From Cirrosporium novae-zelandiae (Eukaryota), in the NCBI GenBank assembly GCA_026023565.1, contig JAPETS010000002.1:310001-374000 (forward strand): a stretch of DNA of 64,000 bases. Reading direction: 5' to 3'. Under the pieces are notes generated by a model. The model made no database searches. It saw nothing but the letters and a program-made list of their open reading frames with translations, and had not been told where the DNA came from. How positions within the stretch are numbered: position 1 is the stretch's first letter; each line of letters opens with the position of its first letter. Made by a program: the position numbers and the translations under genes. This document shows, piece after piece, positions 1-64,000 of this stretch.

Positions 1-420
1 AGGATCGTTGTATGTTGTATCCATACGATCTAGTTGGTTCCCCTGTGTATAGGGGGTCGGGGGGAAGAGGGTTCCTATCTCACAGAATTCAGCTCCGTCC
101 TGTCCATCATTCAATCAAAGAGAAAAGCCATCAACATAAAAAAAAGCCTCCGTAACTCCTCCCTAACCACCTATAAAATTCCTACTATGATGACGCATAG
201 TCCCCCCTCCCCTTCCCCCTATTCAATAAAATAAGCCTTGGCAGGGTTGGAGCCTAAATCACAAGAAGTTTTCTAGAAACGTGGCGGCTAAATGGGGGTG
301 TGGAAAGATGGGGGTCAAGAGGAAGGGGGTTAGGTTGGGTTAGGTTGGGCCTGCCTTGCCTGGTGTGGACCAAAAATTTTCCTTACGGCTTTATCGGCCG
401 GCAAAGGCAAGGGCAGCGTT

Positions 421-442
421 GTGTGTGTGTGTGTGTGTGTGT
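421..442. repeat. (GT)11 microsatellite
   Basis: Directly visible dinucleotide run. Confidence 0.95.
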
Positions 443-1408
443 ATGGGTTCGCTAATGGCGAACCGCGAAATTTTAAAAACTGGCAGCAATGCATTAGATA
501 TCTATCTGTAATCTATCGGTATGGTATTGTTGTATAACCACATTACGGAGGATGTAATGGGGAGTATTATTTCAATATTTCATTATAGTTAAGCCTTAGC
601 TTAATTACGGTACCCCACGATTGATGTGTGATCTGTCTGTCTGTCTGCTGATACTGAAAATTAAGTGTGCATCGAGATAGATAAGCATGTGTTGATATTA
701 GCAAGGGTGGTGTGTTTGGGGAAGTCGACACCGCTATCTATTATCCTATTATCTACTGAAATAAACACGCCACCACCTACCACCATAGAGGTTTCCGCCT
801 ATTTGAAAACCGCTAGTGAATTACTCGTGTTAGGATGGGACTGGTTGAGTATACTAGAATAATTTTCTTGTAACAAGAATGGGTTCAAAGAAATACCCCT
901 TGATCATGGTTCTAGAAAACGCTGTAATGTGTGTTGTAAATTATATATAGCGAATGATATGGGAGCGGGATCCTTTGTACGAACAATTCTGCTACAGATT
1001 CGTTGTTCCATTCGTCTAGTGGGATTGTCCATATAAAGCCCAAGAAAATAAAATAGTGGATTTCCATAGCCTTCTAAAATACGCCTGCCAATTAGCCACC
1101 GATGACTTTACACCAACACATTAACACATTGTAATCAAGTCAGAAGAGATTAGAAGAGGCGTGTGAATCTAACAGGTAGACCGGAATGTTGATTAGGCAT
1201 GAATCGGTATCATGCTTCGAAAAAGTGGAACGCAAGATAGTGGACTTGATGGGATTAATGACTTCTTCGAGCAGCTCCAACGAACACAAAGTTGAGTCGA
1301 TTACACACTTTTTGTTCCAGGGGTAATAGCCGAACCTATATTGTTGTTGAAAGGTCAACCAGTCCATATAGTATCGTAGAGAGAAGAAGGATTGTAGTAC
1401 ATAGGTCT

Positions 1409-4028
1409 CTAGTCGAGTTTGCTAGTTTTCATTTGACGAGAGAAATACACCGAACGAGGTTCGGTTTTTTCTCTTCGAGAATTCCAGAATTCAATAATAT
1501 TTGGGAGGGATTTTTGGTTGACAAATCCAATGTTGATGACCTTCACATCGTAATTTACAATGTAAATTTCATCAAGGTCAACGCTTGAATTGGGATGTAA
1601 TATCTGGTCGGGGTTTACTGGTATGATGCTGATTGATCTTTTGGGATCGACGGATTCTTGTTCAGGGGAGAATGGCTGTTCGCCTTCGATGTGAGTCATG
1701 ATATGTGACGCTTGATCAATCTTGTCATTCGAGGAGTCAATAGGTCTAAATAAATTAGCCACACGCAACATGCAATTTTTTTGGAAATTACTTACGAACA
1801 CACGCAACATTCTTCTATATTCTCAACGACAAGCATCCAGGCCAAATCCCAGGTTTTCCGAGATCCATCGCATTGAATAGTTGTTATAGTTTCACCGACA
1901 TCTAACGCGACTTCTGGCAATTTTTCCCGCAGCATTGCAAACACCTGTATATGTATTAGAAACTTTTTTATATTTGAGGTAAGAGAAGATTCCAACCCTT
2001 CCAATTTCAAAGAACCTCTTCCCGGAGAAATTCTCTGGGAGATCTAGCGACAGATATGAAAAATAAGTTCTTGTTTTTAGAAGATCCTGTGGTCATACCT
2101 ATTTTATGAAGATTATTATCGCTGGTCCTGCTCGTGCTTTTTGACTCTTCAATTTCTAGGGATAGCCTATCATGGGTGTCGGATGCTTCAATACTATCGG
2201 GCTGATCAAACAGGCTGTACTTAATTTCTGTGTCAGAAGATTTACCAACATACATTTTGCTAGCTCCAATCACAACACTCGTTGGGCTTTCATTACGATG
2301 GCTCTGTTCCTTATCAAAGCTAGATTCTCCGCCGTCATTCCCTAAAGGGAGACCATCCTTCTGCGAATAGTAACCATACTCTCCAGGATCATTGCTAGTG
2401 CATGAGGAACCATTGCTCTGACTATAAGATGGCCGAGCGGAGTTCATGCTAGAGGAAGTGGTACTTTTTATAAATAGAGAGCTGATAAGAAAGTATAAGT
2501 ATGGGACCAAATCCAACAAGGGGAGGAGCAAGGCGCACACAGCTTCTAGGGCCTTTTCTTTCGATATAATTTTAAGTCCAGTGTCAGAGTAGTACTGATC
2601 TCCATTTGAAAATATTCGATAAGAATAGCATTTATTGCTTTCTATTTCGGACCAAATATACCAAGGACTGCGATTTTGCCTAGATGAGAGGCGCAGAGAC
2701 TGTTCACTATGGGTGTGGGTGTACGAGAGCTTTGGGTGGGCACAAGACATGATCTGCTGAGGGAGACTTGGCTGGGTTATGGGATCCTGAATTTTAAATG
2801 AACTTCTGATTGGAAACTTCTTCGTCGTTTGAACAGAGAAAGGTTTCTTATTCCTAGGATAAACTGAACGGCCTCCCTGCTGTTTCATATATAGGGCTTC
2901 TTCAGGCATATTAGTGTGGTCTATCGCGGTATGCTCGCTGAATGCAGATGGCCAATTTGAAGCTGTGGCCGCTTCATCCTTGGTCCAATATTTAAGTGCA
3001 TATCCTGAATGTGTTGAGATATCAAGAGGTTCGCACAATTTACTCGAGACGTATTGCAAAAGTAAACGCTGGTTTTTTCTAGAAACCCGTAGTCGATGAA
3101 GTAGCCATTGATTCACTCGATCTCGAGAATTATTAAACTCCGTAAGAAGCGGATTGAGCATATCTCGATCCCTTTCTTCATCTAAAAGCAATGGATATAC
3201 ATTCCCGTCATTGCTATTTTCTTCCTCGTTATCTTCTGAGCTTGGAATGCCTCCGGAAAGTTCAGTGTCTTCGTGAATCGACGGTGCTGCGCTATTATCC
3301 GCATAGATAATCTGATGGTCGTTCCGGCTAACCGGGGATTCCCATAGCATTTCATTCTCTCGACGAATACCTGGAACTGGGTGATCATAATCTTGTTGTG
3401 AGGCTAGCTGGCAGCTTAAGCCAGTTGCTGGGTCGATTGAAAGTGTTCTGGGGGCACTTTTATTGTCCTGCCAATCACTGCTTGCCGACGAATATTGGCT
3501 TGCATTCAGTTCATCAAGTATGGGAAATTCTTGGGATGGTAGACTGGAAGCAATTGAGTCTTCGGGATGCTCCGCAAAATTGAATACGACTAATTTTAGT
3601 TTTTCATATGCCTTCTTCTCAAGACTGGCCAGTTTGAACTGCTCCCTGATGAAATCCATCTCGACACTTTTAAATTCTTCTTCCACCTTCGCATATTCGT
3701 TGTGGCAAGTCTGACATCTCTCGAAGTGTTCTACCAATATCTGTCTTTCAGCCGCTTGTGGAGAATCTTGCATAGTTTCAACACCACGCATCCAGTTCAG
3801 GAGGTTTATCTGAAGGGCTTGGCTCTTATTTCTGAGGTTATTTCTCATCTCCCGGACACCCGTGTGTTTATTGGTGACATTTTCTCTCTGCTTGAAAAGA
3901 TGTCGAAATATTTTCGGGATATCATAAGCTATCTCTTCGGTCATTCCATTGTGTATGGAAATTGGGGCGGAAGCTGCGCTCCTTAGGCCTAGTCTGCTAT
4001 CAGGTAGAGCTTTTGTAGGTAATACCAT
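1409..4028 (-). CDS. Multi-exon hypothetical protein: N-terminal coiled-coil/unknown fungal region fused to a degenerate C-terminal DUF6590-like domain
   Basis: The 673-aa ORF 2007-4028 can be joined to downstream exons by introns 1945-2015 (GTTCTT..CTAAT..CAG, weak donor) and 1746-1795 (GTAAGT..GCTAAT..TAG). The spliced C-terminus reads SPREFLREE-VFAMLREK...MLVVENIEECCVCSPIDS...ISIIPVNPDQILHPNSSVDLDEIYIVNYDVKVINIGFV, which is similar to the neighbouring + strand gene. Further in-frame introns are possible near 2464-2540. Confidence 0.65.
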
Positions 4029-4662
4029 TTTTTTGAATCGTCATTTTAACCGTTTATTTTATGCAGCTTTGGATACTAATCAGTGTGGAGATGTGAGTCG
4101 GTCGTAATGGAAGTTGCAAAAGTCGAAAGGCACGTGGCCTCCAAACGTCACAGGACTAGAGAAATGGACATAATAAATGAAACATATTCGACTAATTAAC
4201 CGTATCACCTTTATCTTGAAAAGGGGGTGTAAGGGTTTATGGAATTTCTCTGCTTGGCTATATTATATCGCGTTTACGTAGTAAAATTCAAGCCACGTTT
4301 GAGCAATCAAAAGAAAGCTTGACGGGGTACAAAATAAATATATCATAAATGAGGCGTTATGTTATCTTGTAACAATGTAGTAGACATTGAACTTAATATT
4401 ACTGTACGGAACGAAACAGTATTAGTACCGTATTTGGTATGCTAGTCTTGGCTCTTGTCATCCTTATCCGAACAGGGTAGACAACACAACGAGGCTCAAA
4501 AAAATGAAGGTCACTGCGGGGTCTACCCACTTCTTGCTTGCTTGCCTCTTGCTCTGCGAATGTCTACTTTTCAGCCGCAGAACTCCCCTTCCATATAAAC
4601 TCTTGAATGATGGGACACAAACTCCTGACCACCTTTGACCGGAAGGGAGTGAAACACAAACC

Positions 4663-5890
4663 ATGAATCCGCCATCGAAAGCTCCCATATATTCTGACAG
4701 TAATGGGCGACCCTACTATTACTGGATTAATGCGCAAGGTAAGCTCTGTTGAACCAGTCCAAGTCTCCTCACCTGACTAATCCTGAAGGCATTCCACAAA
4801 CCCAATGGCTAGAAACTGGAGAAAGTTCAAACACAGGAGACCAACTAAGCAGGTGTGTAACCAGCCTCATTATCTTTTATTTTCAAGAATGGCCGCTGTA
4901 TACAATTACCCATGTTTAGTATAATGCTGGTTTGCTTAGTTTCTGGAATCATATTCTTGGGTCATCATCCTAGGACTAACGGTATTCCAATGGTGGTCCC
5001 ATAAAATTGATGCATAACTCTTCTACATTTTTTTTCCTTTACAGGGTATAATACTAACTACTATACTAGCCCTGTGAGCACGGAGCCAGACGGCTCCTAT
5101 ATAAGCGGTGTGTTCTCGAATCGTTGTTATCTATGAAAGGCAAGACAGATAAGATGTCCATTGCCCACAAAATGCACAGATAGCTTGATTCCCTTTCTAA
5201 GGACTTGTTGCTAAAATTTATATTCTAGAGCCTGTCCCCAGCATTAATCAAGCGACCGATCAAGTGCCCCCTCCCACTCCCCCAGGCCAGCCAAAGGCCA
5301 TTCCTGATAATAGTAAGTAACCAGTTAGTGTTTCTTTCCTCCTAGTCGCTGCTAAACTTACCTAGGGTTCCATCTAATGGAAAATCCAAAAGAATTCTTC
5401 ACTAAGGGACGAGTCTTTGCTGTACAATGGTCTGAGCCCATGGGCAGCAATGCGCAAATGAATGCGAGTCGCGTGAGCTCCTTTCATGAAATACGTATGT
5501 TTATTGTCATGAAAACTAAGCCACGTCGTAATCATAGTATTTGCATGTACGTTTTTCTTTGGACACATTTGATGATAGTGTCTCACTATATGCAGCCCGA
5601 TCCACACATATGGAAACAGAGGATGCTTGAAACCGGGATTGTTCCCTGGGGATCATTCTATTATATATACGACCCCGAGCCCTCCTTCTCCACTCGAGGG
5701 AGAAGAGCTGGTTAAGGATCCCATTCAAGTCATCCCTGATGATAATGGAATCTCACTCCGACGAGAGTCGCGTGTAAATTTTGGAAAAGTATACACCGTG
5801 GAACACAATTGGAAGGTTTCTAGTATTGGAAAAGTGCATAGGGATGATCGCAAGATTATGAATAGCTACTTTATAAGCACTATGGGATGA
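4663..5890 (+). CDS. DUF6590-like domain protein (multi-exon)
   Basis: ATG at 4663 (MNPPSKAPIYSDSNGRPYYYWINAQG); clear introns at 4739-4788 and 5547-5595, plus GT..AG introns ending at 5044, 5228 and ~5364. The spliced domain reads RFHLMENPKEFFTKGRVFAVQWSEP...EIRMFIVMK...HSICIPIHTYGNRGCLKPG..HSIIY...SRVNFGKVYTVEHNWKVSSIGKV, matching the fungal DUF6590 consensus as I recall it. Exon structure between 4853 and 5044 is unresolved (micro-exons probable). Confidence 0.75.
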
Positions 5891-8800
5891 ACCTGAGTCC
5901 TATAGAGATGCTTGACATTAGAACTCACATTGATCTGTTCGAAGTACGTTCGATATGTGCCCTCGTTGCACACGTCTTCTATTATAATACGAACTTTACT
6001 CTGTTACTTGCGAGTCTACTTGGTCCCTAAGCTATCGGTATGATTACAACAGAACCCGAGCAACCAGTCTCGTTACTTTTATATGGCGTTGTGATATTTT
6101 TTTAATGGATTTATTATGACAATCTCTCTTTTTACAATTACTTGGCTAGACTTGGAGAGGTCTTACCAATTAGGTATAAGTGCCAACGACTATTTCCTGT
6201 CTTTTGCTCGGACCTTTTTAATCCTGTACGTTTGAATCGCTATCAATCATGACATGATGACATTATTTGCTCTCTATGGCACTTGGTCCATGAATAGATA
6301 ATTTATTCATACATGTAGGTAGTGTTGTTCAGAACACCAGAGCTAGTACCGTCCCCCCCCCCCCATGTACTCCAGGCTATTTATTCCAAAGTCATGAAAG
6401 TATTAGAAGTAGTACACCTTTGTCATAGCATCTGAGGATTCACATATCATTATCGATAATATAGATGGATGAGATTATTTTGTGCCGAATCAGTAATAAA
6501 CCCGAAGTTTTGGGTCCACAAAGGCTGGACGAAGGGATACTCGCGGAAGACATCTAAAGCGACCAGAGAACCGCTATTGATATTATTTCGGGGTATGTAG
6601 GGTTATGAATTTTGTTTGGCAAAAGCTTAGTTTAGTTAGAAACACTCGATGATTTGGTTTGGAAGTCTAGATTGGATAAGATAAGATAAGATATTTTCAT
6701 TATTTATATACTTGTCTACCCACTCATCCATCCATCCACCTATCTATCAACAACTTAATTCAAGAATCCCAGAATCCAAAGATCAAACCAAATCGCCTTA
6801 CTGTACAGTACACTACCTAGGTAAGGTAAATAGGATAGGTATGTTGTATGATTATCTTCTTCTTCTACTACTACTTATTATTTTAATAGCGATTACGATA
6901 TAAATGTTAGGGTGTGATCTAGTTACGTGATAGCTTGGTCCGTGCCACCACCTATTTAGGTTGTGCCACACATAATATTATTCTACAGTTGTCTCGTCAC
7001 TCGCTCTAACAATAAATAGATATTATAGATGACTTTCTTTTTGTGTGAAGAAGAAGAAGAAGACGAAGGAGAAAAGGAAGGGGATGGATATATGGATATA
7101 TGAAAAATGAAGCAAAACAAACGAAACAAAGAATATCTATGGCAGATGTAAATAAAGATATAAGGGCTCCAAAACGAGAAGGGGGGATAGGTTGGAGATG
7201 AACAAAGGGTTATAGATTAAGGGATCAATAATCAATAGGATTAGGATTGGTAGGATTGACTAGGAAGGAAATAATTCATAATCACTCAAGTAGATAGATA
7301 TCTAGATGGACCTTTTTGGAGGGGGGGGGAATTCATCCATAGCATACTTGTATAGCATAGTGTTGGGAAGCTAGATCTTGCGTGTTATACAACATAACTA
7401 CATACCTAGGTATCTAAGAGAGAAAAAAGATTCCTCTCCGTTCTCGTTCTCGTTCTCTTTCTATTCTACAAGATTCAAAAAATGAAGTAAGATAGAAACC
7501 CATTGACGCCGCCTCAGCCAAATTCTAAGTTCTGAATTCTCCCCCTCCCCCTTGTCCTTTTACTATATTTGTATAACGCTCCAAGGCTCTATGGACAAAA
7601 GAGAAAAAAGGAGAAAACGGCCCGTTTTATTTATATATTTGCCTAGGTAGGTAGGGTAGATAGGTGAATGATGAGTTAATTACCTACTTAGCTGGCTGAT
7701 TGACTAGTTGGTTAATTGGGAGAAGAAACCTGCACCTGTACCTGACTGCATTAACTAACAACTAGAAGAAGAAAAAGACTCTACCATTTTTAAGTTGTCC
7801 TAGTGTTGGATTGATTGTCGTGAATAACTAACCATGCTTATACCATACTATCGTAAATTAAGAACTTAAGAGTGTTGGTAAGCAATTGGAAGGGCGGCTT
7901 TCTAGTCTATTCTTTTTTCTCTTCTTCTTTATTTCTATACTTGGGTTTGGGGGATGATGGTGAATGAATGGGTGGGAATTGGGAGGGTGAAAATTCCAAA
8001 TGGATTGATTGCTGGTAATTTGGGAGTGGGAGTGGATGTGGGGACGGGGATGGGGAGGGATGGTTGTGTTGGCTGTTCGTTGTATAAGAGCATGAAGAGT
8101 TATATAATTTGTAGAAGCAGTGACTTTTTTGTGAGGTTCTTAGTTGGTTGGGTTAGGGTTTTGAGTAGCTAGAATTGAATTGTTTGGATGGTGATGGTTT
8201 TTTTTATGTGGATATCCAGCTTAAGTAGGTGGGTGAGTGTTGTCAAGAGGTTGAATTCTCGCTAGAAGGGATGACGAAGAAGAATGGAGAGATCGTGGAG
8301 TGTTATTTTATGGTGGAGTTGATCACACGCCTCATAATGTTGAACATAATGCTGTATTTGCATTGAAGATATACTCAGATTATTATTATTTCCCACTGGT
8401 TCGCTGACGGGCGTTGGATCCTCATAGAATCAAAGTCAACTGGAGAAGAGCGATGTGGCTATAGAAACGCTCGTAATAAGTTTCAAGGATCGCAGAGAGA
8501 CCATAGGAGATTCAACCCCTACCGGAGTACAAAGAAAGCATGTGAGATGATAGTTCTAGATATAATAAGTTCGGTAGAGACGAGTCGTCAAGGAGCCAAG
8601 GGAATAGGGTTTGCAGGCAACGGAACGAAAAAAACCTACCGTCAGTACCTCGTCGGATATTTATATCTTAAATAATGAAGCATGTTTTACTGCACATCCG
8701 GTTAGACGTATCGCAGCAGCTCCTTCGTACAATCAAGGCTTGGCGGATTCTTCCATATCAGCTGGTCATGGAGATCTCGCTATTGATCAAATCCATTGAT

Positions 8801-10345
8801 GCTCTTGTAAGGAGATACTTACTTCAAATATGTATCAATTGTTAGCCTCGAGGCTGGGAGTAGGATATCTGAATAGGATTTCAAATTCTGTAGTCCACCT
8901 TCCAAATACAACATGGCGGTTCCTGGTTCCTATAAGGCATTCCGCCAAGATGGCCTTACTCAGACACCTGCGGCCCGTCACAACCAGATCAATAGTGCAT
9001 TGGCAGGGCCAAGTTGACCGAATACTTGTTTTGATTAATTGGTGATGCAGCACCAATGACAAAAAAGCTTCTCTGGACTCTTCAGCTATTCTGTTGTTGC
9101 CCTGACCATGCTGCTGATCTTCAAAAATCCTCGCTACTTGTTACGGAAAGCATGAGTGTAACCTGGCCTGCACCATGGAAAATAGATATTTCACCTTTGC
9201 GCACGAATATTATTTATGAGTAGTTCCTTGATAGTCAGAGGATACTGGGTCAGAAAAGGAATAGGTCTGCTTGTCGACGGCACATGACGGAATACCAAGG
9301 ATAACACAGGCAGCGAAGTATGAATCTGGTCCTTGGATCCAAGATCCATTTGAATAGGCTGGATATGTATGAGGACCTGCATATCCACGTGTCAGAATAG
9401 GAACGGAGACCCTCGCGCTCCCATGATTCTGGAACCTATAGGCACAAATGGAGGGCCCCGAGTTCTGGTCTAGGTTATGGGGATGACCCCGCTGGGGATT
9501 GTTGGATTCTGGAGTCTACGGAGAAGATAGGATCCATCATTGTTCACTACCATGTTAGAGTCGAGACAAAAAGCTATCATCAGCCTAGCCATCGAATGTT
9601 TCGTAAGACAGATGGGTTGATCAACAAGGTTAGTGTAGGTTTGGCTTACTCGGATAGCACCGAGATTTCGCCTACAGCAAAAAATGAAAACCCCTATTAG
9701 TCAAATCATCGATGGATGATTCGGTGGTTCTTCGGATATATCAAAGTAAGGACCCGCAGCTGTCAAAAAGACATGATGGTTGATAGATCAAATGCATCAA
9801 AACAAGGGTTGAATGCAGCAATAAGATTGTTGAGCCGGGTTGTGGGCTCCCAATAAGGTCAGGTTGTAACCTTAATTTTCAACCTTGGGGTGCAGTCACT
9901 GATCTGCAACTAAAGTGGCGTTCTAGAAGCTGCAAAGAATCCGTTTAAATACCTCCACCATTGCCGCCACAAGTTCACAACACCATGTCACCGAAGAAGT
10001 GCCGCATACTAAAGAAAAAAATCGAGGGAAAAAAATGGCAAATTCATCTTGACAGTTTGATAGACTAAGAAAGGGTTTCTTGGATTAATTAGATTATTAG
10101 GTTACCCAAGTTTCCCTAATTGATTGCTTTGTTGAAATTCAAGCCAAGAAATTATTCTAAAGTCGCATCAAGATGTTCAAGCGTATCATCGCCACAACGA
10201 CCTTTGTTGATGCTGATGTTGTAGGCTATTAACCTACATAGGAGGCAGGTGACTCCGAACGACCAATAGTCATGTGCCCTTGATTTGATAGACAGAATAA
10301 AATGCATTTGGATGATATGCCGAGGTGAATGACGGATTAAGGTTA

Positions 10346-10390
10346 AGGAATTTGAGGAATTTAAGGAATTTGAGGAATTTAAGGAATTTA
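10346..10390. repeat. 9-bp tandem minisatellite AGGAATTTR x5
   Basis: aggaatttg aggaattta aggaatttg aggaattta aggaattta. Confidence 0.9.
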
Positions 10391-11703
10391 AGCCGCTTGT
10401 AGTTTAGTGGACGGTGATATAATCTTAAAATGGGTTAGCCTTAATAACTACGCGGCATTTCCTTCATCAGCTCCAGCATCGTCATCCAAAGAAATTTCAA
10501 TTGCTTACCATGCCTGGCCATCCAAGTGGTGATTAACGGTAATGAGCCACAAAATCATCCAAGCTTTTTTCTTCAATTTTCGTTCGTTCGCCCCAGCTCC
10601 TCTGATCTCTTGATCTCTTGAGTGCTGAAATTTCCAACCACTTGAAATTCATCTCTTATTTCGAGTCCAAATTTAAATGAACCCCACAGGTCCCACATAA
10701 TACCACCCCATCCAAGCTGAGGAGTTTTGGTGGGATGATACCCCACAAGCATTGGCTCCAGTTCAATTAATTGAAGCTTAATATGAAGCTAATATAAATG
10801 ACAATTGGTAGAAGTTGTCCCTTCTAAACGATCTTGGTAACATGTCGAACCAAGTAACATACCAGTTGCGCACATGCGAGAAACACAAGGCTGGCCACAC
10901 AATGTTACGATGGATAAAATGGAATGCGCCAACGTTGCCACGCGCTACATTTGCCGCAATCGATCATTTTTGATTGCAACCGTCCAGTTCTTTACTAAGC
11001 CAGTAAGACCAGAGAACTTGTATTTTTTATTTTTTATAGTTTATATCCTGTTACAATAACACCATTGTTCAGGCCTTCTAGTTCAGGCTTGAAACTATTT
11101 TGTGTCCGGCCTGAAATTTGATTGGAAATTGGTTAGGTTGGCTGTAGTTGGAAAACCCCTGCTTCTCTTGCCGAAGTCTAGAAACGAAGGAAGAGGTGAC
11201 ATTACTCCTTGGTCCATTGCTATGCAGTTCTGTACCACATGGCCCTGAAGGAGTTCTTCAGTTACCCTCCATGAGAACAACCAACCCCAGACAGCGGCAA
11301 CCAATTAGAAAACTATGCGATACCCACCTACCAATGACAGAAATAGTTTGTTCCTAGAATAGGTTGAGAAAAGATGAAGACTTAGTAACCGGTCACGATG
11401 CTTACCATCCTAGAAAGCTATTGGAGAATACCTTAACCATAAATCGATGGTGTTGAACAAAGGTCAAGACAGTAGAGGCGGCAATGTCTAGGATTACGGG
11501 AAGTTAAGTCCAAGGAACAGTTCGTGATGTCTGTGCCGATGCATCGGTGGTCATGGGAGGATGACTTTCAATTGACTTCCGAAAGCAAGAGGAAATTCTA
11601 AAGGAATTGAGTTTGTACCTATCTATAAATCATTACGCTTTCGGCGAACTGACCGATCCTGGTTAGAGTGAGATTTGTTAGGTGTTGTAGACATTTGGTG
11701 TCA

Positions 11704-11828
11704 CTGGGGAAGCTGGGGCTTTCTAGGGGTCCCCGCACTTGTTTTAGCCCACCACAGACTTATAGTGGTATACCTTGTCTAGATTTACTCCAGTACCGCC
11801 AACTAGCTGAGTGCTTCTCTCATAAAAG
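11704..11828 (+). promoter_or_regulatory. Putative CreA/Mig1 (SYGGRG) site cluster and TATA-like element upstream of the sugar transporter
   Basis: CTGGGG at 11704 and 11713, CCCCGC at 11731, CATAAAAG at 11821, followed by a pyrimidine-rich leader. This fits glucose repression of a high-affinity transporter. Confidence 0.45.
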
Positions 11829-12110
11829 CTCGACCTTCTGCTCATCTTTCAACTTCTCTTCAGTTCGTGTATACACATTCACTTGTGTCTTGTGACTACC
11901 ATCTCAAAGGCAAATTGCCTACGTCACCGTCCTCACCATCTTTGACAAAGGACTTGGGAATTTCCCAACACCTGCTCACCTCCACACTTATATTTACCTT
12001 CCGAAGCACTCATCACAACAATCAATTTCAATCAATTTCAATTAGAAAGTGTGTTTAACGAAAGTTGATTTTAAAGACCTCTCTTACACATCAACAGCAA
12101 AGTCGTCAAC

Positions 12111-13884
12111 ATGGGTTTCATGATTCGACCTCCACCGGGGGCGAGTGGTTCAGCCACCCCGGCCATAATTATTGGTTGCTTCGTTGCCTTTGGTGGTGTC
12201 CTCTTTGGGTGGGTTTTGTTTCCCTTGCTCCTTTTTTCATATGGGATTTAACTAACTTGTCGCAGATATGACACAGGTACCATCGGTGGCATTCTTGCTA
12301 TGCAGTATTGGCGCAATCTCTTCTCGACCGGTTACAAGAATCCTACCGACCACTTACCCGACATTACGTCCAGCCAACAATCCATGATTGTGTCTCTTCT
12401 CTCTGCTGGTACATTCTTTGGAGCTCTCTTCGCCGCCCCTCAAGCCGACATTCTCGGTCGTCGAATGGCCATGATTAACTCGTGCATTGTGTTCATGTTT
12501 GGTGTTATTCTTCAAACAGCAGCTACCGCTATTCCCCTCTTTGTTGCTGGTCGGTTCTTCGCTGGTTTGGGCGTTGGTCTTGTTTCTGCCACAAGTAAGC
12601 CACATCTGTCATGGTTTACTGGACAACCTACTAATAAACAACAGTTCCTCTCTACCAGTCGGAAACTGCACCAAAGTGGATTCGGGGTACCATTGTCGGA
12701 TGCTATCAATGGGCCATCACAATCGGCTTGTTCCTTGCTGCTATTGTCGACAATGCCACCAAGAACCGTAAGGATACTGGCTCCTATCGCATTCCGATCG
12801 CCGTGCAGTTTGCATGGGCACTCATCCTGATCGGTGGTATGTTGGTTTTACCAGAGACGCCTCGTTTTCATATCAAGAAGGGAAATCAGGAAAAGGCTGC
12901 CAAATCATTGTCCCGACTCCGAAGACTAGATGTTACGCACCCATCGCTCGTTGAAGAATTAGGCGAAATTCAGGCTAACCACCAATATGAACTCTCGCTC
13001 GGAAAAGCTACTTATATTGACTGCTTCAAGGGCAATATCGGATGGCGTCTTCTCACTGGCTGCCTTCTCCAAGCTCTTCAACAGTTGACCGGTGTCAACT
13101 TCATTTTCTACTATGGCACTTCCTTCTTCCAGAACTCTGGAATCACAAACTCCTTCATCATCTCGGTGATCACTGATGTTGTCAACGTATCTTCCACCGT
13201 TCCAGGTCTCTGGATGGTTGAGAAATGGGGACGTCGCCCGCTTTTGTTGTTTGGTGCCATTGGCATGTGCGTCTGCGAATTCATTGTTGCCATCGTTGGT
13301 ACGGTTGAAGGAAATGGATCCGATGTCGCCAACAAGGTTCTTATTGCATTTGTGTGCATCTACATCTTCTTTTTTGCCTGCTCATGGGGCCCTGTCGCTT
13401 GGGTTGTCACCGGTGAACTCTTCCCACTAAAGGTCCGCGCCAAGTGTCTGTCCATGACCACCGCTTCGAACTGGCTCCTCAACTGGGCTATTGCATATTC
13501 CACTCCCTACCTTGTAAATACCGGTCCTGGTAATGCTGGGCTCCAATCCAAGGTCTTTTTTATTTGGTTCGTGCATTTCTCTCCTTAACGTTGGGGGCTC
13601 ATACTGACTTTCACAGGGGTGGCTGCTGCTTCATCTGTATCCTTTTCGTGTGGACTATGATCTACGAAACCAAGGGTCTTTCGCTTGAACAGGTCGATGA
13701 ACTCTACTCCAAGGTTGACCATGCATGGAATTCGGCTAGCTTCGTTCCAACCGTGTCCTTCCAGGATGTTGAGGATATGGACATGGACACCAAACATGCA
13801 TCGCTGGCAGATATCGAGGCTAATGCCCAAAGGAAGCGAAGCGTTGCCCATGCCGAAACAGCCGATGTGACGGAAAAAGCCTGA
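12111..13884 (+). CDS. MFS sugar porter, high-affinity glucose/monosaccharide transporter (RCO-3/Snf3/Rgt2-related clade, no long C-terminal sensor tail)
   Basis: ATG at 12111 MGFMIRPPPG...FVAFGGVLFG/YDTGTIGG; motifs DILGRR, GRFFAGLGVG, PETPR, QQLTGVNFIFYYG, VEKWGRR, YETKG; three canonical introns (~12209-12265, ~12595-12643, ~13567-13615). Confidence 0.95.
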
Positions 13885-14888
13885 AGTAGGCTAGTCGATT
13901 CTGGATATAGAATTGATAGACTTTGACGGTGTTATGGGATTCTTAATGTGGAAATGACCTCATTTTCTTGTTGATTTATCTTAATGAGGTTGATGGAACA
14001 ATGGTTGAGACGATAGAAACAATGTTGATGAGGCCCATGTCGCAGGTGATAAATACAGCTCTGGCTTACGGTACTTAGCTTGCTCCCAAAGTTACCTAGA
14101 ACATGAAAAACTTTAAATGATCAATCCTGGTCAAGTAACAGAAAAGTAAACCTGGTGGAAATGGGTCTTTGTATCTGATAGACATGTCGAGCCCTTGTGA
14201 CAAGATTGAAGTGGGCGACTGGCGAATGGGTTTGAGGGCCAAGGACTAATGATGTGGGATTGTATTTTGGAAAATGAAATACGTCAAGGTCTACAGTCGC
14301 GTGCACAGTAGTTAGCCCAGGTGTTATTCACCTGCCAAGGGGTTTTCAGAGGTAGATCTGTAGATCATTGAAGAATGATTTCCAAATATGTACAGAGGAA
14401 GTCTTTTGAAAGACAAAAGATCCAGGGAATGCATCGAAACTGCGGGGTAGACAGGTACTAGGTTGGAGACTTGTTAGGGGGCCTAGCTTTGTGTCCTCGT
14501 ACCTCCTGAATACTTTATATCTAATAGCCTTTGAGTGACTGGCTGGAGCAGTAGCATTCTTTTGCGTAATAGTCTAGGGATGAAGGAAGATGCGGGATCC
14601 GTGTCACCGAGTTTTAGTGTTGATAGAATTGGTAGGCTGACGTATTACCATGTTCTTTTTATTATTATTGTAGCACGTAAATGCGGTGAGGAGGAGAAGG
14701 GAGGATCAGGATCAGAATTAGGATCAGGGGTTTTTCTTTTTGAGGCGTTTGTTGATCCTTGTTCAATTTAAGCCCAAAAGCGCAATTGGCATTGTAAGGC
14801 AATTCTGAATTGATTTCTTTTCCTTTTTTTCCTTTTTTTCCTTTTTTCCTTCTTTGGATCGAGGGTTTTTAGACAATCAGGCGATTAC

Positions 14889-14912
14889 GAGAGAGAGAGA
14901 GAGAGAGAGAGA
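14889..14912. repeat. (GA)12 microsatellite
   Basis: Directly visible, followed by AAT/AAC triplet repeats. Confidence 0.9.
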
Positions 14913-16069
14913 AAAGGCATGAATAATAAGAACAATAATAACAATAATAATAATAAGATGCAATGTGTCATGGAAACAAGTTATCATTTAAAGTCGAAAT
15001 AATATTATTCCAAATGTGTGGTGGTGCAATGCAATTCAAGGTTCGACAGCTTATCTCTGACCTCTCAGATGGTCCCAAATTGTTAACAAATAATTCCAAA
15101 GAATGCCAAATAAAGCGGAGAGCGGCATCGGAGGTTTGGTGTTCACGAATAGGAAACTATCAAGTAATCTGTAACCGCATCTAGGGTACACCATGGACAC
15201 ACAGGAGCCATCAAGATTAATCAACTGTCCATGATCCATAAAACCGAACCTTTCTCTTTCGAGGTTTGTGTTACGTGAGGAATTGCTTCAATGAGGGAAT
15301 CAAGATGATTCAAGATGATTCAAAGATGGATTTATGATTAATTGAAAGTAGAATCTAATAAACATCATCCATTAATGTTGGTCATATTGATAAGAATATA
15401 ATTATCCCAACTACTTACCATGTGTCCGTGGAATCCTTTGGTCTCCCACCCTACTGTTGACATCCACCCCGACCTCCTCTCTGTCTTTCCTTCTTAGGTG
15501 GCCAAAACTGACTTCTACTGCTGACATACATACATACATACATGCATACATACACATACAAAGAAAGAAAATATCTAGTCATCTTGCTTTCAACTTTTCT
15601 TCTGTTTCTGGGAAAAAACTGATGACGGCCAGTACTTGAATATTTAAATCCTCCCTTCCAGTCCCCTTGCGGCATCTGCCACATTCCCTAAATAGCCTTT
15701 CCCCACGGTTGTCTCACCCCCGGGAATCAAACCAAAAGTCTCTGTATTACATACTATCTTCAGCGTATCGCGATAGGATCTGCATCCTGCAATTGGCTGC
15801 TTGCCACTATCTGATATCAAATCCCTCCCGTATCGCTCAACCAAGCGCAGCTGGAATACTGCCCCGCTTCTTCCATCTACAACATATCTGAAATCCACTG
15901 CAAGGGCCTGACTACACCGTTGCTAGCTTGAAGATTGCCTTCCTTATCCAGTCGGTCCGATCCTGATCCCACACTTGCAGCACAGCGAGTGGTCCACTGG
16001 GCCAGGAAGCAGTATCCGCCGACGGACTTGGACGTTTCCTCCGCTTAGTTACTTTGATAACGATCAAAC

Positions 16070-18479
16070 ATGGCTGCCGCAATCACCCTCCAACCTCCGT
16101 TTATCCATCCGAGGCCGGTACCTATTGCTCCCTCTCCCGCTCCTCATGCACGTCCAGCCATCAGCCAGCAAAACATGGCCAGGTCCAAATCCATCAGTGC
16201 CCGCGGTGAACCTCAGAATATTCGAGCCCGCAGAGACAGACCATGTGATTGCTGTCGAAGACGGAGAAGCAGGTGTGTCATCCACGAGGGCAATGCCCGC
16301 TGTCTGTCATGTCAAACCCATGATTGGGATTGTACCTTTGTTGAAAGTCCTCAGCCGCGAAAGCGCAAGTTAGACGGCGAAGGCAATCCCTTGAGACCGA
16401 TGAAGAAGAAGTTGGTTCCCTTGTTGTGATAATTGTCATGTAGAACGAAGATACTTACAAATCCACCAGATCCTTCAACCCTGCAGACAACTCAGCAAGA
16501 AATTCCCAGGGTACCAGATCCTCCAGCGGGAGTGGCACAGACGCCCAGGAACAATCAAACTCATTGTATCAGGTCCAGGAATACGATTTCTCGGAGGTCC
16601 AAGGTCATTACCTTGGGAGATATGTCGGGGGCACGAGTGAATTCGAGCCATTGCTTTTCCGCAATATTCCTTTCGACACCCACGGAGAGAGCGCTTTAAG
16701 TACAGGAATACTGATGAATCTCGAAGAATGCGGGCCGTACATGGTCAGACCAGAGGTAGAGAGCGACGGCTACGAGCAGGAGGCACTAAACGACGTTGAA
16801 TCATTTGTCCACCCCTATGGTCCCACTTTGCTAGACCTTTACTTTGGTGTGGTTCATCCAAGTTATCCCGTGGTGGATCAGAATGTTTTTCGTAGCTGGT
16901 ATGAGAAACGAGAAGGCCTTTCTCCGGATTTACTAGCAGCTGTCTACATTCTGGCCGCACAGTGGTGGGATCATGACGAGCGACTCTCTGCACACGCGAA
17001 ACCGAATCTGCAAAGGCTTGTTGAAAATACGATGAAACGTATCCGCGACTCCTTCGACCGTCCATCGATATCTGCTATCCAAGCGGCGTTGATCTTGTCT
17101 CAACTCCCTGGAGCCCATTCTCCCTCTTTGACTGCTCAGCTTGTGACGACCGGTTTCGATTTGGGGCTTCATCTTGATAGTTCAAATTGGAATCTGCCTC
17201 TCTGGCAGCTAAAGGTGCGAAAACGACTGGCCTGGGCGCTTTACATGCAGGATAAATGGGGTTCGGTCATATACGGAAGACCATCACACATATCCAGCGC
17301 CAATTGGGCTGTACCGACCCTAACGGTGGACGATTTCGAGAACCCTTGCTTCCCAGCCATCAAATCCGAGGATGAAACCGAAGTTTCTGAAGTCGAAAAA
17401 GGGCGACTGCAGTTCCAGCAAATGGTGTTTCTCACGCTTATCCTCTCCGACATTCTTGAATCTTTTTATACTCTGTCCGCTACAGATGAGGTCAGGAGTG
17501 CTGGTGGAAATGGTACACGGTTGATTTTGGATCGCGCAAAACCGGTTCAAATTCGACTCAAAGAGTGGTTCACCCACCTACCACCATGTTTGAAAATGGA
17601 TTCTCCGGTGACATCTGCATTCTCCACGACTGGTAGGCAACTTTTCACCCTCTAACGCAGACTTTCAACTTAACCCTTCTCCCAGGCTCCCTCCACATCG
17701 CCTACTTTGCGACAGAAATAACCCTCCACCGATCCATCATCCGCTCCCTGCCAACCCACACCACCTACCTCACGCACATCTGCCGGCAGGCCGCGAAAAC
17801 TCGACTCATATCCGCCCTCGACTTTACGAATCGCCTCCGCCCAGCACACCTGCGATCCTTTTGGCTCTTCTATACTCCCTCCACCTTTGCCCTCGTTGCC
17901 ACTTTTGGAAACCTACTCCGCGCCACCGCACCCTGCGCCGAAGAATCCAAATTCTATGAAGACAGACTTGGAGAATATCACTGGACACTCGGCGTCAGCA
18001 TGACCCGAACAAGAGGTGTTGAAGGCGGATTGCTAGAACTAGGCGCCGCGATCAATGCGCTCGAGGCTTCAAACCAATTACTCGATCTTTGGCCTCCAAA
18101 ACCTCTCATCGCGTCTCTCCCGATAGCTGAGCCGCCCCCACCTCCCGTGCAGGCACCTTTGAGAAGTGTCGAGGAGATTTCTCCGCCAAGGGAAGAAGAT
18201 GAAGATGATGATGATGATGACGATATTGATGATGATGATGACGAAGATAATATACCGGAACTGCAGCTGCATGGTCCGAATGGATACTTTGGTAATACAA
18301 CAATTTCTACAGGTGGTCTCATGAGTCCAGCCACAAGTGCTGAAAGTAATGGCCATCAACAACAGCCAAGATCCTGTACACAGAATGGAAATGGGACCAG
18401 TAACGGAGGGGGAGGAGGCCTACACCTCTTAACAAGCGTAGCCACAGCTGCCACTGGGGGATGGCGAACAGGTCAATAA
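16070..18479 (+). CDS. Zn(II)2Cys6 fungal transcription factor, DAL81/TamA-like
   Basis: RPCDCCRRRRSRCVIHEGNARCLSCQTHDWDC (CX2CX6CX8CX2CX6C) plus PRKRK NLS; fungal TF middle region (VHPSYPVV, LGLHLD, RKRLAWALYMQDKWGSVIYGRPSHI); introns ~16411-16469 and ~17633-17685; acidic poly-Asp tail. Confidence 0.9.
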
Positions 18480-21400
18480 CAAGCCATCTAAATCCCCATC
18501 TAAGCTATAGTGTACCTGGTTTGATTTACTTTCACCTGACTGACTGACTGGCATGTGAATGTGAGTTTTATGACTCTCTTTTATCTCTGTCTCTATCTAT
18601 TTTTATGTGGTGTGACGTTCATATTGTTTTTTTATCTTGTCCATTGGATAAAGAAAACAAATCGGATCGGATCTGATCGCGTTGTGGTATGCTGTGTTCT
18701 ACTATGTTGCGCTGCATAGGTACGTACACGTGTATGTATATGTGCGTGTATATATATGTATGTGTTTGTGTATGTGTATGACATGACCACGAAAACTTCT
18801 TAGGATAGCTTTATTTTTGAAGGAGGGGATGAGGCAGACAGGGCGGGGGGGAAACAGGGGGGAGGGGGTAAACCCACTTGCTTGCTTGCACTCACGAACA
18901 CAGGGAGGGATAAACACGAACAACATCACATGACCCATAAGCATGATCAAAGGAGCTGGCTGTCTGCATTATTTTTTGCGTTTTTTTACAATTAGCGTTT
19001 TAAGAGGAAAGAGATGGAAAAAAAGAAAGAAGGAAGGAAGGAAGCGAGAAAGGAAGCGCTTGACATTTATTGTCCATCTATATCCATTTTACATATATAT
19101 ATCCATCTTATCTCTATCTCTGCTATCTAGTGTCTGGGGTGTGGGTTGATTTTGAAGCTGTCACTATTGAACAAGCAACATCTACACCCCCATATAAACA
19201 TACTCTTCCATCACCCCCCCCCCCCCCCCCCTCTCAACCATAAACAACCTAACCAAACCTAGGTCTTAAGACGCTTCCATCTATGCATCCATATCTCCAC
19301 TACCACAAAGCAAAAATATACCCTTCTACCCTAGAATTAAAATAGAGCGTAGAGTGTATGCATATTAATGTAGCTAGCTATATTATAATATATAGTATAT
19401 TTACTACTCTTCTTTTTTGCTGCGGGAGGAGGTCCGGGGGGGGTGTATGATGTATGGGATGGGACCCTCTCCCCCATATGTATGTGTATATATACCATAG
19501 CCCTCTTTCTCCCCTCTTCTCCCCTCCCCGACCCCGCCCCCAAAAAAATAAAACAAAACAAACAAACAAACAACAGGCCTCCCAGTTACAATCCCCCCAG
19601 CCATATATCCGACCTGATTAGGTTAAATCAATAGGGCATATACCCTAGCACCACTTCTATAACTCCCCCGTCTATTACAAAAGCATAAATACAAAGTATA
19701 CATACATACATACATACATATAGCAAAAGAGTATGTATTCTTTTAGCTCTTAATCTCAATCTCAAAATGATCTAATTCAAGATTCTATTGGAGGAACGGG
19801 TTTATATATATTAAATTCATGAAATCTATGGAAGAGAGAAAAGGAGAGGGGGGGGGGAGAAAGTATTGTTGTAGAGAGAGATATTTTTTGGGGGGGGGGC
19901 TGGTTTGGGTGGTGGAGATGTAGATGGATATGTAAGATAGATGGATGGATAGAGTATGTTGTTATTGATATTGTAGGGTATGGGTATTGTATGGTATTGT
20001 ATGGTTTTTTCCTTTAGTTCTTTAGTTCTTTAGTTCACAAGCTCACAAGTCCCCCCCAAAGCCCAACCAATCAACTATCAACTATCAACATAAATAATAA
20101 CAAGAACAAGAACAAAACCCAGAGAAAGATATCATATCATAATCTTATCTTATCGATAAGGGGGAATACGAGTAATTAATTAATTATAACCGAATAGCTG
20201 AATGGCTAGCTGACTGGGCTGCATCACTATTACTAGTTATTGGATTATTGAGACTTGGGGCTTGGAGCTTTGAATGGCTGGATGATTGATGATGATTGAT
20301 GAGCCCTGGGGTAGAGTAGATGGGGGGGGGGGGGGGAAGGAAAAGGGAAAGGAATATATAGATACCTAGGTAGATAGATAGGTATTCTACTCCAATGGGC
20401 TACCCACACACCCTGTACTTGCTTGATATACGATATATGCGCACATGCAACATCAAAATGAATAAATACCACTCACTCACTCCCCCATCCCCCCACTTTC
20501 CCAAAAAAAAAACTTTGCTCATGGTTTTATATGTTAAATTATAAAAGAAAGAGAATGTCCAATTAGACTAGAAAATTAAAAAATGATGGTATTATCTATT
20601 AGGTCACTAAGTACTTCAAAGGAAGGAAAAAGGACCTTGGCTAGCTAGCTGGGGGAGGCTTAAGATTGATTTTTTTTCTCTCCTCTTTTCTATATAGCTA
20701 TAGTTATAGCAGTTTTTTTTTCTCTATGCTTTGTGATATCTATATCCTATCTTATCTTTACTAATAACCATAACATAACGAGGAAAGTTTTTTTTTTTAT
20801 TTTTTTTGTGGTGATACCTAGGTAACTATCTAACTACTCTAATTAATGTTCAGCTGGACTCGGGACTCTTGATAAATATAATATAGGTAGATATATGTGT
20901 AGAGACTAGACATTTTATATTTTATATTTAGATTCCTCGCATCACATCACATCATTAACTCAACTTATCGTATCCTCCTCCCCACAACACAAAAAACACC
21001 AAGTAAAATGGGTGAACTTATTCATCCATTCGTGATTTAAAAACCAAACCAAACCAAACCCATTTAATATATATGATCCATTTGATACCACCCTTCCTCT
21101 TTAATTTTTCTTTCTTCTTCTTGAGAAACTTATCCACTTGATCCTTACACAACCCACCCTGCTTACACCCACCCCCATACGTAAAAAGATGATCGTAACA
21201 GTGAAATAAAAAAACCCCGTCCGTTATAGGGGAATTTTTGTATTTTGTGAAATTTCAATTGGAGTAATAAGATCAGTCAATGGTCGCACAAATAGACGAA
21301 CCCACATCCCATGTCACTTTCCTTTCCTCGCCTCGGCTTTAAGTTTGCCCCCCAAATACATAAACAAACAAACGAACAAACAGATAGATAAGTCCCCTGG

Positions 21401-21516
21401 CTGGAAATAAGAGAGAGAGAAAAAAGTTTGAATCGAATGACATATAAAAAGTTCTGTTTGACATAATCTCACAGGCCGATGATACACAAAAAAAAATCAA
21501 GAATGGATATCTAACA
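18480..21516. repeat. Low-complexity, microsatellite-rich intergenic tract
   Basis: Poly-G/poly-C runs, (TA)n, (TACA)n, (AAAC)n, (AAACC)n and poly-T tracts; no credible ORF. Confidence 0.8.
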
Positions 21517-22971
21517 TCACATGCTATCATGCGTCCCATCATCAGCAGGTAATTCTTCAATCACTTCCTCAATCATCTCAATCAGCTCATCTACATCAGG
21601 TCGCTCCGCAGCCTCGACCTTCAAACATCGTCTCACGACTTCCTTAACTTCATCACTGACTTTCTCTTCGGCATCCGCGGCGGCTGCAGCACCACCACCA
21701 TTCGCCGACGCAGCTAGATCAGACCCGACCCTCTGCTTGCCCTTCCCACTCGTATGTTTCTTCCCCTCGTCCGGAAATCGCCAGTCCCCGCTTAAAATGC
21801 AAATTGACAAGCTGCCACCCGTCTCCTCACTACGCATCTCAAAGGGGGATTTACCGACGAGGCAGGCGTAGAGGGTGCAACCTAAACTCCAGATGTCGAC
21901 TTTGGTATCAATGATAGAGCCGGTTTTGACATCAAAGAGTTCGGGGGCCCGATAGGGGAGGGTGGAGTGTTCGGCTGCCGTGTCTTGGACCGCGAGAGCG
22001 AGGGAGCGTGAGGTTATGGGGAGAGGAGAAGGCGCAACGCTACCAAGGTCCATGAGGATGGGGGTTGTACCGTCGTCGGAGATCATAATGTTTCCTATTA
22101 GGTTTGAATTAGCAGGGATCTTTGTGTTTACTGCTTTGAAGAATGGGGTTAGGCTAAAGAGGGTGAATTACCGGGTTTGATATCCCTATGCGCATATGCA
22201 CGTAGTTCTCCCTCAGCAACGCCTTCTTGACTTTGCGTGACCTCTCCCTCCATCAATGGGACTTGTTCTACCTCATCCGGATCTGCTGGTCTATTTTTAC
22301 CTCTCCGGCTCCTTTGAACCTCCATGGCAGCATCCTCATCAGCATCCTCAGCCTCTTCTCTCACTCTCCTTGCATTTCCTTTACTTTTCGCCCCGCCTGG
22401 TCCACTCCCTACTCGATACTGATGCATGGCCTTCAATGCCTTTGCAACTCCAAGCATCAGTATCATGAGTCTCCTCTCCGGGAACTTGGTGTGGTTAACC
22501 AAATTAGCATTAATAGCATCTTGCAAATTTCCTCTGCGGTAGTATGGCAGGAGAATGTAGACGGTCTTAGCACCTGGATCGGAGGACCCATTTATTTTAT
22601 CGTATCGAGAGGAGGATGAGGAAACGCTGTGGTCGATGCTGTGGATGATGTTGGGATGAGGAGAGAAGAGTGCGTAGGCTTCGACTTCTTTGAGGGCAAG
22701 GGATACAGATTCTTGACCGAAAGGACAGCGAATCTTTTTGAGGGCGTATATTTGGGATGTTGAATTCTCTTGGACTAGATAGACGTAGGAGAAACCACCC
22801 TGAGAGCAATATTTAGTAAGGATGTTGGTTTAGGTGCATGTGAAGACGTACCTCTCCTAGAAGCCGGAGGATTTTAAAGCTACGGCTGTTGATCTTCAAC
22901 TGAGGAGTACCCGGAAAGCAACACAGGCAATTGGTAAACGTATATATGAAATCGAGTAGGTATTGTGACAT
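21517..22971 (-). CDS. ENV7: Ser/Thr protein kinase, NAK family, Env7/STK16-like
   Basis: N-terminal Cys cluster MSQYLLDFIYTFTNCLCCFP (palmitoylation-type), LLGE/GGFSYVYLV, ALKKI, AHRDIKPGN, MDLGS, AAEHSTLPYRAPELF, DIWSLGC; two introns. Confidence 0.9.
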
Positions 22972-23725
22972 GTTTGCGATTTAATTATGTGTAAATGATG
23001 GTAGCCTGAGACGAGGTTGCGAATGTGACAGCTTCCGCCGGAGCGTTGAAGCTGAGACTGGGGGCAGGTCAAGCTGGAGAGATGGGTGCAGGGGAACTCA
23101 AAATATTCTCAATCGGCTGAATATACTCTTGCGAATTTAGATGATCGGTTCGAATTAGGTATAGACGGATGTAACGGCTTAATAGGTTCTTGTATCTTGG
23201 AAGTAAATAGTGATTCGATGCAGTGTTAGGACAGCTCAAGCTTATACGGCGGGCGTGGCGGTGCAATCCTGAACTCTCCACCAGACTGCCATTTTTATCT
23301 AGGTACCTAGGTATTTTACAAAAACCAGTTGAATCCTTTTTACCATGCAATCTACATTATTGCGATTCTTTTTTGTAGAAGCAAAATACTACATCTAACC
23401 CTTTGCTCTTGTCGAGTTTTCTGGTCCAATAATTCTCATTATATTCTCTTCCCTTGGCTCTTGTATTCTACATAATATACACATTATTGTATTAGAATAT
23501 ATTCTCAAAAGAGTGTCCAAAGCTTTGGCTGGTAGATTAAGAGTGCAGTAACCATCCCCTGCAATTAATAACTATAATATGTCCTCCCTCATTTGCCCGT
23601 AGGTCCATTGCCGTTTCCCCATTACCCATAAGCCCAGTCCATAGCCATGCAACGAGTAAAAGCAAGGCCGGGAGGCTCTCAACCGGAACAGGTACATTGC
23701 ATCTATATTACATTCATTAAAAGGA

Positions 23726-25928
23726 TTAAAAAGCATCCTCAAACGGGCAGTCAACGCTCTCGTGTCCATCTCTCTCACACAAAGCACACCATTTATTCTC
23801 ATCAATAACCCCGCTGGCTTTTCCTGCAACAGGGCCCATGTTTCCTGGATCAGGAAGAGGCATATGAGGAGGGGAGGATTTTCTCGGCGCCAGAGGCGAA
23901 ACGGCATCGACATTACTCTTTTGGATATTCTTGAGTCCCTCGACAACAGCATCTCGGCCGGTCTTTTGAGATTTGGGACTGCTATTCTGGCCAAACATGG
24001 TACATGAAAGGATATCGTGGCCTGTCGACTCACAAAGTTCGCACCATGGCGCATCCGTATCGCTATCTTGGGTGGCTTCTGGAGTGGTAGTTTCTTCTAT
24101 GGGCGATGGGGTACCATCAGCTATCTTCTCACGCCAGGTGCCAATGGAACCTTTGGCGTCCTTGGACATATTTGCGGAGCCCCTTTGAGTGGTGACAATC
24201 GTCTTTTCGGATAATGGTCTGCTCGTAGTTCTGGAATGCTTGAAACTCGAACGATTTGAGCTTCGAAGTTGCCCTATTTCTTTCTCGAGTTCCTCTTCGT
24301 GGAACGTTTTTCTATCAATCAGACCTTTTAACTCTTGAACCTGTCGTTCTAGCGCAGCCTTGTCTGCTTGGGACATCTCGTCTTTGTCGCCGCTGGATTG
24401 TTGCATTGGGCTACCGGCATCAGCAGATACCGCATTGCTGCTGAGTGAATGAATTATGGCCTTCAAACCCCTAATTTCGTCATCGCGTTGTTCGATATCT
24501 TTTGAATTTGGGCCGTTGCTCAGGTTCATAGCTACACCAGCACCCTTCAGGGCTGCAGCAGCTTTCTCCCTCTCCTGCCTCAGCTCCGACCGCCCCCGTT
24601 CAACCTCCCCTCTTAGAAATTCGGCCTCAGCCCTTGCTTCTGCCTCCCCCCTTCTCGCATCTTCGAGGCCCTCCTCGAGCTCTGATACAAATCCTTCGAG
24701 CTGTTTTAGCTGATTCGCAACAGTTTCTATATTTTCATCCCGGGATTGAAGCTCCTCAATTTCATGTACCAAATCTTGTACTTTCTGCTCATATACCCGC
24801 TCGGTTTCACTGCTTGCAAGCTCGAGTGTATCGATAGTACTTCGGAAATCAGCACGATGAGAGTCAAACTCGGCAGTTAACGCCTGTATCTTTTCATTCT
24901 TTTCTTTGACTAGTGCTCTCAGTTGTAAGACGTCGGCATCCTCAAGGCTATCACGTCTCCCATTGGTCTTAGGGACCTCACCTTCGCCAGGCAGAAGGGA
25001 TTGTAATTCAATAACACTTCGTTCCATGTCTGCCAGGTTCGCAGCCTGTTCCTTCAGTTGCCGATCACGATCTTGGAGCTGCAGCCGCAGCTGCTCCACC
25101 TCATCACTGTCCTGCACCCTCAAAGGGGGTTCTACAAGAGGGGTATCACTAGTATGTGCAATGCCAATCGGCGAATTCTCGGGTTCTTCATCAAATCTTG
25201 GATCGGGGCCTTGTCTGCTAGGCTGTGCCCTGGAGGTCGGTCGGGAGAACTTGTTCGCAGTAGGCCTCCGACCAGATTTTGAGGGAGATGGGGGTGTGGA
25301 ATTTGTTCCAGCGAATGCGCTTCGACTGAATGCTGGGACTGCGAGAGAAGGTCTCCCTGGTGTTCTTCTATCATTTGTTGAGGTACGGAATTTTGCTTTT
25401 GAAGGAGTGGTGGAGCTGGGTCGTCTTGTAATTTCCGTCCTGGAAGGTGAAAATGGAGTTCGTTGGGAAGCTCTCTGGGGAGATTCCGGCGGACGCTTCG
25501 TTGCTCGACTTAGGGGCAAAAAGATGCCAGCACCGGGACGAGAAGTTCTGAAATAATTTATACTGTGCGAGTTAGCGGATAGGATCGGGAGGATGCCTAG
25601 GTAGAATCTCTTACCCATCAACATCGCCATTGTTTTTCCCCTTTGCAGCGAATTCCCCTACCAGTTCGACTCCTACAAAGATGCCACTCTTGCCTTTGAC
25701 AGAACCCACAAATTTTGCTACACCCCACATGCCACCGGGGACATTAACTTCATCACCAACCTGCAGTTGAGAGTCATGGCTAGTGGAGGGTCTTCCGATA
25801 GGCATACTGGGCGAGGGAGGATGCGAATTGTGTGGATAGCCCAAGTTTGGAGCTGATGAAGTATGGATGCTACTCGCCAGCCGAGGACGCAAAGGTCGAC
25901 GAGGATTTGGAGTGTGTGGGGTGGACAT
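23726..25928 (-). CDS. clipA: CAP-Gly microtubule plus-end tracking protein, CLIP-170/Bik1/ClipA homolog
   Basis: CAP-Gly domain (FVGSVKGKSGIFVGVEL...GKNNGDVDG/..YF), Ser/Pro linker, long coiled coil, two CCHC knuckles (WCELCESTGHDILSC, WCALCERDGHESVDC) and a C-terminal EDAF aromatic tail; one intron at ~25563-25615. Confidence 0.88.
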
Positions 25929-27050
25929 GAGTGATAGGGAATTAATTAAAGGTTAAAGGACGGACCAGAAAGCGTATGTGTGAATGTGTGTCGGTGTTTG
26001 TATTTGTGACGGGTAGCACCAGGGAACCAGGGAACGAGGATGCGGGTTGCGGGTAGACTGTTTGTTTTAGGATGACTTGGGGAACCTTAGTTTTTGTGTG
26101 ACTATTAATTTTGGATGATGAGATGATGATATGGTGATGATACATAGGATGAGAAAAGAAGATTGAAAAAACAACAGGGTCGACGAAAAAGTAAGCTGTA
26201 CATGATAGGGATGATGATTATAATTAGGTGCTTTGAATGGGTTTTCGCGATGGGGTAACTTGTGGAAGATGGGGGATTAATTAATAATTAATTAATTGGA
26301 TGAATTGTTTCATTACCCCTCATAACCCCAAGAGATTATTCTTTGCATAATTATTTGTCTAATTACTTGAGATACCGAGGTTAGTTAGTCAGGGTACCAT
26401 GGGGGGTATTAGGGGTATGTAAGACATCTATCATTTTTTTCCCTGTTAACTTACATGATAACAGCAAGTATCTACTCAAGTATAGCACTATCATCATATC
26501 GTGTCCACAGCAACTTGTAACTCTCTAACATCATATCATCTTGTCTCTACTTTCTACAAAGTATATATTCTTAACATTTTGCGCCGAGATGTCTGAATCA
26601 GAGATCAGAAATAACTTTGGTATAACTTAAAACAATGTCATTGTCCATGGACATTATTATTATCAACAAGGTAACAAGATAGGTATCCTGCAAGAAATGT
26701 ACAGTACAGTACATGTATACAACCGGAAACGGTCCAATCCAATCGAGACCTGCACCCAGCAACAACACCAACAATAACAACAACATCAGCTCTTCTTCTT
26801 TATTCTCCAGCTACCACAAAGATATATTAATGTAAATTACAACCATTGTCAATCCTTTCGCTTCCAATCCCATTCATCAACTCTACGAATCTCATATTTT
26901 CTTTGTTATCCTTTATATGGCGAAAACCCCCACCGGCGACAAGCTGCTCTTTTGTCTATTCATGTATTACTTTTCTTACCAGACTTACTGTACTCTTCTA
27001 TTGCTCGTACTTTAATTGTGTGGAGCAATTCGAAGATAATTATATCCAAT

Positions 27051-29039
27051 ATGGATATTCCAATTCCTCCTCGGTCATCAATGCGACCAGCTTCTCTCCC
27101 CTCTACCTCGCTGTCCGGCTTGGAGCAGGTCATCACCATCACACATACCCCGCCTCCAATTTCCACTACTCCGCCATCGCCCGTATCTTCACAGAACTAT
27201 TCAAAAAAACCTCTTCCTCCAACCCCTCCAGCTGATCAGAATCCCCGTCGTCCTTCCAGTATTTACGGTGAGGATAATAATAAAAATGATGATGATAATG
27301 ATGATGATAATGACGATGACTACGATGCTGAAAGTGCCTTAATTTCTACTTTTCCTTCTCCAGACTTCAATCAAAACCAAACACCCACAGAATACTATCT
27401 TCAACCAGTAGCATACAGTCGAAGCGCCAGCCGAAGTGGTAGCGGGCGTTCTTCACCTACGGTGCCAGGGGAACAACATCAAGAACAGCCGCAGACTATT
27501 CGTCATCCTAGCATTCGTCGCATTCAGGATGATTCGAATCCTCAGTCAAAGCGTTCGTCGCGATCATCAAAACGTACATCGCAGTCATCTCGACGCTCCA
27601 ACTCTCTGGACCATAATATGAAAGTGGTTCCTGCATCTCCTTCGATACAACAATCGCCTCCTACTTCTCCTTTGTCGCAAACGTCTTTTCGGTCCTCTCA
27701 GTCACCCCCCTCTCCCAATATCGGTGTCAGCTCACAATCCCCACCGCCATTATCCTCACCTCTTTTCCCCACTCCCACACCGGTCAACTCTCCTACCTTT
27801 CCGCCACCACGACCTCCGCCTCCTCCTTCTTTAGGACAGCCTCCTACATCATATGCTCACTCCCCTCCGGCGCTAGATCGTAACTTGGTTCCAGCTCCAT
27901 TGAACCTTCAACCTCCTCGACCACCTTTCAGCGAACCCTCGCCAGACCGGCCTCCGTCCTCCGCTTTCTCTATCCCTACCACATCCTCCTCATCCTCCTA
28001 CATCTCCCGTGTAGATCTCAACTACACACTCCGAGGGATCCGAAAAAAACTTATCAAGCCCTTCCACCGCCTCCGCCATTCACGCAGTCAGGAAAGCGTG
28101 TCCCTCCCCCAGGGTGGCCAAACCATTAGTGACGAAGCGCTCCCCTCACAAATCGGACGGAGTAAATATTTCGGTAGATTCTCCTTCTCCGGAGGGTTAC
28201 CAAAGCACGGGCAGAGGCATTCAATATCCACATTACCAATTTCCAACCCCATCCCAATAGCACCTGGCGAGGTTGCTCCAACAACTACAATGACAAGCAG
28301 CCCGCTCAATCAAGCCATCTCACCTCCTACAACACCTGCAACGACGGCTTCTCCCCCCACTTCTCCACCTCGTCGCGAGCGCACTCTTGCCATCCCCGCA
28401 TCGCCGTACCAACAGCATGGACCAAAAATATGGGATAGGCCCAAGAGCAAAAACAAAGACAAAGATAAACCCAACAAAAAATCCCAAAAATCCAAACCTC
28501 AACCTCCCACCTTCAACCAACAACCCACCAACAAAAAAGGGAAACAGCCAATGCGTAATTCTTCCACTCCATCCCCCACTCCAGAAACAGAAACAGAAAC
28601 ACCCCGGGAAAAGAAAAAATGGAGTTTCCCGTTGACATTACAAAGATGGAGCCGCGTCCCTCTTATCCCCAAATCTCCTCCACCCACATCCACACCTACA
28701 TTTCCATCCTCCCCCACAACACAGCCCCACACCACCTTTGGTAGTTCCACAACTTCATCATCCCCCCCTCCTTCCCACACTTCCCCAAAACAACCCCAAA
28801 AAGAAAACTCCCCACCCTCCACCACCAGTTCTCCCTCCGCCTTTAACTCCGGAGCCCACATCTTAACCCACGCAGTCGACAACGTGGTTGGCCACTTTAG
28901 AGAACTGGAGCTCGATCTAACCCCTAGCAGCCGAGAAAAGCGAAAAGAAGAAAAAAGAAGAGAAGAACTCAAGAAACGGATTCAGTTTGTGGGGCCTGCG
29001 GACCAGTTTCCGGATGGGAGGGTTAATGTGTGGTTATGA
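27051..29039 (+). CDS. Pro/Ser-rich, largely disordered hypothetical protein
   Basis: Uninterrupted ORF of about 2 kb; first ATG at 27051 (MDIPIPPRSS). Contains KPLPPTP and LAIPASPYQQHGPKIW, and a C-terminal REELKKRIQFVGP motif of the kind seen in fungal hypothetical proteins. Confidence 0.75.
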   Translation: MDIPIPPRSSMRPASLPSTSLSGLEQVITITHTPPPISTTPPSPVSSQNYSKKPLPPTPPADQNPRRPSSIYGEDNNKNDDDNDDDNDDDYDAESALISTFPSPDFNQNQTPTEYYLQPVAYSRSASRSGSGRSSPTVPGEQHQEQPQTIRHPSIRRIQDDSNPQSKRSSRSSKRTSQSSRRSNSLDHNMKVVPASPSIQQSPPTSPLSQTSFRSSQSPPSPNIGVSSQSPPPLSSPLFPTPTPVNSPTFPPPRPPPPPSLGQPPTSYAHSPPALDRNLVPAPLNLQPPRPPFSEPSPDRPPSSAFSIPTTSSSSSYISRVDLNYTLRGIRKKLIKPFHRLRHSRSQESVSLPQGGQTISDEALPSQIGRSKYFGRFSFSGGLPKHGQRHSISTLPISNPIPIAPGEVAPTTTMTSSPLNQAISPPTTPATTASPPTSPPRRERTLAIPASPYQQHGPKIWDRPKSKNKDKDKPNKKSQKSKPQPPTFNQQPTNKKGKQPMRNSSTPSPTPETETETPREKKKWSFPLTLQRWSRVPLIPKSPPPTSTPTFPSSPTTQPHTTFGSSTTSSSPPPSHTSPKQPQKENSPPSTTSSPSAFNSGAHILTHAVDNVVGHFRELELDLTPSSREKRKEEKRREELKKRIQFVGPADQFPDGRVNVWL

Positions 29040-29464
29040 AAGGTGAAATAGAAGAAGAAAAAACAAAACAAAACAAAATATGGATTTTTTATTATGATAT
29101 ATATAGCTAGTTAATGGGAAAAAAAAGAAATACAAAATTTTACGTTTTTTTATTTTGAAAGAAGAGGAGTTTATATTTATGCTTTCTTTTGTTCCTTCTT
29201 TTTTTTTCTCGAGAGAGATGGATATATCGATATATGGGTGTATAAAGCTGGAGTGGAGATGGTTATGTCATAAAAACGGATGAGATCATGGACGAATAAA
29301 TAGATGGACGCTTTCTTTATTTCTTCCTGTAGTACCTTGGACCGTATATACTTGTGTACTATATAACTACCAAACATACCCAGTAGTAGTCCTCTTATAT
29401 CCAACTCCCCTAACCCCCCCAAATCTACATCCCCACCTCACCTCACCCCTACCTACCTACCTCC

Positions 29465-31711
29465 TTACTTACTACCCCCATACCCAAACCCCAACCCATT
29501 CCCCCCATTCCCCCCACCATTCCCATTCCCATTCCCCCTCGCCACCCTAACCTCACCCTCAACCCCACACCCCTCCGGCTTCGGCAACCCGACATAGTGA
29601 TTGATCCAATCCAGCACAGTACGATGCCAAACGAGGCTGTTTTCTTGCTTTAGGACCCAGTGGTTTTCGTCTGGGAAGGAGAGGAATTTTGAGGGGATGC
29701 CTGGTGGGGGGTTGTTAGACTGTTTGATAGATAGGGGGGAAAAGAAAAGGGGGGGGGTGGGGGAAAAATGGGTAGACATACCTCTCATCTGTAGAATGTT
29801 AAAAGCGGCTAGGCCCTCGGAGATGGTGAGGCGGTAGTCGAGTTCGTTGTGGATGATTAGATGCGGTGTGGCCCAATGCTTTGTATGTCGTGAGGGGTCG
29901 TATGCATCGTACGAAGCCTGGGAAGTCCAGATAGGACCTTTGAGGTCGTGTAGTGGGAAATACTGTTCTTCGCTGGCGAGCTGGCCGCTCATGCTGAAGA
30001 CGCCATCGTGGGTAACCAGAGCTTTGAACTCGCGACCCAGCGGCATTGATTGGATCCAATTGCACATGAAGCCGCCGTAGGAGGCACCCAACGCGACAGC
30101 GCGATCGGTATCCACGTATGCGAGTTCTGATTTGATGTGTTTGAAGCCGAAGACTAGGTCTTCATAGGGGAGACCGCCCCAGGAGCCGCGGATCGAGTCT
30201 GTGAGCTCTTGCCCGTAGCCTGTGCTGCCTGTGGGGTTGGGTGTCACGACGACGTAGCCTTGTTCGGCGAAGACGGCGGGGTTCCAGCGCGTGGACCATT
30301 GGTCATTCCAGGAGCCTTGGGGACCTCCGTGGATTAGATAGGCTAGAGGGTATTTCTTTAAAGGGTTAAAGTCGGAGGGTTTGATTACCCATGCGTGGAT
30401 TTGGAATTTGGAGCCTTGCCACCAGGTTTCGGAGACTTGGCCTGGGGAGAGCCCGAATGCGGTACCGGTGCGAGAGTTGGAGGAGACGACTGTTTGCTGG
30501 GAAGATGTGTCGAGGATCGAGTAAAGACTGTTGTCGATGAAGGAGGTGGATGTTAGGAATAGGGAGGTAGAATTGGTGGACAATGGCTTCATGTCTGATA
30601 TATAACCCGAGTTTGTTAATTTGGTCGGAAGTTCGTTGCCTGGTGAGCACGTCGTTTGATAGAGCACACCGCGGCCGATGTTTTCTGCAAGGAGGTACAT
30701 TGTGCCCGCCTTGGTTATGAGAATGGAATTTGGACTGCGGTCCCAGCCGCCTTTTCCATCAGCCGTCTTGAAGAGTTCGGTTCCTGTGAGATCGTGAGTT
30801 GAAGAGACAAATATGATGCGGGTCTTATCGGACTCGTAGCCGTTGTGCTTCATTTTCAAAAAGGCAAAGGATTCGCCGTCTGGGCCAAAGACAGGGGAGG
30901 CTGCGGCTCCTTTCAGATCATCATCGACCTGAACTATGCGGGGTTCAGACGGCGCTTCAGTAAAGGATGGCAGAGGGATGAAATAGCAGTCTGCTTTAGT
31001 ATTTGTTGCGGGGTTTAAGGTGGGGTCTTTGGAAATGAATATTAAGCCGGTGGTTGCGATATCGAAGTGGTCTGTTCCTCCGAACGGAGGCATTGGGGAT
31101 TCATATTTGGTTCCCTTGAGGGCATTGTGGAAGCTGGAGAGACTCCAGCGTCCTGTGTCTGGCTTTGTTTGTAGGACCCCATACCAGATAGAACTTTTCT
31201 GAGGAGTAACATATTTATCCCAGTGTCTCACAAACAGCGAATCATATATCCTTGCGCTCGAATATGACTTTGGTGCATTCTCCGGGTTATAGAGCTCCCC
31301 TTCTGGGGTTTGCTGGCCAGTGACGGCAATTGCGATTTTTCCCCTTTCGAGGACCTTCAGTTTAATATTTGACACCGGACCAGAAATGCTTCCAGCAGTA
31401 TATTTAACTCCATTCCTCACATCTGCGACTATGAAACTTGTGTTTCCTTTTTTCTCCTCTTTCAACCATACAATCTCATTCCCCTCTCCAATCCAATGTG
31501 GGTCGCTTGCTTTTTCGTCATTTGTAATCAGTGTGGACTGACCATTTGCAATTTCAAGGACTCGAATCTCGGATGTCTTTGAGTGTGAGTCGAAACTATA
31601 CGATTGTACGGAGTAGAGAACAAGGGTTCCGGCGGCATTCGGGATGCCTGATGAGCGTCTAGGAGCTCCAAGAAGGACTTGCGGGGTGAACTTGATAGCG
31701 CTTTTAGTCAT
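29465..31711 (-). CDS. dppV: Dipeptidyl-peptidase V (S9 prolyl oligopeptidase family), no obvious signal peptide
   Basis: FTPQVLLGAPRRS start, YDSLFVRHWD, IHGGPQGSW, WSTRWN, nucleophile motif GASYGG, ELDYRL (catalytic Asp), FPDENHWV (catalytic His); 81-nt intron at 29701-29781. Confidence 0.93.
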   Translation of the reverse strand: MTKSAIKFTPQVLLGAPRRSSGIPNAAGTLVLYSVQSYSFDSHSKTSEIRVLEIANGQSTLITNDEKASDPHWIGEGNEIVWLKEEKKGNTSFIVADVRNGVKYTAGSISGPVSNIKLKVLERGKIAIAVTGQQTPEGELYNPENAPKSYSSARIYDSLFVRHWDKYVTPQKSSIWYGVLQTKPDTGRWSLSSFHNALKGTKYESPMPPFGGTDHFDIATTGLIFISKDPTLNPATNTKADCYFIPLPSFTEAPSEPRIVQVDDDLKGAAASPVFGPDGESFAFLKMKHNGYESDKTRIIFVSSTHDLTGTELFKTADGKGGWDRSPNSILITKAGTMYLLAENIGRGVLYQTTCSPGNELPTKLTNSGYISDMKPLSTNSTSLFLTSTSFIDNSLYSILDTSSQQTVVSSNSRTGTAFGLSPGQVSETWWQGSKFQIHAWVIKPSDFNPLKKYPLAYLIHGGPQGSWNDQWSTRWNPAVFAEQGYVVVTPNPTGSTGYGQELTDSIRGSWGGLPYEDLVFGFKHIKSELAYVDTDRAVALGASYGGFMCNWIQSMPLGREFKALVTHDGVFSMSGQLASEEQYFPLHDLKGPIWTSQASYDAYDPSRHTKHWATPHLIIHNELDYRLTISEGLAAFNILQMRGMSTHFSPTPPLFFSPLSIKQSNNPPPGIPSKFLSFPDENHWVLKQENSLVWHRTVLDWINHYVGLPKPEGCGVEGEVRVARGNGNGNGGGNGGNGLGFGYGGSK

Positions 31712-32358
31712 TGTCAACGTTCCGGGAGAGGACAATGCAGTTGTTTCTGGTAATATTGCCGAGTAATAAGGTCTTCTTGGTTGTAGAAGTACTGTGGTAA
31801 TTGTAGTAATAGGTGGGCCGATAGTCACGGGTCGTCCACCGGGGTGTTGTCAATTTCGAGACTTCGACCAATTGATGTTGAAGGCTTTGAATATTCTTGA
31901 TGCTGGACGGAACATATTTGTGTAAAAGGATTGGATGTACTTGTATACAGGAAAACAAAAAAAGGCGCCAATGCAATGATGACTGCTTAGTAGCATTCTT
32001 CAGGCATCTCTGACCGCCAGCCGCAAGAGATATCTACCCCTCGTGCCCCTCAGCGCCAGCGCAGATCTCCCCCATAGTACCCACCCCCGTTGTTTTCAAC
32101 GTCAACCCCAAACTATTAGTGGATTTCTAGAATGGAGAATACAAAAGCCAATTTCAACTGAAATGGCACCAATGGAAAGTTAATTATCAAATGGTGGGGA
32201 CGTCTTCTTGCCGAGAGACCAGACTTGAGGTCTATGGTAGTTTTAAGTCCCGATTTCTTCTGACTTTGAAACTACAGCGGAAGATTACAGGTATGTACAG
32301 TCAACTTAATCCGAAATTCAATAAACTCTCCTATTACTACACAGCAGTAACCTAGAGT

Positions 32359-34244
32359 CTAGATATTCATTTTCATCTGTTGAGAATCCACCCAGTTGCC
32401 ATGTAATCCTGGTCTCAACCTCACAGGAAGCTTCACAATTGCCCGAGCCTTGGCGAAATCCTTCGTGTCGATGATATGCAGCTCGCTCAGCATGCTTGCG
32501 TAATTGTTAACGAGGGCCATCAAAAACCCATCTCCTTCTCCTGCCGAAGCAGATCGAGGAACAAATACTGGTTCCTGCACAAAATGGGTGCTCCCTGGAA
32601 AATATGTCTCATACTCCTCTGTCTCGATGTGGATGTGACCCAGTGCATTGTATACCGGGTATCCTCCTCCCATGGACGGCATGATCTTTTCAAAGTCGGT
32701 TCTTAAATTGGGATCCATAACATCAAAGAAACAGTGGCTGTAGTGTCTCATTGAAAATCGGTCATCGATACGGGGAAACTCCATATTACAATCCTTGAGG
32801 ACTTGTCCCGGAGCTAATTCGATGTTTGTCGCATGAGGATCGATAGTCAATCGAGTCAAAACGGTTTTAATATTTTCAGGCTCAGGAGATCGTCCTTGAG
32901 CATCAGGCCACCAAAAAAAGACGTTGTTATCGCCTTTGGCTAGATCAAAGACTATCTTCCCATCTGCTGTCTCATACGCGTTGCATGTATGTCCTGGGAA
33001 GGCATTCGGAGCTCGAAACCACTATATGGGAACCAATCATTAATACTAGGGAAGAGGCTTCTCGTAGATATCTGGGTTGAATCACCTTGACGTCTGAGCC
33101 CTTTGCTCTATGGCGAGGCAACAAACCAATATAAAACGGAATATCCGGGTTCCATTCCCAGTGCTCCCCACCACGCTTCATCCGCTCGATATCACAAACC
33201 TGTGGGATGAGCGGAAATAGGACCTAAAGCTACATCAGTTTTAAACCTCACTAATCCAGAAAAAATCCTTCATAATCAATGTCTAAGACCATCCAAGACC
33301 TACCCAATTCTCAGTCACAGCAAAATCGTGAATCATTGCCACGACCGGTGCCACCAACCAAACCGTCTCATTGAACTTGCCATCCGGACTAACAGAATAA
33401 TAACAAACATCAGGTGTCCCGTCCCCCTTAGCTTCATACCCAAAGCAGACCATCTCCTTGGTGAACGGATCAAACTTGGGATGGGCGGTGAAAGTAAGAC
33501 TCGGTAGCTGCTTGTTAAAGTCCCACAGGCCAATCGTTTCTAAGGTCTCGGGATTCAAGGCATACGGTGGGCAGTCCTCCTTCATGGCAAGCAGGACTCC
33601 ATTGAAGTATGCAATATTAGTGTTGGCAGTAGACCGGACCTTGAATTCAACCGCATCTGTAAACTTATTCCGGTATTTTCCTAAACTCCAACAAAGCTAC
33701 CATCAGCGAGTCGCAGGAAAAAAAAATCCACCATCCAGTAACAGAAGCGGTAACGATGACAAAAAAAAACCTACCCATCAATGCCTTCCCACCCTCTCTC
33801 TCCCTAACAAACTTCTCAGTCCGTACAAATCTCTGCCTAAAACTCACCTTCCCCTCAGCTATCCGGAAAGCGCTAATATTACCATCACCATTGAACCACT
33901 AAAAAACATATATATATCAACTTGACTGACTATATATAGATAAATAAAACCAGGAGCAAAAACAAAAACAAAAACCAACTAACCGGATCATCCTCCACAA
34001 ACGGAGGAAACTGCGGATCTGGCATAACTCTCAAAAAAGCCCCATCCAATTCACTCGGAATCCTCCCTCCTTCTTCAACCTCCAGGTTCAAAACCTCGCC
34101 TTCGAAACGGCAGGGTTTCATAAAGCCGGAAAATTGAGCTCGGTTTGGGAAGTATTGGGGATGGGAACCACCACCACCATCACCACTATTGGTAGATGGA
34201 AGCGACGACGACGACGAGATGTTGTAGTAGTGTTCAGCAGCCAT
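32359..34244 (-). CDS. Carotenoid oxygenase family, lignostilbene-alpha,beta-dioxygenase (CAO-1/Rco1-like)
   Basis: FSGFMKPCRFEGEV, DDP/WFNGDG, GKYRN, ANTN, MKED; four Fe-binding His (TAHPK, MIHDF, PGHT, LHGNW); EFPRID and QEPVFVP; four canonical introns. Confidence 0.92.
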
Positions 34245-35379
34245 GATGATTGATGATGATGATTGATAGCTAGGAAGAATGAATTATCGAGGAAAAAGAT
34301 AAGGGTTGTCCATGGACAAATAATAGGCAATGTATGTCAACCCCTTCTCTCTCTCTCATTTTAAATAAATACATTTGTGTGTATAAGGCGGTTTCAGGGT
34401 TTCCTCCTATATCCGATCTCTTCGGAAGCTAGGGTTGTTAATAGACAGATATAAGGTATTTAAGTTGATAATGTATATCCGAATTCCGAGAAGTCAGTTT
34501 CTGAATGTGGGGCCGAGGATAAGGAAGTCCATGGCCAGCTTCCCAGTAGTAAAAGGATACATAATGTAGAGTAAAAGTACCTAGGTAGGCAGACATTGAT
34601 CCATAACTAACACAAAACATTCCCATTGACAAATAACGTAGGAGGTATGTATTCGCAACTGAGTCGACACAAACGAATCACATATAATCTTCCTTGCTCG
34701 ATATTACAACAACTTGGACAGACTCTATCTGGTTTTAAACTAAAATTCACATACGTGATAAAAAAGAACACACTTTCATTGGAATAAACTTTCTTGTATT
34801 AATCAAACTTTCTCAACAGTTGGGTTGTTCAAATCGCACGATTTGCTATCGCTGGTATCAAAGGTACTCAGATCCTCTCTCCATTCGCCATCGCCAGCCA
34901 TCGCATTAAGGAAAAAGAAGGAAATATCTTAGACACACGGAAGAGAGAGTTTGTATTACTTGGGTAAGAAGCATAGGGTAAGTATCTGTAATGGCAATTT
35001 CTGCACAGTGCACGCTAACTCCTCTGCGGCACATCGCTAAAAAATTGTCTTTGCAGAAAGAAAAATTTAAGACAAAACAAAGAAAAAGAGGGGGTATATA
35101 TCGCCGTTCCTCATCTGAATCGGAAGTGAGAAAAAACACCAAAAGGGGAATGGGTTAGGGGCACGGTGCTGTGTAACATCAACATTAAAATCTTCGCCAA
35201 CATTAGACAAAGCACCAGATTCATCTAGCTCGCTGGTTTCCTTTGTTGACTAGGTTATTCGAATCGGAAATATAAGAAGGGGGTAATGTTTTTGTGTTTA
35301 AAGAGGTTTAAAACATGGAAAATGTGTTCGCCCGCGGACATGAGATCGAAGCGAGAAGTAGGTCGATAGGCCGTCAAGC

Positions 35380-38300
35380 CTACCGAGCGTTCTCCATATT
35401 ACCAGTCAACTCTGCGACCCTGGCTTTAATACGGGCAACTCGAGATTCGATGGCTATGATTCAATTAGTACTCTTGATATTCAAAGTCTTGGTAAAAATT
35501 ATAAGTAACTCACTTTCTTCTCCACTCGTCTCTCCATCATCCGTAATCGTCTTTTCTGTCTGACCTCCTCGACTCTGCTCCTCGCTTGCCCTAGCAGCGC
35601 GGTCTGCAGCATTCTTCCTGATCTGGGCCCAGCGATCATGAGGAGATTGAGGTGGCGACATCGATGTCCTAGTATCATCCGACATTCTCTCCTCTTCTGG
35701 TTCCTCCGGAATTGCGTGTGGATCTGGTGATGTAGGGCTGATGCACTCATCATCGTTGTTGCCAGGAGCGAAGGCTGGAACATCTTCGAGAGGACCCTGG
35801 TCAAACGAAGAAAATTCTTTGACGGCGCGCCGTTCTTCATTACTTTCGGTACGGGCAAGTTCGGGGGTGTGACTTCGTGGTTCAGCGGTTGGCATTGGAA
35901 CCAGTGGCTCTGAGACTATAGGTTCGTTGTTTGTTTCTACAACAGGTGTGGGCTCCGGAGTTGCTACTCTTGAGGGTTGAGACTTCTTCATGAAACCAGA
36001 GAAGCGACGACCAGCTTTCACTTCGGGTGGTGCCAACTCATCCCTACTGACTGATGCACGGGATGATCGGCCGCTCAAGGCAGCATGTGCAGCTTCAATA
36101 GCAGCAGCACGATCTGCAACACTTAATTCGGTATTCTTTGCAGCCCTTTTCTTACCAAAAAAGGCCTTTAGACCACTAGGCTGATGTGATTTCTTTTCCA
36201 GTTTGTTTCGTTTTTGGTCTGGGGATCTTTTGGGTGAAGATTTGGGAGATGGGGAGGCTGGGGCTGGGGTGATGGAGCGCTCAGGAGGCACAGAGCTTGT
36301 AGGCGAAGCAACTTCTTCAGTCTTGTGTCGGACTTGCTTGGGGCTCCCGACAGGCTTCCTCCCGATTGTCTTTACTGGCTCTGGCGTTGCCGGCGGCACC
36401 GACACTTGCGCAGGTTCAGTGGCGGGCGACGGTTCTGGTGAAACGGATCTTTCTGATTGCTTATTCCCACCGTTTGGTGGTGCAGGGAGATCCCTGTCCA
36501 GTTCCGCTTGCGAGATGTGAGATGGGCTTCTCGGGAGATTTGAGGTGCTCTTATTGAAAGCTGGCGTTGTTCGTCCACTGGATGGACCCATGATCTCTGA
36601 CCCAGCAATTGTTGACAATTGATCAGTCGACATGCCTTTTCCTGCAAGATTACTTCCCAAATATTTAGCCCTAACAGCGGTTCTGTCGTAGCTGTGAGCC
36701 CATTTCATCGCCGGAGCTGCTTCACTCATGATCATTGGTTGCAGGGTGAAAACACTACTCGTTTTCTGCGAAGCAGCATCATCCAATCGACCACGACGGA
36801 ACCCGTTGCGGCCATTCTCCTTGTTTTGCTGCCTTTCTTGCAATGCTCGTGCTGCGGCTTGAATTCTAGCATGCTGATCAGGTCCAACACTGATCTTGCT
36901 AGTTCCATCCTGTTCCGTGAGTTCACCGGGGTGGAGATTTTTTTTCCCGCCGGTAGTTTTTGCACGCTTCAGACGATTTTTACGACCAAATGTAAAGAGA
37001 CCCTTCTTTTCGGCAATGTACGCCTTTGGATCCGGCTCGGGAGCAGCACCCTTGAGCTGCTCTTCCATGACCAACCAACGGGCACCACGAATAATGGTTT
37101 CAATCAGTGCACCTCTTCCAAACGCACCTTTACGGGCGGGGGCTTCCTCACCAGCAAGACTGGTAATCCACACCCACCAGAATGCGTCGTCGAGGTCGAT
37201 CATCATAATGCTAGCTAGCTCACCAGGTTCAAGTATTGATTCATTATCCCCCATCCTTCGATGCGACTGTGAACTTTGACCACGAATTGGCGGGAGTATC
37301 TTGTCAGGTGGGAGTAAAAGCGAGGGCGATGTTTTGTTGCTTGCATCATCTGCGAAACCAGTAGAGAGGAAATCTGCCCATGAGGGAGTAGTCGGCCGTC
37401 CGAGTCCTTGCGTCTTTGAATGCGGTGTTGTTCTTAAGCCTTCGGGTTTTCTTGGTGATAGAGCAGAGCTATCCAGTTCATCATCATTATCGGATTCTTC
37501 CAATCCTCCAAATCCTATGTCTTCAAACCTCGACCAGGAAGCCGATCGTAAAGTAGTTGAGTTCTTAGAACTCGAAACAATTGATTGATTCGTCGAGGAT
37601 ATACATTTCAGAACTCGGCGACATTCATCGGTTAATGCTTTGACCGGGTCATCATAATTGGAAAACTCCTGCAAAGCACGATCATCATCTCTGTATTGGA
37701 AATGTCTAGCACGTCGCAATAGAGAAAAGGGGGTGGGTGAAACTGTATCGACAATCATAATAACCTTGGTGGTACTATTTTGCATCAACGACGGCCGCTC
37801 GGGGGGATATTCTGTTCCTTGTGAGAGCGTCTGTAACGATATGGGTAATCCAGATATTCCATGGGTATTAGTTTCGGGAGAAAGGGATCGCAGGTACGCA
37901 AAGAAAAGGTGGCTCGTGGCATCGGCAGCCCTATCACACGTTAGATCTTCGACATTTGAAGCAAGCATTATTTTTTACTGACTTGACCCAATTTTTGTAA
38001 CCTCCCTCAAAGCCCAGGCCAGTGTCACAGTGCGAAAAGGCCCACCATCCTGCATATCTTGAAAGTTTGCGTCCACCAAGACCATTAGTTTTTCCATGAG
38101 CAGCAACAGCGGCCATTAGATCGAAAAAGTCGAAAACAATCTTAGTTCGTGCATCAGACTCAACACTTATAGGTATAAATGTCGCAAAGGCATCTCGCGC
38201 CATATTCGAGTCTAGTTGAAGATATGAGCGGATATTGATTGATATACCAAACGGAAAATACCTTGTTCTCCAATCTTGAATAATTCATATGCCTCCCATG

Positions 38301-38796
38301 TGACCACACCGCCTGCAAGCCTGCTCCAGCACCATTTCATTACGCTGCATAATACCTATGATTCTTAGTCAAGGACAAGTAAGGAAGGGAAGTAAATCGT
38401 ACCATAGGATCCGTAAGACGAAGCTCTTGTGCCAAATATTCTCCATGTAGAGTTGCTGCTCCAGGTCCATTCTTGAAAAAGTTCCGTATGAAGGTACGAG
38501 CGGCACTTGGATCTGAAGCAGGTCTGAATGGTAGAAGTAGGAATGGCATGTCAAGTGCTGCAATTGTAAGCTTATGATTATCCTCTTGTTTGGCGACAAG
38601 GTCTCAACATACCTCTTGCTTTAACTTCATTTGTACATCCTCTTATTAACTCTTGTACTTCCTCTGGTTCCACCTCAGTACGCAACCAGGCGTCTGTCCA
38701 TGTCGGCTTCGCAGGAGCATCCGCGAAATCTCCATTTTGTTTCCCATGTTTGCTTTTCCCATCCTTACCTTTAAATACCTTTAAGAAGAACGGCAT
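35380..38796 (-). CDS. Msb1/Mug8-like (DUF1708) morphogenesis-related protein
   Basis: MPFFLKVFKGKDG...WTDAWLR..VEPEEVQELIRGCT..K.R/ALDMPFLLLPFRP, KWCWSRL, AAHGKTNGLGGRKLSR, DDAFWWVWITSL; last exon IESRVARIKARVAELT; five introns. Confidence 0.82.
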
Positions 38797-41700
38797 TTTG
38801 AAGGTGTGATATTTGACACGTGCGTCTAGTAGAGCATTTGGAAAATGTTAATGGTCGGGGAGGTGTCGCGATGAGGATTCGAAATGCAGTGAGATGGGAA
38901 GAAAAATTCCTTGTAGTCTCGTTGGCAGTAAATTGAATCTCGAATCCGTCTAGGATTTAGTGGAATGGGGAAGTTTCAGAGGTTGGTGGGGTTAAGAGCA
39001 AAAGGGGGACGCGCTTTTTCAAAGCGCGACTCAGAGCACAAGTAGGATGATGTTATGACGGCAATTCGCAGTAGCTGCCGAGGGCGGTCAGATAAAGCTT
39101 GGTAGGGTTGAGGGGATCGTTCAAAAGAAGAAGTAGAAGAAGAAGAATGGGGAATCAATCGTAAATGAAGACAAATAGAAAGAGTGTGGTGGACCATTCA
39201 AAAAGAAATGAATCTGTAGCCTACTTTCAAGGCTAAGGGGCGCATTGAAGAGAAAGTTGAGAGATGGGTGATGAAAGGGAGAAACCGTGGTTGAATTAGA
39301 CTCGTCAGACAGGGCCAGGTATTACAGATTACAGGCTATTACCAGTCATTACAACTCTTTACATGCCATTTTACCATTTTACACCATCCATTAGAGACTT
39401 TCTCTAAAGCTTTTACCATCTTTACTTTCAGGGGTACTGTATGGAACGTTGAAGCGAGATTCTACTCGAGGCCTCATCTATCCATTTGACAGTTGGCTTT
39501 CTCCCCTGCTTCACTGGTAATTACCACTAGTCCTATCAAATCCTATCAAATCTTGTTTATCCTTGTTCCACTCATCGCATTTACGCCTCTTTTTTATCAA
39601 AACTATCAAAAGTACCCGAACGACCCTTAGGGCCAACAGGTCTAGCAATGCCAGCCAATGCTATCGCCATAAACTGCTGAAAGCTTTCGCGGCCTGTTTA
39701 TTTTTATATCACCATCTCGACCATCTCATGCATTGACCTACCTTTGCACTGCCTTGATGAACAGCACACTAGATGATGTGGCTAAACTAGTCATCCTACC
39801 ATCACAACACTTATATACATGTACACAGCACATACCTACCCTAAGGACACAACTGGAATTGCCACCGTTCATCTCGCTCTTTATTTCATCAGTCCTCCGG
39901 CCCTCCAGCAAAAAGTTCCATTTTGCCATGTCAATCTCTCGGCAGCTCCAGTCCTTCGGAAGCGCAGTGCAGCTTTCCGAGCAAAACGTGTCATCGCTGT
40001 CATGGACTAAAAATGCCCTTGGCCTTTTTCCTTGCTTAAGATTGTGGAAATGCGAAATGAATAAAATGAACGGAATAGGATGCTCACTTCAAATAGGCTT
40101 ATCTGTCGATCGATTCAAAAAAGATGGCTGTATCCATATTGGGTACATGAGGAGAATATCGTTTCTTTATTTTCTTTCCCTTGATGCAACTGCCGTTCGC
40201 CGGTACCACCATCAATGCCTGATGTGGCAGGAACTCAGGCACCAAACTTTCTAGCGTCGACGATTGGATCGGAGGTGCAGATCGCAGGGAAACCCGGTTC
40301 CCGACATTCAATGACGGATGCACGAAATTTCAGGGAACAAATGAATAAAAAAATCTACAACCTCGATTCTATCACAATATTCTATCACAAAAGGAATAAA
40401 GAAATGTTTTGTTGTTGATATACTGCTCCATGAGATGCAGTAAAGCGAGAAAAGAAAATAAGTCCTTAGTCCGATCAATAATAAGTAAATTGATTAACGT
40501 ATCAATCAATCGGTTCATTGTCTACATTCAGCCAAGTCCTTTTGGATCTCGTCACGAGTCGCGACCTATCACTACAACGACCACTAACGAAATATAAGTC
40601 CTTCAAAAAATGACTCCAGATCAATTGATGCATGACAGACGCCTCAAACTCGACAGCCGTGAAAGCAGTTTTCCGTTTGTCAAACACCCATCATCAGAAT
40701 TTAAAAACCCCCACTAAAATCTATTGCGTAATAGTCAGGATTATCAAAACTTCATCAAAACTTTCTTGTCCATTATTTCATCCGCATTTTTTTAATCATT
40801 TCAGTGATATCCATCAGCACTCTACTCCATTTCACTCATCTTAGCCATCAAGACAAACTTTCCACAGACAGCAACGTTCCAAAACCCTCGTCACAGTAAA
40901 GGACAGCACCCGTCGTCATCATCATCACCATCATCCAGTCAACTCTTCAATGTTTCTCTCTAGCTCCATCAAACTAATCACAAACAAACAAGGAAAACCA
41001 ACAACCATGCCAACAACTGCATTTGCATTTCGAACATGGAGTGTTCCCTGTAAATACCCGAAGCCGCCTTACAAGAAACCTGACCTTGGCTCTAGCTTCC
41101 AGAACCGAGAACCAGGGCATCTCAGATAACGACACATGAAACTGTTTGATTGTTATTCATACCTTGCCTTGTCTTGCAGATTTGGCAATTGGATCGTCAA
41201 GTCGCAAGACATGTATTTCCATTGTTTTTTGTTTTTGTTTTTTCTTAAAACACATTACCATACATAAATACACATACACATTACACATTACATCCAATAT
41301 ATACACACAACCCTCACCATCCCATCCCACTCCCCTCAATCTTCGAGCAACCATAAAATCAAACTTCCGTCCAAACACAACCACAAAATACAAACCCACC
41401 ACCTCCAAAACCACACAAATGTTCAAGACACATCCTACTCAGAAAGAGTTTTTTTTCTTTCAAAAAGCAAGATGCTTCCATAATAGCAAGAAATTACATT
41501 TAAGGGGCCTAACGTCTAAAGTCTCAATTCTAAAGAATCATAATTGGAATTTGCGAATTAATTGATGGCGCGGAGCGTGGAACTTGGGTACTGTAGAGGA
41601 AGATGAGATTAAATAGAGTTATGTAGCTAATTATCATTATTATATATACCTATATAAGGAATAAGAAGTTTTTATATAAGCAATAAATAAATGCTTCTAA

Positions 41701-42263
41701 TAATAACATCTAAAGAGGAATGTTAGATTTAGGCTAAGTTTCAGTTTTAGTTTAAGTTCTGGTTCGGGTACTAGTTTAGAATTTTGATTAAGCGAAACAT
41801 GTAGAAGATGGGAGCGAGAGAACGAGAGGAAGGTGGTGATGTGTAGATATAATTTTTTATATCAAATCCTACAAACCTAACCCAACCCCCAAAAAATACA
41901 ACGACAACGAAAGCCATCGCCCTCTCCTTCCCTCCTCTCCCTCATCCACCCATCCAACTCTCTATACAAACACACTCAGGAACCTCTTTTTAAAGGGATG
42001 AATTATTGGATAAAAGATAGATGGATGGATATATAAAGTGAAAGTCCCGAAAATTCATCTAGACTACCTAGATACCTATCTAATTAGGGTCTCCCTGTTC
42101 CTCCCACTCACCCTTTTTTGTTCCCGTGGTCGTAGTGGATCGAGATGAAGGATGAAGCCAGGCTGAGTTTATTTGAGAAAAAAAAGTGATGCTAAGGTCG
42201 GGATTGGGGTTGGGATGAGAATATATCTGTGGGATGGACGAAGAAAAAAAAAACAATATATAT

Positions 42264-43238
42264 TCAAGCTAAACTATTCTCCAACGCAACAATCTCCCCA
42301 AACCCCTCCTTCCAAATCTCATCCTCCTCCGCCGTCGGTCTTGGAAACGGCCGTCGCCCATAGCCGCCATAGTTGAACCAAGCGCGCAATCCAGCCTTGG
42401 TACCAACGACATTTCCTCTGATGGCGGCCCAGTCCCCTCTAGCGACAAGGCCCTGCAGGGCTTGCGCCTCGTGGCGGTCGGCAGATTGATAGGAGTGAAA
42501 GAGTTTTATGAGGGCTTTTGGGGCGACGTTTCCGAGGCCGGCGAGGACGCCGTGGCCGCCGGCGACGAGGGTTTGGAGGGTGAAATCTGCAGAGCCGCCT
42601 AGGACTAGAAAGGGGGGTGGTGTGGTTTCGGTGTTAGAGGGTTTTGGGGAGGCGGTTGCAGCGGCGATGCGGGCGAGCTTTCCTGTGTTGCCGCATGTGA
42701 GTTTGCAGCCGACGATTTTAGGGTGTTTGGCTAGCTCGATGATGTCGTCGGAGGTGAGGTCTGTACCTGAGGCTGCGCCGGGGTAGTTGTAGATGAGTAA
42801 GGGGATTGGGGATGCGGTGGCCACGTCGGTGAAGAAGCCGAGCAGGCTGGCCCGCGTGTAGAAGCCCTTATAGTATGAGGGGGGGAGGATCAGGGCGTAG
42901 TCTCCGCCGCAAGAGGCGGCGTCTTTGCAGAGTTCAATTGTTTCTTGAGTGGATTGGGCGGCACACCCGACGATGATGGGCATGTTTTTGAAGTTGTTGC
43001 TGTCGAGTGCTTCGCGAACTGCGCTGGTGGCGAGTTTGCGCTCCGAGTGGGAGAGGTGGACAGCTTCGCCGTTGGAGCCTTGGGTTGTTATCCCAGATAC
43101 GCCGGCCCGAGCGAGACGGACGACGTGGCTTTTGAGGGTTGGGAGGTCAAGTTCTTCATTTTCTTTGAAGAAGGTGAGGGTGGGGACGTAGACGCCCTGG
43201 GGGAGCGGTCGAATGGATGGCCCAGCGAGAGATCCCAT
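42264..43238 (-). CDS. DHDPS/NAL-family class I aldolase, similar to L-threo-3-deoxy-hexulosonate aldolase (GaaC/Lga1) paralogs
   Basis: Intronless. RPLPQGVYVPTLTFF, QGSNGEAVHL, LPPSYY, IYNYP, Schiff-base Lys in VGCKLTCG, GGSADF. Confidence 0.9.
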   Translation of the reverse strand: MGSLAGPSIRPLPQGVYVPTLTFFKENEELDLPTLKSHVVRLARAGVSGITTQGSNGEAVHLSHSERKLATSAVREALDSNNFKNMPIIVGCAAQSTQETIELCKDAASCGGDYALILPPSYYKGFYTRASLLGFFTDVATASPIPLLIYNYPGAASGTDLTSDDIIELAKHPKIVGCKLTCGNTGKLARIAAATASPKPSNTETTPPPFLVLGGSADFTLQTLVAGGHGVLAGLGNVAPKALIKLFHSYQSADRHEAQALQGLVARGDWAAIRGNVVGTKAGLRAWFNYGGYGRRPFPRPTAEEDEIWKEGFGEIVALENSLA

Positions 43239-45276
43239 GTTGGAGAGTGTGGTATCTAGATGTCGAGGGGATGATGTCAATGATTGATGGGGGTAGAGCT
43301 AATAAAGTGATTAGAAGTGACGGTATATTTGAGCGGTGATTGTTCAAATGATCTATGAGTAATGCATGGAATTAATACTGTGGTAGATATAGGCCAAATC
43401 CATCGCACAAGAGGAAAGGCCACTCTTTATATTATGTGATCCCCCAAAGGAAAGAACGTGGGGGTCCAAACGTCTGATCCCCTGTAGCAATCCAAGGCCT
43501 TCTGTGAGACCTATCCTACCTTAAGAGGCATCCTGCATTTGTTGGTAATTGGTCAAGTCACTGGTACTCCGCCGTTGGTGGTTAATATACCACCACAAAA
43601 ACGGGTGTAGGTACAGCTCATTGTCGCCACATTTACCGTACGGACATGTTAAGCTGGCGGTTGTTGAGGATTTATTTCTTGTTTGGATCTCTTAACATAG
43701 GCCTTTGCGCCTTTTCCATGGCAATGGGTCTTACGGCTGAATCTTGAGGGGGCGAAAGTGTGGTCATTTTAACTTGTTTTAGAAGTAATTCATTTTCTTC
43801 TCACATGGCTATTCTCTGCAGAATCGGAGAAGAAAGGCAAAAGCTAACAATTGGTGGACAATGAAGTCACACGTGAGATATGTTTTTGTCATAGGTGTAG
43901 ATCTTGGAGTTGGCTACGAATAAGAATGGAATCTGCAAAAAAAAAGAAAAGAAAAAACAAGAGAAATAAAGAAGTTGTAGATAATTCGGTAGCACGGGGG
44001 TAGGTAGGTCTTGACACAGTATAATCAATTTGACATTGAACTTTGTCCCTCACTCATGCCACAGTATCTATTCTCTCAGACCACTTTCTATTTCCGGGGC
44101 CATGATGCTGTTGTCTGGAGACAAATAGAAAGAATATCATGATAAAGAGAAAAGAGAGGTCCGACATTCGGGAGTCTGTTGGCAAGTTTAGTGTGGGGGT
44201 TAAATCTTATTTGCGGGGTTGATCCTCGGGTCACTGATTTATTGACAATCGTCATCAACAATCACTTTGACTCTTTAGGACAGTCTAGCATTATCACAAT
44301 CATTCTTCTCCTATGAAGAGTTGACATGATCCTTCTACCTTCAGTATACAGATCCAAAGTGTTGCCCCGTTACTGAGGGAAGATACAATTGACAGTTATA
44401 AAAGGAAAAGGCAAGGAAAAAACACACACAGGGCTTCCCAACTCAATTCAACTGCCACGCCGCCATATGATAAAGTCTACCCACGTAACCCACACTATTC
44501 GCGGGGGCTAATTGAACTTAACATTGGCGATGCGGTTATTTCCTTGAATGATCTGCTATCGGATGTGTAATGCAAACTACGTCTTCGTTGGTGGGACCTC
44601 CTCCCGATGAACATGTCCCGACTACAAGCTAAATCCCCTTTGCAAGTACTGGGGATGGGTATCGGGAAGGAATCCACGGCATCGTTCACATAGTGCCTCA
44701 ATATGTGGGGAATAGGGAATTGGGAAATGGGGTACGAGGTGTACATGTACAAGAATTAATAATAGCAATCCGGGATTCGCCTTAATCAACATATGGGTAC
44801 ATGAGAACCAACTTTACAAAATCCCTTGGGGGTCAATCTACTGGAAGACCTGAATACTGATGCCTGCATGTCATCCCGAGTTATTTTGTTCTCATCCTGT
44901 GTCACTAAGCTAAACCTCAAAAAATCGAGTACGAACGTGCCGAAAAATGACAATATAAAACGATAAAATCCATCAACTCATGTTGGGAGACTTTACAAAT
45001 AAAATGAATACGGGACCCATAAAGGATGATGATAATGAGGATGTGGTTGGAGGCTTGATGGCCTAGGTGTTTCGGATTGGATTGTGGATTTGACTTGACA
45101 AAGTTGATCTCATTTACCACTCCTAAACAAGCTTTTGATATCCATAATAATATTCTCCGCTCAATCATAGATTTTGTCAAGATCTTATACCCGTAGGTCG
45201 TTGGTGTTTAACCCCTGAACAAACATGTATTTTGTTCCTTTCTATCCTTTCTAAAACTTGTATCATTATCATCTCC

Positions 45277-45687
45277 TCATTTATCAATGTATGCCGGGCT
45301 ATACACCTCTCCTGCCATTTTGGCCTCTATATCTGACATGGGCTGTCCCAAATCACCATCGCTATCATCTCCCCTATGACCGACCTTCATCCTGAGACTT
45401 TCACAATCACACTGTTCGCAATTTTTATTAACTTTCGCGCGTCTTTCCATTTTCTTCATCTCTTCCGCCAAGGAGCAGTTAAGATTCCGTGGCGTTCGTT
45501 TCCCATGACCTGCATAACGAAAAATAGTCTGTGCCCCCACGAAGCACTTCTTGTGACTATGGAACTCAAATTCGTTTAGAACATATCTGTCGCAGCCAGT
45601 CCCACAAAGATGCTCGCATTCGATTTCTCGTGGGACATGTTGAAAGTGGCCGCAGTGATACTTCACGAGGTCTGCAGTAAAGCACAT
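45277..45687 (-). CDS. Small Cys/His-rich hypothetical protein (136 aa)
   Basis: ATG at 45687 in AAAATG context: MCFTADLVKYHCGH...CEHLCGTGC...KKC...NC...NCEQCDC. The MC-x(n)-Y-x-CGH start is typical of small orphan fungal proteins. Confidence 0.5.
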   Translation of the reverse strand: MCFTADLVKYHCGHFQHVPREIECEHLCGTGCDRYVLNEFEFHSHKKCFVGAQTIFRYAGHGKRTPRNLNCSLAEEMKKMERRAKVNKNCEQCDCESLRMKVGHRGDDSDGDLGQPMSDIEAKMAGEVYSPAYIDK

Positions 45688-46430
45688 TTTTGTATATCGT
45701 TGGCGGAGAAAGCTGGTGGGACTGATCATTTGCATGAAAGCACTAGGGGATGAGGTTACTTAGTCTTGTGAGGTATGTGATTGAAGACTGAAGACGGCGG
45801 CAATTCAAATGGGACAAAGGTGTGAAGAAATCTATATTCTGCGCAAGCAAACGGTTAGTACGACGTGACGCACACAAGTAGAGATCAAGGAATGGATAAC
45901 TCGAGTCAAGCCTTTCTGTTTGAGCGAGGGAGCAAAAAGGCAAATAGGGATAAGACAATTCGGTTTTCACCAAGAAATTGTACCAACCAAGGTCATGTCA
46001 TCACCCTCTACTAAACTTAGAGGCTTCCCATGGTTCTAATATCTCAACCATCCTATACCTCACGCCCTTCCAGCAAATATCAGTGAATCGCTTATCCAAT
46101 AAAAATACCCCGTATAAGTCCTAGCAACTCTGTCGCGGCGAAGATAAAGGGGGGGAAACTAGTTTTAATGGCAAGAGTGTTTTGAGGACTGTTTATGTGT
46201 TTATTTCTTCCTATAAGCAGTTCTATATCATTTGCTCATCGTCAAGTACTGAAACCTTCAATGTAGCACTTTTTGAAGATGTTTCTCATCCCTTTAGGAA
46301 GCATTAGCATGGACTTGAACACTAACGTGAACAAAACCAAGGGAGCCAATATTCTACCCTCCTTAGACTTTGGCCATGCGAAGAATCAGAAAACCAAATT
46401 CAGGAAGAAATAAAAATAGTACTACAGATA

Positions 46431-46550
46431 ACGATCCCTCAGTTCTCGGGTGAGAGAGGAGATGACATAAATATCTATTTGAGGACTATGAAAGTAGCTA
46501 CGTTAGATATTGTAGACGAACAACTTAGCGAAAAACTATCGATCGTATGA
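46431..46550 (+). pseudogene. Possible retrotransposon gag-like relic
   Basis: The short frame TIPQFSGERGDDINIYLRTMK... resembles the P-x-F-x-G...D...(F/Y)L start of LTR-retrotransposon Gag proteins. It is bounded by stops, and no LTR or pol is seen. Confidence 0.2.
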
Positions 46551-49196
46551 TGAAATTATATTTTTAAATCAATCATTTCAAAATTGATGTGAGATAAGTA
46601 ATTCCCTTCATTGAAAATTATATTTACTAGGTGCGACCTTAAGTGCTGACTGAGGCTCGGAAGGTGGTTCGCATGCCTGATGGTGTATTTGATTCGCTGC
46701 CTAAGTGCTGCCTTAGTGCTACGCTAAGGTGACTACCTCATTATCCTTCGATCGCCTAGCTTCTACATCTTTACGAGTACTTATACATATCCATCACTCA
46801 TCAAATATACCATCTTTCCTCATTTGGTTCCATCATACAGACCATAAGATCCGGGATAGTCTCATAAGAGACTAATATTGAAGAATGAAAGTATTCATCC
46901 CTGCACGACATGGCAATACTAATGTATGGCACACTGATCATCGCTAAGGCAGAGATCAACGTCGCCCTCTATTGACAGGTACACCGAACAGGAAGCATAT
47001 CATATTAAGGCTTCTACTAAAGATTCTACTCAGGCCCGCGGATAGTTCGCACGTCTAATGGTTCATCTACTATGGTACACTTGCGCAGAATCAAACCCGA
47101 ACGAACCACCCTCGGGCCGGCCCATTACTGGTCTGCAGTGCTCATGACAGAGTCCTCGGCTCTGTATTCTGTTGTGCCTTCGTCAAAAACTATATACTTC
47201 CGATCCTCGAGAAGTTCATTTTAACTATTTTATGGTACTTTCATTTTCTCACCCAATCGCTCTATTCTTATACTTTTCTAGTCACTTGCCATGTTACTTC
47301 TTGAATAGTGTTTTTTTTACCCCACAGCATAGCAACACCTAATACAAAAATGGCTTTGTTAATAGCTACCTTTTCCTCTCATTTCTATAACGATTCCGAT
47401 CACCTCATCTCCCACTTCTTCACCTTTATTATATATAATTATGAAGCCTTTTTAACGTTCTCCTATATCTCCCCCCCAGTATACATTGGCACAATTTAAG
47501 ATCAAGAAGGGTGAGACTATCTGTGTGGGAATGACATGGATGGGTCGTTTGAGGAACAGGAGGGGTTCAAGCTATGTTTCCTCGGAAAGCTGCTTTGCCA
47601 AGCTGCTCCTCTGACAAAGTCACTGTATGTGAAAGAAAAGCATCAATCGAGATATCCAGATGGCAGACCGAATGCAAACTGCACACTAACTATCCAATTA
47701 AAACTATCACTTCATGATATCTATAAGGCAGATGCATATTATTACGAATGGCTTTATTTCGATATGCATTTCACCAGTTTGATGCAAATGGCCAAATAAC
47801 ATATCAATCTTACATAACCTTAATATCGAAAGAATATGAGAGGTTGGGGTGTATGTCTCGGGAGAAAACAGTGTTCTCTAGGTGTTCTAACCCTCGAGGC
47901 CAATTAAATAAGAATAAATATGCAAAAGAATTCGTACTGCGGCCTCATCGAACTGAAGGTTGGCAGATTGGAGCTTGCAAGAAACAATTAGGTAGCGGAC
48001 AGTATAATTGTTCTCTACTTTTGTGGTCAGTCAATAAGTGCCATAGCAGATTATGGACTCCACAATGCAAATATATTCTAACGCAGTTGGTTGCATCAAG
48101 ATGTTCAGTCCCAGTCTGATATTTTGAATCTGGCTATGGACGGCTGCAAGGCAAGTCTGCATAGTTAATGCAACTAATGCTGTCAGACAGTTGAGAATAT
48201 TCAAGGAATCGCTATGAGTCTATCTGCCAATCTGATCATTTTACAACAAGGGAGGTAGGTTCTGGACAGCATATTATTCGAGATATGATAAACCTTGTAT
48301 ATATATATATATATCAAAACTTGGTAACACAAAGATTATTGCCCTCACTAAATTAAGTCAAGCATATTAAGATATCTTCTTCCTTATAACTATTACAAGG
48401 TTATAAGGAAATATTAGGGGCGAAGGCGCGATATATAAACCCCTATAACTTCCTGCAATTCCCAAAGGCCACTACTTATAGCTAATAAGTTCTTCCCTTT
48501 TGTCTGTTTGTTGGATTGCTTGTCTTTCTGATGATGGTAATGATATGTGATGGCGATGATACGTGAATTAAGCAAAAAAAAAAAAGAGGACATCTATATA
48601 TTTCAGACTGCCACCAACCACTATCACCATCACGATTCATCCATCCATTCACCCCCTCCCTCCCCTCTCCACCCAATCCACTAAATAGGTAAGTAAGCTA
48701 AGTAGGTATTAAAAAAAAAGAATCATCATCATCATCATCATCAAATCCCCATTTCAGCTAGCTATCTAGTTAGTTTAAAAGTGTTTTTTTAAACTAGCTA
48801 AGCTAAGCTCAGGTACCGTAGCTAGCTCCCTCTCATCATCAACTTTCCATTCCATTTCCCACTTCTTCCCATTCATTTCTGGAACTTCTGGTGGGTAGGT
48901 ATTGGTAGGTATTTCGTTTCATTCTTTCTTTCTTTCCATTGCTCTTCCTTCCTCGTTTTCTTCTTCTTTCCTTTAATTTAAATTTCTCTATCGTTCGTTC
49001 GTTCTTCTTTGAGTCTTTCCCTCCCCTCCCCACACACGGGCTTTTAATTGTCCCTCCCCCCCTTTCCTTTCCTCATACTCCATCCACCGTCCTAATCAGC
49101 CAACCGACAAAACATACCCATCCACTCCGTTCCACCATCCCACCCACCCTCGATCACACAAAAAGAGCCCATTCCATTCCATCCAATCGACAAATC

Positions 49197-52100
49197 TCAC
49201 CACTCGTCGTCATCATCATCCTGGCCCTTCATCTTATTCTGCCTAGCTCTCAACGCCTCCGCCAGTCCCCCAGCCAAACTGGCATTTCCACCTCCGACGG
49301 GGGTCTCCCTCCCGCTACCATTCGTACTCCCACCGCTTCCCATACTCACAGCGCTATCTCTTGCTGGGATACCTAATGGCTTTTTAGCTACGTTGGGTCG
49401 CTTTGTGGGGGGTGGGGGTTTGGGTTTTCCGTTTGCGACGCCGTTTGGTCGTGCGGGGGCGGGAGGCGGCTTGGGAGGGGCTTGGGCTTCTTCTTTGAGG
49501 TATGCAGAGGGCGCCCACCCTTGAGCGTCTGCGGAAAGCTTTTTGGCGAGCCACCAACCTATTCACTTCGCATTAGCACTTTTCCTTTCATATGTCGTAA
49601 GAAACCAATAGTAATTGAGAGCATACCATTTCCTTCCTTCTTTAGAACCTCAATGATCTCATCCTTCTTGATACTCAGCTCGTTCGCGCCCTGCCCTTCA
49701 AAGTCATATAACACACGGAATGTATCTTTCTTCGGTGCCGGCGCTTGCATCGGCGGAGGTGGTGGAGGTGCGCGAATCGACGAGTTGGATGCATTTCTCG
49801 CATGACCACCTCCATTGATCGCCGCAGCGATCTGTTGCGCTGCTCCTTGCGGCCGATTTTGTACTGCGGGCTGTGGGACTGGGGCTGCAGCGGGAAGGGA
49901 TTTCTTGACAGGGAAAGAGGGGGCAGGCTGCTGCGCGAGGGAGGCATTTCCGGTTGGTAACGGTACAGGTTGCGGCGTAGGTCGGGGAGCTGGTTTTGGT
50001 CGCGCAGCCAATTTGGATGGACCACCTCCTGGACCGCCCGCTCGAAGCAATTTACCCTTCGTGATTGGTTTGGCAGCGACCTGTTTTCCTTTCGGCGTGG
50101 GTTTTGATACGGAATTAGCTGGTTCTCCTGGGCCAGTGTGTATCGTTCCGGACTTATAAAGATCATCACGGAGAACAGCATTATCCTTGACGGTTTTTAC
50201 GGTTGCTGGTTTACCCGGCTTCTTATTGTAATCAATGTGATCAGCAATTCGGAGGTTGATCCCGCCAGGCATTGCATTTTGTAAATGCGTGAAGAACTCG
50301 GTTTTGAAGACACAGTTGAGGAGGGAATCTGGTTCTTGAGCAGATCCTACACCGAGAGAAAACCAGTCGTCTTTGAGATTGGAGCAGCTGACAAATTTGA
50401 TGGCTCCAATAGGAATTGTATGTTCGGCTTGTATTGATATTTGATGATTAACCAATGCTTGCACGACGACATATACATGTTTCTTGGTGAGAATGAGGAT
50501 CCGAGGACTTGGTTTGCTTGATCTTCCGAACTTGGTAATTAGTACCTCACACCGACAAGAGAAAAGAACCTGCTCATGACCTTGAAAGGGTTAGTTAGGA
50601 TATAGAGATGTATGCTGAGAACTTACTGCTGAGATTAATTGAGCTCCGAATCATTTCTCCCGGACCGCCATTATTAGCAATACCAAGGTAGTCTCCCAGG
50701 AATCTCCTCGACCCAACCAAACTATATCTCCGCCTCTCTTTCCGTTGTTGCAAGAGTTGATGACCTTGGTCTCGTAGTATAATAAACTCCTTCCCTCCAG
50801 TCTGTTTTCGCCAGAACCGCTGGATGCGAATTGCACATTCTGTCCGATATCTGAGATAGTTCCTCCAGGCTCTTTGAATTCGGATGGCCATATTATGCCA
50901 GTATCTATCTCGCATATGCTCTAATGCAAAGAGTGTCTCGGGTGTCTTAATAAAAGCCTTGGTAACTCCCATTTGAAATTCTTCAGCTGGGATGCTGGTA
51001 TCCTTAAGAATTTGTTTGGTTCCTGATTTCGCATCGCCCGTCCACGTGTAATCTCCAGCATACGAAGTTTTGGGAGAAAGCAAATAAAATCTTTCTACAA
51101 ACTTGTCGAACGTTTGTCGATAAGCAAAGCCTGCTCTTCGAATCCTGACATTTTCTTGCAGACCAAGATACTTAATCTGATGCATGACGTTTTGAATATT
51201 ATACTCCGAGGGGGATTTGTTTTCGTTGGGTTTGATTGTTCGTATATATGAGGGAGAGGCTTTCATGAGCGTAGAAACCAAATCGTTGGCCGAAGCTTTG
51301 ATTTTATCACCTGCTGTTGGTGGACGCCTTTTGTCATCCTGGTTGACCTGGTTCGGGAAGAGAGTATGCAGAAATTCATTCGAACTCTCTCCAACAAGGT
51401 TGAGCAAATCTTTGAGAAGTTGATCCTTGTTCTTGTCTGTCATGCCTTCAACAGCATAGCTGACATCACCGGCGTAATGCTTAATAATGAATTGACCTTG
51501 TCGAGGTACGAAATGAGCGTTTGAGGAAAGAAAGTTGAGTCTCTGGACAAATGTCTGATCGGCTGCGGTTGGATCTGCATGAGCTGTTGCGCACGCATCG
51601 TTAAGGGCTGCAAAGACACCAGGTGGTCGTTTTTCCTCGATAAGTTCGCAAACAACTTTGTTATCAAAATAGTTGATTGGAGTCCACTGAATCTGTTCAC
51701 GAGCATACTCTTCTTGCTCGGTCTTTAAAGTCAGCTGAATGAAAATTTGCTGGAGCTTCTCATTCACATAATTGATGCAAAGCTGCTCGAAGCTGTTTCT
51801 CTCAAAAATCTCAAACCCGTAAATATCAAGAATTCCAATAGAATTGGATATGGCTCCAGTGTGTTGCAAAGATACATTGACTCGAGCCACAATCCAGTCA
51901 AACAAGTTGAAATAAATAGCTTTTGCGAGCGCATCCCGAACAGCCATGGCTTGAGCGGGGTTCAATGGTGATTCGTAGATAGAGCCTCTTCTCATACCTC
52001 TTGAAGTTTCAACGATACGGATTGTCAAGGCCTTATTGACATGCGCATTGTCAACTTCAAGCAGGTAAGCAACGAAATCCACAACAGATTGATCTGTGAT

Positions 52101-53289
52101 AGTAGCATTTCCGCTATCATCTTCAGCGAACTGAACATTTCCGAGCCACAGAATCGCGGCCAGCATCCGAAAAATGTTATCTTGCTCTGCTTGTGGAATC
52201 CCAATAACCTTCATAGCGTTCAATGTTTCCTGAAAATCTGCGACATCGTCCATGCCTTGAACATCAAAACATTTCGATCGACTTGTGTATAAGTAAGACT
52301 GCGGTTGTTGGACACCAAATGTTTCTGCTTCTATCAGCTGATGATCTGAAATAAGAACCTTTAAACATACCTCGGTAGTTCTGGGAGGCCCCCTTTGTAA
52401 ACTGATAGAAAATATGAAAATTTCGTTCGTTCATGATCTGTCCGACCACTCTCGACTTTTCCAAAAGGTAGTTTGTGATATTCGCGCCCACAGGCTCGCC
52501 TTGAGCGTTAAACTGTAATTCTAAATATTTCCCGAATCTCGAAGAGTTATTATTTCGCAACGTTTTCGCGTTTCCGAACGATTCTAGCAGTGGATTGGTA
52601 GCCAGCACCATATCCTTGGTTTGTTGGATAGATGTGTTGCCTCCACCTGATACACTGGCTATGTATTGCATTATTTGTTTTGCGGCTTCCGTCTTGCCTG
52701 CTCCCGACTCCCCAGAGATGATCACACATTGATTGTCTTTGTAGGCATTCATGTTGTAATATGATGATTCAGCGACAGCAAAGACGTGTGGTGGCATCTC
52801 CAGTCGGTTCTTGCCACGATAGCTGTCTAGGACCTTGTCGGTGTAAATTCCCACTATGTACTATCAGTGACTGCTGGCCTAATCCGTTGAGAATCGCGAG
52901 GAGGCTGAACATACAATCTCGAAATGGGTTCACGGACACAAGCACATGGCCGATGTATGTCTATCAAACATGATTAGCTTCTTCTTACCGTCCTCGTAGG
53001 TGCAGTAGCATACGTATATTTCCGCATTCTCGAATCTCTTCTTCAAATTCTCGTTGATAGCTTCGTTTGAAATCTTGCTGATGAGGGTGAGATCAGACAC
53101 TCCAACCTCCTTTTTCTTCGTCGATTCGAACATGGCTTTCTTGATTTGCGGTTTCCCTCCACTGCTAGGAGCGGCTTTGTGAGCGCCATGATCCTTCTTG
53201 CGCCCAGCACGCTTCGAGACAACCTGGACATGATGTTAACAAGTTTCCGACAAAACGTGGTGAATCAAGGTGCTCGAATGACTGACCAT
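49197..53289 (-). CDS. myoA: Class I myosin
   Basis: [13 protein letters not shown]-loop [27 protein letters not shown]-site RRGSIYE, IQ motifs, TH1, SH3 (VLYDFEG...GWW...GWAPSAYL) and acidic C-terminus DDDDDEW. The first coding exon is ATG only (53287-53289); about six introns. Confidence 0.97.
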
Positions 53290-54431
53290 GCTGGGCTATT
53301 TCGAAGGTAATTCAGCGAGCGATTCGCTGGGAGGTCCCAACCAAACTCAGTTGGACTTTTGATTTGACGTATAGGTGAGAATTTGTCTATGAGATCTCGG
53401 GCTGCTGGTAATGAAATGACCTCTAATAAAGCGCCGTAAATTGCAAGAGACAAAATTGTATAGTCGTTGATTTCGTGATGAGAGTTGGTTCACAAGTCAG
53501 CAGCTTTAGGAAGTTGATACAAGCCCGAATGTGGCGGTAAGTACCGTCTAAGCCACAGCTTGGGCGTAGGAGGTGAGTGTTCTTTACTGCAGAGTACCTG
53601 GGTAGCTACGTCAAGTTTAATTATCCCCTTTAAACCTTCAAGCTTCCCCAATATTTGACATCTTGTGAATATTGCTTTGGTGACGTTGCCATTTCTGCTA
53701 GAATTATTCATGTTTGCCTGACAAGCTTACGTATTTTACCAGGCAGCTACACTTTGCATCTTAAAAGAAGGTTATATTAATTAAATCTTTCTAATAATCT
53801 GTTTCTACTTCAACCTCAGTCAACTACGGTCCATCAAGGATGCTTAGTTTCTATTTTGGGCCTTGCATAAAAACCCATGTCATTAATTATGCACAGTACT
53901 AGTACAATTTGGTATCAAAGAGTCAACTATTTCTTTCTACTTTCAAATTGCTGGTGAGCTTAGTGAATATTTAGTGATGAGTTCCCCTGATCGACATTTT
54001 ATCTCCTCAGACCTTCATCACCTGTCTTTTGACCGTTAGTTCATCTTTTGACCTCTAGTGATTTGTTATTTCCTTTGAGAATGGGAGTAAACCTAAGGGG
54101 TTAGAAAGAGTAACTATATGAGAGTATTTTGGTGCACGGGCAACCTGTTCATTGTTTTCTTGTTCATCCGATAATGCTAGCCTCCCTAAATTGGGAATTA
54201 GAGATCCATAACCGCAAATGTTTTCTAACAACAGGCTTCATCATATGGTCATTATAATCTTCACGCAAAATAACTATCCAGAGTGATCGACATGCTCATT
54301 GGGTTCATCGGTCTTTTTGGCCCCCTTTCCCGATAGACATACACGCAGCCAAACAGAAACAGAACTCCGACACCTTACGCAATGCAATTATTCTAAGTCA
54401 TCGGTTCGCTGAAGACAATATTATTAAGGCA

Positions 54432-56626
54432 TCAAAATATCCCAAAACGTTTGGTTTTTCCCTTTTCTTCGCCTATTCCACCCATGAGTCAGTAAACTTC
54501 TAAACACCCCGAGAGAAAAATAAGCGACCTACCGTTATGTGTATTGCCATGCTTTTTTCCCTTGCCCCCACTTGTTGGTTCCGTCGACCCCCCTGAGGCT
54601 GCTGCTCGGATAGCAGTGAGCCTATGTTTTGCTCGTTCGTCGCCTTGGTCTGCTGCTTTCACATACCAAGCATTCGCTTCCAGAGGATCTCGTCGACATC
54701 CGATGCCCATCTCGGAGAAGTAGCCGACAGCATATTGAGCCTTGACCAAACCTAGTATACAATAATTAGCAAAATGGAGCAATTCGAATAGCAAGGTTGG
54801 ATCATACCTGTTTCCGCAGCTTTCTTCGCCCACTCAAATGCTTCATTCTCATCCTTTTCAAGAACGGGTTCCGCGCCGACCATATACCATGCACATAGTG
54901 CCATCATCGCCATAGGGTGACCTAGCTGAGCAGCACCATTGTAAAAATGAACACTTAAACCAGGGTCCCTAGGACAGCCCAATTTTCCATGTTCGTACGC
55001 ATCTCCCATGCGGTAACTAGCTTCTGGATGACCGAGATCAGCGGACTTGGTAAACAATTGAGCTGCATAGGCTTCGTCCTTGAAAACGTCATCTCCGTAG
55101 CCTGTCTCATGCAGTAGACCCAATTCATAAGGCGCGGAGTTATATTGAAAATCAGCAGATTCTGCTGCACGTTTCATCCATTTAACTCCTTCACGGTACC
55201 GATTCGTCAAGCCCATATCACCAAGCAAACAGGCTCTACCTAAACGAAGCATTGCACCAGGGTGGTTTCTTGAGGCTGCTGCGCGGTAAAATTGCTCAGC
55301 TTTTGCAGGATCTTTGCGGCAACCCCATCCAAACTCATAGCACAATGCTGCTCGGTAGCCAGATTCAGCATGGCCATGTTTACTTGCTGCAACAAACAAA
55401 GGAAAGGCCCTGTCATAATCCTCCTTTCCCTTACTGAATAGTCCAGAGGCATAGCCATCACCGAGGTAATACTGCGCAAATGGATAGCCACGATCGGATA
55501 GCTTTTGAAGGATATGCCGCGCTTCTCGGAGAAGCTCATCGCGCGAGTTACCTGGAGTTGGCTTCCCTTCCTCGTTCGGCAAACCCGTATCCCCAGCTTC
55601 TTGCGCTGCATTAACCATGAAAATAGCAAACTCGTACTGAACTGCGTTATCGTTTGTTTTCTTTACATTTGCACGGTACATTTCAAGTGTCTTGGTTGTG
55701 CTGAGCAAAGAGGCGCTGTTACCTACAGCGCTGCGTAAGTGAGAGTGATCTAGATTTACAGCCGCCGGAGGTGCTTGAGGATAGGGTACATTTAGAAGAT
55801 CGATATAAGACAGAGGACGTTGTTCGGGGGAAGGTCTGGAATGCGCAGATGAACCCCGTGCGTAATTGGTGGGCGAGAGCTGCGGAGAGCGACCTCTGGA
55901 ATCAGCAAGTGAAAACTGAGAATATGTTGAAATAGGACGCTGAAGCGAGTTTGCCGATCCTCTTCTTTGTGCCGGTGCTACGGATAGGCGGTTCCTATCA
56001 GTAGGTGACAATGATGAGTCCGACGTTGAAGACTGCACTGTAGCCCTTGATTGTCGATTTTTTAACTTTTGCGCTTCATTTGTCTCGTCAATGTTGTGTA
56101 GGTATTGAAGCTGAGGCTGAAGCTCCACAGGTTGGCTTTCCACACTTCCAGCAGAAAAATGTCTTGATTTTGCTTTCTCGTTTCCAACCCGAGATTCGAA
56201 ATTGTACTCCTGGTCCGGCGGGGCATCCAGGCTGAGTGGAGAAAGCATAGGACCGTTTGAAGAATCGGACGGAGGCCGTTGCCGTACTGGAAGGTCGAGA
56301 TGTGGAGGAGGGGTTGGAGGTGGAGGAGAAGTTGCAGTACTTATTGCTTGGGACGGATTTCTGTAACCAAGTGCAGGAGTTACTGTCTCAAACTCGGCAG
56401 CAGATGCTTGGAATTGCGATGTGTCTTGGGGGTGGTTAATCCGTACCGGAGACAATGGGGTCCCTTGCATACGAATCCCAACGTCTGGAATGATCGACGG
56501 TAGTGGTTTTCTGGAGGTTACCGGCTTTGGTAGAGACTTGATCTTTGTTCCATCTCGAGATGAATATGTTACTGAAAACACATGGGTTGGTGGGGATGAT
56601 GCATCCGGTAATGGTGTCTCCGCCAT
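54432..56626 (-). CDS. CHS4: Chitin synthase activator, Sel1-like repeat protein (Chs4/Skt5 family)
   Basis: TLEMYRANVKK, AQYYLGDGY, AASKHGHAESGYRAALCYEFGWG and multiple SLR repeats; introns ~54752-54807 and ~54473-54531; last exon ends KTKRFGIF*. The start codon is uncertain. Confidence 0.9.
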
Positions 56627-59600
56627 TTCCGCAATGCACACCGCGAGGTGGGGCTATGGCTAGTCTGTCTGTGCAATTATAGGATCCTGTTATCCAACTC
56701 GTCACCAAGATGCAAGATCCGCTCTAGTGTCCGTGTGTACCAATGCCAACAAGAGGGTTTGGACCATTAAACGTGTATATTGAGAATGTATACCAGTCGT
56801 AGATTAGGTATGGACAGGAAAAAGCCCCTAGCATAGATCGAGCGGATAAACTAGACCAATGTTCTCTTGCGATTATTTTAAGATCTTCCCTCCTTGTGTC
56901 TGTTAGTGAGCCGTAAGATATGTGAGTAGCAAATCTGGTCAACGAAAGATAGATCAATGTCGGGCGGGACGTGGGTCGTATTCGTAAGTGTCTCAATAAC
57001 ATAAAGGGAGGTCAATTCTCGAATGCGCTGCTGACGTGACGGAGCCAAAGGATCGTAGCAACAGTTGGGTTGGAGGGGATGACGAAAGGTATGGGTTATA
57101 CTGTGGGTATATTGCTAAGCTTCTTCTCCATTTAGATATATGCAATGCTAAGTAGGCAGTGTAGGCCAGGGAAATATCTGAAACCAAAATTCATATGGGA
57201 CTTACTTTGAATTTGCGTACCAAAGAAAATGTGGGATCTAAATTCAGGGAAAGCAGACCTTGGAAGCCGTGGAGAGAATGGGGGGCTCTGAATGGTGGTG
57301 CTATGTCTTTGCTTTTACTCTAACAAGAGTCTAAAAGACTGGGGCGCGCCGCAGAGGAGAGGCGGAGAAGGAGGGATCAAAGGATCTTCCAGGAACAAAA
57401 AGGGTCACACGTTTTTCGTTGAGTGGATGGACTGGACTTGGTCTTTCTGCGGCGAGGAGCGAGCAACGGTTGAATCGGCACTGGACAGACTTCAGGGGCT
57501 CACACGAGTGTTCATGCGATGATAGGCATTATTAATGATGACTTCACTTTGTTAGGCAATTGGAACATTGAAATGTTTTATGCTTAACTGCGGTATGTTA
57601 GTTAGGCCAACTGTTTTGGGCCGCAATTCCCGTAGATACAGTAAGAGAAAAAAAAAAGGGTCAAGGTCGGAAACGGCGAATTAGTCAAAGAAATCATTAC
57701 TCGGATACAGCTTGAGGCTGGGAACGAGAAGGCGGGGACCAACCCAGCCATGGTAAAAAAGAGTGTTATTGAGTTGTGTCAGTTAAGACAGTTACTGTAC
57801 CATAATCATCAGTAACAAAAAAAATCAATGATGCCAAGCGGAGTAGTCAATTGGTCTAATTGCTGTTAAGTCACTGTCCTGGCCGTACTTGGAGTGTTTT
57901 TAATTTTTAGTGAGGAGACTAAAAACCGCATCAAGCGGAATGAGACATCAGTTGACCTTCAACGTTCATAGTAGCTGTTGGCATCCTCAGAAATTCGGTA
58001 TCCCCGAGATCTAAGAGTCGTCCTGGATGGAAATGAAGTCGACAACAGGAAAAAAAAATTACTTCAGATAACCGGTTCATACTTGGGTTTTTATCTATAG
58101 GTCAACCAACTAAAAAAACTCCCGATAGATAGGTTTAATGATAACAACAAACATCTCTTATCTATGTCTATTTGATGGAATCTGGGGTAGTTCAAGCCAT
58201 GTCGCAAGACCCATTTTCCTGATTCAACTATTTGTTGCACAGATAACTTCTATGGAGCTTCTCTGCTTCCCTCAGCTGCATCAAGGGTCCTTATCATGAT
58301 TCACGATTATATATTCAACAAGGTAACAGGTACCGTAACAGGTAACCACACAGTACAAGCCATTAGCCACCACGTGGTTACCGGATGCAAACCAAGCTGC
58401 AAAGGTTGCAAAGGCTGCAAACAGAAAAGCCATCTGAGGGGGTAGGGGGGTGGGGTTTGCGGCAATCTAGGGCTATTCATTATTGCGACGCCTTCAGATA
58501 TTCCTGTCTTTGGATGTCTTAGATGTCTTGACTCTTTGCTGGCCCCGCTACTACTACTCTCTTCTTGCCCCCCCATATCCAAGTACTGATGGCTCATTTT
58601 GTCTGAGATTTCCGACATTTCTAGATTCTTCACTCACTCACTTTTTTAGACGTGGCTTAGGGAGACCCTGAGTTGTTGGCCCAATAAATAACTGAGGAAT
58701 AGAGGATGCAAGCACTAGGCCCACCTTGTTTTTAGCCAAAAAAGGGTATTAACAACCTAATATTGTCCCAGTCCCCTCCCATGTCATCAAAAATAGAAAC
58801 AATGTGGAAGAATCACAAAAATATGTAAAGTCAAAATGTATTGCTCGATGGCCAAACGGAATTTCTCATCATTGTCTTATGGTCACAATGGGCTGATGTA
58901 GGTGAGGCTTCCAAACCATCCAGGTATCCAACATCCGACGCCCAACACGAGGTTTTTCTTTTCGAAAAAATACCTCTGTAACTATACTTGTGTACTTGCT
59001 GTACCTGTCAGCAAATGGATAACTCTTGTCTGTACCTGAGACTACTACAGTAATCAATGATTTGTTAGCGATCAACTTCAAGGGTAGGAGGAAGTATAAC
59101 TCCTTACTACGCGACTGATCTTCAGGCTGCTTTTAAAGTAAAGTAACCTCATCGCTGGCGTCAAGAGCCTGTTCAACTTAAAACAGGACTGTGGAGATTT
59201 GCAAGGATGCGGACATGAACACAGGAGTGGAAATGTCACTTGGCCGGCTGGTGCTCCCTTGTTGCTCTTGCAACAGCCGAAAATGGTTGCTTTCCAATGC
59301 TTGGCCCTGACCTTGCCCAAGATTGGCTCCGGATACGGTACGAGAGGTGCCAGACTTCCAAATAATACGAGACGGAGCTGGGTAACATCATTTTCCCACC
59401 ACTATGTCTCACATCAACTTCTTTTTGAATAAGCACACCTATCCTTGAACATAACACTCCAAGCCTTTTTTTCTGTATCATATTCATCTTTCTTTACCTC
59501 GTCAACCCCATCTACTCCACTCCCCAGGTTAGCTGGGCCCCATGTCCATATTTCGTGAACGCTTTATACTGTACAGCAGAAAAGTTTGTTCGTTTTCCTG

Positions 59601-59939
59601 AGCTTCACTCTTCGAATATTTGGAATATAATCGCCTTTATTCTCCTTCACTGGAAGAATTGATAATCATTGCGCCTGTCGTTCTTGTTTGGCGACTGTAA
59701 TTGATTCGTGGCTGTAAAGGTCTTCTAAAGCTCTGAAATTGTGGAGATTCTCGAAGTTAACATCAGAAGGTCTGGAGTGAAGTTCCACCACAAAGTATCA
59801 AAGTAGCTGGGAATCCGTTTTTTAAAAATCATCTCTGGCACTTGGTGCCAAGAGATTAAAGAATCCGAGTAAGTGATGGTCTCGTTAGACGGATATCTAT
59901 CGCTTGAATGTTGCTAACAGTCCTCATATTTGTAGCACC

Positions 59940-62900
59940 ATGTCTTCCCCTTACAAGCCAGCTTCGGGCTCACCTACTCGAGACAGGCGCTCCCATCATC
60001 ATCACCACCATTCACGATCACGGCGCAGTCGACCTCAAGACGAAGAAGCTGGATATAGCTATCAACCACAGGTCCCGGCTACTCCATATTCGCCGACACG
60101 CAAATTTCAACCCGAATCTGATGCGCATTCTATACCATCACCTACAAGGGGAAGCGCGGAGAGAGACTCTATGATGTCAGAGCAGAGAGGATCATACGAT
60201 TTGGGGCGGAAGAAGAGTCTAATAAGACCAGAGAGAACCCGTATAGACCGAGACCATCCTAATTATCACTATCGCAAGCATGCTCAGAACATGGAAGTCC
60301 TTCCCTCAACTACTGGCAATGATCCGATATTGGAGGATCTTGGCGAAGCAGCAACAAATAGCTCTGAGACGAGTGATCAGAAAAGCTTCAATAGGGGAGA
60401 CCAGCATGGCCCAGGTGGTATGGCTTACTCGGATGGCACTTCTCCTCGAAAAAAGAAACATCATGATGCCACACACACAGGGAAAGGGAGCAGGAAGATA
60501 CATCGAAAGTTGACCCGGAAAGATGCTAAAGTACTAGAAGCGGAAGAGAAGCAACGGCAAAAAGAACGAGAAAATCTGAGACCACCAAGCTTCTGGAACG
60601 TTTATTGTGCTATAGTCACTTTCTGGTGTCCAAATGCTGTATTGAAATGCTTTGGAAAACCCGCAAAGGCTCAACAAAGGGCTTGGCGTGAGAAAATGGG
60701 GCTCTTAAGTATAATTCTATTAATCTGCACTTTCGTCGGGTACTTGACCTTTGGCTTCACAGCAACCGTGTGTGGCACAGCCGGTGTACGACTAAAGGTT
60801 AATCATGTCGATGGTGGATACATGATATTTCACGGATATGCCTATAATCTTGTATCCTCCTCCCATCCTGCTGCGGATGGTATTCCTTCCGGTTCCAATG
60901 TGCTATACGATCTTACCCATAAATACAGTGGTCAGGATGGAAGCTTCCTCTTCCAAAATGTAAATGGCGCATGCAAGGGATTGATTACCAAAACTAACGA
61001 TTCTAATATCCCTAGCGACTCGGATGGAAACCTTGGTTGGTATTTCCCTTGCCACGCTTTCAATCAGGATGGATCAAGTACGCCAAACTATACCAGTCCA
61101 TACTACACCGGATATGCTTGCCATACTACAAAGGCGGCACGGAAGGCATTCTATTCATTGTCAAACAGCGGAGAGGTCTATTTCACCTGGGATGATGTTA
61201 AGAATTCTAGTCGCAACCTGATGGTCTATTCTGGTAGTGTTCTTGATCTTGACCTTCTGAAGTGGTTCAATACTTCTGACGTTTCTTACCCTACTGAATT
61301 TGACCATATTCGAAAAAATTCGGCTGTTCGGGGCGTTGATGTCACCAGGGCATTCCAGACCGCTGGAGACAAGAAGACCGCTGAGTGTTTGAGCCAAATA
61401 ATCCGTGTTGGTTCTATTGATACCGAGACTATTGGCTGCATCGCGTCCAAGGTTGTCCTCTACGTCTCCCTCGTTTTTATCCTGTCCATTGTCCTAGCCA
61501 AATTCTTCCTTGCTTTGGCCTTCCAGTGGTTCCTTGCACGCCGTTTTGCGGCCTCGACAACCTCTTTAGGGGGACCGAACGATAAGAAAAGACAGCAAGA
61601 GATCGAGGATTGGAGTGATGATATATATCGTCCACCCCCAAAACTGGGTGACGCTAGAACAGGCTTGTCGGATAAATCCAGCAAAAGGGTTAGCACTTTG
61701 TTACCGAGGACCTCCAGGTTCACCAGCCCATATGCTGTCGATCAAGGCATGTCAAAACGGCCTCCGCCTACGACCATGACTAGCCAGAACCCAATTTCCC
61801 GACTCGCAGCTCACAATTCAATTTACAAACAAGGGAATGGTAGTCAAGGAACTCTTCCAAGTTATGAGCCAACAACACGCATGAGCATGACTGCTGGAGG
61901 TACTTTTTCTGGAACCGGATACTCACAGGATCAGTCCCAGTCGACAACAATAGATTCTGAGGGCCCGGGTTCTATTGGTTTCATACACGAGAATGTTGTC
62001 CCACAACCTCCACCTGAATGGCAACCCTTTGGATATCCTCTAGCTCATTCAATATGTTTAGTCACGGCATACTCTGAAGGAGCCGAAGGAATTCGCACCA
62101 CTCTGGATTCTATTGCCACTACAGATTATCCCAACAGCCATAAAACAATTCTTGTAATCTGCGATGGTATAATTAAAGGCAAGGGAGAGGACCTTAGTAC
62201 GCCTGAAATTGCTCTCAGCATGATGAAAGAACATGCAGTCTTGCCCGACGAAGTTCAGGCTTTTTCATATGTCGCCGTCGCCAGTGGCTCGAAAAGACAT
62301 AGTATGGCCAAGGTTTATTCTGGTTTTTACGACTACGGTACGCATTCGGTGATACCTCGCTCCAAGCAACAGCGTGTGCCCATGATGGTTGTGGTTAAAT
62401 GTGGGACCCCTGATGAAGCAAAGAAGAGTAAACCTGGAAACCGAGGAAAGCGAGACAGCCAAATCATTCTAATGTCCTTCCTGCAAAAGGTCATGTTCGA
62501 TGAGCGAATGACAGAGCTTGAATTTGAAATGTTCAATGGTCTTTGGAAAATTACTGGAATATCTCCGGATTTCTACGAAACTGTACTGATGGTGGATGCT
62601 GATACCAAGGTCTTCCCTGATAGCCTGACGCACATGATCTCTGCGATGGTTAAAGACCCAGACATTATGGGACTTTGCGGGGAGACGAAGATTGCCAATA
62701 AGAGAACGAGTTGGGTTACAATGATCCAAGTCTTCGAATACTTCATCTCCCACCACCAGTCGAAGTCTTTCGAATCAGTCTTCGGAGGTGTGACTTGCCT
62801 CCCAGGCTGCTTCTGTATGTATCGAATCAAGGCACCCAAGGGAGGTCAAAACTACTGGGTCCCAATCTTGGCGAACCCTGACGTTGTTGAGCACTACTCG

Positions 62901-63689
62901 GAGAATGTTGTTGATACGTTGCATAGGAAGAACCTTCTTCTTCTTGGTGAAGATCGTTACTTATCAACACTGATGTTGAAGACGTTTCCTAAAAGAAAGC
63001 AAGTATTCGTGCCCCAGGCTGTCTGCAAAACAACAGTACCGGACAAATTTTCTGTGCTACTCTCCCAGCGACGAAGATGGATCAACAGTACAGTTCATAA
63101 TCTCATGGAATTAGTTCTTGTCCGAGACCTTTGTGGAACATTTTGCTTTAGTATGCAGTTTGTGGTGTTTATTGAACTGGTTGGTACTTTAGTTTTACCT
63201 GCTGCCATCACTTTCACATTCTACGTCGTCATCAAGTCTATTATTGGTCCGGTTCAAACGATTCCTATAATCCTTCTCGCCCTAATCCTAGGATTACCCG
63301 CAGTTCTAATCGTTGTTACTGCTAAGCGGTGGTCCTACGTCGTATGGATGTTCATATATCTTCTCTCCCTTCCAGTCTGGAATTTTGTCCTCCCCTCATA
63401 TGCCTATTGGAAGTTTGACGACTTCAGCTGGGGAGATACTCGAAAGACAGCGGGAGAAAAGACAAAGAAAGCCGGAATAGAATACGAAGGGGAATTTGAC
63501 AGTACCAAGATCACCATGAAGAGATGGGCGGATTTCGAGAAAGGTAAATGATTTTCACGCCTTTTCCTCACCTTTAACTAACCTTTTGCTCTAGAACGCC
63601 GATTAAGAAACCCCGCATTTTCCCAACAGTCTACTTCAGCTAGTGGGTGGACTTCCCAACCTCAAGGCTCCGAACGCTATGAATATTAA
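59940..63689 (+). CDS. chsD: Chitin synthase class IV (yeast Chs3 / Aspergillus ChsD type)
   Basis: [18 protein letters not shown], cytochrome-b5-like region, [56 protein letters not shown]; no myosin motor domain; terminal intron 63544-63594; probable 5'UTR intron 59869-59935. Confidence 0.97.
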
Positions 63690-64000
63690 GTCGCTATTAA
63701 TTAAATCGCATTTACATGGCGTGAATGGACTAAACATCAGGGTCACTGGACACTTGTTTAGACAGGGGGTATCTTCAGGGAAAATATGCCTTCTCGGCTT
63801 GTGTATAGTGTAGACATGTATAGCAATGAAAAGATTTTTATGTATATTGGTATAAAAATCCTTTGTTAAGCTGCATAGATAATTAATAAACCTTTTGATG
63901 TTCGAGGCCGGCGCTGTTCCAGATGCGATGACGGAAGATGATCCGTGTCATGGTCTTTGATAGCCGTCTTGGAGATTTTGCATAGTTTGTTTCCCCGCCA

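Follow-up and report, generated by a model that had tools for sequence, protein, structure and literature searches.

Two divergently transcribed genes of Cirrosporium novae-zelandiae, lying in the 64,000-nucleotide stretch of DNA analyzed here (the window), both end in a DUF6590 domain and belong to a local cluster of such genes. The reading that we favor, with moderate confidence, is that the plus-strand gene encodes a canonical family member acting as a putative RNA effector, and that the minus-strand gene encodes a non-catalytic pseudo-enzyme derived from the lineage of a third, neighboring DUF6590 gene, M1834_002778.

Both genes are encoded by the C. novae-zelandiae MAG and are listed by NCBI as hypothetical proteins of 245 aa (plus strand) and 801 aa (minus strand). 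The plus-strand gene (M1834_002781, positions 4663 to 5890) has exons at 4663-4738, 4789-4852, 5070-5107, 5229-5312, 5366-5546, and 5596-5890, with its stop codon at 5888-5890. The minus-strand gene (M1834_002780, positions 1409 to 4028) has exons at 4028-2539, 2481-2099, 2043-1997, 1944-1796, and 1745-1409, with its stop codon at 1411-1409. When the window was spliced at these exons, the translations were identical, letter for letter, to the database proteins, referred to here as P0002 (plus strand) and P0008 (minus strand), and a query with the last exon of the plus-strand gene matched P0002 at 100% identity. All nine introns of the two gene models have GT..AG borders; one of them, the in-frame intron at 2538-2482 of the minus-strand gene, is a prediction. 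The genes and coordinates given in a preliminary description of this DNA stood, except that its exon structure for the minus-strand gene had missed a 47-nt exon (2043-1997), which lies between introns 2098-2044 and 1996-1945 and carries the start of the domain.

The divergent arrangement was also as described: the ATGs, at 4663 (plus) and 4028 (minus), are separated by 634 bp (positions 4029 to 4662, GC content 0.404). No additional ORF lies between them in the annotated models, and this intergenic region may serve as a shared bidirectional promoter. The remaining genes of the window are housekeeping genes, and the region is not an accessory island.

That both genes end in the same domain was confirmed by a profile check on the spliced proteins. 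Against the Pfam DUF6590 profile (PF20233; length 152, gathering score 27 bits), P0002 scored 153.3 bits (residues 96-235, profile positions 1-149) and P0008 scored 67.5 bits (residues 633-773, profile positions 1-150). Pairwise identity between the two proteins is 24% (E = 2e-4). The plus-strand domain (residues ~93-245, positions 5380 to 5872) is split by the intron at 5547-5595 and appeared as two pieces in a six-frame hmmsearch; its AF2 model has a pLDDT above 95. The minus-strand domain (residues ~630-785, positions 1490 to 2043) is encoded by three exons and was modeled with a pLDDT of ~85-98, a high value that the family alignment may account for and that does not demonstrate selection.

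The two copies differ sharply in what they have kept. P0002 retains 20 of the 21 family-conserved columns and P0008 only 6, as compared to at least 15 in each of the other 121 single-domain proteins. Arg47 and Thr66, which are kept in 92% and 93% of the family, respectively, are both present in P0002 and are replaced by Ala and Ser in P0008. A second Arg, at column 48, occurs in 82% of the family; P0002 has Met there. The loss of Arg from the minus-strand copy, as the preliminary description had it, is part of a wider change in which most of the family-conserved polar residues are gone and the domain has become acidic. The charge contrast that had been claimed is equally clear: the net charge is +6 in the plus-strand domain versus -12 in the minus-strand domain, the most acidic among 184 domains (median +6, median pI 9.4). 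The alignment also shows P0008 to be six residues short in the conserved loop that follows “PI”. It retains the hydrophobic core and the structural motifs FF, GRVF, Cys61, Pro63, Ile64, and Gly141. Judged by its sequence, the plus-strand copy is a canonical family member. The minus-strand domain looks like a pseudo-enzyme on account of its few conserved residues, the loop gap, the negative charge, and the longest branch in the tree (see below).

A phase-2 intron interrupts both domains at an equivalent position, after the conserved Cys and one codon upstream of the “PI” motif; it measures 49 nt in the plus-strand gene (5547-5595) and 50 nt in the minus-strand gene (1746-1795). The position and phase of this shared intron are as originally reported; it is not special to the pair, however, as 44 of 65 near-full DUF6590 copies on unrelated metagenome contigs are split there. 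The idea that the intron marks the two genes as recent duplicates was therefore rejected: the intron is family-wide, and the best tree places the genes in different subfamilies.

In a careful tree, P0008 grouped with P0114, P0093, P0100, and P0123 (support 100/96), and its end branch of 3.23 was the longest of the 69 rows (median 0.66). A quick tree, whose search had missed a better one, left P0008 without a supported position, so the placement is taken from the careful tree. By the AU test, the minus-strand domain as sister of the plus-strand gene was not rejected (p = 0.287). The nearest relative of the minus-strand domain is P0114 and not the plus-strand gene, which ranks 146th of 153 among its relatives. 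P0114 is M1834_002778, encoded on the same 1,477,223-bp contig two locus tags from the minus-strand gene and just outside the window. The local DUF6590 cluster thus comprises at least three genes (M1834_002778, M1834_002780, and M1834_002781). P0009 was considered as an orthologue of the plus-strand gene and rejected, as it is a paralog within the same genome.

The predicted models place both domains in the MazF/CcdB fold superfamily (SH3-like barrel plus C-terminal helix). The MazF/PemK/Kid endoribonucleases and CcdB are bacterial type II toxin-antitoxin toxins built on an SH3-like barrel. In a Foldseek search with the AF2 model of P0002, the top matches were all MazF (best E = 8e-4, target TM 0.70). 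With VIA-align, this model matched the MazF chain 7ewj_H with a Z of 11.6 (rmsd 2.6 over 107 of 114 residues), E. coli MazF with a Z of 10.8, and CcdB with a Z of ~10; the domain model of P0008 matched MazF with a Z of 10.7 (rmsd 3.2 over 108 residues). The likeness covers nearly the whole MazF chain and extends to strand order and the C-terminal helix. From the fold alone, an RNase such as MazF and a gyrase poison such as CcdB (Z ~10) are not distinguishable.

The likeness to MazF that had been proposed is borne out by the predicted fold. At the level of sequence, Pfam PemK_toxin (PF02452) had no match in P0002, P0008, P0007, or P0003 at E <= 0.1. Neither P0002 nor the family profile retrieved anything from the PDB by sequence at E <= 10, and a global hhalign comparison of the family with MazF gave no meaningful alignment. 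A local hhalign match was obtained on the Cys-x-Pro..Thr stretch, with an E of 0.002 against E. coli MazF alone and of 3.7e-4 (probability 36%) against 79 MazF orthologues; these matches span only 12-15 columns, with probabilities of 14-36%. The sequence evidence for MazF homology is weak. An extended, low-confidence alignment places family Arg47 on MazF Arg29 and Thr66 on Thr53, one residue off Thr52. An Arg and a Thr form the catalytic pair of MazF, according to the excerpted text of PMC10893535. Several other conserved DUF6590 residues have no identified MazF counterpart (Lys74, His82, Glu98, Ser121-Arg122, and Glu132-His133-Asn134).

MazF-fold proteins are dimers, and dimeric entries were among the structural matches of the P0002 model. 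A predicted complex of P0002 (residues 90-245) with P0008 (residues 622-801) scored 0.01 against a mark of 0.34; run without alignments and controls, this prediction is uninformative either way.

Both proteins also carry the aromatic motif that had been noticed upstream of the domain, as judged by a small profile built from it. The profile matched 13 of 176 family proteins, seeds counted; 11 of these matches fall inside the N-terminal 46 residues. In the plus-strand protein it is N-terminal (residues ~7-36, positions 4681 to 4820, spanning intron 4739-4788) and is predicted by AF2 to form a hairpin of strands 17-22 and 28-32 (pLDDT 83-89). In the minus-strand protein it is internal (residues 453-484, positions 2577 to 2672), with predicted strands at 472-475 and 478-481; P0114 has the motif N-terminally. 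Ahead of the motif, the minus-strand protein has an N-terminal extension of ~450 aa (positions 2673 to 4028), for which AF2 predicts a long helical hairpin (31-153), a helix (284-331), and otherwise disorder. This extension had no Pfam match, and an Atlas look-up with the N-terminal 480 residues of P0008 returned sub-threshold rows only. Word-based searches with P0008 residues 1-643 and 615-801 found only P0008 itself and no orthologue of the minus-strand gene.

With 2353 representative clusters at E <= 0.001, the DUF6590 family is large, and its named members so far come only from Pezizomycotina fungi. Of the proteins examined, 123 have a single domain. At least two DUF6590 domains occur in 31 of 156 relatives, and in many tandem proteins one domain is without Glu98, Arg122, and His133. 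Examples are P0085, with domains of 180.9 and 47.2 bits that keep 18 and 8 of the 21 conserved residues, and P0062 (177.4 and 32.7 bits; 17 and 7 residues). These proteins, like P0012 and P0022, resemble the window pair in combining a canonical with a variant or degenerate domain; they do so in a single chain, whereas the window pair consists of two divergent genes, the degenerate one with its long extension. Canonical and weaker copies also adjoin at three metagenome loci (L113, L124, and L132); the metagenome loci were found by a profile scan with a smaller family alignment, A2. Within the whole sample P0008 is an extreme outlier in residues kept, acidity, and branch length.

In four of the 42 listed relatives of at least 480 aa, DUF6590 is fused to a module of the NLR type: it precedes NPHP3_N/NACHT in P0007, P0048, and P0056, and NB-ARC plus TPR in P0061. 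By Pfam, the window proteins differ from these fungal NLR (STAND) proteins in having no NTPase or repeat module. Fungal NLRs usually have cell-death effector domains at the N-terminal position. A literature search by family name returned nothing on DUF6590 or PF20233, and among the papers listed for MazF/PemK in fungi, Ascomycota, and fungal NLRs there was none on a native fungal MazF-like protein. To our knowledge, MazF-type toxins are regarded as a prokaryotic invention. No eukaryotic MazF matches are reported in the excerpted text of PMC2446400. A term search of the main text of a survey of fungal NLR effectors (PMC9815663) gave no hit for “DUF65”, ribonuclease, toxin-antitoxin, MazF, PemK, or CcdB; DUF6590, PF20233, MazF, and PemK were likewise absent from the 10 supplementary files covered, of 13 in all.

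Our preferred reading can be set out as follows. Canonical DUF6590 members are basic, and their conserved Arg and Thr would open strand 2 and close strand 3, respectively, as the catalytic pair does in MazF. Because of this placement, the basic charge, and the MazF/CcdB fold, they are most probably dimeric effectors that bind or cleave RNA, and the plus-strand gene would be one such member. The minus-strand gene would be a fast-evolving duplicate of the neighboring 002778 lineage that kept the fold, lost 15 of the 21 family-conserved residues including the Arg, together with six loop residues after “PI”, became strongly acidic, and gained a coiled-coil N-terminal extension of 450 aa. Its product is most likely a non-catalytic pseudo-enzyme. 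If this protein still acts in the function of the family, its most plausible role would be that of a partner or regulator, joined to a canonical domain by way of the MazF-type dimer face; such pairing may occur in cis in the many relatives with two tandem domains, one of them degenerate.

One possibility is that the two proteins are obligate partners in a single asymmetric MazF-type dimer, a two-gene equivalent of the tandem proteins, with the shared 634-bp promoter matching their amounts and the coiled-coil extension providing localization or control. The dimeric nature of MazF-fold proteins is consistent with this, as are the relatives with two or more domains per chain, the joining of a high-scoring and a very degenerate domain in P0085 and P0062, the side-by-side copies at L113, L124, and L132, and the head-to-head arrangement itself. 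However, P0114, as the nearest relative of the minus-strand domain, is an equally good candidate partner, there was no other head-to-head pair less than 1 kb apart among 57 metagenome loci, and the word-based searches gave no orthologue of the minus-strand gene. Divergent neighbors are, moreover, commonplace in fungal genomes. We regard this explanation as rather unlikely. Another possibility is that the minus-strand gene is mis-modeled or decaying, a duplicate whose domain drifts under relaxed selection and whose function has no link to the plus-strand gene. Its end branch, the longest in the tree, and its 15 missing residues would fit, as would a weak donor site (GTTGGA), the purely predicted in-frame intron, and the fact that word-based searches found no relatives for the N-terminal 643 residues and no close ones for the domain. 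This is very unlikely, though, as the frame of 801 codons is maintained over four correctly phased introns, the domain has retained its hydrophobic core and structural motifs, and the changes are directional (toward acidity) and not random.

It could also be speculated that the locus is a selfish or defensive toxin/antidote module, in which the plus-strand gene encodes a MazF-like toxin, the minus-strand gene neutralizes it, and loss of the latter alone would be lethal or cause drive or incompatibility. The predicted MazF fold, the pairing of a basic canonical copy with an acidic dead one, the tight divergent linkage, and the effector-like position of DUF6590 ahead of NACHT or NB-ARC in four relatives all agree with this idea. 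The degenerate paralog would be the sole candidate antidote at the locus, a role that is conjecture. A partner of this kind is absent for most of the family, however, and at least two further canonical copies in the same genome (P0009 and P0114) have no known degenerate neighbor; the housekeeping character of the other window genes also speaks against it. In addition, bacterial MazF is neutralized by the unrelated MazE and not by a paralog, and Pfam shows only DUF6590 in P0008. The small adjacent antitoxin gene (MazE/AbrB or RHH) of a MazEF-type module is absent here, the sole adjacent gene being the 801-aa paralog on the opposite strand. The wtf, Spok, and het loci are similar only in the idea of linked harmful and protective functions, and no sequence or fold relation to the window genes was found. 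We therefore consider such a module highly improbable.

A bolder reading would make DUF6590 a eukaryotic offshoot of the MazF/PemK RNase toxins, used as a cell-death or defense effector in Pezizomycotina, whether alone, in tandem, or on NLRs, with the canonical toxin domain at this locus restrained or directed by a dead paralog of reversed charge that replaces one subunit of the dimer. MazF has ~110 residues; the DUF6590 domain has ~150, is eukaryotic, is interrupted by introns, and belongs to longer proteins, frequently in several copies or in fusion with NLR-type modules. As a whole this proposal seems quite unlikely.

What emerges is a fungal family with thousands of members, a predicted MazF fold, a conserved Arg/Thr pair that would be suitably placed, tandem pseudo-dimers, and NLR-type fusions. 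If the two genes are unrelated neighbors, the locus is ordinary, and its interest is confined to the fold assignment at the level of the family. If they do form a toxin–pseudotoxin pair, this would be a new way to control a MazF-fold enzyme without a MazE-type antitoxin. The locus offers a natural pair, an intact-looking and a dead acidic domain on either side of a putative shared promoter, for asking whether pseudo-enzyme paralogs regulate effectors. If the fold-based reading is true, DUF6590 would be another bacterial conflict domain reused in eukaryotic immunity or allorecognition, and the family would gain a testable function.

The window is fungal DNA, and the models of its two head-to-head DUF6590 genes derive from annotation together with homology spanning the exon junctions. 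The last exon of the plus-strand gene, used as a search query, returned the 245-aa protein P0002 (M1834_002781), which matches it with 100% identity, while the long exon of the minus-strand gene retrieved P0008, an 801-aa protein (M1834_002780) from the same 1,477,223-bp contig. When we joined the exons by coordinates in a script, they translated exactly to P0002 (six plus-strand exons, 4663-4738, 4789-4852, 5070-5107, 5229-5312, 5366-5546, and 5596-5890) and to P0008 (five minus-strand exons, 4028-2539, 2481-2099, 2043-1997, 1944-1796, and 1745-1409). All nine introns of the two genes have GT..AG borders, the donor at 1996 in the minus-strand gene reading GTTGGA, and 634 bp separate the two start codons. 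The preliminary description had overlooked the 47-nt exon of the minus-strand gene (2043-1997), with whose "FF..GR" motif the domain begins. A six-frame profile search detected no further DUF6590 copy in the window. Downstream of the minus-strand gene lies a microsatellite (421-444) in which GT is repeated about 12 times. On the other side of the pair, no open frame reaches 130 aa over about 6 kb (5891-12250); GC drops there to its minimum for the window (0.376 at 6001-8000), and many short direct repeats of the "gata/ggat" type can be seen by eye.

Both proteins matched Pfam DUF6590 (PF20233) over its whole length, P0002 at residues 96-235 (153.3 bits) and P0008 at residues 633-773 (67.5 bits), where the Pfam cut-off is 27 bits; the Pfam scan found no other domain in either. 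Aligned over 160 residues, the domains share 24% identity (E 2e-4). A shared phase-2 intron had been read as evidence that the two genes are paralogs. The introns at 5547-5595 (plus strand) and 1795-1746 (minus strand) are indeed both in phase 2 and at an equivalent domain position, but they are not special to the pair: in a six-frame profile search of 57 metagenome contigs encoding relatives, 44 of 65 near-full DUF6590 copies were split at profile columns 58-66, 16 were unsplit and 5 had overlapping pieces, counts that are not independent as several loci are one sequence from different samples.

To compare the two copies, we chose the 21 best-conserved columns from an alignment of 154 relatives to the domain profile. 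P0002 differs in a single one, with Met at column 48 (Arg in 82% of the family), and keeps the other 20, whereas P0008 keeps 6. The other 121 of the 123 single-domain proteins all keep at least 15. P0008 has lost Trp18, Glu20, Arg47, Arg48, Phe49, Thr66, Tyr67, Gly71, Lys74, Arg122, Asn124, Lys127, Glu132, His133, and Asn134, as well as six residues from the loop after "PI"; its retained core consists of FF, GRVF, Cys61, Pro63, Ile64, His82, Glu98, Ser121, and Gly141. The net charge of its domain (-12, pI 4.5) is the lowest among 184 domains, the next lowest being -5, while P0002 has the median charge of +6 (median pI 9.4). The contrast drawn earlier between an intact, basic copy and a degenerate, acidic one is therefore right, and it is extreme.

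An AlphaFold2 model of P0002, built with an input alignment of 50 family members, had a mean pLDDT of 83.7, with the blocks of residues 93-245 at 96-98 except for the loop 111-130 (69 and 78). MazF toxins appeared throughout the list when this model was compared with the PDB using Foldseek (best 4mzm_C, E 8e-4, target TM 0.70). VIA-align gave Z 11.6 against 7ewj_H (rmsd 2.6 over 107 residues), Z 10.3-11.4 against MazF of M. tuberculosis, B. subtilis, and E. coli, and Z of about 10 against CcdB. The P0008 model was poor overall (mean pLDDT 55) and confident over the domain (blocks 85-98), which matched MazF with Z 10.7 (rmsd 3.2 over 108 residues). Sequence methods barely detect this relation. 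The Pfam scan gave no match to PemK_toxin, and PDB sequence searches with P0002 and with the family profile found nothing. In profile comparisons, a short segment of DUF6590 around Cys-x-Pro..Thr aligned locally, both with E. coli MazF alone (E 0.002, probability 14%) and with 79 MazF orthologues (E 3.7e-4, probability 36%). An extended, low-confidence alignment pairs family Gly11/Trp18/Arg47/Cys61/Pro63/Thr66 with MazF Gly10/Trp14/Arg29/Cys48/Pro50/Thr53. According to PMC10893535 the MazF catalytic pair is an Arg and a Thr (Arg25/Thr48 in B. subtilis, Arg29/Thr52 in a homologue); in the low-confidence sequence alignment, family Thr66 falls one residue off the catalytic Thr. The label "MazF-like" given previously thus holds for the fold predicted for both domains; for the chemistry, a CcdB-like action is a possible alternative.

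The closest relative of the minus-strand domain is not its divergent neighbor, which ranked 146 of 153, but P0114 (M1834_002778), a canonical 420-aa protein (28% identity, E 1e-18). Its gene lies on the same contig, left of the window and two locus tags from the minus-strand gene; the pair belongs to a cluster of at least three DUF6590 genes. We built a careful tree from 69 of 177 near-full domains (9 chosen, 24 random multi-domain and 36 random single-domain rows; the other 108 were omitted). In it, P0008 grouped with P0114, P0093, P0100, and P0123 (support 100/96) on the longest end branch (3.23; median 0.66), while P0002 grouped with P0009 (99/82) and P0043 (95/92). Placing P0008 with P0002 and P0009 was not rejected by an AU test (log-likelihood difference 7.4, p 0.287). 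P0009 was considered as an orthologue of the plus-strand gene and rejected: it is encoded by the same genome, on a different contig, and is a paralog. P0093, P0100, and P0103 are Aspergillus proteins, the last from a 16-member cluster of A. flavus and related species. The P0114 lineage is therefore conserved, and P0008 is probably its fast-evolving local offshoot.

The position of an aromatic hairpin motif bears on the architecture of P0008. A motif profile placed it at 4681-4820 (plus strand) and 2577-2672 (minus strand) and, counting the seeds, matched 13 family proteins out of 176; in 11 of the 13 it lies within the first 46 residues, and in the minus-strand protein it begins at residue 453. 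It is at the extreme N-terminus of P0114, P0002, P0009, and P0077, and at residues 453-484 of P0008. In its final 350 residues P0008 therefore resembles a complete protein of the P0114 type, to which a 450-aa extension seems to have been added, for which AlphaFold2 modelled a helical hairpin (31-153) and a helix (284-331), and for which Pfam, word-based and Atlas searches found no relatives. The motif, also seen at the N-termini of P0003 and P0005, is short, two-stranded and Trp/Tyr-rich with a Gly at its end, and is reminiscent of a WW domain; Pfam WW gave no match at E <= 0.1.

The family is large. With P0002 as query, a full HMMER search returned 2353 representative clusters at E <= 0.001, of which 1182 also passed E <= 1e-10, with named members from Aspergillus, Xylona, Trichoglossum, Hyaloscypha, Mytilinidion, Scytalidium, Monilinia, Sclerotinia, and Clonostachys. 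At least two DUF6590 domains occur in 31 of 156 proteins, a share inflated by the summed score, which ranks multi-domain proteins higher. In many of these one domain is without Glu98, Arg122, and His133 (P0012, P0014, P0017, P0022, P0025, P0033, P0015, P0035, P0036, P0037, P0042, and others), with Arg122 replaced by Leu, Tyr, Met or Phe and His133 by Thr; a few second domains, such as those of P0085 and P0062, are as degenerate as P0008. The recurrence of tandems with the same three losses suggests an old asymmetric pseudo-dimer subfamily. Among 42 relatives at least 480 aa long, DUF6590 lies N-terminal to an NPHP3_N/NACHT module in P0007, P0048, and P0056 and to NB-ARC plus TPR in P0061, which are NLR-type architectures; it is fused to ankyrin repeats in P0032, PNP_UDP in P0039, and a protein kinase in P0126, and is the sole kind of domain identified in the remaining 35. 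Two or three copies, mostly on a single strand, occur in 10 of the 57 metagenome loci, where L120 and L121 are one and the same region; an eleventh candidate, L105, was an artefact. In L122 (9315-11557) two copies are convergent with 1.2 kb between them. Those of L108, L113, and L124 follow one another in tandem, within 0.2-0.5 kb, so that each such tandem may in fact be one two-domain gene; the score of one copy is about half that of the other in L113 and L124.

A literature search found no paper on "DUF6590" or "PF20233" and no native fungal MazF-like proteins. MazF, PemK, CcdB, and "DUF65" are absent from the main text of a survey of fungal NLR effectors (PMC9815663), and DUF6590, PF20233, MazF, and PemK from 10 of its 13 supplementary files. 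The MazF-fold relation may already be recorded in Pfam clan assignments or the AlphaFold DB.

The preliminary description had proposed a toxin and its antidote. Compared with MazF and CcdB systems, DUF6590 proteins share the predicted fold, but the family is eukaryotic, intron-bearing and multi-architecture; and unlike in a MazEF-type module, the MazF-fold gene of the window is paired with a putative pseudo-enzyme paralog rather than a MazE-type antitoxin. No head-to-head DUF6590 pair within 1 kb was found among the 57 metagenome loci. The other genes of the window are housekeeping genes (sugar transporter, transcription factor, kinase, S9 peptidase, myosin I, chitin synthase) and do not point to an accessory or conflict island. 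The chitin synthase gene (59889-63551, plus strand) is of class IV type, with Chitin_synth_2 and a CHS4 domain, and is divergent from a Sel1-repeat protein gene (54752-56653, minus strand). We regard a true poison/antidote module as very improbable. Simple decay of the minus-strand gene is improbable too, if less so, and an obligate split heterodimer of the two proteins is somewhat easier to entertain, though still unlikely.

The best reading is a descriptive one, which we favor by a little over an even chance. Canonical DUF6590 domains, as dimers, would bind or cut RNA, and the minus-strand protein would be a pseudo-enzyme. If still tied to the function of the family, it may pair with a canonical domain, that of P0002 or of P0114, much as the tandem proteins would do in cis.
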